DNA of 41,254 nt from a virus (lineage: Duplodnaviria > Caudoviricetes). Shown in pieces: positions 1 through 41,254 of this stretch. The stretch spans positions 1 to 41,254 of IMG/VR virus record IMGVR_UViG_3300027863_000071. One strand, written 5' to 3'. Position 1 is the first letter of the stretch, and every line of letters starts with the position of its first letter. The notes below the pieces were generated by a model, which worked only from the letters and a program-made list of their open reading frames with translations, was not told the origin of the DNA and searched no databases. A program made the position numbers and the translations under genes.

Positions 1-126
1 ATATATAATATAATAATATATAATATTATAATATATATTACTGTATTATATGTATACCAGTATTCTAGTATTACTAGTATTTCGGTATTTTAGTATTACT
101 AATATTACAGTATTTACTAGTATTAC
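1..126 (+). repeat. Terminal direct repeat, copy 1 (identical to 41113-41238)
   Basis: Base-by-base match of 1-126 to 41113-41238; the sequences diverge after that. Confidence 0.95.
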
Positions 127-210
127 TAGATTTACTAGTATTACTAGTATTACAGCATTTATAAAAGAAACAAAGAAAGAAATAAATAAAGAAAGAAAAA
201 AGAAAAAAAA
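1..210. other. Candidate replication origin: AT-only tract, degenerate 9-bp AGTATTACT tandem array, then a purine-rich A tract
   Basis: 1-40 is A/T only; about 10 degenerate AGTATT(A/T)CT units at 59-155; AAAGAAAG tract at 161-210. Confidence 0.5.
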
Positions 211-254
211 TTTAAAGCGCGACTTCTTCCGAAATTCGTCTCGCGGGCAAAAAA

Positions 255-325
255 AGCTTCGTCTTCAGAATAGAAGCCTCATCCTCAGAGAAAGCCTCAT
301 CCTCGGGGATAGCTTCGCCTTTAGA
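255..325 (+). repeat. Four degenerate 18-20 bp tandem repeats (AGCYTCRYCYTYRGR core)
   Basis: Units start at 255, 275, 293 and 311. Confidence 0.85.
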
Positions 326-614
326 GATGGCCCCTTGCTGCCTCCACTGTCCCATAATCCCCCCTCGCCATTGCTGCATACCGACACCCCCGCCGCCGGG
401 GCGCGATATCTTCGAAACTACGTCATTGCTCGCGAGGGGTCTAATTAGCCCAAACCCCCCTGTAAACGCTATCTTAAGCCTCAAACTTGGAAGGGGGGGT
501 ACATTACATACCCCCCTAGGGGCGTTCGTCGATTCTGCGCTCGCAAACCCCCCTATAATCGCTATCTGGGAAGATTTAAAAGGCAGGTTAAGACGCGCTA
601 CGACGTTAAGGCGT

Positions 615-1016
615 GCTACTTTAGTTTCACGCCGCCAAGGCGTGCCATTCCCAGTCTATTCGCAATCTATTCGCAATTATGCAGGGATAAGCAATCCTTT
701 GCCGCTTTGTCTATTCTCCGCCTATTCTCCGTCTATTCTCCGTTTAGTCCCATAAAGCGCTTGATTGCTTGGTGGCTGTTTGGTTGTTTGCTTTACTTGG
801 TTGTTTAGCGGCTTGGCTACTTTAGTTTCACAGAATCCTTTGTTGTGCTACTTTAGTTTCACAGCTTGCTGCGCTTGAGCATTTGGATGGCGCCTTTGGC
901 TACAGGGTTTGGCTATGCTACTTTAGTTTCGTAGCTTGCTACGCTACTTTCGGCTGCGGTTGGTGCGGTTGGTGCTGTTGGTGCGGCGAGGTCGTTATAA
1001 CCGCTACGGAACTAAA
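615..1016. repeat. Dispersed GCTACTTTAGTTTC repeats (4 direct, 1 partial, 1 inverted) with interspersed short tandem repeats
   Basis: Copies at 615, 816, 847, 917; partial at 943; 1003-1016 is a 1-mismatch reverse complement of 922-935; CTATTCGCAAT x2 (656-677); CTATTCTCCG x3 (711-742); TGCGGTTGG-like x3-4 (955-987). Confidence 0.9.
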
Positions 1017-1084
1017 AAATTGTATAACTGATATAATCGGGGGAAAATCTGTAAAATTCTTACCAGATTTTTGGCACGTGCCCC

Positions 1085-1113
1085 TTGACACGAGCGGGAT
1101 ATTGTGTTATACT
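1085..1113 (+). promoter_or_regulatory. Near-consensus sigma70 promoter for the early genes
   Basis: TTGACA (1085-1090), 17 bp spacer, TGn extended -10, TATACT (1108-1113). Confidence 0.85.
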
Positions 1114-1277
1114 TGTAGTAGATAGAAGGGAAAGGGCACGACATATGCTGATAGACACGGACATCAGAATCATTTTTAAGCTTATGTTTTTTTTGTATTT
1201 AGCATTGTGTTAGATGAATACTTAACAAAGGGGTTAAGTTAGATAATTAGTTAACAAGAGGAATGGAAGGGTAAAAT

Positions 1278-1439
1278 ATGAAGGCAAAGAAAAGGGAGAG
1301 CTCAAGGAAGAAGAAGATGATACAGCGGCTTGGTGATGGCAGCTGTATTTGTGAGGAGTGTTGGCGGCGAGAATATCCGAAGATGGAGTTGCCGGAGAAC
1401 AACTGGATATTCGACAGGTGTGATATTTGCAAAGATTAG
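1278..1439 (+). CDS. Small Zn-binding hypothetical protein (53 aa; not in ORF track)
   Basis: MKAKKRESSRKKKMIQRLGDGSCICEECWRRE...RCDICKD; two CxxC motifs; GAAGGG upstream. Confidence 0.65.
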   Translation: MKAKKRESSRKKKMIQRLGDGSCICEECWRREYPKMELPENNWIFDRCDICKD

Positions 1440-1462
1440 CTTTTTAATGAAAGGGAAGAAAG

Positions 1463-1756
1463 ATGAATGCACACGAATTATGCCAAGAATGGATTAAGGG
1501 TAAGCGATGGTACGGTTCCGATAATTCCCGCGAAGTTTGCGGGACAAACAAAGCGGCTGTTATGCGTTACCTAAATAAACCAGAGAAGTGGTTTGAGGCG
1601 AACGGGGTATTATGTCCATTGGCTGATGAAATTGTGTTTAGGGTTGTAGGCACGATACCGTACAGCCGTAGTGCAACGGTGCAAGCAGACAATGTAGAGG
1701 ATTTGACGGTTGAGGATTTAATCCTCATTGGTCGATTGTTAAGACGGATTGACTAA
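1463..1756 (+). CDS. Hypothetical protein, paralog of 1826-2161
   Basis: Shares KPEKW, GVLCxLxDEIVxRVVG and TVxDLILIGxLL with the next gene; purine-rich RBS. Confidence 0.85.
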   Translation: MNAHELCQEWIKGKRWYGSDNSREVCGTNKAAVMRYLNKPEKWFEANGVLCPLADEIVFRVVGTIPYSRSATVQADNVEDLTVEDLILIGRLLRRID

Positions 1757-1825
1757 GCAATACTAATGATTACATCAATATCGTAAGTATAGTAGCAGTA
1801 TTTTTAATAGGAAAGGAGAGAAAAA

Positions 1826-2161
1826 ATGGAAAACACAGAAATAGAAATGGATGCCTTGCACAAATTGTGCGGGCAGTACCACCTGGGCGACAGGTGGTAT
1901 GCGTTTGACGGGTATGACTTTTTCGTGGGGGCGACCAAGGAAGATTGCCTTCACGCCTTGGGCAAGCCAGAGAAGTGGTATCAAACCCAAGGGGTAGGGG
2001 TAGGGGTATTGTGTTTACTGGAGGACGAAATTGTGCGCCGTGTTGTCGGGGCACAACCACATTCTTATAGTTTAAGAGTGTGGATAGATAACTTTGATGG
2101 AGCTACAGTAGCTGACCTTATTTTAATAGGTCAGTTACTACAGAAGAAATTCAAGTCTTGA
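1826..2161 (+). CDS. Hypothetical protein, paralog of 1463-1756
   Basis: AAGGAG RBS; motifs shared with the preceding gene. Confidence 0.85.
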   Translation: MENTEIEMDALHKLCGQYHLGDRWYAFDGYDFFVGATKEDCLHALGKPEKWYQTQGVGVGVLCLLEDEIVRRVVGAQPHSYSLRVWIDNFDGATVADLILIGQLLQKKFKS

Positions 2162-2329
2162 AAGGATGGATATTATGGTATTATTGAAGTAGAAAAAGAA
2201 TACGGGTACTTTAGGCTAAGTCAGCTGTTGTCTATCCGTATTTTTCCCGGCGTGGGCGTGAAACGCGACCTACATTTCACGCCACGACGATTAGCGGAGG
2301 TTCTTAATGATGGATTTGAGCGGGTATAA
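2162..2329 (+). pseudogene. DUF2958-like C-terminal fragment, in frame after the TGA of 1826-2161
   Basis: Translates KDGYYGIIEVEKEYGYFRLSQLLSIRIFPGVGVKRDLHFTPRRLAEVL, resembling the ELGYFSLSEL...ERDLYF motif as I recall it; no start codon at its 5' end. Confidence 0.65.
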
Positions 2330-2406
2330 TGTGTATTTCCTCCTCTTTTTTGGCCACGGATGGCCTAAGTAATTATTATAAGTAATAATTTTGAGAGAAA
2401 AAAGCA

Positions 2407-3012
2407 ATGTTTAAGAAAAGTATCGTAAGTTTAGTAGCAGTAGCTTTTTTTGTAGTAAGTACCCCTTTGTATGCGGTTGTGGTGGACCTGACAGTAAATA
2501 ATAGTGGGACTGCAATCGCAGCCACGGGACAACTGACCACGTTTGAACGTTATAATGTTCTTATTACCGGAACAGGCGTTTTTGAACCTTTTGTCAGGAT
2601 TCAGCGTTGCGGAAGAGAAAGAGGCTACAATACAGACGGAAAGCCACAGTTTGACACAAAAAAGGGCAAATGGACTCGCTCAATAAGGGTAGGTGATTTG
2701 CTGCTAACAAATGGCTGCATCGAATTTCTTTTGGATATCAATGAATCACAGGGTAAAATCAGAAAATATTTGTCTCTCGATGTACTGAAGATTTTCCTGT
2801 CGGATAAGCCGGATAACGACAATTATGCCGCAGGTCTCGGAACACTTGTTTACGACCTCGGTGACAAGTGGGTCAAAATGGATAACACAATATTTGGCCC
2901 CGGCAGTGGCACCGGTATTAAGGGTAATATAGATGATTGTGATTTATCCAATGAGGACCGGATAAAAGGTGTAGAGATATCATCATTGGTAGGGGATATT
3001 ACAAAAAAGTAA
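2407..3012 (+). CDS. Secreted protein resembling the N-terminal domain of bacterial PEP-CTERM surface proteins; C-terminally truncated or chimeric
   Basis: Signal peptide; GTGVFEPFVRIQ, GYNTDGKPQFDTK, EFLLDINE, LSLDxLKIF and GSGTG motifs; no VPEP-TM anchor. Confidence 0.6.
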   Translation: MFKKSIVSLVAVAFFVVSTPLYAVVVDLTVNNSGTAIAATGQLTTFERYNVLITGTGVFEPFVRIQRCGRERGYNTDGKPQFDTKKGKWTRSIRVGDLLLTNGCIEFLLDINESQGKIRKYLSLDVLKIFLSDKPDNDNYAAGLGTLVYDLGDKWVKMDNTIFGPGSGTGIKGNIDDCDLSNEDRIKGVEISSLVGDITKK

Positions 3013-3024
3013 AGGGTTAGAATT

Positions 3025-3306
3025 ATGGAACGTGGATTAGAAACTCGGATGGTCGGCAAAGTAAAGGGTAAATTAACAAACTTAATTTTACAGCCGATAC
3101 GGTTTGATGCAAGAGACTGGCAGATAATGATTTACGGCGACACAATCCACAAACCTATACTGCAACGCTATAATTGCGATGGATGGTTATCTACAGCACG
3201 AGCAGTAGATGTTGCTGATTTAGACGCGGCGATAATTAAAGAGGTTGAAATGCTGTATCGGCTTTATAATAGAGGAATTGAAGTATTGCATCGACTTTAT
3301 TTATAA
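3025..3306 (+). CDS. Hypothetical protein
   Basis: 93-aa ORF co-oriented with neighbours, AAGGG upstream. Confidence 0.65.
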   Translation: MERGLETRMVGKVKGKLTNLILQPIRFDARDWQIMIYGDTIHKPILQRYNCDGWLSTARAVDVADLDAAIIKEVEMLYRLYNRGIEVLHRLYL

Positions 3307-3391
3307 AGAAAAAGGATGGTTGCGAAGCGAATATCAATCTATTCTCGAGGTGCGCTCTGGGGGGGGGCGTGCTTCATGGATATTACATTGC

Positions 3392-3469
3392 AAAGGGCGC
3401 CGATTTGGGCTTCTGCCTTTTGTCCCTTCTACGGGGCTGCTTTTCCTCCTTTTTCCGCGGCGCCCTTTT
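3392..3469 (+). terminator. Long stem-loop or terminator-like structure
   Basis: AAAGGGCGCCG (3392-3402) pairs perfectly with CGGCGCCCTTT (3458-3468). Confidence 0.5.
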
Positions 3470-3502
3470 AATGATTTAAGCAATAGATAGATGGGGTAGC
3501 AT

Positions 3503-3793
3503 ATGAAGTGTGCAGGATGTGGAGTTGAAGTAAAGGCGGAAAGTGCCGTGTGTTGTAATTGCGGCAAATTGTTTTGCCCACTCTGCATAATTACGTGCAT
3601 ATATTGCGAAGATACATTATGCGAGTCTTGTGCAGATGTCCGTCTGCATATGGTGCCTTGCCGGCATTGCGGCAATTTGATGTGTCCTCATCACGAGTGC
3701 GATTGTTCGACAAGGCGCATAAACAAAAAAGATGAAGAAAGGGAAGATGGGCGGCTGTGGAAGTATTTGAAAAAACAAGGGAAAATAAAATAA
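3503..3793 (+). CDS. Cys-rich multi-Zn-finger protein
   Basis: Six or more CxxC motifs; GGGG RBS. Confidence 0.75.
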   Translation: MKCAGCGVEVKAESAVCCNCGKLFCPLCIITCIYCEDTLCESCADVRLHMVPCRHCGNLMCPHHECDCSTRRINKKDEEREDGRLWKYLKKQGKIK

Positions 3794-3821
3794 AAAGGTG
3801 TTATACTGTAAGGAGATTAAA

Positions 3822-4013
3822 ATGAAATCTCTAAATAGTCATTACTCATTCGTGTACTTAAATACAATTGATGAAGTCAGATTAGTGGAAAATGACAATT
3901 TGCCTTCATCTTTAGCGATAATTGCCGACCGTACTACAGTTACACTTGTTGGCGTTAACAATGCCGAGCTTAAAAAATTGAAACAGATAAAAAAGATATT
4001 GGAAACCAAATGA
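3822..4013 (+). CDS. Hypothetical protein
   Basis: AAGGAG RBS before ATG 3822; ATGA overlap with the next gene. Confidence 0.7.
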   Translation: MKSLNSHYSFVYLNTIDEVRLVENDNLPSSLAIIADRTTVTLVGVNNAELKKLKQIKKILETK

Positions 4014-4735
4014 AAAAAGAGATTAGAAAATACGAAAACGGAATAGTTCAAATAACGGTTTTTGATGAAAGATGGTATGAAATACCTAATGTTGGCTTTG
4101 TTCCTTCCGTGACGTGGATTTGTGATAGCTACCCCAAAGGGATTGGCTTCTACAAGTGGTTAGCGGAGAAGGGTTGGGATGAAGCAGAAGCTTTGAAAAT
4201 GGCGGCCGCTGATAAGGGTTCGGCGGTGCATAATGCCATTGCTCAGTTATTAAACGGCGGCACAGTTTCGATGAACACGGAATTTTATCGTGAAACTGAA
4301 GCAGTCTGTTCACCCCTCACGCGCGAAGAGTATGAAGCTGTTTTATCGTTTGTGAGTTGGTATAAAAGCGTTAACCCTCAGATAATACAACAAGATTATG
4401 TGGTTTTTAATTCTAAAGAGCGGTACGCGGGTACCTGTGATTTTCTGGCAAAGATTGACGAGGAAGTGGTTTTAATTGATTTTAAAACCTCTCCTAACAT
4501 CTGGCCTTCTCACGAGTTACAATTATCTGCGTATAAACACGCCGATGGGCATAAAATTGCGCCCGACAGTTTAGCAATTTTACAATTAGGCTATCCTCGA
4601 AATAAAAACAGATATAAATTTACTCAAATTGAAGATAAGTATGATTTATTTTTGGCTGCTTGGCAAATCTGGGCTGCTGAAAATGAAGATGTACATCCCA
4701 AAACCTATGAATATCCTGAGGAGCTTAAACTGTGA
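4010..4735 (+). CDS. PD-(D/E)XK exonuclease (RecB/Cas4-like phage nuclease)
   Basis: PSVTWI, GSAVH, YAGTCD...IDFKTS, LQLSAY. Confidence 0.9.
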   Translation: MKKEIRKYENGIVQITVFDERWYEIPNVGFVPSVTWICDSYPKGIGFYKWLAEKGWDEAEALKMAAADKGSAVHNAIAQLLNGGTVSMNTEFYRETEAVCSPLTREEYEAVLSFVSWYKSVNPQIIQQDYVVFNSKERYAGTCDFLAKIDEEVVLIDFKTSPNIWPSHELQLSAYKHADGHKIAPDSLAILQLGYPRNKNRYKFTQIEDKYDLFLAAWQIWAAENEDVHPKTYEYPEELKL

Positions 4736-4998
4736 AACCAAAAGAAATCCGAATTATAAAATCAAATGCGACAAATCCTTACCAAGCGTGGCTTGAAATG
4801 TCAACTGAATTGATATGTTCGGTGCCGGATTGCCAAGAATTTTTGGGAACTGTATATGACTTTTTAACGGAAGAAAAAGTCTTTTTCGATAACGAAGAAA
4901 ATTTTAAAATCTTTTGTGAAGGCGCACGCGGTGGAATGTCGTATATTCTGAAAATGTTAGAGAGTAATAAATTGAAATTTTTTAAGACTGAAAAATAA
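4732..4998 (+). CDS. Hypothetical protein, paralog of 4998-5279
   Basis: IIKSNxxNPY and EGARxGM shared with the next gene; GTGA overlap. Confidence 0.85.
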   Translation: MKPKEIRIIKSNATNPYQAWLEMSTELICSVPDCQEFLGTVYDFLTEEKVFFDNEENFKIFCEGARGGMSYILKMLESNKLKFFKTEK

Positions 4999-5279
4999 TG
5001 AAACCAAAACTTAAAACATATATTATAAAATCGAATCCGGCAAATCCTTATGCAGAATATTTGAAGGTGGCTACTAATTTATTAAGTTCGAATTCGGACT
5101 ATCAAAAACTTTTCACAATTGTATATAAAGTTTTGGCGGTGGATAAAAAAGTTTTTCTTCACAACAAGAAGAACTTTGAAGTCTTTTATGAAGGCGCACG
5201 AACAGGAATGGTGTGTATGCTGAGAATGATGGATAATAATAAATTAACACTAAGGTTTGAAAAAAGAGGAAAAAAATGA
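4998..5279 (+). CDS. Hypothetical protein, paralog of 4732-4998
   Basis: Shared motifs; TAATG coupling. Confidence 0.85.
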   Translation: MKPKLKTYIIKSNPANPYAEYLKVATNLLSSNSDYQKLFTIVYKVLAVDKKVFLHNKKNFEVFYEGARTGMVCMLRMMDNNKLTLRFEKRGKK

Positions 5280-5416
5280 AACGCAAATGTTTTTATTGTG
5301 GCAAAATGTATGTTGATAATGAAGTATCGCACGTTGCGCGATGTCCGGAATGCGTAACAAAAGAATATTTAACTATGATAAAACGATTGAAAAATAGAAA
5401 GAAAAAGCAAAAATAA
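5276..5416 (+). CDS. Small Zn-ribbon protein (46 aa; not in ORF track)
   Basis: MKRKCFYCGK...RCPECVTK; ATGA overlap; GAGG RBS. Confidence 0.7.
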   Translation: MKRKCFYCGKMYVDNEVSHVARCPECVTKEYLTMIKRLKNRKKKQK

Positions 5417-5468
5417 TTGTAATATATATTTTGAATTAGCAATGATTTAAAAATAAAGGAGAAGAACA

Positions 5469-6023
5469 ATGCCTCTATATCCCACCGTTCCATCTAATTC
5501 GGTATCAATTATTCCACCGGATACTTATCAAGCAGTTTGCTTTGCCGTAATAGATGTTGGCACTCACGTGAATAAAGCATTTGATAATAAATATCAAAGG
5601 CAAGTTGTTATTGGATGGGAGATTGTAGCACCAGACGCAAAACCAGATGAGAAACGAAAAACAATCTTTAAGATTTATACTAACTCTTGTAATCCCAAAT
5701 CCACGCTTTACAAGGATTTGGTGTCTTGGCGTGGAGCGAATTTCAAGGACGACGAATTGAGTAAATTTGATTTATTTCGTGTAATATCTGCTAATTGCTT
5801 ATTGCAGATAATAAACGTTACTCGCAACAATCGAACATACAACAACATTGCTAGTATTATGAAATTGCCGGCAACAGCAAAAGTTGCACTTCCACAGAAT
5901 CCTATTATCAAATACTCAATTGAGGAAAATGGTTTTAATTGGCCACAAACCCTTCCTGGTTGGATAAAAGAACATATTAAGAAATCAGAAGAATACAAAG
6001 CGATAGAGAACGAGCTGAAGTAA
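5469..6023 (+). CDS. NGO0469-like phage replication / ssDNA-binding protein
   Basis: PPDTYQAVCFAVIDVGTH, IGWEI, KSTLYKDLVSWRG, LPGWIKEHIKKSEEY; AAGGAG RBS. Confidence 0.75.
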   Translation: MPLYPTVPSNSVSIIPPDTYQAVCFAVIDVGTHVNKAFDNKYQRQVVIGWEIVAPDAKPDEKRKTIFKIYTNSCNPKSTLYKDLVSWRGANFKDDELSKFDLFRVISANCLLQIINVTRNNRTYNNIASIMKLPATAKVALPQNPIIKYSIEENGFNWPQTLPGWIKEHIKKSEEYKAIENELK

Positions 6024-6024
6024 T

Positions 6025-6504
6025 ATGCAAAAGTCAGCGAAATTTATAGGAATTGCCAAAAATGGTGAGCAATTACTATCGCCGGAGCAAGCTGAAGCGA
6101 AGCGGCAGTTTTTGTTAAGTTTAGAAAATAAAACAGTTTGTGACACTATTACATTGTATTATCCTTCTAAAACACAAAAACAATTGGCTACTATTTTCGG
6201 TTTAATGATTGCCGAAACAATAATGCAAGCGAATGCTTTAGGGATAGATGTAACAGATTTTCTCAAATTTTTGGTAAATGATAAAATACCAAAAGGGCAA
6301 GGATTAACAAAAGATTTTCTTCACGAACTAATGTATGTAATATGCCCTATCAGAAATGAAGACGGCAAAAGAGTTACGCTATCTAATATGAACACTAAAC
6401 AAGCGGCGCAATTATTCGAACAATTTCGTAACATAGTCGCACCGCTTGGAATTGTAATACCCGACCCTAACCCCAATCTAAATAGGGGCAACAAAAATGA
6501 ATAA
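6025..6504 (+). CDS. NinB/YbcN-like recombination accessory protein
   Basis: KTQKQLATIFG, LHELM, LSNMNTKQAAQLFEQ, GIVIPDP pattern; lies between SSB-like and resolvase genes. Confidence 0.55.
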   Translation: MQKSAKFIGIAKNGEQLLSPEQAEAKRQFLLSLENKTVCDTITLYYPSKTQKQLATIFGLMIAETIMQANALGIDVTDFLKFLVNDKIPKGQGLTKDFLHELMYVICPIRNEDGKRVTLSNMNTKQAAQLFEQFRNIVAPLGIVIPDPNPNLNRGNKNE

Positions 6505-6952
6505 GGTAAAAGTAATTCTAGGTATTGACCCAGGCCAAAATGGTGGGATAGCTGTTATTCTTGATAATATGGAATGTAGCGAAATAGTCGATACTGTTGC
6601 CTTTAAAAATAAAACAGAACACGACATTTCACAAATTATGGAAGAGTATGCGACATCATACGATTGCTTTGCAATTATCGAAAACGTTCATAGTATGCCC
6701 CGACAAGGGGTTAGCAGCTCTTTCAAGTTCGGGCATAATTTTGGATTTTTAATTGGACTCTTAACTGCATACAAAATTCCTTACATTAAAGTATCCCCTC
6801 AAGTATGGCAACGAGCTATGCATTGCTTGTCAGGTGGGGATAAAAAAGTAACTAAAGCGGCCGCACAACGGTTATGGCCATCTTATAATATCACTTATGA
6901 TATTGCAGATGCTCTTTTAATCGCCGAATACGGCAGATTGCAAACGTATTGA
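6497..6952 (+). CDS. RuvC-like Holliday junction resolvase
   Basis: ILGIDPGQNGGIA, IENVHSMPRQGVSSSFKFG, ADALLIAEY. Confidence 0.9.
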   Translation: MNKVKVILGIDPGQNGGIAVILDNMECSEIVDTVAFKNKTEHDISQIMEEYATSYDCFAIIENVHSMPRQGVSSSFKFGHNFGFLIGLLTAYKIPYIKVSPQVWQRAMHCLSGGDKKVTKAAAQRLWPSYNITYDIADALLIAEYGRLQTY

Positions 6953-6962
6953 GGTAACACAA

Positions 6963-7313
6963 ATGCCTGTATATAAAAATTTTTTAACTTCTCTTATGAC
7001 ATCACCTGTCTGGGAACTAAAAGATTCCATTCTTCGGTGTTATTTAACGCTTATCGGTTTGTCCGATAAGAGAGGATATGTTTTTTGCACGCCTGAAGCC
7101 CTCGCAAGAGTGGCACACGTAACACCGGATGAAGGTTATGAAGCTATAAGTGTTTTGGAAGAAAGAGGGTATATTACGCCTTTCATAGACGGCTGGCGAA
7201 TTGTAGAATTTGAGAAGGTTTATACCCTTTTACGAGCCGATGAAATTGTCGAAAAAAAGAAAATAAGTCAAGCTCAGAAACGCTACAATGAGAAGGAAAC
7301 GAAGACATTATAA
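6963..7313 (+). CDS. Winged-HTH protein resembling the N-terminal domain of phage replication initiators (short)
   Basis: SLMTSPVW...LSDKRGYV...ALARVAHVT...AISVLE...IDGWRIV; GAGGT RBS. Confidence 0.6.
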   Translation: MPVYKNFLTSLMTSPVWELKDSILRCYLTLIGLSDKRGYVFCTPEALARVAHVTPDEGYEAISVLEERGYITPFIDGWRIVEFEKVYTLLRADEIVEKKKISQAQKRYNEKETKTL

Positions 7314-7314
7314 A

Positions 7315-7482
7315 ATGCACGAACCACCTTGCCCTGCTTGCCGCCGCAAAACGCTTATACAGCGGGTATGGACATCTGCTAAAAATAGCTACATTTGTGG
7401 TTATTGCAAAAAAGTAGTCACAAAAAAAGCAAGCCCGAGAACGCAGGACTTGCTACCAGAGGAGGAGGTGAGGAAGAGATAA
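7315..7482 (+). CDS. Small Zn-ribbon protein
   Basis: CPAC...CGYC; ATG at 7315 right after the previous stop. Confidence 0.6.
   Translation: MHEPPCPACRRKTLIQRVWTSAKNSYICGYCKKVVTKKASPRTQDLLPEEEVRKR
7422..7454 (-). terminator. Intrinsic terminator of the late operon
   Basis: Minus-strand RNA AGCAAGUCC, 9-nt loop, GGGCUUGCU, then a U run, at the strand convergence point. Confidence 0.8.
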
Positions 7483-7483
7483 A

Positions 7484-7825
7484 CTATTTTTCTTTTTCAG
7501 GACAATAGTTTTGTAATAATCCAAGCGCAAACCACAACGCCACTATTACTCCTTTAAAATAACCACATAATATTATCAAACCGCCTATTATTATCCAGTT
7601 AATAGTCTTACTTGTCAATTCCTTAAGCCATTGCCTTGTTGTAATTTGATTTACTAAACTCAACTCAATATCAATAAAACCTACAAAAACCAACATCGCA
7701 ATTGCAGGTATTATACAATCTAAAAAAGCAAGCAGGTAACAAATAAATAGTAATAAACCACCTATCATTTGATATTTATACCGCTTATATTCTTTTCGGA
7801 ATTTATCTTCAAGTTTGTTCCGCAT
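7484..7825 (-). CDS. Multi-TM membrane protein (holin candidate)
   Basis: 3-4 hydrophobic segments; last gene of the late operon. Confidence 0.55.
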   Translation of the reverse strand: MRNKLEDKFRKEYKRYKYQMIGGLLLFICYLLAFLDCIIPAIAMLVFVGFIDIELSLVNQITTRQWLKELTSKTINWIIIGGLIILCGYFKGVIVALWFALGLLQNYCPEKEK

Positions 7826-8342
7826 TTTGAGTTCCTTTCATTATCTTTTGCTTTATCGCTTTTACCGCTTTCTTTGTGAACGGTTTTTGAACCAATCGTT
7901 GAGCATTTTTAAACTGCTCAATAATTGGCTTTTCAGCTGATTTCAAAAATAGCTCATTACCCAAAACGACTTCTTTAAAGCGGGCATAGTTTAAATATAT
8001 AACCCATCCTACTAACAATCCACCAGCAATCAATGATAATGTTGCTATCAATTTAGCGTAAAATAATGCTGCTGCTGTCATACCATAGCCTACAACCGAC
8101 GATACTAACAGTGGAATACCATATTTAGCTCCACCCATAAAAATGGCAAATATAGAAGCAACGGCGCCGAAGATTAGTATTCCTTGCCAAAATGAAAGAT
8201 TTTTAATAGTTTCTTTATAAACTATCTGCTGCTGCATAATAGGCTCTGGCGCTTGCAGAGAAGGCTTGGAACTACTACTACAGCTGCATAGCAATATCAT
8301 CATTACTAATACAATCAAAATGTATTTGTGAAGCGAATGCAT
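7809..8342 (-). CDS. Lipoprotein with about 3 additional TM helices (lysis/spanin-like candidate)
   Basis: Signal peptide with lipobox-like LLCSC; hydrophobic stretches; basic tail; GGAG RBS. Confidence 0.6.
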   Translation of the reverse strand: MHSLHKYILIVLVMMILLCSCSSSSKPSLQAPEPIMQQQIVYKETIKNLSFWQGILIFGAVASIFAIFMGGAKYGIPLLVSSVVGYGMTAAALFYAKLIATLSLIAGGLLVGWVIYLNYARFKEVVLGNELFLKSAEKPIIEQFKNAQRLVQKPFTKKAVKAIKQKIMKGTQNAEQT

Positions 8343-8356
8343 AATATGTTCTCCAA

Positions 8357-9601
8357 TTAAAAAGTTATACCTAATTTTCGGCCGGCTTTAATATCTTCAA
8401 CAATCTCATCTAAACCTGTTAGATTTTTCACTATCTGATATACATTTACTTGTTCGCACCGTTGCTTGCATAAATCTACTACTTCATCAATAGAATTGCC
8501 TAAAGCAATAACTGTGCAAAGAGATGCAAGGCCTGGTATTGCATAGTAATCTTTACCAAACTTGCAAGCCACACGCAATTTAATCCATTGCCGCAACGAA
8601 GGGGGAAATGAAATTTTTGTCCAATGCGTATCTACCCAATCAGACTCAAGAGCAACGCCGGCAACGTATTTATACTTCATTATCGGCTGAACTTTTTGGC
8701 CTGTCGCTAAACCATAAATGACCTGCGAGAAATTTTCAATTAACTCTGTTTGTATAGCTGAAACAGCGGGCGCTGCCATCCGGCAAGTTAAATCAATCAA
8801 ATAACCGTGAGTTCTGTCCGGAACAATTGCTTCAGCAGAATAGAAAAATCTTGTTTTTAACGTTTTGAAAACAAGTCCAAATTTATCACTAATCTGTTTT
8901 AGCTGCTTAGGGAATTGATTGTATGGTATTACTGAGCCAATATAGCCAGCGCCTTTCTTCTCATAGCCCAAAACGCACGGCGATAAATTTTCGCCGTCGA
9001 AAACAATACTATCAATGCCAGGCTCAAGACCTTTTATTTCATCTTCTACAATAAATGTCATTGTATCTTGCTTCGGACCTAACTCATATGCAAGATGGTC
9101 TAATAGCGGTTTTGAGCTTTCGTAATCAATATGTTTGATGGTTTCGAGTGTGCCTCTAAAGACATTGAGTTTAACAAACTTATTCTTTTCTGTCATTAAC
9201 AGCTTTCGCAAAGCTTGCAAACCTACTACTTTTTGTGTGGGTTGGTAAGGCAGTTTTAGTTCCTTTTGAATTTGCCTTGCTTTCCATCTGTCTAATTCAA
9301 GTATTTCTGCCCGACCAACGCCAGCAACTAAAAAGCCTTTTCTTTTAAGGAACTCCACTATATCGCCACAATGTGTGTCCGGAATAAAAATCATATCGGC
9401 TTTTTCGACATAGTCCCAGAAATCCAAAATTCGCTCTAATCCATCAAAATCGTGACCAATCAATGCTTTATTGCTATGCGGGAATAAATCCGCCCACGGC
9501 GTAAAATACCAAACTTGCCCAAAATCTTTTGCTAATCTCGCACACTGCTCAGTAAAAAGTCCTATGTCATAGCAAAGCACTTTTTTAGTTTTTAGGTTCA
9601 T
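8357..9601 (-). CDS. ATP-grasp ligase, distantly PurD-like
   Basis: LELDRWKARQ, FVK, FIVEDEIKGLE, LGYEKK, LIDLTCR. Confidence 0.75.
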   Translation of the reverse strand: MNLKTKKVLCYDIGLFTEQCARLAKDFGQVWYFTPWADLFPHSNKALIGHDFDGLERILDFWDYVEKADMIFIPDTHCGDIVEFLKRKGFLVAGVGRAEILELDRWKARQIQKELKLPYQPTQKVVGLQALRKLLMTEKNKFVKLNVFRGTLETIKHIDYESSKPLLDHLAYELGPKQDTMTFIVEDEIKGLEPGIDSIVFDGENLSPCVLGYEKKGAGYIGSVIPYNQFPKQLKQISDKFGLVFKTLKTRFFYSAEAIVPDRTHGYLIDLTCRMAAPAVSAIQTELIENFSQVIYGLATGQKVQPIMKYKYVAGVALESDWVDTHWTKISFPPSLRQWIKLRVACKFGKDYYAIPGLASLCTVIALGNSIDEVVDLCKQRCEQVNVYQIVKNLTGLDEIVEDIKAGRKLGITF

Positions 9602-12600
9602 TTGCCTGTCCTTTGAAATGCCATATCTATGGCTTTTCGATAATTTTTAATCCATTCTCTATGTAATTGCAACGCGGCTTCTCTTTCTTTTACTGGGAAC
9701 TGTTGCAAAAATAAATACATATCTTTTGAGGGAACGCGCCCTAATGGCGCAAACGCCTTCATTGACTCTTCCATACTTTCTCTTATCTGCTGCTTAGGTC
9801 TATCGTCAACTCGTATTTGCTCTGCCAAATAATCGGCGGCGTCGTCTATATCGCCAAAGGTTATTTGCTTAGCGGCAAATTCATAAGGTAATAATGTGGG
9901 ATAACGTGGAGTAACGCCTAAAATGCGTGTTACAACCTTGCCCGCCCGCTTGACAACGGTAGGTCTTTCTTTCTGCTGGGCCCAATCAAATGCCCTATCC
10001 CTCCATCGCTGATATTCGAAAAATTTGTTGTTTTCATTTATAAATAAAGCATCTGCTCTTGCCATTAAACCTTCTAAATCCCGCATAACCGCTATTTCGT
10101 TGCGAAGGAATTTGCGAGTAGCTATAATAGGATGCTTTATATTGCTCGCCCACTCTAATACATTCTTGCCGCTTGCAACGGCAGGACCAAAAAGCCAATT
10201 GCCAACTCCATATGTCATATCCGTCAATATTCCTACTCCAGCACCATCTACAAAGTCATTTAATAAGCCATATACTATGTCAGGCAGATTATGCTTTTCC
10301 GGTCTGTATAATAACTGGGCAAGTAAGGATTGGTCTTGTCCCATAAGCAAATCTCTAATGATGTTATATAATTCACCACCGATAGCTGAGAGCAAAAAGT
10401 ATTTTGCTAAAGGAGCAAAATGACCTTTCATTGCTTCCTTTACAGCTTCTTGATATATCAATCTGGTCTGGTTAATAGCGAATGTCTTAAATTTCAAACC
10501 TAATCTTAGGAAGGGATTGGTCTTCCACGGAATAGGTCGAGACGCAAAATTATTTATGAACTGAGTATCAACAGAAGCTCTATGCATTATCCTTGCATAG
10601 TCTTCTAATGTTAATTGCTTTTCTCCCCTCCAAAGGGCATCCACTTCAGCGTCAGTTATAGGATTGGTAAATGTTCGTTCACGTATAACGCGCCTTAAAT
10701 AATCTTCCGGATTTACAGAGAGATACTTTAAATGAAGAAGTAAATCTTGCAATTTAGTAGCATTTTGTAACTTAGCTAAGTCTTTTATCTTGTCTTCCGC
10801 TGAAAACCTTGCAATCAGCGCCGCTCTAATCTGGTTGCTTGTCTCTGCGGCAGTGAAGAGCTTTAAAGCCTTTTCGCCTTTTGTTGTTTTCTCTAATTCA
10901 GCCATTTCTTTCAGGCCACCAACGGCGCCCGAACGCCGCACTTGTTCATATAATTTTTGCGCTTCTTGCGACCATCTCTTGAATAAAACCATCTCATTTG
11001 CTTTTATATGCGCTCGTAGCGGAGCGGTAAATAGATTTACGTTTCCTTGTGTTAAGTTTCGCACCGCAGATGGCAGTCTAAAACCCAATCGTGCTACAGT
11101 CTCGTAATTATTTATAGCATTTATGGTATTCGTTATCGTTTCTGGCAAATCATTAGACAGACCAAACTCTGTTCGTATCCATTTTTTAAGAGCTTCAGCA
11201 TCTCCTCGTCCGAAATGGGCAGCAATTTCGCCAATCATTTCCCTTGCTTTTATGAAATCTAACCGCCCTGCGTGTTCAGGCAGGATTATTTCACCAAATA
11301 AATTATATTCAGGCGCTACAGGTTCTTCTCCAAAACCAACGCCCCATTGCTTTGCCGCAACTATCATTTTTGCATTGTTTCTTATTTGATATGGAACTAC
11401 CTTAGCTATATCCAATTCAACCATATCTTCCGGAAGCAATGTTCGTGGCCGTTCAAAATAGCCAGCCGTCCCACGCAAATTATGATTATACCAATCAAGC
11501 AATTGAGATAGCGCTTCTTGCGGCGTCTCAGCTTTGCCCTCTGCTACCATTCGCTCTGCTGTGGACATAACTTTAGGGTCGCCTAATCCCTTTTGCATTG
11601 CTCTATTTATTATATCGCGTCCTCTATCGTTTAAGTGTTGCGGAAACCAGCCGCCAGTGCCTTTTAGATGATGCCATTGGTCGCCTAACAGTCGCCTATA
11701 ACCAGCGGCGTCGGCGTCAGCCATATCTACATCCATAAATTCCAATAAACGTTGATTTATTTGCTCTAATTTAGGACTAATTTTCCGCAATCTCAATTGA
11801 CCGGCGCGCCCAAGCTCTATTCGTTCAGCTTCAGTTAGCCCTTTAATAATGTCTTCAAAATCTCTTATACGGTTAGCTGCGCGGTTATCAGCTTGAAAAA
11901 CTATTTCTCTGGTATCACGAGCAAGTGTCTGGCCAGCAGGTATTCGACCGTAATGTTTTTCAATTGTATCAGCGGCTCGGCCTGTATAGAAGTCTGCTAT
12001 TTTAGGTATTGCTTTAATTCCATTCAATTTATCTGTCAAGTATGTTCGCACTTCTTGAAGGGTTTTGTGGGCGGTAAATACATTTATTTGCTGTGAAGGC
12101 GTAACTGGCGGCGACTCTGCTGGCGGGACTGCTATTGGAGGTTTAGGAGGGGCTTCTGAAGGTCTAATTGCCGCTTCCGCTGCAAGTGGCTCTGTAGGGG
12201 CAACTGCCTGTGGTGGCGTTACTTTAGATAAGCCCATATACTTGTTTCTCACGCGCTCCCAGTCAGTTCTATCGCCTGTTGTTCGATATTTATCGAGCGC
12301 CGCTTGAATTTCTTCTCTTGCCGCTCTTCTTGCCGCCTCTCTACTTTCGGGCGGTAGCTTAGATAATTGTATGTCCGTGCCTGCCCTGTAGCTTTTTATA
12401 AAATCTGTTAACTTTTGTAAGCCAACTTCGCCAGCGCCAAAAACAGCGCCCAATCCACCTTCAAACCAAATACCTTCAAGCTCAATCGGGTCATTTTTAA
12501 CAAACTTATCTGCAAGTTCTTCTGCCGCTCTACGAGTAGCGAAAGTAAGACCAGTGCCTAATATCTTCTTTAATGCCGCTCTTGCGGCAATTCTGTGAAC

Positions 12601-13131
12601 AAGCTCGCCTGTTATCCCGCCCGCCGTTTGCAGTCCGCCCAGAAACGCTACGGCATCAGCGGATTTAATTTCCTTTTCTGTAGGCTTAAATCCAGTTAGT
12701 TTATTTACAGCCTCAGCCAATGATTTATATGGTGAAACAGCGCCTACAATTATATCGGGAACGTATAGACCTAATTGAGATAATGATTTAGCACCGTAAA
12801 ACCCGCCAGCCCCAACAATCGTGCTAAGTGGTTTTTCTTCCCGAAAAGTTTCGCCATAAATAGGCGGCTCAAATAATCCCGTTTTTCCCCTGATGTATTC
12901 CCTCGCACGCCCGATAACGCGGCCTATTGCAGTTTCGGGTGGAGCAGCCTCTAATTGCGGCTGTTCTGAAATAGGCTCAATAGTTTCAAATGGTTCTACT
13001 TGATGAGGTTTAATAGCTTCAAATGGTTCTACAGCCGTAGGGGCAACAGCCTCCGTAGCAGTAATAGGAGGTCTTGCCGCTGGTATAGGTTCAATATCTT
13101 CAAACGCTTCTACCGCCATTTCGATATCCAT
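9598..13131 (-). CDS. Large internal virion / DNA-ejection protein
   Basis: 1177 aa, helical; SAVRNLTQ, DTQF and LKFKTFAINQ motifs typical of podophage ejection proteins; follows the tail genes. Confidence 0.7.
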   Translation of the reverse strand: MDIEMAVEAFEDIEPIPAARPPITATEAVAPTAVEPFEAIKPHQVEPFETIEPISEQPQLEAAPPETAIGRVIGRAREYIRGKTGLFEPPIYGETFREEKPLSTIVGAGGFYGAKSLSQLGLYVPDIIVGAVSPYKSLAEAVNKLTGFKPTEKEIKSADAVAFLGGLQTAGGITGELVHRIAARAALKKILGTGLTFATRRAAEELADKFVKNDPIELEGIWFEGGLGAVFGAGEVGLQKLTDFIKSYRAGTDIQLSKLPPESREAARRAAREEIQAALDKYRTTGDRTDWERVRNKYMGLSKVTPPQAVAPTEPLAAEAAIRPSEAPPKPPIAVPPAESPPVTPSQQINVFTAHKTLQEVRTYLTDKLNGIKAIPKIADFYTGRAADTIEKHYGRIPAGQTLARDTREIVFQADNRAANRIRDFEDIIKGLTEAERIELGRAGQLRLRKISPKLEQINQRLLEFMDVDMADADAAGYRRLLGDQWHHLKGTGGWFPQHLNDRGRDIINRAMQKGLGDPKVMSTAERMVAEGKAETPQEALSQLLDWYNHNLRGTAGYFERPRTLLPEDMVELDIAKVVPYQIRNNAKMIVAAKQWGVGFGEEPVAPEYNLFGEIILPEHAGRLDFIKAREMIGEIAAHFGRGDAEALKKWIRTEFGLSNDLPETITNTINAINNYETVARLGFRLPSAVRNLTQGNVNLFTAPLRAHIKANEMVLFKRWSQEAQKLYEQVRRSGAVGGLKEMAELEKTTKGEKALKLFTAAETSNQIRAALIARFSAEDKIKDLAKLQNATKLQDLLLHLKYLSVNPEDYLRRVIRERTFTNPITDAEVDALWRGEKQLTLEDYARIMHRASVDTQFINNFASRPIPWKTNPFLRLGLKFKTFAINQTRLIYQEAVKEAMKGHFAPLAKYFLLSAIGGELYNIIRDLLMGQDQSLLAQLLYRPEKHNLPDIVYGLLNDFVDGAGVGILTDMTYGVGNWLFGPAVASGKNVLEWASNIKHPIIATRKFLRNEIAVMRDLEGLMARADALFINENNKFFEYQRWRDRAFDWAQQKERPTVVKRAGKVVTRILGVTPRYPTLLPYEFAAKQITFGDIDDAADYLAEQIRVDDRPKQQIRESMEESMKAFAPLGRVPSKDMYLFLQQFPVKEREAALQLHREWIKNYRKAIDMAFQRTGK

Positions 13132-14057
13132 TTATCATAATATTGCCTTGCTAACTCCGGATTTTCTGCTTTCAATTTTCCTACTGAAAGCCTGAATGCC
13201 TCATAAGTTGGTGGTTCAGGTAGCCCTGCCACGAGCGCCGCTGGAGTTGTTCCTACAGTCGCAGGAATGTTCGCAGCCGCTGCAGGTGTTGTTGCTGGTG
13301 TTGTTGCTGGCGGGGTTGTAGGCGAAGGAGCGGCTTCTTCACCCGCCCAAGGCCACAATCTCTTTATCTTTTGCCATATTGACGGTTGCGGTGGAGCTGT
13401 CGGCTCTGGCGGCACACCCGCTGGTGTTAGAGGAGCAAAGCCCGCTTGTTCTCTTTTTGTTATAATGTTAACGGCTTCCGGATATTTAGTTGCAAAATCA
13501 GGCCCAAGCCGACTTGCAGCGTAGGCTATCGCCGATGGTCTATCTATTATGTTACGCGTATCGGTAGCCAACGCCCCCAGCGTTTCCTGAACGTGAGCTG
13601 GTGTAAATATTGGCTTTGCCTCTTGCGGCGCTATCGCTGGCGGTATATATTTTTGAGCAATTGGCAATTTTGTTTCTGCTTGCAGTAACCATAGCTGTTT
13701 TTCTTTATCACTTAATAAATCAGAGTCCATTATTGCCTTTTTTTTAATCTCAAACTCTTCTAATTCTTGGCTTCTTCTGCGCTCTTCTTTTTCGAAGTCC
13801 AATCTTGAACGCAACGCCATTTTCTCTAAGTCCCAAGCGTGAGCGGCATTAGCTCTTTCAATATCCCATTTATAAGACAACAATTTTAGCTGTCTATTAA
13901 GTTCCGCTTGTTCTGCAGCCTCTTCCATTCTTTGCTGTGCCAGCACCGTCTCTTGTGTTCGCTGAGCTTCTCTTTCCGCGGCAGCGGCACGCCCAGCGGC
14001 GGCAGCAGCGGGGGCATAAACTAAAGGCAATACCGATGGTTCAACTCTAATAGCCAT
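13110..14057 (-). CDS. Internal virion / ejection protein
   Basis: Ala-rich N-terminus, coiled coil, Pro/Thr linker; position. Confidence 0.6.
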   Translation of the reverse strand: MAIRVEPSVLPLVYAPAAAAAGRAAAAEREAQRTQETVLAQQRMEEAAEQAELNRQLKLLSYKWDIERANAAHAWDLEKMALRSRLDFEKEERRRSQELEEFEIKKKAIMDSDLLSDKEKQLWLLQAETKLPIAQKYIPPAIAPQEAKPIFTPAHVQETLGALATDTRNIIDRPSAIAYAASRLGPDFATKYPEAVNIITKREQAGFAPLTPAGVPPEPTAPPQPSIWQKIKRLWPWAGEEAAPSPTTPPATTPATTPAAAANIPATVGTTPAALVAGLPEPPTYEAFRLSVGKLKAENPELARQYYDKWISKWR

Positions 14058-14075
14058 TGTAATATCCTTTATTTA

Positions 14076-14297
14076 TCACAATTTGTTAATCAACCATTTG
14101 CCAAACGCAACTATTGCGCCACCAATACTGGCAATGCTGATAGTTTTGACTGCACCATATTTTCTTGCCTCGCACTCATTAGCGTGGGCATTTATTTTTT
14201 CATCTATACGGCCAAGGATTTTAGATTCATACTGGTCTAATGTTTCCCTAACAATCATCTTAACTATCGCTCTTGTGCCGTCGTTAAACTCCGTCAT
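14076..14297 (-). CDS. Small protein with a C-terminal TM helix (holin-like candidate)
   Basis: 73 aa; C-terminal ISIASIGGAIVAFGKWL; GGAG RBS. Confidence 0.55.
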   Translation of the reverse strand: MTEFNDGTRAIVKMIVRETLDQYESKILGRIDEKINAHANECEARKYGAVKTISIASIGGAIVAFGKWLINKL

Positions 14298-14306
14298 TAT
14301 AAGCTC

Positions 14307-16463
14307 CTAATCTAAGGCCACTATTCTTAAGGCATTATCATAAACTTCTAATTTATAATGTTTCCCAGTCCCGCCTTGGTCTTTTAAAATAACACCCTTA
14401 TAAGCTTTAAATGGACTTCCTATTTCTCCCAAATAATAAGTATTATCTGTATCAGGTAGAATTGTTTTAGCCACCGTCGTTGCATTCAAATCCACACTCA
14501 CATCCGCCGTCAAATCAAGGTGTCCGTCGTCAAGAGAGGCAATATGTATATCAGTATCCCTAAAATAAGTTTTAGCTGTAGTAGATGCTAAAAATACATC
14601 TCCCGCTACATTGTAAATTGCCCAATTCGTTGTTCCACCTGTTGCCTTAAAATATCCGCCATAAGTTACACCGTCAACCGGAGTAGGTAAGGTAGGCCAG
14701 TTATCATTGCCAATATGAGCAACAAAAACACCTCCATAAGCTGTATCGGCAGTAGCTGTTGAATCACGTGTTATCCCAGCAAATATTCCACCAGCATATT
14801 GCAATCTAAGCGAACCGCCACCAGAAATGCTTATCGAAGGTAAAGCATTGCATCCTCCAACAAAGTAACCACCAACGAAATCAAGGGTATTAGCACCACT
14901 ATTAGTTATAGTGATAGAACTTGCCCCATTGATACTTTGAAAATATCCACCTTCCCAATCTGCTATAACACTTCTTGTCGTTGAATTACTAAACGCCCCA
15001 CTAAAGGTAGTAGCCGAAAAATTGCCTCTAAAAACGCTTCTAGATGGCGAAGTAAGACCGCCAATAATGGCTATATCTCCAGTATAAAGTAAATTACCTC
15101 CGTCAGCGTTTATTTGTTTTCCATTACCGAAACTATTGGATATGCCACTAAAGTCATAGTCCCACGTTAAAGACCTTACAAAACCGAAACCTTGACTTAC
15201 CATACTTGAGCCGGAGCCGGTTATCTTTCGTTTCGTCTCAAAGGCTGTAAAATTACCGCTCGACCAAGTATATGGATTAGTATCACCATCAATGCTTAAA
15301 CCCATTACATCAGTAGAAGTCATCGTATTAGTTAATAGACCAGCTAAAGTAAGATGCCTTGTCGAAGTTAATCCGCCTGCGGTCAACGTCGTTCCGTTAA
15401 AGAGCAGATTATTACTATCGACAAGCTGCCCGCCAGTTGTGGCATAAGTCACTCGACCAGAGGTTAGACTGCTTACAGTTAGAGATGTCCCTGCTATCGC
15501 CCCTGTTGTTGTTAGATTTCTTGTCCCTAAATCAACATTAGTTGTTGCTCCTGTATAAGGGACATAAGTTGATGAAGCGGTTGACGGAGTTAAATAATCG
15601 GTATCTGCTACCGCCGTTTCTAAAACACCAGCTGTTCGCTTCAACAGTCCCGTTGCCGAACCTATTGTTAGCCCAGCAAACGTCGGAGTAGAAGAAGTGC
15701 CAATATCTTGTATAGTATTAAGCTGATTAGAAGTAAGCTTTAGGTTAGCAGTATCATAGGATAAACCTAAAGTATCATCGCTTAAAGTAATAGGGCTGGA
15801 AACCGCCAAATTAGTATCGCTGGAAATGTCTATAGTCGAAGTTCCTACTACTCCTCCTGTCGCCTTCAAAAAACCCCCAAAACCAGTCAAAGTCAATCCC
15901 GCAAACGTAGGGCTATCTGTTGCCTTTAAACCATCTACCGCCGCCTGATTAAGTGTTTGCCAAGTTTTATCGCCCCGCCAGTATTGAGCTGATGTGCCGC
16001 CAGTAATCGGCGGCTCATACTCGCCAAAATCTACTACTTGACTTTTAGTAATACTAATACCTGTGGACTTGTCCCAAGCAGTAAATATGGGGTCAGTTTC
16101 TGTCATAATTACCTCTGCCCATATTAAATTAGTACCATTAAAAGATAAAAACTTATTCGTCTCTGGCGTTGGTAATAACGGCTGATACGTTGATGCAGCA
16201 GTAGAAGGAGTTAAATAATCGGTATCCGCCAAAGCCTCCTGCACAACACCATTATTATTAACTTTCAAAATAACATTAGATAAATTTAATGTCAGATTCC
16301 CAGATATTGTAGCATTACCACTTATAGCCAAGCCACCTCGCAATGTTATACTATCAAAGATAGGCGATGCCCCATAGCCAAGCCTTTGGTCAGAGGCCAA
16401 TAGCTGAATAGCTTTACGAACACTACCCCAATCACCATCGCTAATTGTAGGAACTAAAGGCAT
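14307..16463 (-). CDS. Tail fibre protein
   Basis: 718 aa, Gly/Thr/Ser-rich; repeated PTFAGLT and ADTDYLTPSTAxSTY; ETDPIF; YVPYTGATTNVDLG; GGYF repeats distally. Confidence 0.85.
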   Translation of the reverse strand: MPLVPTISDGDWGSVRKAIQLLASDQRLGYGASPIFDSITLRGGLAISGNATISGNLTLNLSNVILKVNNNGVVQEALADTDYLTPSTAASTYQPLLPTPETNKFLSFNGTNLIWAEVIMTETDPIFTAWDKSTGISITKSQVVDFGEYEPPITGGTSAQYWRGDKTWQTLNQAAVDGLKATDSPTFAGLTLTGFGGFLKATGGVVGTSTIDISSDTNLAVSSPITLSDDTLGLSYDTANLKLTSNQLNTIQDIGTSSTPTFAGLTIGSATGLLKRTAGVLETAVADTDYLTPSTASSTYVPYTGATTNVDLGTRNLTTTGAIAGTSLTVSSLTSGRVTYATTGGQLVDSNNLLFNGTTLTAGGLTSTRHLTLAGLLTNTMTSTDVMGLSIDGDTNPYTWSSGNFTAFETKRKITGSGSSMVSQGFGFVRSLTWDYDFSGISNSFGNGKQINADGGNLLYTGDIAIIGGLTSPSRSVFRGNFSATTFSGAFSNSTTRSVIADWEGGYFQSINGASSITITNSGANTLDFVGGYFVGGCNALPSISISGGGSLRLQYAGGIFAGITRDSTATADTAYGGVFVAHIGNDNWPTLPTPVDGVTYGGYFKATGGTTNWAIYNVAGDVFLASTTAKTYFRDTDIHIASLDDGHLDLTADVSVDLNATTVAKTILPDTDNTYYLGEIGSPFKAYKGVILKDQGGTGKHYKLEVYDNALRIVALD

Positions 16464-16465
16464 AG

Positions 16466-17023
16466 TTAAAACGGATAGGCTCCAAACAAACCCGTACTAA
16501 ACGGTTGGCCAAAAACGGTATAACCAGCAGGCATAGTAGATGTCGGCCTTGCAGCCGCTTGTCGCTGAAGCTCAGATAATAAAGTATAGCTCGGATAAAC
16601 GTCTTCTCTCCGTTCAATAGCGCCAGCCAGTCCTCGTTGCGTCTCGCTAAGTCTCTCCATTGCAATATCTTCAAGCTTCATACGTTGCGGCGCGCCTATC
16701 TCTCTTTCCCACGTTTGTGCCGCTGTTGCTGGTATTGTTGTACCATACAGACCCGAACGCACAGATTGCGCTAGCGCAGAAGCAACGTCCCTACCTTTTG
16801 CCGCTTCAAGTTCCGCCCTTGCACCTGTTAAAAACTGTCCACCAGGCCGGTATCTTGCAATGATATCCTTATAAAGGTCTCGGATTTGCTTGTACCGTTC
16901 AAGATTAGCCTGTCTTGCCTCTTCGGCCGCAGTAAGAGTATAATCTATTCGACCAGTTGCAGGATTTATAACATATCGCTTACTGCCAACTTTAATTGTT
17001 TGATATTGACCCCAATCAGCCAT
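16466..17023 (-). CDS. Internal virion (pilot/ejection) protein
   Basis: AAGGAGG RBS before ATG 17023 (MADWGQ); helical with an RSGLYGT motif; directly after the nozzle. Confidence 0.6.
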   Translation of the reverse strand: MADWGQYQTIKVGSKRYVINPATGRIDYTLTAAEEARQANLERYKQIRDLYKDIIARYRPGGQFLTGARAELEAAKGRDVASALAQSVRSGLYGTTIPATAAQTWEREIGAPQRMKLEDIAMERLSETQRGLAGAIERREDVYPSYTLLSELQRQAAARPTSTMPAGYTVFGQPFSTGLFGAYPF

Positions 17024-17036
17024 TATTAGCCTCCTT

Positions 17037-18593
17037 TTACTTAATTCTGCCCGCGGGCTGGACATCCGCCGTAACTTTTTCTATTGCCCACGTCTTACCT
17101 GCTGTTTCATTGTAAAACTTTAAGCTAAAATAACCACCTTTTAATCTTTTCCTTATTCTATATTGACGCCCTACTGTACTAATAGTACCAGTTTCTTGCG
17201 GCTGAGAATTGTCTATTAAATCCTCCCACGCTTCTTCAGCATTATTTGCCCTACGAAGTTCATAATTTACACTGTCTGTATCGGCGAAAGCCCCTCCGGT
17301 TGCCCCGCCTGCCGTCGTTATAGTTATCGAATTTACTCGCCCAGCTTTATCCTCCGTGTCGCCAAGAGCCTGAACCATCCCTACATAAGAATTTATTGGT
17401 CTATTGCCCGTACCAGGCTCATCACTAATAACATTATCCGCTTTTAATGAATCATTAAATTTACGCACAAAGCCATCTTGACAACCTATAAGTAAATCTG
17501 AGTATTCCTCTTCATTTGCTTGATAATTAAATATAGAATAAGCAGATGATGAAATTGGATAAGTCTCAGGGAAAAACCCTTGCGTTCGCAAATCATACCA
17601 GTAATTTGAATTTACGCCGTCTGCGAGCCTCGTTATGCAGATTAAAATACCCAGTCTTTTACGGTCATAGCCCATTATAATCTTATGTGTTGAAGGACTA
17701 ACATTTTCGTCTCTTACAATGTTAGGCAACAATAATCCGGTAATAAGTTCAGGCTTTGTAATCATACCCCCTTCTATTCCGCACGCATATATACCTCCGG
17801 AACCCCAGAAATACAGAGTTCCTTTGCTGTCTATGCACCAAGAATCAGCCCCATATATCCCAACGGTTAAATCAAAAGAATCAATAGTGCCGCCGCTGGC
17901 GGGGTCGCCACGCAAATACCACATACTGGTCGCACATCCAAAAATCAGAATATCATCTTTATACGGTATCAATGCCCTGATAACATCCCCTATTTGACCT
18001 GCATTCGCTTGCTGACCAGCAACGGCAGTCATAGCATCAGTAGCTGAGTAATTCCAATCCCACGGGTTAGCAATACGAGACATATACCATTGATGTGGAT
18101 AAATAGGATTACCCGATAAAACACAACGGCCACGATATAAACAGCCCAAATAAGCCTTTTCTGGCATCTTGCCATAATTATTTTCATCGCCTGTATAAAC
18201 TGTCCATTTATACCAATGTGGTTTATCAGTAACAGCAGTAGGAGTAAACGAACTTCCCGACCCGCTACCATTTACTGTATTAGTAGTATTAAATGCCGTT
18301 GCTCCACCACTGTAAAAAGCAAAACCATACGTATGAGTTTTTGTGCTATCTGTGTAGTCAACTACCATATAAGCATACTTACCACCACCTTGATTTTGTG
18401 TTAAAAGGTCGCCGTTGGCGTGAGGGGTGCCTAACTGAGTGTGAGTAAGTTTAGTATTAGTAAAATCAGCCACGTATAAATTAGCGCCATTAACCACAAA
18501 AACCTTCTGAAAAGCCTCAAATAGTTGTATCTGGTCAGAAGTATTTATCTGGCCACGAGCAGCTACAAGTTCAACCATCGTTCCGCTTGCCAT
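17037..18593 (-). CDS. Tail nozzle / tubular protein B (P22 gp10-like beta-propeller), main body lacking its N-terminus
   Basis: LYRGRCVLSG, WYMSRI, GDVIRALIPYKDDILIFGC, YWYDLRTQGFFP; C-terminal RIRKRLKGGYFSLKF...WAIEKV. Confidence 0.8.
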   Translation of the reverse strand: MASGTMVELVAARGQINTSDQIQLFEAFQKVFVVNGANLYVADFTNTKLTHTQLGTPHANGDLLTQNQGGGKYAYMVVDYTDSTKTHTYGFAFYSGGATAFNTTNTVNGSGSGSSFTPTAVTDKPHWYKWTVYTGDENNYGKMPEKAYLGCLYRGRCVLSGNPIYPHQWYMSRIANPWDWNYSATDAMTAVAGQQANAGQIGDVIRALIPYKDDILIFGCATSMWYLRGDPASGGTIDSFDLTVGIYGADSWCIDSKGTLYFWGSGGIYACGIEGGMITKPELITGLLLPNIVRDENVSPSTHKIIMGYDRKRLGILICITRLADGVNSNYWYDLRTQGFFPETYPISSSAYSIFNYQANEEEYSDLLIGCQDGFVRKFNDSLKADNVISDEPGTGNRPINSYVGMVQALGDTEDKAGRVNSITITTAGGATGGAFADTDSVNYELRRANNAEEAWEDLIDNSQPQETGTISTVGRQYRIRKRLKGGYFSLKFYNETAGKTWAIEKVTADVQPAGRIK

Positions 18594-18595
18594 AA

Positions 18596-19111
18596 TTAAA
18601 TATCCTCATACCAAACTTCATCGTTCGCAACTACTACAAGCCGTTTAATAGCTACTTGCTGAATAACATTTGCGAACGCCGACCCAACTGCATCATATTC
18701 AATAGCAGCCGTACCTTTTGTCGTCAATAACGAACTATAGAGCAATCCAAAAGCGTCCAGAGTAACAGAGGCAGTACCTGAAACACTAAAACCATATGAG
18801 AGTTTGCCCCGAGATGAAAATGTTACATTACACGTACCGGAGGTACGTATAATATCTGTAAATAATTTTCCTTGTGCAGACAATAAGATATCAGAACTGC
18901 CTTTGATGTATAGATAATCTATAAGTAAGTAGCCATACGCAGATAAGACAACTGAAGAGCCGCCTTTGATATACAAATAATCTACTAATAAATATCCAGA
19001 GGCGGACAGAGTAACTCCGGCGCTACCGCTGGTTTCAAATACACCTCCGCTAATGCCCGCCGCACCTATTTCCCATCTATCGACTTGTGAAGCACCTATT
19101 GACCAAGCCAT
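18596..19111 (-). CDS. Repeat linker protein (six 20-21 aa beta repeats) with a C-terminal docking-like motif
   Basis: Repeats such as YLYIKGGSSVVLSAYGYLLID; N-terminal WxIGA x2; C-terminal KRLVVVANDEVWYEDI. Confidence 0.75.
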   Translation of the reverse strand: MAWSIGASQVDRWEIGAAGISGGVFETSGSAGVTLSASGYLLVDYLYIKGGSSVVLSAYGYLLIDYLYIKGSSDILLSAQGKLFTDIIRTSGTCNVTFSSRGKLSYGFSVSGTASVTLDAFGLLYSSLLTTKGTAAIEYDAVGSAFANVIQQVAIKRLVVVANDEVWYEDI

Positions 19112-19114
19112 AAT

Positions 19115-20584
19115 TTACACTTTCGCAGAGGTATATATAGAGGCATCAAGTCCTGCATTTGCAGCAGGACTACCAACCCCTATACTGAAATCACCATTAG
19201 CAGGGTCTGTTAATTGAGGATTACCTATAATTTCATTGCTACCTGCATCTAGTATCTTTGTAGAATTGGTGGTATTATTCCAAACATTATAGTCAGTAAC
19301 TGCATAATAATTGCCAGCAGGCGCTATCCCTGTCGTACAATTTGTAATTATATTATTATAAAGCATAACTGGAGGGGCGGATGAAGTTAAGTTGATACCA
19401 GTAGTGCAATTATAAATAGTATTATTAAAAAGAAAAAGATTATAGTTATTCTGATATATTCCAGTAGTGCAAGTATCTATAATACATCCAGCTACTATTA
19501 TATTAAACTGGTCGCTATAAATACCATATATAGAGTCGTGTATATAACAGTGAAGGAAAATTACTGATGTAGAGCCACTTGCGATATATGCGCCCTGGCC
19601 ACTTACTCCCGTAGCAACCATTTCACAACCTATGCAGTGAGTAGGCCCTTTTGTTATGCTAAGAGCATCTGCAGTGCCAGAAGCCTTAGTATTCTGAAAA
19701 AAGCAATTTATTATACCTATATAAGCGCCGTATATTCCTAGCGCAAAGCTTTGTGAGGTAGTGGTAAATCGAAGATTTTTTATTCTATAACTATTTCCTG
19801 TTATCATAAAACTGGCAGTATTTGTATTTATAGTCGGTCTATCATTGCCGATAGGATTATCACCTCTTGTAGTTTTATATCCCGCTATAGTAATAGGTAC
19901 GCCTGTCCCCCCTGATTTAGCTATACTAACAGCCGTTGCAATAGCGTGCGTACCGGAGGCAATCCACCACGTATTGCCTGCGACGGCGGCCTCCATCATT
20001 ATATCATCAGTAACACCATTTAAAGTTGCTCCAAAAGCGAGGGCGCCTCCGACATAACCTTTGCGGCCAGAACCTGATGCTACTGTAGTATCCACAATAA
20101 CAGTCTGATAATTAGTTGCATCTACTATTTGATACCAGCCCAAATGTGTATTATCAGACGCAAACAAATGTATAAGGTTGCCAATTATTGCGGTATGATT
20201 GCCTTCAGTAGTAAATCCAGAAGAAGATGTAAGCGTGGTCGTATCATTAGTTACTATATCAGTCTGTGTAGAATGCGGCGAATCTTGCTGAGAATAATCT
20301 GTACCTGAAGTCCAAGCTGTAAAAGTTATAGTACTATCACCTGTTCCTGAAACCTTAGTAAGTGTTCCGCTCGACAAAGGGTTGCCCGTACCAGTAGCGG
20401 CAAGCCCTCTCGTAGTCCCTAATGGCAACACCACAGTATAAGTTTGTGAGTTATGGCTATAAACTGCCCCTGCCGACAGTGTTGTATAAGTAGCAGTAAA
20501 AGTATAAAGCTTGCCATAACCACCGCCATTATTTTTGCTGCCTCCAGTTCGTATCTCCCACTGGACATTTGAAGTAAGTGCCAT
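19115..20584 (-). CDS. Right-handed beta-helix (pectate-lyase-like) tailspike / depolymerase candidate
   Basis: IIDTCTTGIY, NNTIYNCTTGI and NNIITNCTTGI coils; DPANGDFSIGVGSPAANAG. Confidence 0.8.
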   Translation of the reverse strand: MALTSNVQWEIRTGGSKNNGGGYGKLYTFTATYTTLSAGAVYSHNSQTYTVVLPLGTTRGLAATGTGNPLSSGTLTKVSGTGDSTITFTAWTSGTDYSQQDSPHSTQTDIVTNDTTTLTSSSGFTTEGNHTAIIGNLIHLFASDNTHLGWYQIVDATNYQTVIVDTTVASGSGRKGYVGGALAFGATLNGVTDDIMMEAAVAGNTWWIASGTHAIATAVSIAKSGGTGVPITIAGYKTTRGDNPIGNDRPTINTNTASFMITGNSYRIKNLRFTTTSQSFALGIYGAYIGIINCFFQNTKASGTADALSITKGPTHCIGCEMVATGVSGQGAYIASGSTSVIFLHCYIHDSIYGIYSDQFNIIVAGCIIDTCTTGIYQNNYNLFLFNNTIYNCTTGINLTSSAPPVMLYNNIITNCTTGIAPAGNYYAVTDYNVWNNTTNSTKILDAGSNEIIGNPQLTDPANGDFSIGVGSPAANAGLDASIYTSAKV

Positions 20585-20605
20585 AAATCACTTCCTTTAT
20601 TAAAT

Positions 20606-21013
20606 TTATGTAGCGGTTAACGTTAAATCGCCAGCCAAGAATTTTACTGTCTGGCCGCTGGCACTGACCGTTACGGGAACGTCTAATGGTATAACGCATA
20701 GCAAATTGCCCTCGCCTGGTGTGCCGCTATCATATAAGGCGGCATATTCTATTGCTTCACCACCATTCCACGCACCAGTTGAAACATCAAATGCCAAATC
20801 AACCTTGTTTGTTATTGAAGCGGGATTAGAACCTGTTGCCGTATTCCACGTATCACTATCGCAAGGGACTTCTGCTCTGGTATAACCATTTTCGGCATCT
20901 ATCTCCGTTCCATTAGAATCTGAACAAAGCGCTAAATACATAGACGCCAACGGAGAAGCTGCCCCTGTAAAACTATTTAAAGCTACTTGTTCACCTTTCG
21001 CTGCGAAAGCCAT
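20606..21013 (-). CDS. Small beta-sandwich tail appendage subunit
   Basis: MYLALC, E...NGYTRAEV, ITNKVDLAF...GAW, ALYDS...GNLL, FLAGDLTLT; AGGAGG RBS. Confidence 0.75.
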   Translation of the reverse strand: MAFAAKGEQVALNSFTGAASPLASMYLALCSDSNGTEIDAENGYTRAEVPCDSDTWNTATGSNPASITNKVDLAFDVSTGAWNGGEAIEYAALYDSGTPGEGNLLCVIPLDVPVTVSASGQTVKFLAGDLTLTAT

Positions 21014-21030
21014 AACGCCTCCTTTTTAAT

Positions 21031-22440
21031 TTAAATACTTTCTATCCATAACTTATTGGCTGCTGCGGCAACCAATCTTCTTACTGTTAGCATATTATTT
21101 ACGCCCGTCCACTCCCAGTCAACTCCTCTGACGCCACCATCAAAGGGGCCAAGACCACTGCCACCTTCCAAAAGAATATAATTAGGGTGAGGCTGTTTAA
21201 GCGACAAAGTAGTAAAGTACCATACATCGCCCTGCGTAGTACCAACATCATTAACGGCATCTACACGCCAGTAATAAGTGCGTGAATATCGTAAAGGGAA
21301 AATATTGTGGAATGGTTTAATACTAACCGTTACATTCGTTAGTTTAGTAGTTATCAATGTTAAGTTACCCTCAGAATCGCCAAAATAAACATTATAATAA
21401 TCAGTATTTCCGCCACTTACCCACGAAAGATTTGTCAAGCCAATCGAAACATTTTCACTACTATATGCGGGCGTAGGCTGCGTCGGCTTACCAGGTAATG
21501 ACGGCGCTTTATATAACTTATATGTAAGCGCAGGATGGTAAAGAACTGGATTAGATAATACTGTGTGGTCGCCATATCTTTCCTGATAAGGCTCACCGCC
21601 AAAAGTTTCAGTAATTTCCTCCAAAGGCAACCACTCACTAGGCGCCCAATAACCGATATAAGTTCGCCCACCTGGTCTTATTAGCATATTTAAATCTAAT
21701 GTAGCAGAATCGCTGACACTAGGATTAACTAAGCTAACTACAATAGCATACGAAGTGTTATTCGCATACAATCGCACTTCAGGGATAGGTATATGTATTT
21801 TCTTGCTTGTAGAAGGTAACAATTCCGCTGATAAAGTTACAGTAGAAAGAGGTGAGCCAACAGGCTCTGAATTTTGGGCTTCATAAACATCAAATCTACA
21901 ATCGCACGTAGCTGAATATGAAATAGTAAGCTCTATAAGTTTTGCTGGCGATTCATAACCTCCTTCTTCAGCTGTTAAAATGTCACACCAAATGGGTCTA
22001 TTAGAATTCATCACAGATGGCGATGTATTAGATAATATCCAATTATTACCATCTTTATAATACCGCGATGATATTAGCAAATTATTATTTGTTGTGTATA
22101 AGTGCTTACAATATCTTACACCCCCCACACCCATATCCACATAAGACGTAATATAATATTTTCGGTGCTGCAATAGTGATATTGGAGGATTAAAAGGAAC
22201 GTTAATCCACGTCCATTGCAAATAGGGTAATGCTGAAGCATCATAATCTGTATAACCTAAATAATCGCCCGAATCATTGATAATACCCACTCGCAATGTT
22301 GTAGATAGATTTTGGGGATAATTTAGATAATCTTCGTCTCTCATACAACAGAGCAGAGAAACAGATTGTATATCAACATTTTCTAGTGGTATGAATTCAC
22401 TAGCTATATCTACCCAAAAATTGTCTTGTCTATAAGCCAT
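21031..22440 (-). CDS. Multi-domain beta protein with a fibronectin-III-like domain and a C-terminal docking-like motif
   Basis: PGKPTQPTP...LSWVSGG...YNVYFG...YYWRVDAVNDVGTTQGDVWYFTT; ends RRLVAAAANKLWIESI. Confidence 0.75.
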   Translation of the reverse strand: MAYRQDNFWVDIASEFIPLENVDIQSVSLLCCMRDEDYLNYPQNLSTTLRVGIINDSGDYLGYTDYDASALPYLQWTWINVPFNPPISLLQHRKYYITSYVDMGVGGVRYCKHLYTTNNNLLISSRYYKDGNNWILSNTSPSVMNSNRPIWCDILTAEEGGYESPAKLIELTISYSATCDCRFDVYEAQNSEPVGSPLSTVTLSAELLPSTSKKIHIPIPEVRLYANNTSYAIVVSLVNPSVSDSATLDLNMLIRPGGRTYIGYWAPSEWLPLEEITETFGGEPYQERYGDHTVLSNPVLYHPALTYKLYKAPSLPGKPTQPTPAYSSENVSIGLTNLSWVSGGNTDYYNVYFGDSEGNLTLITTKLTNVTVSIKPFHNIFPLRYSRTYYWRVDAVNDVGTTQGDVWYFTTLSLKQPHPNYILLEGGSGLGPFDGGVRGVDWEWTGVNNMLTVRRLVAAAANKLWIESI

Positions 22441-22467
22441 AACTACTTACCAAAGATGCAGTTATCA

Positions 22468-23487
22468 CTACGCTTCATAAGGCAACGTATAAAAGTCTCC
22501 ACCATATAATGTACCATCTATTTCCGCACCAGAAGAAAAGAATAATTCCCCGACGGGATTATGCTCTGGTGTAGGAAGCAGATTGATGTGAACGGTTGTG
22601 CCTGGCGTAAGGTAGTGGCCATCATCAGTACTAACAGCATCTACTCGCCAAGACAAAGAAGAGTTTCCCGCAAAACTCATAGGAACAATTATTTGATATT
22701 CTAAGTCCCAGTCATAATTAGGATATTCAATAGCTTCAGTAAATACGAAGTTGTTATTTACATACAATTTCATTTGCGCGTGTCCCCTTTCGGGATTTCC
22801 AAAAGCAAAAACCTTTACTGAATCATAAATAGGTGTATGAAGAGGACAAAATAGAGAGGCTTCTTGAGGATATGCAAATCCCTGTATCTGCGTCAAACCA
22901 GTTGGAACCATATCCTGCAAGTGCCAAGCAGTCCCACCCCAATAATACCATTTACAGTATGAAACTGGATTTAACATTCCTCTAAATACAATAGCAGAGT
23001 AATGATAACGATATGTCGGTGGGTTCGGTGGGTTTTCTATAACTTCCGTAAATCCTAACGCATTCGTGTCAAACTCAACTGCATAAAGTTTATTGCTGCT
23101 ACTCCAACCAGGAGGTTCTGATGTAAATTCGCCATCTGTAAGAGGTATGATAAAATTTGTGTTTATACCTTCATATACAGGGATATTGGCATACACTATA
23201 GACCCTGTCGCTATATCGTCACTTAATCTATTGCCGCTAATATCTGACTCATAAACTTTAACTGATAAAGTCGAATCTGCAAATATTTCATTATCTCCTG
23301 GATATGCTTCTTGTCTGCCTGCGAAAACTTTTATTTGCTTAGTTGTTCCTTTTCTGCCCCTCGATATTGCCTTTTGCGGAGTATAATAATGTATTACTTC
23401 CATCTGGTCTTTATACTTATATAAAGGCACTCCTGTGCTTTCCGAGCCCCAAGCGTCTGCCTTCCATATAGCCCAATAGTTAGCCAT
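22468..23487 (-). CDS. Putative virion adhesin, aromatic-rich beta protein
   Basis: 339 aa; SWRVDAVS resembles the neighbour's Fn3-like motif; lies in the tail cassette. Confidence 0.6.
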   Translation of the reverse strand: MANYWAIWKADAWGSESTGVPLYKYKDQMEVIHYYTPQKAISRGRKGTTKQIKVFAGRQEAYPGDNEIFADSTLSVKVYESDISGNRLSDDIATGSIVYANIPVYEGINTNFIIPLTDGEFTSEPPGWSSSNKLYAVEFDTNALGFTEVIENPPNPPTYRYHYSAIVFRGMLNPVSYCKWYYWGGTAWHLQDMVPTGLTQIQGFAYPQEASLFCPLHTPIYDSVKVFAFGNPERGHAQMKLYVNNNFVFTEAIEYPNYDWDLEYQIIVPMSFAGNSSLSWRVDAVSTDDGHYLTPGTTVHINLLPTPEHNPVGELFFSSGAEIDGTLYGGDFYTLPYEA

Positions 23488-23497
23488 ATTATAGACC

Positions 23498-23722
23498 TCA
23501 GATAATACTACTTACAGAACACATAGCCACTACAGGCTGTTCAATTCCGCCGATTTGCGTTCCCGCACCCCATTTATCAAGGCCAGGGCGCTGGCCAATA
23601 CGAACTCTATTCTCAAGAACATCTCGTGGCCGAACATTATTGATATAAGCAGTAGTAGCGGCCAGTTGTTTATCCATAGGAACGCCTAAAGATTTACCTT
23701 TTACAGGCAATATAATCTCCAT
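23498..23722 (-). CDS. Detached N-terminal segment of the nozzle protein
   Basis: LPVKG...NNVRPRD...RVRIGQRPGLDKW resembles the 'xRPGL' N-terminus of gp10/tubular-B proteins; AGGAGG RBS. Confidence 0.7.
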   Translation of the reverse strand: MEIILPVKGKSLGVPMDKQLAATTAYINNVRPRDVLENRVRIGQRPGLDKWGAGTQIGGIEQPVVAMCSVSSII

Positions 23723-23788
23723 CGTACGTCCTCCTAATGCGTGAACTATTTTTGAACGGTGCTATTATCATAAAGCACCGCCTTTCTG

Positions 23789-24253
23789 CTATTCGGGGTT
23801 GGTGCTTAAATAATATACATCCACAATTAGTTGGCCAGCAGAAATAGTATCATAACTACTATTGACAGTAATCTTTAGCTGAACAGTAGTAGCGGAAGAT
23901 ATGGGAACTAACCCTGTGCCTGTTGTGCCACCGGCGGATGAATCTGCACCCTCTACCAAATTGCTTGCAACGCTTGAAATATCGTGCGTTGTATATGAGA
24001 ATAAATCATCATCCGCGCTAGTACCTACATCCATTACCATTGTAGTATTGTCGCCACCACTGAACGCCTCAAGAACAGTAACTTTGCTGCCGACCACAAA
24101 AGAGCCTGCCGGAATAGTTTGAGACATATTAGCTATTCCATAAACAGTTGAAGATGTAGTAAAATCACTATAGCTAAGCTCTTCAGAAATTTTCCGCAAG
24201 CCAATTCCTTCTGCTGTTTCCATTCCCCATACCAGTGATTGTCTGTTAGGCAT
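23789..24253 (-). CDS. Jelly-roll decoration / spike-base-like virion protein
   Basis: TIPAGSFVVGSKVTVLEAF...MDVGT...GQLIVDVYY; AAGGAG RBS before ATG 24253. Confidence 0.6.
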   Translation of the reverse strand: MPNRQSLVWGMETAEGIGLRKISEELSYSDFTTSSTVYGIANMSQTIPAGSFVVGSKVTVLEAFSGGDNTTMVMDVGTSADDDLFSYTTHDISSVASNLVEGADSSAGGTTGTGLVPISSATTVQLKITVNSSYDTISAGQLIVDVYYLSTNPE

Positions 24254-24270
24254 AAAAACTCCTTTCGTTT

Positions 24271-25044
24271 TCAAGGTTCCGGTATAATCTGAACATAATT
24301 TTTGTCATAAATTGTTGCGCTTCTAATATAGCCCTCGCCCTTACGAAGGTTCATAGTGCCTAAATTGCCCACCATACCTTGCTTCTTATCCTCTCCAATG
24401 CACTGCTGCAATAGCACTTCAGCTGCCCTGTGATGTATCCCAATAGTTTCATCTTCTTGCAATTCTGCAACGGCCAAAGCGCACTCTAAAATACATTCAG
24501 AAGCCAAGCCATCGCCCACAAAGACATCGTCATCATTTACTGGTGCTGGAGGAATAGAATTGTAAGTATAGTAATAATCAAAATTATTAGAAGGCGTTGG
24601 AAAGAAAATTACTTCATTGTCTGCTTGGCCGGTGATAGGGTCATATTCAGATGTCTTTAACGCAAAATATCTTGGATAACCTGTGCCGGTTGTTTGAGAT
24701 TTTTGAAGATAAATAAACGCCAGCGGTCTCTGAATGGGATTGTATGAAAGAGGTGTTATGTGGGTAAAAGGACAAACTAAAGATGAAAAACCTATTGGTA
24801 ATTTATACACTTCTTGACCAGCAACTATCGAAAGTGTTGTAGTCTTTTGCAAGAAAAACCACCTATATGTTTCTGCGGGATTTTTGCTTAAATCTAACGG
24901 CATTAAAAATTTTCGATAACCCCGTAGCGTTATATCTTTAACCTTTTTTAAGTCGTCGCCTGTAGGTTGACTGCCTAATCCCAAAAACTCAGAAACCTTA
25001 GTCCAGACATCTTTATATGTTAGTTTGAGAGGGCTACTACTCAT
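24271..25044 (-). CDS. Head-tail adaptor (tubular protein A-like)
   Basis: YRWFFLQKTTTL, GQEVYKLPIGF, GYPRYFA, IFFPTP; likely start MSSSPL. Confidence 0.8.
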   Translation of the reverse strand: MSSSPLKLTYKDVWTKVSEFLGLGSQPTGDDLKKVKDITLRGYRKFLMPLDLSKNPAETYRWFFLQKTTTLSIVAGQEVYKLPIGFSSLVCPFTHITPLSYNPIQRPLAFIYLQKSQTTGTGYPRYFALKTSEYDPITGQADNEVIFFPTPSNNFDYYYTYNSIPPAPVNDDDVFVGDGLASECILECALAVAELQEDETIGIHHRAAEVLLQQCIGEDKKQGMVGNLGTMNLRKGEGYIRSATIYDKNYVQIIPEP

Positions 25045-25048
25045 AGCG

Positions 25049-25228
25049 CTAATTTCCTTTACCATCGCCACTTAGCTGTGTCTTTTCAGCATTTTCATAT
25101 GCCTCCAACACCTGGCGAATAAGGGCTATATTGTCTGCTAATACCAAATGCTCCTGCCTCGTCAATCTAACAGAAGCACAAACAGTATTGATATTGCGTA
25201 ATGCTTCTTCTATTTTACTATCCATCAT
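25049..25228 (-). CDS. Hypothetical protein (59 aa; not in ORF track)
   Basis: MMDSKIEEALRNINTVCASVRLTRQEHLVLADNIALIRQVL...; AAGGA RBS. Confidence 0.7.
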   Translation of the reverse strand: MMDSKIEEALRNINTVCASVRLTRQEHLVLADNIALIRQVLEAYENAEKTQLSGDGKGN

Positions 25229-25240
25229 AAAATCCTTATC

Positions 25241-25272
25241 AACAAAGGTAGCTGTTCTCCGGCACAGCTACC
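25241..25272 (-). terminator. Intrinsic terminator after the capsid genes
   Basis: GGTAGCTGT/ACAGCTACC 9-bp stem followed by TTTGTT on the minus strand. Confidence 0.65.
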
Positions 25273-25292
25273 GAAGCCGTTAGGCCAACAAC

Positions 25293-25418
25293 CTATTTTT
25301 TTGCTTTCTTTTTCTTCATTTCGTAAAACTTCTTGACATCTTCAGGATTATTAAAATTCAAGCTGTTATCCACCTTAGTAGGAGCAACAACCTTTTTATC
25401 TTTTTCTTCTTTTGCCAT
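25293..25418 (-). CDS. Small basic hypothetical protein (41 aa; not in ORF track)
   Basis: MAKEEKDKKVVAPTKVDNSLNFNNPEDVKKFYEMKKKKAKK; AAGGAG RBS. Confidence 0.65.
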   Translation of the reverse strand: MAKEEKDKKVVAPTKVDNSLNFNNPEDVKKFYEMKKKKAKK

Positions 25419-25439
25419 AACAATCTCCTTTCCACAGCG

Positions 25440-26231
25440 CTAAGCTAACTGGAACAGAGGGCCAATGCCTTCATAGTTACCAGCTATAGTGTGGCCTGCA
25501 TATTGAGTGCTAACATAGTCATTCTCTCCATCAACACCATTACCCACGGTATCAAGGGTACCATCGTGTCTCCAGCAAGCACCAATTTGCTTATCTATTA
25601 TTGTATATTGAGGAGCAAGCCAAGCATAACTCGGCAATCGGCCTACTTGGCACCAGAAATAAACATTCGCCGCCGTAACTTTAACAGTAGGCACACCAGC
25701 TTTAGGTAAAGAAGCACTTGTTCCTGTTCGCAATGCCGCATACGGATTTTGACAAACTTCACAAGCACTTGATGTTGTAACGGCTTCAGTTAGAGGGCCG
25801 TCAAGATACACTACAAAAGCAGCGTTCGCAGCGGCGCTATCATTGCCCAGTATTTGCCTGAATTGAACATTGTTTGTTGAGCCATCGTAAATCCAGATAA
25901 ATCCGTTGCGAAGTTCATCAGTAGCCAAGGCAGCGTGCGTTGCCGCAGGGACAGTAACGCTCCTATCGCCCACATCAGCCGTAACCGTAAATTCAGTATA
26001 AGGAATATATCCTGTGTACGTAAATTCAGCGCCCTGTCCTGATATACAAGCGTCCGCCGATTTAGAATACACAAAAATACCCCTACTAGGTATAACCACA
26101 ACATCACCTATATTGTAGAGAGGGTCTTTTGTAGTAGAAGTTGTGTAAATAAAGTCCCATAGGCCGTGTTTCTGCCCGCCAACATAGCCAGCACTTTGAA
26201 GGATTGATATTCTATTCGCACCACGCGCCAT
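25440..26231 (-). CDS. Capsid cement / decoration protein
   Basis: Follows the capsid gene; FVYSKS...GVPTVKVTAANVYFWCQ pattern. Confidence 0.65.
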   Translation of the reverse strand: MARGANRISILQSAGYVGGQKHGLWDFIYTTSTTKDPLYNIGDVVVIPSRGIFVYSKSADACISGQGAEFTYTGYIPYTEFTVTADVGDRSVTVPAATHAALATDELRNGFIWIYDGSTNNVQFRQILGNDSAAANAAFVVYLDGPLTEAVTTSSACEVCQNPYAALRTGTSASLPKAGVPTVKVTAANVYFWCQVGRLPSYAWLAPQYTIIDKQIGACWRHDGTLDTVGNGVDGENDYVSTQYAGHTIAGNYEGIGPLFQLA

Positions 26232-26325
26232 AAACCACTTCCTTTCTCTTCGTGTATTATATCCCCACGAATAGGGTGTCGATTACCAGCACCTACGTCT
26301 GGCTTATCTAAAATTGTTAATAATA

Positions 26326-27438
26326 CTATTGCCCACTTACCAAATACCCTGCCGTCTGGCGGTTTTCACAGTGTACGCACCAATACAAATCCACGTATTC
26401 GGTAACAACATTGTGAGCAAACGCATTCTTGCCTTCATCAGTTCTGAAATACCAATTTTGCAAGACTACCGGATACAAAACATCAAAGTTAATAGCAAAA
26501 ATCGGGTCTTTGCCATAATATGCCCTTGTCCCACCACTGCCTTCTGTATCAAGATATTTAACGTAGCGGAACGGGATATTCTTATACAGTGTTTCGCCCG
26601 CATACTTGCCCAAATCATAGCCAATGCGGTCGTCCGAATTTCTTGCTATCTTTTCGATATTCCTAATAACATTGTTAGTAGTGTAATACACCACTTTTCT
26701 CGGAACATTTGTTTCGACGCCTTCAACTTTGCCAGCATCAACAAGCGGCGCTTCAAAGTCAGTAGCTCTGTTAGCGTCACCAAGTAAATCAAGCAATGTA
26801 TCATTCAAATTGTTGTTATGGTCAAGATATAAACTTGCCCATTTGGGATAAGTTACAGCGGATATTCCACCAGGATTAAACGTAGTTCCATCTAGATATC
26901 TACCTGTCGTACCAGTAAAACCACTGGTTATTGTGGCGTTATCCGTTCCCATTGTAAGCCATCCTGGGGGGCCATAAACTCTATTGCCGTCGCTGGCGGA
27001 TGTGGGGACAGACCAGAACTGCTCTTGCAAGTCATCGCCAATCTTGCGATACATCGCCATCTTTTGGCTTTTGATATAATCATATTCTCTAACCTTGTCG
27101 CCTTTGTTAATATCAACTTGAGCAAGGTCATAAGAAACGTTATTTGTGTAATGTTTCCATTCGGAAATAACCTTGTGGTCAGTATCATAAATATTGGAAA
27201 CATCTTGAACAAAGAACATTCCTACTGCCCCGCCATTTGTTGCATCTTCAAGTTGAATGTTAGTAGTGTATCTTTCGCCTGTAGCTGTTTTTTTACGACG
27301 ACGCAATATGTCATTAAGGACTTCATATCGCGGATAATTTAATGTCATTGTCAATTTATCTGGTGTAAAGTAATCCCTCGTTGCATTAAGCAATGTTAAA
27401 AACTGCGACAATGACATTCCAGATTGTGATATAGCCAT
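26326..27438 (-). CDS. Major capsid protein
   Basis: 370 aa after the scaffold; GERYTTNI, WKHYTNNVSYD, CENRQTAG; AAGGAG RBS. Confidence 0.85.
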   Translation of the reverse strand: MAISQSGMSLSQFLTLLNATRDYFTPDKLTMTLNYPRYEVLNDILRRRKKTATGERYTTNIQLEDATNGGAVGMFFVQDVSNIYDTDHKVISEWKHYTNNVSYDLAQVDINKGDKVREYDYIKSQKMAMYRKIGDDLQEQFWSVPTSASDGNRVYGPPGWLTMGTDNATITSGFTGTTGRYLDGTTFNPGGISAVTYPKWASLYLDHNNNLNDTLLDLLGDANRATDFEAPLVDAGKVEGVETNVPRKVVYYTTNNVIRNIEKIARNSDDRIGYDLGKYAGETLYKNIPFRYVKYLDTEGSGGTRAYYGKDPIFAINFDVLYPVVLQNWYFRTDEGKNAFAHNVVTEYVDLYWCVHCENRQTAGYLVSGQ

Positions 27439-27461
27439 TATGTTCTCCTTTCTAAGAACGG

Positions 27462-28448
27462 TTATTCTTCTATTCCTGCCTGCCTATAAGCTTCTGTCAT
27501 TATTGCTTCAGCTTCTTCTTCTGGTGTTGCAAATTTCCTTGAGCTTAAATCAGAGTGTCGCCTTGTAGGTCTATGAGTATATCTGCTACGCTGTTTATTA
27601 AGCTTATCCAGAAGCCTTTGCTCGGCAGCTTTTTCGCCTTCTTGGTTTTTATGTTTTCTAACTTCTATTTCAATCGCCTTTTCTATTGGGATATTCCTAA
27701 GTCTGCTCGTTAAATCAGCGTGCGCCCATAATTCTTGCCTCAATGCTATTTGCCTATTATTCAAATTAGCAGAATTTCCCAAATCAGGTAATTCTTTACT
27801 GAAGCGGTCGAAACAACTATCTACCCGCGTGATGTAAGCCAGTTCTCGTTCAGACTGCAACCGTTTTTGTTCTTCAGTCAACATCTTTCGCTGTTCACTT
27901 AATTGAGCAGCGATTTTTTCAATTGCCATTTTAACATCAGGGTCAACTTTGTCTGGGTCGAGATTGAATTTAAGTTCCTCAAATTCCTGTGCTTTTTGTT
28001 CATCAACGGCCTTTTTATCTGCCTCGGCAGAAGGGATTGTAGGCCCACCTTGTTGTTCGGCGTCCAGTAATTCTCGTAATTGATAAGGCAAATCAGGGTT
28101 AATTTTTATTTGACGAGCAATTTCGTCATCATCCCAGCCGTAATCACGGCATATTTGAAGGACATCGGCGTCAATATCCTTCAGCGCTGAACTCGTTTCA
28201 GCTTCTTGGGTTTGTCCTTCCTCAGGACTAACTTTAGCTCCCTCAGGAGTTATATCGCTATCTTTTGCGACTTCTTCTTCGCCCGCAGGCGTCATAGACA
28301 AGATTTCTTCCATTTTTTCAGCAAACATCTCTTGGTCAGATTTTGGCTGTTGAGTAGTATCTTGCTCAACAACTTCGCCTTCTTGCTGATTTGGCTCAAC
28401 TTGCTCGGCATTATCAGTATTGTATTCTCGTTCATCTACCATTTTCAT
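27462..28448 (-). CDS. Scaffolding protein
   Basis: Very acidic N-half, coiled coil; between portal and capsid. Confidence 0.75.
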   Translation of the reverse strand: MKMVDEREYNTDNAEQVEPNQQEGEVVEQDTTQQPKSDQEMFAEKMEEILSMTPAGEEEVAKDSDITPEGAKVSPEEGQTQEAETSSALKDIDADVLQICRDYGWDDDEIARQIKINPDLPYQLRELLDAEQQGGPTIPSAEADKKAVDEQKAQEFEELKFNLDPDKVDPDVKMAIEKIAAQLSEQRKMLTEEQKRLQSERELAYITRVDSCFDRFSKELPDLGNSANLNNRQIALRQELWAHADLTSRLRNIPIEKAIEIEVRKHKNQEGEKAAEQRLLDKLNKQRSRYTHRPTRRHSDLSSRKFATPEEEAEAIMTEAYRQAGIEE

Positions 28449-28459
28449 TTCCTTTCAAT

Positions 28460-28774
28460 TTATTCTAATTCTACCATTCCTCTTCGTTTCATTTCAAATA
28501 ATTTATGTTTTCTATTTCTTATCAATAATTGTCCTTTTTCATTATACACTGAACCTGGGTATAATTTTACTGCTTGCGGTATTTGCCTCGGGTTAACACC
28601 CATAGTATTAGACCATCGTGGTCTATCAACCAAATCGGTATTCACACGACTGAAAATTCTCCGCATCCAATGACCACAAACAGAACACATAATTCTGGAT
28701 TTATTGAAAATCCGCTTCATATACTTTTCATCTTTATAGCCACAATTTTCACACACAAACTCATATATTGGCAT
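28460..28774 (-). CDS. FmdB-family zinc-ribbon protein
   Basis: MPIYEFVCENCG...CSVCG..MRRIFS. Confidence 0.85.
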   Translation of the reverse strand: MPIYEFVCENCGYKDEKYMKRIFNKSRIMCSVCGHWMRRIFSRVNTDLVDRPRWSNTMGVNPRQIPQAVKLYPGSVYNEKGQLLIRNRKHKLFEMKRRGMVELE

Positions 28775-28775
28775 A

Positions 28776-29195
28776 CTAATGTTTCCCGAAACAGAAATAC
28801 TCTATTGCTGTTGACGATGTTGAACCTTTAATTCTTATATATTTTCCGCTTCCTAATCCTTGCGATGAACCGCCGAAATTCAAATATGTTGCTTCGCCAG
28901 CCCCAAGGGTGATATTACCTTGCGTAGTTAGCGGCGTTCCCGTGCCATCATCATTAACAAGTATTCCTACATAATCTGTTCCTGCCGTGCCTTTAGCTAT
29001 AATTAAAACGCCAAGCAAGTCAGTGCTTGCTATCCCGCCCAAATCAAGATTTGTTGCCGTATTGCCTATTACAGTATATCCATAAAAAACCTCTTCGGGC
29101 GTAATGTTGTGTGTAAATCTCGTCTCCAGCGATGATGTTTCTGAAGTCAAATCTTCTATTTCTACTTTTAATGACACCTTTGCTAAAGCCGTCAT
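28776..29195 (-). CDS. Hypothetical beta-rich virion-associated protein
   Basis: Coupled to the portal stop; LDLGGI, LGAGEA. Confidence 0.65.
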   Translation of the reverse strand: MTALAKVSLKVEIEDLTSETSSLETRFTHNITPEEVFYGYTVIGNTATNLDLGGIASTDLLGVLIIAKGTAGTDYVGILVNDDGTGTPLTTQGNITLGAGEATYLNFGGSSQGLGSGKYIRIKGSTSSTAIEYFCFGKH

Positions 29196-30913
29196 AACGA
29201 TATCTCCTTCGTCGTTTTGCCCAATCTGGCCGTTTCGGCCGCTAATTTATTATTAAGATTATCTGCTTCAGATGCGCCAAATCTTTGGTCGCTGCTTCTC
29301 ATACCCAGACCCATCTGCTGATACGGATTCATACTCACAGGTGTGGGAACAGAAGGAAGGAACCACGAATCTGTATTGACATCCATATAAGTAGCAAGTT
29401 CTTGCGTAATAGCCCTGATGTTTAATGTTTGTCCCTGAAGAGTAGCTACTTGCATAGTAGGCAAAATCCATCCCGTCAACAATTGCATCATTCTTTGGAA
29501 CCGTGCTTCCGGATTTAACCGCTGCATACTGAACAATTCTATATCTAAGTAATAGTCAGTAAATTCGCCTTCTTGTTGAAGCTGATTATAAATGCTGGCA
29601 ATTTCCTCGCCCGCCACATTTTTAATAGTTGCAATCTGTATAGTTGGATTCTGCCACATCTCATAAGCTAATTTTTCTGCAATGCTCGATGCAAAATAAT
29701 GAACTGTTTGGCTCATCATATCCAATGTTTTGGAAGCATTAGCCATCAAAAGCTGTTCTTGTCCCAGCGTCCTTGCCGCCGTTCGCAGGCCACCGGTAGT
29801 AAATAGATTACCACCTTGTTCTGAAAATTGAGCTAATGTAAATGCCAGAAAGTCATAAAGCTCTGGGACTACACCGCCTAACGTCAACTCCTTCACGGAT
29901 TGGGCGTTAGACAAGCCCAACATATCGCCATCTTTAGCTTCCTTGGCTACCATCGCATCTTGTTCGCTACCACCTTCGTAAACACCTACTTTTTTCAACC
30001 GTTCAGCTTGGTTTCTGGCTTTTACAAATAGAGTATTTATCGCCGCATCAAGCTCCATAAGGCCGTAAATTGGAGGAATAGGCAAGGTAGAACCTCGCAT
30101 ATATTTATAGCCCAAACAATCATAGGGACCACTTTCTGGGCCGTCATATGGAATTGTTTTAATAATTTTGTTGAATCCCTTTTCAGGCGGTAGAATTGTT
30201 ATAATAACTTTCTCTCTCGGCAGCCATAAATCTATAAAACGAGTATAATCGTGAAGTTCGTTATAACTAATCCTATCCGGATTAACAACTGTTTTGGGAT
30301 GGTCTTCGCCGTATAGCTTAAAATCTGGCGTAATCTTGTCGGCAAATTTAGGATATTCCTCTTTTGCTTCTTCAGTAGGCAATATATATTCATCGCCTTC
30401 AAATTCATATTGTTCTCTATCTTTTGCCGTTATATCAAAAACATAATTCTGTTCATCAACCACTTCGGCATAAGGCCGCCCTTCGACAGTTAAGTATCCT
30501 GCCAATCTTTTAATATCTGCGTGGCAAGTGCCTGTCTTAACTATTCCCATCCCAAATAAACTATTCAAAACTGCTGGTTGCAACGTTCGCTGAGCAAACT
30601 TCATCGCTTTTAGCCAATGATTTAATGCCAATTGAAACGTGTATGCAAACGGTTTCAATTGCAAATTGATTTTTGGCCTGACGACAATTTTAGGCAATCC
30701 ACCAACTAAGAAAGGAAGCCAAATAGAAACGGCTCTATCTATAAGATTTATCGGGTGGGGGTCTTGCGTAAGCCCTTTTTGATAATAACCAGAAGCATAA
30801 GCACGCAACATTTTAGCGTTTTTATCGTCGGTAACTTTCTTCAATCTTCGGCACGCAAGAATTGCCTTATTAAGCCTTTGAACAAAATTTATTTTGTTAG
30901 TTTGCTGTGGCAT
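29192..30913 (-). CDS. Portal protein
   Basis: 573 aa after TerL; PINLI, SLFGMGIVKTG, ARTLGQEQLL. Confidence 0.85.
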   Translation of the reverse strand: MPQQTNKINFVQRLNKAILACRRLKKVTDDKNAKMLRAYASGYYQKGLTQDPHPINLIDRAVSIWLPFLVGGLPKIVVRPKINLQLKPFAYTFQLALNHWLKAMKFAQRTLQPAVLNSLFGMGIVKTGTCHADIKRLAGYLTVEGRPYAEVVDEQNYVFDITAKDREQYEFEGDEYILPTEEAKEEYPKFADKITPDFKLYGEDHPKTVVNPDRISYNELHDYTRFIDLWLPREKVIITILPPEKGFNKIIKTIPYDGPESGPYDCLGYKYMRGSTLPIPPIYGLMELDAAINTLFVKARNQAERLKKVGVYEGGSEQDAMVAKEAKDGDMLGLSNAQSVKELTLGGVVPELYDFLAFTLAQFSEQGGNLFTTGGLRTAARTLGQEQLLMANASKTLDMMSQTVHYFASSIAEKLAYEMWQNPTIQIATIKNVAGEEIASIYNQLQQEGEFTDYYLDIELFSMQRLNPEARFQRMMQLLTGWILPTMQVATLQGQTLNIRAITQELATYMDVNTDSWFLPSVPTPVSMNPYQQMGLGMRSSDQRFGASEADNLNNKLAAETARLGKTTKEISL

Positions 30914-30923
30914 AGGAATAAAC

Positions 30924-32921
30924 CTAATCGAAATTTAACCATATTTTCATTTTATCCTTTTTAGCCAACTGCTCTTGTCTTTGTCGGCGTTTTCGCCATT
31001 CTAACGAACCAACGATATTCGCTTCAAACTTAGCAGCGGCTTTGTATTGGTCGCAAGCAGCAAGGCAACATAGCGCATCTGCCACTACGCGGTCGCCGTG
31101 TGCCGCTTTAGCGCCGCCAGAATCAGACATACAACTGGACAATACTATTCTTCCGCCGTCGAAAATATAATCTTCAGCTTCACGTAATGAATCGCTATCT
31201 GGATTTATGAAAATCTTCTCATTCATTCTCGGTCTAAAGCACGCCGTCATTGCAGCATTATACATAGCAAACAATTGTAGTAAGTTATTAGGATTATTCC
31301 ACCATCCTAAAATCTGTGATTTTTGATGAAAACCACGCTTTTCTACTGATGATTTGCAGATAAATGAATAGCCCAGTTCTCTAATTCTTTTAAGAAATAC
31401 TTGACCTATACCGTTTGCTTCAAAATTAAGCAGCGGTTGCTTCGACATACCTCCTACCCATTTTCCTATTGCAACTACAATTTCTGCAAATTGTTCTGGT
31501 AAAGTATGAGAGTCTGCCCAGCAACCAACTTTTGTTCTCGTATCAACATCGAATATCGAACAAACAGAATTGCTTTGTCCCTGCCCAAGGGAAATATCGC
31601 AGCCTAAAACATAGTTATGATTTTGAACTGGTCTTGCTCCACCCAATTCGCCCCACCATTTTAATCTTCCTCTGCCACCATTAACAAATTTAACATTACT
31701 GATTTTATTATCATAAGAATCAAATAAGATTTCGCCAACATATGAAGGCTTTCTGACATATTGACAAATCATTTGATTGATTGTAGCGGGCGAGAAAACT
31801 CCTTCACTAGCGCCAATCTCATTCATATCAAGGTTTGTAGCAACATCTAAATCAGTTCGCTCGGCTTCTTGCTTATCATACCACGGGCTTCGCCATTTTG
31901 GTTTATCTGGAGTTCCACCATCAGCAATAAAAGATATTTTTAGTTCAGGATGTTTGTAAAGCAGTTCCGTTTCAAGTTCAGAATAAGTTATTTCTTGCCC
32001 TTTGGAATACTTATTAAATACATCGGGGGCTAATCGCCTGTAATAATCAATATCCTCAATTACAATCTTATTCAAATCAGGCGACCAGTATAAACCTTCT
32101 GCCTTAAACGGATGCAACCACCATCCAAGTGCCATTTTTATAACGCCTTTCTGCGACCCCATACGACTGAACGGATGGCTCCGATATTCGCTCGTTCCAA
32201 GAAAAATCCTGCAAGCAGCAGTATCTGTCAAAGCTCTATCCATAGCCTCCGCTTCTGCGTGAGGAACTGCAGGAAATTCATCGCAGAATGCCCACGTGCG
32301 CCTTCCACCTTTTCCTACGCTTTCAACGGTAGCTTCGCCGTCGATAATAGAACCGTTCCAAAGATTTTCTAAGTGACGGTCTGTGCGGGTATATTCAGGT
32401 ATTACCCATTCAGGCAAATGCTGAAGCATAAAATCTAATTTCCAAAATAGTGTATCGGGATTGCCTTTCTTATCAACAAGCTCTTCTTTACGGCTTGTTA
32501 TTAAGCCCTTAATGCGTGGGGTAAATAGCCACAAATTCAGACCACAGCCAAGAATAAGCCACGTTGCGCCTACTTCTCTTGATTTTTTTATCTGAACCTT
32601 GCCGCCATTAAGCATTAAATGTGTAATTTCTTCTATCTTTTCATCCTGCCACGGCCAAGTAATAAACGGCCAAACTCCGTATGGCCGGATATTTGGCTTA
32701 GGTTGCTCCGTCCAGAACATTGTTTTGAACGTAATCTGAGGTTTAAGGCGGCATTTTTCCACAAAATCATTTCGTATCTGTTTATCCGCCTGCGCCAGGA
32801 AGCTGTGCAACGCTATCCGGAACCTCAGATTTTCCTTCGGATTTGTCGGCACTTTGCTCAAGAACATCTCTGGAGAGAGACTCAATAACTTTTCTAATTC
32901 TTTCTGCTGGTTGGCTGTCAT
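30924..32921 (-). CDS. terL: Terminase large subunit
   Basis: PFITWPWQ, KSREVGATW (Walker A), AFCDEF (Walker B), LGCDIS, FEANGIG, HGDRVVADAL. Confidence 0.92.
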   Translation of the reverse strand: MTANQQKELEKLLSLSPEMFLSKVPTNPKENLRFRIALHSFLAQADKQIRNDFVEKCRLKPQITFKTMFWTEQPKPNIRPYGVWPFITWPWQDEKIEEITHLMLNGGKVQIKKSREVGATWLILGCGLNLWLFTPRIKGLITSRKEELVDKKGNPDTLFWKLDFMLQHLPEWVIPEYTRTDRHLENLWNGSIIDGEATVESVGKGGRRTWAFCDEFPAVPHAEAEAMDRALTDTAACRIFLGTSEYRSHPFSRMGSQKGVIKMALGWWLHPFKAEGLYWSPDLNKIVIEDIDYYRRLAPDVFNKYSKGQEITYSELETELLYKHPELKISFIADGGTPDKPKWRSPWYDKQEAERTDLDVATNLDMNEIGASEGVFSPATINQMICQYVRKPSYVGEILFDSYDNKISNVKFVNGGRGRLKWWGELGGARPVQNHNYVLGCDISLGQGQSNSVCSIFDVDTRTKVGCWADSHTLPEQFAEIVVAIGKWVGGMSKQPLLNFEANGIGQVFLKRIRELGYSFICKSSVEKRGFHQKSQILGWWNNPNNLLQLFAMYNAAMTACFRPRMNEKIFINPDSDSLREAEDYIFDGGRIVLSSCMSDSGGAKAAHGDRVVADALCCLAACDQYKAAAKFEANIVGSLEWRKRRQRQEQLAKKDKMKIWLNFD

Positions 32922-33576
32922 ATCCTTCGTCTTTTTTAAGGAAAAGCTCTTTTCTAAATTCGTTAGGAAATTTGTTACATAGCAAGAATGTAAATAATGT
33001 AGCGTTAGCTGGCTGAAATTTTCTTGTTATTTCTTTTCTTATCTCTATCCATTTATCTTCTTCGCAAGTAGCCTCAGAATTTCTCTGATATACTGTTTTA
33101 ACTTCATCGTAATAAAAACCAACAGATTGAGCCACTAATGAACGGAGAAGCTTGCCGTGCAAAAACTCCATCGCCTCTTGATATGCCTTGCCAAAAAGCT
33201 GTTCATCTGATTTAGTTATTCGATGAGAATCAAAAATAGTTTTAACAACTCTTTCGCACAGCCACGGAATACTGCTATATATATCACCTTCTTCAATAGT
33301 GGCATACACTCTTCTTTTGCTATCTACAGGAGGCTTAGTATCTGCCTGCTTTGATTCAACTTTTTCATCTTCTTTTTCAGGAAGTGAACGTCTGTATTTA
33401 TCATACTCTTTCCTATATATACTCTGACAATTTTTACACCAAGAATGAAGACTATCTGTGTTGTGGGGGTTTCGCGAAAATTCTTCCACAGGTTTGCACT
33501 GCTTACATTTTGCACAAATTTTCGTCTTTATTTCAGTAAATCTTTTAGTTATTTCTATTTTTTCTGGTTTCCGCAT
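32782..33576 (-). CDS. terS: Terminase small subunit-like protein with an N-terminal Zn finger
   Basis: CAKCKQCKPVEEF...SWCKNC; SVGFYYDEVK...ITRKFQPANATLFTFLLCNKFPNEFR; directly upstream of terL. Confidence 0.7.
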   Translation of the reverse strand: MRKPEKIEITKRFTEIKTKICAKCKQCKPVEEFSRNPHNTDSLHSWCKNCQSIYRKEYDKYRRSLPEKEDEKVESKQADTKPPVDSKRRVYATIEEGDIYSSIPWLCERVVKTIFDSHRITKSDEQLFGKAYQEAMEFLHGKLLRSLVAQSVGFYYDEVKTVYQRNSEATCEEDKWIEIRKEITRKFQPANATLFTFLLCNKFPNEFRKELFLKKDEGYDSQPAERIRKVIESLSRDVLEQSADKSEGKSEVPDSVAQLPGAGG

Positions 33577-33581
33577 AATAA

Positions 33582-33923
33582 TTATACTCGATAAAAGATA
33601 TATACAATCGCATCATTTTGAGAAGAGTAAAAATACAACTTACTAACATCGTCAATATCAAAATCAATAGCTTCCGCCTGATGAGTATCGCCGTTAAATG
33701 AGCCGAGCGGAAAACTATCTTCATCAGCTGGAGAGCAGAAATTCACTCTTACAAGCGCGTTATTACCTTCATCTTCTTTCACCTTACACGTTCGACACGG
33801 CAGAGATATTCCATCATTAGCTTGTGCAACGCCGCCACTAAGAGTAACTTTAAGAACTCCGCCAGATATTGAATTTATGTTAGTATTAAGATTGGATGTT
33901 ATAACCGCTTCCGCCATTTTCAT
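33582..33923 (-). CDS. Hypothetical beta protein, paralog of 34823-35128
   Basis: NLxTNIN..SGG...GGxAQ...PCRxC...PxDxDS...LYFY shared. Confidence 0.8.
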   Translation of the reverse strand: MKMAEAVITSNLNTNINSISGGVLKVTLSGGVAQANDGISLPCRTCKVKEDEGNNALVRVNFCSPADEDSFPLGSFNGDTHQAEAIDFDIDDVSKLYFYSSQNDAIVYIFYRV

Positions 33924-33929
33924 TTCCTT

Positions 33930-34826
33930 TCATAAAGCCGCAGTCAAAATTTCTGTTCCGTCCAAATTCAACGTAGGTGTCAATTGAAAATTCTCTGTGC
34001 CTCTACCATTATTCCAAAGTATTGATATTTCTTCATCAGTAAGAGTTCTTTTAAAAATCATCATATCATCAAAGGCTCGGTCAAGTGGCAAATAAAGAGG
34101 AATCAATCCCCATTTGCCAATAAATATTTCAATAACAGGCTCTTCAGGGTCAGTTTCGATAGGATTAGTAAATCCCGCTCCCTCAAATTTACCATCAATA
34201 TATAGCTTCATTTGTCCGATATCGCCGCTATACATCATTACAAGACAATGCCACGGATGAGGAATTCTATTTTCAAAAGCCATTTGACTTCTTACAATTA
34301 TACCTTGATTACTTCCAATAATAGCTCTATTTTCTGTATCATTTCCAATGAAATAATACTGTATGTTGCCTTCTCGTCCTGTTGCATCTCCTACGTAAAA
34401 CAAATATGCATTGGCAGTCACAATAACATTTTTCCAAAAAACTACTGTCCAATCTTGTCCGGCTGTAAATAATCTCGCAATTTCGTTATTATAAGGATGA
34501 CCTAAATAAAACCCTTCTTCTTCATCGAAATTGAAAAAATTCATCTTCGTTGTATCATTATATCTACACGCTATACCTGTAGTATTTGAATGTAATAACC
34601 TTGTCGGGAAGGGATTTCCATCTATATCATAAGCGTATATAATATTATTATTGCCCGAACTATCTGACACGATATTAGTGTCGGAGTTATCGTCGCATTT
34701 CCAATAAACTAAGCACGACTGCTCCATTGATGGCACAGATGTGTCTTGCCCCCCACCACCATTGCCGAAAAAATATACAACAGTTTTGACTGCTCGCTTA
34801 ACGAAATCATTTAACCATTTAATCAT
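33930..34826 (-). CDS. LamG / concanavalin-A-like lectin-domain protein
   Basis: VYWKCDD, WTVVFW, WHCLVMMY, KLYIDG, DDMMIFKRTLTDEEISILWNNG. Confidence 0.85.
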   Translation of the reverse strand: MIKWLNDFVKRAVKTVVYFFGNGGGGQDTSVPSMEQSCLVYWKCDDNSDTNIVSDSSGNNNIIYAYDIDGNPFPTRLLHSNTTGIACRYNDTTKMNFFNFDEEEGFYLGHPYNNEIARLFTAGQDWTVVFWKNVIVTANAYLFYVGDATGREGNIQYYFIGNDTENRAIIGSNQGIIVRSQMAFENRIPHPWHCLVMMYSGDIGQMKLYIDGKFEGAGFTNPIETDPEEPVIEIFIGKWGLIPLYLPLDRAFDDMMIFKRTLTDEEISILWNNGRGTENFQLTPTLNLDGTEILTAAL

Positions 34827-35128
34827 ACAAAGTACTCTATATCTATTATGTCACCTTCAGTATTACCATAAAAATACAACAAATTCAGATTATGAATTGC
34901 ATACGGAGTCAACGTAGGATAGCCAGCTAAACCGACACCGCTATCTGCATCGCAAGGCGAACCAACGCGAACGCGAATAACATTATTGCCAGAACGAGAT
35001 TGCAATCTACAATAACGACAAGGAATATTCGGTCCTTGTGCCGTGCCGCCAGAGCCAATAGTTACTGCTACCGACCCTCCACTTTGAACGTTAATATTCG
35101 TTTTAAGATTTCTCGTATCAATAGACAT
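34823..35128 (-). CDS. Hypothetical beta protein, paralog of 33582-33923
   Basis: Shared motifs; ATGA coupling to the LamG gene. Confidence 0.8.
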   Translation of the reverse strand: MSIDTRNLKTNINVQSGGSVAVTIGSGGTAQGPNIPCRYCRLQSRSGNNVIRVRVGSPCDADSGVGLAGYPTLTPYAIHNLNLLYFYGNTEGDIIDIEYFV

Positions 35129-35147
35129 AATTTTTTAACCCTTAAAC

Positions 35148-35411
35148 CTAAAATGTTGCTGTTTTTTTTAAAGTGCTTTCTTGCTTTGGCTCAATCTGAG
35201 GCTCTCCGGCTATCTTCGGCATAACACCAAATGCTTTAGCTGTGCAAGACCAGCACCAGACAAATTCTTCTTTGCCAAATTGTTTTTTAACTTCTGCAAG
35301 GGCTTCTTGCTGCCGTTGATTACGAACGGTGCCGCGAACCATCAACGCAAAACCATATAAATCAGTACAATCTTTCCCACAACCATCACAAATCAATCTT
35401 CCAATAATCAT
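35148..35411 (-). CDS. Zn-finger hypothetical protein
   Basis: CDGCGKD...WCWSC; AAGGA RBS. Confidence 0.75.
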   Translation of the reverse strand: MIIGRLICDGCGKDCTDLYGFALMVRGTVRNQRQQEALAEVKKQFGKEEFVWCWSCTAKAFGVMPKIAGEPQIEPKQESTLKKTATF

Positions 35412-35416
35412 AAAAT

Positions 35417-35596
35417 TTATCCTTTACTTTTTTTCATTCTTGCTTTTTTTATTATTGCACGAGGAATATTAGCTCCGCTTTTTCTTGCAGTACTAAGAGC
35501 AATCGCAACCGCTTGCTTGGGCGGATAACCACTAGCTATCAGCTCTCTAATATTTTCACTGATAGTTTGGCGCGATGTACCTTTCTTCAGCGGCAT
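35417..35596 (-). CDS. Small basic phage protein, MPLKKG...QAVAIALS type (59 aa; not in ORF track)
   Basis: [41 protein letters not shown]... Confidence 0.8.
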
Positions 35597-35601
35597 AAAT
35601 A

Positions 35602-35778
35602 TTATGCATTTAGTTTACGTAAAGTTAAAGCCAATCTCGCTCGCTGGCCAAGTTTCCCTTTAGCTTGTGCCGCCTTCTGTAATATCGCCACGGGTATTTT
35701 CTTGCCAGCAGGCACACCAAGCTGCTTTTTAAAAGCCCCTGGTTTTTTAATTGCTTTTTGTATCCATTTTTCTGCCAT
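35602..35778 (-). CDS. Small basic phage protein, [12 protein letters not shown] type (58 aa; not in ORF track)
   Basis: [29 protein letters not shown]...[16 protein letters not shown]; GAGG RBS. Confidence 0.8.
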
Positions 35779-35784
35779 TGCTTA

Positions 35785-36057
35785 CTACCTCGTCTGCCTT
35801 CTACCTCTAAGTATTCTTTCTATTTCTTCAGCATCAGCTCCGCTAGCGCCTTCAATGCTCGGAGCACCTGTTCTGCGGGCGTATTCTACCAATGGATACG
35901 GGCTGGGCGGCGGAAGTTCGCCATAATTAAATCTATACCATTGCTCTTTTGTCATACGTTCTGGGCCGGCTTTTCGCAAATAATCTTGCCACTGCCGCTC
36001 CCGCTCGGCTTGGGTATGTCTGGCAAAGATGCGCCTCGCAAGCTCTTCACTTGCCAT
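35785..36057 (-). CDS. Hypothetical protein, first gene of the late operon
   Basis: GGAGA RBS before MASEELARR. Confidence 0.65.
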   Translation of the reverse strand: MASEELARRIFARHTQAERERQWQDYLRKAGPERMTKEQWYRFNYGELPPPSPYPLVEYARRTGAPSIEGASGADAEEIERILRGRRQTR

Positions 36058-36116
36058 AGGAAATTCTCCCACATTAACTATTTTTACTTTTTTATTCGTT
36101 AAAGCACTCATATCCG

Positions 36117-36146
36117 ATACTATCGTAATAAACCAATTTGCGTCAA
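36117..36146 (-). promoter_or_regulatory. Candidate promoter for the late operon
   Basis: Minus strand TTGACG, 18 bp, TAGTAT upstream of the first late gene. Confidence 0.45.
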
Positions 36147-36382
36147 GATAAATTTTCAAAATTTGAAAATTTTACCGCTTTTGTGATTGACTTCAACTGC
36201 AAGATTTGATAGAGCGAAAGGTAGAGAAAAGTAAAAAGTGCTGATTGTGGTTTGCTTTTGGGCACAGATTAGAAAGGGATTTCGAACACAAATTAAAAGG
36301 GATTTTAAATTAAGCGCACTATGTATCGCGATTTATCTCCAGAGGTTGGTCTCGGCTACAAACCAAAGAGCAAACCCTTTCG

Positions 36383-36502
36383 AAGGCGGCAGGAGGTTCC
36401 TCCGCGGTTGCGGCGTTTCCACACTAGCAACCACCCTAAGGCTGCAACCCAATCCGTGTCTAGGGGTTTTCCCTTTCCCCCACTTTCCTGCCGCTTTTTT
36501 TA
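36383..36502 (+). ncRNA. Structured leader or ncRNA candidate
   Basis: GCGGCAGGA (36386-36394) pairs with TCCTGCCGC (36486-36494) followed by a T run; inner GGTTGCGGC/GCTGCAACC stem. Confidence 0.45.
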
Positions 36503-36526
36503 TTAAATTTGGAAAGGAAGTGAGCA

Positions 36527-36829
36527 ATGGAAAATCCGACAAAGGAAAATCTGGAAGAAATCATACATACTGTAACCCTAGTAGGTCAGCAGGTCGAAGC
36601 TGGGGCTAAATCCTTGTGCAAGATTCTAAAATCCTTGTGCTGCTGGTGTGCAGGATTGATTTTCACGGTACTTATTCTGTTTCTTGGGATTATCTTTATA
36701 GCCTGTGGCGTCCTTGCCCTTTTGGAACCGGTGATGGGGCGCGGTTGCGCCGCGGTCGTAGTTGGGATTGTTACTATGCTGATAGGTCTGGCCGTAATGG
36801 GCTTTGCCTCAGCCTGCTCAAAGAGGTGA
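36527..36829 (+). CDS. Two-TM membrane protein (holin-family or exclusion-like)
   Basis: Two long hydrophobic helices; AAGGA RBS. Confidence 0.65.
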   Translation: MENPTKENLEEIIHTVTLVGQQVEAGAKSLCKILKSLCCWCAGLIFTVLILFLGIIFIACGVLALLEPVMGRGCAAVVVGIVTMLIGLAVMGFASACSKR

Positions 36830-37037
36830 GAAGAGCAATGGAATACTATTTCTTTTTCTCTTTTTCTTTTTCTTTCTTTCTTTTATATTTCTTTCTTTCT
36901 TTTGCTTACTTTTATTTATTATTAAATAATATACTAGTATGGTATGACTCTTTTTCTCTTTTTCTTTTCTTTGTACTACTTTCTTTTCTTTTCTCTTTTT
37001 TGATGGTTGTTTATGAGGTGCAAGATGGCCGGAAACG

Positions 37038-37088
37038 TTCCGAGCCGCAAATACTCATTCCGAGCCGCCCTAAACCGCCCCGAGCCGG
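37038..37088 (+). promoter_or_regulatory. Three CCGAGCCG direct repeats at 20-bp period (operator-like)
   Basis: Copies at 37040, 37060 and 37080, upstream of the first AlpA gene. Confidence 0.6.
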
Positions 37089-37145
37089 AAATTCCCCGCG
37101 GCGTTGCGTGAAATAGTAGGTGTTTATACTGGAAGGAGGTACATT

Positions 37146-37361
37146 ATGTTATCAGAAGATAAGTTATTGACAGCAAAGCAGTTAAGCCAGTTATTATGTG
37201 TATCAAAACGCCAAATCTTCTACCTCAATAGGTGTGGAAAACTACCTGCTCCGATTCGTATCGGTGGAAGTGTGCGCTGGAGAGAAAGTACGATTTCAAA
37301 ATGGTTAGATGCCGGCGCGCCTGATAGAGAAAACTTTGAAAAAACGATGAAAAACGAATAG
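37146..37361 (+). CDS. AlpA / excisionase-family HTH regulator
   Basis: LLTAKQLSQLLCVSKRQIF...GKLPAPIRIGGSVRW...WLDAGAPDR; GGAGGT RBS. Confidence 0.9.
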   Translation: MLSEDKLLTAKQLSQLLCVSKRQIFYLNRCGKLPAPIRIGGSVRWRESTISKWLDAGAPDRENFEKTMKNE

Positions 37362-37387
37362 GAATGAGTGGGAATGGTGGAAATAAA

Positions 37388-37462
37388 GAAAAAGGCAGAA
37401 AAAGGCAGAAAAAGGCAGAAAAAGGCGAAAATATACGTAAATATACATAAATATACGTAAAT
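37388..37462 (+). repeat. Two abutting 10-bp tandem arrays: GAAAAAGGCR x4 and AAATATACRT x3
   Basis: Directly visible at 37388-37427 and 37429-37462. Confidence 0.9.
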
Positions 37463-37502
37463 TTCACCCATTGACATTTAATGACAGATGAAAGGAGTCA
37501 TT

Positions 37503-38174
37503 ATGCCTGAAGACCAATTACTAACGGCAAAGCAATTAAGCCAACTATTATGTGTATCAGAACGCCAAATCTTTCACCTCAATAATTGTGGCAAACTGCC
37601 TGCCCCGATACTGGTAGGTAAGCGCTTACGCTGGAAGGCAAGCGCGATTTCGGAATGGCTAAATGCCAGCGCGTCTGATAAATCTAATAATAAAACCAGC
37701 GAAATTGTAGTTACAGAAGAAAAAGAACAAAGCGCAACAGCAGCGGGAACACCAATGGCAGTCTCATCACCAGCGCCAGCGCCAAATTCATTACTGGCAG
37801 CGACTTCAACTTTAGCGGCTTCAGCGACTACAACAATAATAGTAAATCCTCCGACAATATCAACTGTAGCGTCGCCTTATTTGTCTGAAGTAATTGATTA
37901 TGCCTGCGTGCTTGGGATAACGGAGGAAAAAGCAAAGTATTATTATGACCACTATTCCGCTATTGGGTGGGTTGATTGTGCAGGTAGAGCAATTACAGAT
38001 TGGCGGGCAATGCTCCGCAAATGGAAGGCGCGAGGTTATCAATTTGACGATTTAATACCTAAACATAAACAAATCCCGAAATGGAAACAAGAAATCTTGT
38101 TAGAACAACAGAAACAGAAACAACAGTTACAACCGCAACAATTAACAAAAATTATCGAGGAGCAAATCAGATGA
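37503..38174 (+). CDS. AlpA-HTH fused through an Ala/Thr linker to a replication-initiator-like C-terminal domain
   Basis: N-terminus nearly duplicates 37146-37361; C-terminal EVIDYA...AKYYYDHYSAIGW...ITDWRAMLRKW; AAGGAG RBS. Confidence 0.75.
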   Translation: MPEDQLLTAKQLSQLLCVSERQIFHLNNCGKLPAPILVGKRLRWKASAISEWLNASASDKSNNKTSEIVVTEEKEQSATAAGTPMAVSSPAPAPNSLLAATSTLAASATTTIIVNPPTISTVASPYLSEVIDYACVLGITEEKAKYYYDHYSAIGWVDCAGRAITDWRAMLRKWKARGYQFDDLIPKHKQIPKWKQEILLEQQKQKQQLQPQQLTKIIEEQIR

Positions 38175-38800
38175 ATACCATTGAAGCAAAAAGTCTATTT
38201 TCTGAAGTCGTTGAGAAGTTATGGCCGAATTGGTCGTTGTCAGATGATGAAGTAAATTTCTGGGCGTCTCGCTTGCAATACTATGATTACAATACCGCAA
38301 AATATGCCTTTGAACAGGCGTATAGTGAAAGCACAAGCAAGCCTAATCTCAAGCGCATATTAAACTTTTGCCGCAGCAAACAACCGCCGAAGATTACTAA
38401 TTCACAAGATAACGAACCAGTTTTACTCTACATCTGCAAAAGAATTGATGATGGACCTGGAAAAGAGCTAAAATTTTATTCTAAAACAGGCAAAATCCCC
38501 AATGAAGAGACACTACTGGCAAACGCCGAAATTAAATGCGAACAACTATCGCAAACCTACGGCGGAAAGTGGATAGCATTTCTGGCTTCAAACAAATCCA
38601 CAGATACAGATAATCCGCCAATCTATGGTGAAGAAGCGCGACAAATTGCAATACAAAACATTTTAAACGGCGAAGATTGTGCAGGAAAAAGATTTTTACA
38701 GAGATATTTAGACAAAAAGAAAAAAGCTCAGCCACAATCATCACAAGAAAAAGAGGCGCAATCAATCAGCGAAATCTTAATAGACGATATTCCGTTTTGA
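38171..38800 (+). CDS. Helicase loader/inhibitor-like protein with a DDIPF tail
   Basis: KLWPNW...VNFWASRLQYYDYNTAKYAF...KPNLKRI; ATGA-coupled to the Rep-like gene. Confidence 0.55.
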   Translation: MNTIEAKSLFSEVVEKLWPNWSLSDDEVNFWASRLQYYDYNTAKYAFEQAYSESTSKPNLKRILNFCRSKQPPKITNSQDNEPVLLYICKRIDDGPGKELKFYSKTGKIPNEETLLANAEIKCEQLSQTYGGKWIAFLASNKSTDTDNPPIYGEEARQIAIQNILNGEDCAGKRFLQRYLDKKKKAQPQSSQEKEAQSISEILIDDIPF

Positions 38801-38820
38801 AAATTGAAAGAGAATGGCAA

Positions 38821-39177
38821 ATGGAAAACGAAAAATCAAATAGGCAGGAACAAATTACCCAGCGGCTAAGAGACATTCCCCGAGAAGCTTATCGCCGGAT
38901 TTACGAAAAGGCGGTGGAAGGTCTAAGCCGCAAGGCTGCAATTCACGCCTTCTGCTTGGAATGCACCTGCTGGCAAAAAGAAGAGGTTCGTAAGTGTACT
39001 GCCCTTGCCTGCCCTTTGTATGCCTTAAGACCGTATCAGGAACGGTCAAACCATAGCGATAATCGGCTTAGTTCTGCGCCAGAATCGAAAAAGTCCAGTG
39101 GGGGGGGTATCAATATAGCCTACTTTTTCAAATTGACGCGTTTTGGCGCAAAAGCTCTTGAGATAATGGCTTTTTAG
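38821..39177 (+). CDS. Small Zn protein, AIxAFCxxC...C...CPLY type; paralog of 40528-40845
   Basis: AIHAFCLECTCWQKEEVRKCTALACPLYALRPY. Confidence 0.8.
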   Translation: MENEKSNRQEQITQRLRDIPREAYRRIYEKAVEGLSRKAAIHAFCLECTCWQKEEVRKCTALACPLYALRPYQERSNHSDNRLSSAPESKKSSGGGINIAYFFKLTRFGAKALEIMAF

Positions 39178-39187
39178 GATTTGTGAT

Positions 39188-40261
39188 ATGCCGGAAATAC
39201 TAAATCAAATAATTCAGGGTGATGCGCTTACGGTATTAAAGACCTTACCTGATGAGATATTTGATTGCTGTATTACCAGCCCACCATATTGGAGGTTACG
39301 TAATTACGGCATTGAAGGTCAATTAGGCTTGGAAAAAACCCCTGAAGAATATGTTGAAAAACTGGTAGCGGTGTTCCGAGAAGTTAAGCGTTGCCTAAAA
39401 AAAACCGGAACTTGTTGGCTAAATTTAGGTGATAATTATGCTGGAAGCGGCAAAGGACCAGATGGTAAACGTAGTAAAGAAGCTAATAAAGTATCTTGTG
39501 CGGCACCACCATTTAAATCTAACATTTTAAAACCCAAAAACCTTTGCGGTATCCCGTGGCGTGTAGCCTTTGCCCTGCAAAAAGATGGGTGGTATTTACG
39601 ACAAGACATTATATGGTCAAAACCAAACCCGATGCCAGAAAGAGTTACTGATAGGTGTACGAAATCTCACGAATATATTTTCTTGTTAACTAAATCGGCC
39701 AAATATTACTTTGATAACGAAGCGATTAAAGAAAAAGCTAACTATGATGGACGTAAAGACACAATAATGAAAGCATATTTTAATGGCAGTCCAAATCCAA
39801 TAGGTAATAGACATCGTGAAAGATGGCCAAATAAAGATAAAAATAACATACCTATGCGGAATAAACGCAGTGTCTGGACTGTAACCACCGTAGGTGACGG
39901 CAACGGCATACATTTCGCCACTTTCCCCGAAGATTTAGTTACCCCTATGGTTTTAGCGGGCTGTCCTAAAGGCGGGCTAATATTAGACCCCTTTGCCGGA
40001 AGCGGTACGACCGGATATGTCGCCGCTAAACTGCAAAGGAACTATTGCCTAATAGAACTGAATCCGAAATACATCAACGAAATAGCTATCTTGCGAATCA
40101 ACGAAGCCGAAACCGGAGTAACAATACGTGAGCAGAAAAACGGACAAAAAAGTTTATTCAAAATGTTGAATTGTTCTAGCGTTATCAACAGTCTTGCGGC
40201 AATCGCGGAAAATCGCAGAGCAAAAGACAAGGAAACTGAAAATGAAACTGTATTTAATTAA
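39188..40261 (+). CDS. DNA methyltransferase, N4-C/N6-A beta class
   Basis: ITSPPY (motif IV) precedes HFATFP and LDPFAGSGTTG (motif I). Confidence 0.95.
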   Translation: MPEILNQIIQGDALTVLKTLPDEIFDCCITSPPYWRLRNYGIEGQLGLEKTPEEYVEKLVAVFREVKRCLKKTGTCWLNLGDNYAGSGKGPDGKRSKEANKVSCAAPPFKSNILKPKNLCGIPWRVAFALQKDGWYLRQDIIWSKPNPMPERVTDRCTKSHEYIFLLTKSAKYYFDNEAIKEKANYDGRKDTIMKAYFNGSPNPIGNRHRERWPNKDKNNIPMRNKRSVWTVTTVGDGNGIHFATFPEDLVTPMVLAGCPKGGLILDPFAGSGTTGYVAAKLQRNYCLIELNPKYINEIAILRINEAETGVTIREQKNGQKSLFKMLNCSSVINSLAAIAENRRAKDKETENETVFN

Positions 40262-40520
40262 AATTTGGTGCAACTTAACAAACCGAAAATGCCGAAAATG
40301 CAAATGCCTGCTCTATCCAACGCTCTATCATAAACGCCCCCAAGACAATCTGTGCAACTACTGCCATTTGTCGATTTGCGATGACCCAAATTGCTCGCGA
40401 TGCCACGAAATCGCCGACAAAATCACAAAAGCTTTATTGGCCGAATTAAAGCAGGAAAATGCTATAAATTCCCATATAATCGCTCAAAACAGAAGATTGG
40501 TGAGAGAGACTATTAACTAA
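40242..40520 (+). CDS. Cys-rich hypothetical protein
   Basis: CRKC, CNYC, CSRC; AAGGA RBS before ATG 40242. Confidence 0.65.
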   Translation: MKLYLIKIWCNLTNRKCRKCKCLLYPTLYHKRPQDNLCNYCHLSICDDPNCSRCHEIADKITKALLAELKQENAINSHIIAQNRRLVRETIN

Positions 40521-40527
40521 TCAGAGA

Positions 40528-40845
40528 GTGCCCAAAACCAATATGAGTTATAGGCGAAAAAAGACAGACCCGTATATTAAATGGCCAACTACAGTTAAAT
40601 ACCCCTATGTTCCACGACCTTATAGGCGCTTGTATTCCGAGGTTGTTGAGGGTAAACGCACGCCACTGCACGCTATAAAGGCATTCTGCCAGCGGTGTTG
40701 CAATTACGGACCGACGAAAGAAAATAGAGAAAAGATTGCTAATTGCCCTCATTGGCAGTGCCCACTATACGTCTATCGCGATGACTTTTTCAACCCTAAC
40801 GCACTGCGAATTGAAACCTCTGAAATAAATAAAGGCGTTACATAG
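40528..40845 (+). CDS. Small Zn protein, paralog of 38821-39177
   Basis: YRRLY..VVEG...AIKAFCQRCC...NCPHWQCPLYVYR. Confidence 0.8.
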   Translation: MPKTNMSYRRKKTDPYIKWPTTVKYPYVPRPYRRLYSEVVEGKRTPLHAIKAFCQRCCNYGPTKENREKIANCPHWQCPLYVYRDDFFNPNALRIETSEINKGVT

Positions 40846-40882
40846 CAGGAACCGGCGCAAAAGGGGAGTCTGGTTTTCTTAT

Positions 40883-40911
40883 ACTATACACTACATCGGC
40901 TCGCTCGTCAA
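40883..40911 (-). promoter_or_regulatory. Leftward sigma70-like promoter, antisense to the 37-40.8 kb genes
   Basis: Minus strand TTGACG (40911-40906), 17 bp, TATAGT (40888-40883). Confidence 0.65.
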
Positions 40912-41112
40912 GATTGTTTTTATTTATTTAGCAATGGCTGTAAAATGGCCGTAAAGGCGTTTAAAACAGCATTAAATGAACGAACGCACTCCAATTAGTG
41001 TAATTGCACCCCCCTCAGGACTTTTTCAATTATAACGCATTTTAACGCGTTTAACGCGAAAAAGACATCTCCGCTCCGCTCGCAAAAGAAAAACGCTCCA
41101 AGAAAAACATTT

Positions 41113-41238
41113 ATATATAATATAATAATATATAATATTATAATATATATTACTGTATTATATGTATACCAGTATTCTAGTATTACTAGTATTTCGGTAT
41201 TTTAGTATTACTAATATTACAGTATTTACTAGTATTAC
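41113..41238 (+). repeat. Terminal direct repeat, copy 2
   Basis: Identical to 1-126. Confidence 0.95.
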
Positions 41239-41254
41239 AAGTATTCCAGTATTT

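Follow-up and report, generated by a model that had tools for sequence, protein, structure and literature searches.

The window, the whole 41,254-nucleotide stretch of viral DNA analysed here, encodes its tail nozzle in separate pieces. All reading frames named in the original prediction lie where it placed them, on the minus strand, and five genes, encoding proteins of 339, 469, 135, 489 and 171 amino acids, separate the 74- and 518-residue nozzle pieces. The features are, from the adaptor gene onward:

24271–25071, minus strand: tail adaptor gene, upstream of N74 (PF24175 SU10_adaptor, E=9.2e-09)
23498–23722, minus strand: N74, a 74-residue stand-alone nozzle N terminus (long N74-initial homologs, offset in solved nozzles, Atlas cluster)
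22468–23487, minus strand: untagged 339-residue protein (motif HMM, homolog search, Atlas cluster)
21031–22440, minus strand: cargo A, 469 residues, with variable N-terminal domains, an Fn3-like domain and a C-terminal tag
21031–21081, minus strand: distal-class tag with Ala at the turn, 16 residues plus stop (motif HMM)
20606–21013, minus strand: Gp80-like chain-fibre subunit, 135 residues (PF23140, E=1.1e-13)
19115–20584, minus strand: likely β-helix appendage, 489 residues, untagged (DUF5123, E=0.0027, below cut-off)
18596–19111, minus strand: cargo B, 171 residues, with rope-like repeats and a C-terminal tag (sequence, co-occurrence)
18596–18646, minus strand: proximal tag, 16 residues plus stop (motif HMM)
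17037–18593, minus strand: nozzle body, 518 residues, in a “bare” state that lacks both the N terminus and the hairpin (structure models)

The N74 gene lies 4.9 kb upstream of the body gene. The nozzle gene is found downstream of the adaptor and capsid genes, the capsid-like match (NF033394, E=2.4e-16) being below the cut-off of that model. The two tags are identical at 7 of 16 positions and both end flush with a TAA codon. The sequence GAGGA at 18607–18603, within the Glu-Asp codons of the proximal tag, also serves the body gene as its ribosome-binding site (duplex energy −6.1).

An AlphaFold2 model of P0010, a homolog sharing 57% identity with the window body, has the podophage nozzle fold, comprising a β-propeller and a C-terminal platform. 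It matches the nozzles of Pa223 (Foldseek E 4e-12), Pan3, SU10, VP1 (Z 18.8, rmsd 4.0, 396 aligned), P22, Pam1 and GP4. The body contains the platform, and aligns through to the C termini of the solved nozzles. At the other end, tag plus body aligns to these nozzles only from residue 65–74 onward, and the 64–73 residues that precede this point match N74 in size. The N-terminal segment, which in canonical nozzles is part of the same chain and contributes to the platform and to closure of the propeller, is encoded by a separate 74-residue gene here. Searches of Pfam, PHROGs and NCBIfam leave N74 unnamed and assign the body only to phrog_376 “tail protein” (E=2.4e-4); profile searches of PDB sequences with either piece returned only chance antibody matches. 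N74 has an Atlas feature match of 0.96 to a cluster of which 12% is PF25675 Phage_nozzle. Among the candidates scored there are 879 body homologs, and among 50,697 deposited phage records there are none. Phycisphaerae are probably among the hosts.

The assignment of the 74-residue frame as a nozzle N terminus is borne out by unsplit proteins. A single-sequence search found no longer N74 homologs; a profile search did, and all 37 long proteins that begin with N74 (at least 480 residues, taken from its matches) also carry the body. No viral locus examined has N74 and body in one reading frame. As predicted, the motif fills the gap: unsplit proteins carry it between N74 and the body, although it reaches 8 bits in only 4 of the 37. 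Two of these, P0198 and P0266, are directly colinear for N74, tag and body (tag 21.6 and 18.4 bits), and P0174 and P0121 have an insertion ahead of the tag. On the compact unsplit protein of locus L163, HHalign places N74 (85.6%) and body (99.5%) significantly, but not the tag. In an AlphaFold2 model of a fused homolog, the tag forms two strands (15–19 and 22–26) in a region where pLDDT is only about 40–50, and the strand list suggests a single incomplete N-terminal blade. The 518-residue body, as had been proposed, is not a complete propeller alone in its own model, because residues 1–22 contain no strand and the last blade is poorly predicted.

The original prediction described a docking-like peptide at the end of two otherwise unrelated proteins. 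This peptide is present, but it is better described as a segment of the nozzle: in a set of 120 body homologs that includes the window body, which lacks the motif, 87 begin with it. An HMM trained only on the N-terminal motifs of these 87 fused homologs gives the two window copies 35.2 and 16.6 bits. Off target, its highest score in 1.15 million amino acids of six-frame reading frames was 8.0 bits, and we placed the cut-off just above this, at 8.1 bits. No further copies occur in the record from which the window derives. Over 154 partly redundant sequences the HMM finds 270 matches, with 164 at C termini, 105 in body reading frames and one cut by the end of its locus. In related loci, 157 of 157 tags outside nozzle bodies end diverse genes located between N74 and the body, and all 20 IMG/VR stretches retrieved with a DNA pattern for tag plus stop are split-nozzle loci. 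The expectation that matches would be C-terminal, diverse upstream and confined to split-nozzle loci is therefore upheld. At least two copies are present in 90 of 102 loci, and each of the 23 bare loci has two or three tagged genes.

The tag is conserved at the level of protein and not of DNA. The two window tags are 47% identical over 45 nt. Distal tags share 55% amino acid identity, compared with 18% in the 15 residues immediately upstream, and agree at 28% of fourfold third positions. Tag DNA is about as similar within a locus as between loci (57% and 55%; 33% for both at fourfold third positions). This comparison bears on the idea that the tags are DNA recombination sites, at which programmed switching of cassettes places one cargo in frame with the body. 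Loci L018, L020, L073 and L154 do combine near-identical bodies with differing cassette arrangements, but within a locus the tag DNA is no more alike than across loci. No joints were seen in three contig sets, which is weak evidence. One contig, from a run that is possibly the source sample, bridges the distal-tag stop, and the proximal-tag stop is covered but not bridged. Cassettes have probably been reshuffled now and then in the course of evolution; for programmed switching we find no support, and we consider it extremely unlikely.

Covalent joining of a cargo-borne tag to the body, by readthrough, frameshifting, ribosome hopping or protein splicing, is a further alternative, and both the abutment of the proximal tagged gene on the body gene and the occurrence of fused versions would suit it. 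Against this, the 23 bare loci show mixed frames (16, 5 and 2), TAA is the usual stop (18), and every body starts at an ATG of its own. Several kilobases separate distal tags from the body (2.4 kb in the window), and Pfam reported no intein-like family for these proteins. We regard covalent joining as very unlikely.

A feature that the original prediction did not contain is an internal start in fused nozzle genes, tied to the presence of a separate tagged gene. We searched the five codons that follow the tag. Where the nozzle has its own tag and a separate tagged gene is also present, an in-frame GTG or ATG with a ribosome-binding site follows the tag in 67 of 67 cases, compared with 0 of 12 where there is no separate tagged gene. 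In a held-out set the corresponding counts are 34/34 and 0/3, two of the three negatives being near-identical. The 67/67 and 0/12 counts treat two initial exceptions, L023 and L089, as multi-tag loci, since a second HMM detected their tags; the first-round counts were 61/61 and 2/9. All six independent pairs on the tree agree with the association (p=0.031). The start codons comprise 51 GTG and 16 ATG, with no other Val codon, whereas in the rest of these bodies 379 of the 2181 Val codons are GTG. The median anti-SD energy at the internal start is −6.1, versus −1.55. We note that single-tag loci may have a weak later start, because 9 of 12 have ATG, GTG or TTG one codon past the five-codon window; the Shine-Dalgarno energies of the six measured are weak (−2.1 to −4.0). 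The internal start would yield subunits without the motif exactly when another protein offers it.

These starts also help in judging whether the tags are relics, left by duplication or recombination of the nozzle 5′ end and kept only for their ribosome-binding site, with the internal start a remnant of fusion. In many cases GAGGA is encoded at the end of the motif, directly against the next start, and the bare and fused states switch often, with at least 16 forced changes on the tree. However, the whole 15-residue hairpin is conserved and synonymous sites are not. Moreover, bare bodies in the main set start with ATG in 23 of 23 cases, at odds with the predominance of GTG in fused genes, and one single-tag lineage retains the GAGGAT context yet has ACT at the would-be start. 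We find a relic origin improbable.

The tagged proteins only partly resemble the Fn3/adhesin and β-helix arms originally envisaged. The Fn3-like protein is tagged, though its matches are weak (fn3, E=0.07; phrog_31, E=0.035); residues ∼300–449 of this cargo A are common to the distal cargos of many loci. The β-helix-like 489-residue protein carries no tag, and the second tagged protein, of 171 residues, proves to be rope-like rather than a β-helix. Its role as a rope is inferred by likeness to phage A1002 (see below). The PF23140 gene occurs in 23 loci, and in 22 of them the proximal cargo exceeds 60 residues and, as judged by eye, terminates in small-residue repeats. In all six loci inspected for the 489-residue protein, two repeats of the IG[AV] type open the gene that follows. 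The 489-residue β-helix therefore probably docks on the N-terminal IGAxQ repeats of the rope, so that the β-helix arm is probably attached indirectly, via the 171-residue protein. An unsplit form joining β-helix and IGA repeats was not found by pattern search of the fetched loci. The 339-residue protein, whose attachment this scheme does not account for, has no tag detectable by HMM, and the fetched loci contain no homolog of it; its nearest named Atlas cluster, DUF4082 at 0.87, is a lead only.

Considered together, these data make it likely that the nozzle is built from three pieces and that a predicted 16-residue hairpin on the C termini of appendage proteins docks into it non-covalently, anchoring the appendages; the original interpretation is supported in each of its testable parts. 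In this model the tag, a 16-residue β-hairpin, would fit a gap in one propeller blade. N74 would contribute strands to the platform, the strand that closes the propeller and the first strand of the tagged blade, the tag the two middle strands of that blade and the body its last. Fused genes would produce two forms of subunit, self-plugged and open-socket, and the six sockets of the hexamer would be divided among the tagged proteins. Since the window body is bare, every socket would be filled by either the 469-residue Fn3 arm or the 171-residue rope, the latter carrying Gp80-like dimers and the 489-residue β-helix at its tip. Such an arrangement probably arose by insertion of a domain into the loop ahead of the hairpin, followed by the appearance of a stop after N74; the unit of cargo and tag would then have been duplicated, and a new start gained behind the tag.

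Whether all sockets are equivalent is a separate question. The turn residue is Gly in 76 of 94 proximal tags (and still in 19 of the 23 that are separate, or non-fused) versus 2 of 91 distal tags, and a single equivalent socket leaves this difference unexplained. Two persistent classes, with the rope/Gp80 cargo carried by the proximal tag, could instead mean that the same docking occurs with one tag class per virion or batch, or with the two classes at different sites (alternating subunits or a second surface). This alternative shares the docking and departs from the main model only in whether the sockets are equivalent. Against it, the strands of the fused model suggest only one incomplete N-terminal blade, a single HMM built from nozzle N termini matches both classes, and the internal start is present whenever a distal tag exists, as expected if the distal tag needs the same slot. 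Non-interchangeable tags are possible, but we think them rather unlikely. We lean slightly toward interchangeable tags, with the ring as a programmable six-socket hub. Here the weak GTG start would set how many subunits are self-plugged and how many open, and tags from unrelated genes would compete for the open sockets, so that the appendages of a single virion would be mixed and tunable and the hexamer symmetry-broken. Around 50 bp would suffice to recruit any domain. The same split-and-complement logic would reappear at the next level outward, both in split Fn3 domains and where repeats at the rope tip would capture the β-helix.

The usual view of the nozzle is a homo-hexamer of one chain, with fibres attached to a dock on its surface. 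In the present family, two strands from the propeller core seem to have been turned into a portable attachment tag, and a conserved internal start would open a socket only when another gene needs one. If docking is true, one tail could bear different host-binding arms, giving phages a concrete, testable route to gain and reshuffle such modules, and the 16-residue tag and its acceptor would be a candidate display tool. Within a single large uncultured family, nearly every state of the series is represented: unsplit, inserted, split and multi-tag.

In the available text of the structural reports, canonical nozzles such as T7 gp12 (PMC6702177) and that of SU10 (PMC9509320) have a seven-bladed propeller with velcro closure and a platform of N- and C-terminal strands, and the hexamer sits beneath the adaptor ring, as also in A1002 (PMC13730344). 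Propeller, platform and a gene downstream of the adaptor are shared with our locus, as with the structures of P22 gp10, VP1, Pa223 and GP4. As described there, however, these nozzles are single polypeptides, and their fibres attach to a loop or domain that serves as a dock and supply no propeller strands. In SU10, blades 1–3 face away from the tail axis and the fibre dock is on blade 1 (PMC9509320), which we count as support for docking of the tag in a blade.

According to the accessible part of the source, Klebsiella phages KP32, K11 and KP34 have branched receptor-binding proteins with a conserved RBP2 docking peptide, and a short conserved peptide likewise recruits interchangeable receptor-binding modules to the virion (PMC13352976). 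In that account the RBP2 peptide attaches to the branching domain of another fibre, RBP1, rather than to the nozzle, and provides no missing part of the acceptor fold. The RBP2 peptide is reportedly N-terminal; the tag here is C-terminal and homologous to a nozzle segment. In phage endolysins, an in-frame internal start similarly gives two forms of one protein, which assemble as hetero-oligomers of long and short forms, but these are lysis enzymes rather than virion hubs, and the available text describes no socket for other proteins (PMC12203907).

The closest parallel is A1002, a Pseudomonas podophage and the only other split nozzle returned by a literature search that covered mainly the main text of open-access papers. 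From the accessible part of that report, its nozzle comprises two fixed partners, gp42 nozzle-base and gp39 nozzle-rope, each hexameric, the second giving the C-terminal propeller and platform (residues 469–620); neither multiple donors nor an internal start is reported there (PMC13730344). In A1002, strands of a second polypeptide complete the propeller and a rope with Gp80-like dimers is joined through the complementing piece; here the propeller is likely completed in a comparable way, and the rope-like tagged proteins, which co-occur with the PF23140 gene in 22 of 23 loci, may carry such dimers. In contrast to A1002, the cuts and missing parts are N-terminal here, the pieces number three and the donor is only ∼16 residues. 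Instead of one fixed complementing partner, several genes per genome carry the donor, as the 90 loci with at least two tag copies attest, and the internal start is conserved.

The window is a viral record whose minus strand bears terminase, capsid-like, adaptor and tail genes, and its best-matching sequencing runs are hot-spring metagenomes. The ORFs and both C-terminal motifs (tags) of the original prediction were confirmed on the window sequence, as was the 7/16 identity between the two motif copies. Their coordinates, with those of other genes of the window, are:

17037–18593, minus strand: 518-aa nozzle body
18596–19111: 171-aa rope-like cargo, ending in the proximal tag (18596–18646)
19115–20584: 489-aa protein
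21031–22440: 469-aa Fn3-like cargo, ending in the distal tag (21031–21081)
23498–23722, minus strand: 74-aa ORF (N74)
33930–34826: laminin G/concanavalin-like protein
39188–40261: N6/N4 DNA methyltransferase

An additional ORF (32782–33576) overlaps the start of the terminase large subunit; its N terminus is endonuclease VII/HNH-like, and it weakly matches a terminase small subunit.

A tag HMM built from 87 motif copies at the N termini of body homologs scores the window's C-terminal copies at 35.2 and 16.6 bits, with off-target ORFs at ≤8.0. The AF2 model of P0010, a close body homolog with the motif still at the N terminus (mean pLDDT 79.7), matches podophage nozzles, led by Pa223 (E = 4e-12) and followed by Pan3, SU10, VP1, P22, Pam1 and GP4; the motif forms two strands, at low confidence. 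Structure alignment places P0010 residues 8–11 against residues 65–74 of the VP1, Pa223, SU10 and P22 nozzles, so that tag and body together lack an N-terminal stretch similar in length to the 74-aa ORF. The proposal that this ORF is a nozzle N terminus holds: a profile of its family matches 1072 proteins at E ≤ 0.001 and, among the matches listed, all 37 of at least 480 aa also contain the body. That the motif fills a gap in the nozzle is supported too. Among these 37, four carry it (≥8 bits) between N74 and body: P0198 and P0266 have it directly there, P0174 and P0121 behind an insertion. Its alignment to the compact unsplit nozzle gene of L163, a Tepidisphaeraceae-labelled contig, is not significant, however. 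The body also appears incomplete alone, as predicted, since the window protein modeled by itself is strand-free in residues 1–22 and its last blade is low-confidence and partly helical. N74, motif and body are thus successive segments of a single ancestral nozzle.

Other N74-profile matches of 285–430 aa, including P0122–P0125 and P0128, begin with the N74 segment and continue into other domains; the nozzle body is absent from the five checked. This may be a split of the reverse kind, in which the cargo is joined on after N74. ESM Atlas clusters matched by 23498–23722 comprise proteins of 66–97 aa and bear Phage_nozzle or crAss muzzle labels in part; they may be stand-alone nozzle N termini of other phage groups, or else fragments.

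Across the window and 153 viral loci, which are partly redundant and yield 2.6 million aa in six-frame ORFs, the tag matches 270 times: 164 at the C terminus of separate ORFs, 105 within body ORFs and one cut by a locus end. As the original prediction had anticipated, these terminal matches follow diverse upstream domains. Where both anchors are in view, all lie between N74 and body (157/157). The tag ends 1–2 residues past a conserved Glu in 106 of 114 counted. A tag-plus-stop DNA pattern, derived from the same loci, finds 20 stretches over all IMG/VR, every one in a split-nozzle locus, most being contigs already in the set. Clustering the 126 cargos at 70% mutual coverage gives 31 groups, and linking them by any shared match gives 12; 13 of the 50 cargo regions scanned (of 113) have Pfam matches: LamG, DUF4082, fn3, propeller repeats and lectin-like. 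Conservation of the tag is at the protein level: distal copies share 55% amino acid identity, against 18% just upstream and 28% at fourfold third positions; tag DNA is no closer within a locus than between loci. The turn residue is Gly in 76/94 proximal versus 2/91 distal tags, giving two classes that the docking proposal leaves unexplained; the window's proximal tag has Ala.

A feature beyond the original prediction is an internal start after fused tags, those kept at the start of the body gene. Scored as an in-frame ATG or GTG ≤5 codons after the tag's Glu in 102 non-redundant loci (four anchored by hand; near-duplicates and unsplit L163 left out), it is present in 67/67 loci with a fused tag and at least one separate tagged gene, including two first-round exceptions reassigned once a second HMM detected their tags. 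With a fused tag only, it occurs in 0/12, nine of which have a possible start one codon beyond this limit, with weak SD where measured. The 67 starts are 51 GTG and 16 ATG, with no other Val codon; elsewhere in these bodies GTG supplies 379/2181 Val codons. Median anti-SD energy is −6.1 at these starts versus −1.55 at 1046 other in-frame ATG/GTG. Bodies in the remaining 23 loci are bare (tagless), the window's state, with ATG starts whose frame relative to the tag varies, and two or three tagged genes each. The states are scattered on the body tree (at least 6 forced changes for single-tag, at least 16 for bare), and 6/6 independent pairs agree with the start–tag association (p = 0.031). Under fixed rules, 82 held-out loci, less 21 duplicates or bodies ≥95% identical to earlier ones, 20 bare or cut and 4 without upstream sequence, gave 34/34 multi-tag versus 0/3 single-tag loci with the start. 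Two of the three negatives are near-identical (GAG GAT TTA GAT ACT), retaining the SD-like context but lacking the start.

Structural accounts describe the nozzle as a hexamer of seven-bladed propellers with velcro closure and a platform of N- and C-terminal strands (PMC6702177, PMC9509320), blades 1–3 facing outward in SU10 (PMC9509320). One outer blade would take its first strand from N74, the middle two from the tag and the last from the body. A bare or internally started body would present an open slot, filled by the cargo's C-terminal hairpin. Only a short leader precedes the fused tag in 57 of 64 multi-tag fused viral loci counted; this form could serve as a blank plug limiting the sockets that take cargo. 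As the window body is bare, cargo would be needed in all six slots, whether the Fn3-type arm of 469 aa or the 171-aa rope. The system is real and conserved; docking of the tag into the nozzle is likely, and we lean slightly towards mixed, tunable rings.

The window's 489-aa and 339-aa proteins carry no tag, and the latter's place in this mechanism is unexplained. In 6/6 loci inspected, the gene after the 489-aa homolog opens with two IG[AV]-type repeats, which suggests that the 489-aa protein docks on the rope tip. A beta-helix-like gene followed by an IG[AV]-repeat and rope-repeat gene occurs in the window (19115–20584/18596–19111), L040, L047, L063, L122 and L158, outside the nozzle interval in L040 and L047; the two genes are a possible second peptide-docking pair.

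Between N74 and body, the distal cargo's Fn3-like domain, which the window's 469-aa protein keeps whole, is by eye divided over two genes, at a similar position each time, in L007, L010, L020, L021, L024, L029, L051, L054, L061, L073, L092 (twice), L097, L101, L115, L154 and L155. An untagged gene breaks off behind a strand that contains Trp, and its successor, tagged itself or through its partner after an insertion, opens with a Tyr-x-Val-Tyr-Phe-type strand. Near-identical bodies in L018, L020, L073 and L154 differ in cassette order and fused or bare state, pointing to recent reshuffling. Cys-rich ORFs that look HNH-like by eye lie between the nozzle pieces in L013, L038, L054 and L150.

Relatives occur on contigs of Planctomycetota-labelled genomes; one of these, a 169-kb Anaerohalosphaeraceae contig, has a single fused tag. 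Shorter contigs binned to other phyla, possibly mis-binned, carry relatives as well. No deposited phage record matches, and searches of a largely open-access literature turned up no description of the arrangement. Of the 23 loci that have a Gp80-like gene, 22 also have a long proximal cargo bearing rope-like repeats by eye, a pairing that resembles the chain fibres of A1002, a Pseudomonas podophage with a two-part nozzle, and GP4, as described in PMC13730344. The A1002 split nozzle anchors a fibre by strand complementation, as is proposed here; split site, piece number, multiple donors and internal start differ. The tag is portable like the docking peptide on RBP2 of the Klebsiella phage KP32 (PMC13352976). 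Given these differences, the window system is a variant of the split nozzle that belongs to neither the A1002 nor the KP32 type.
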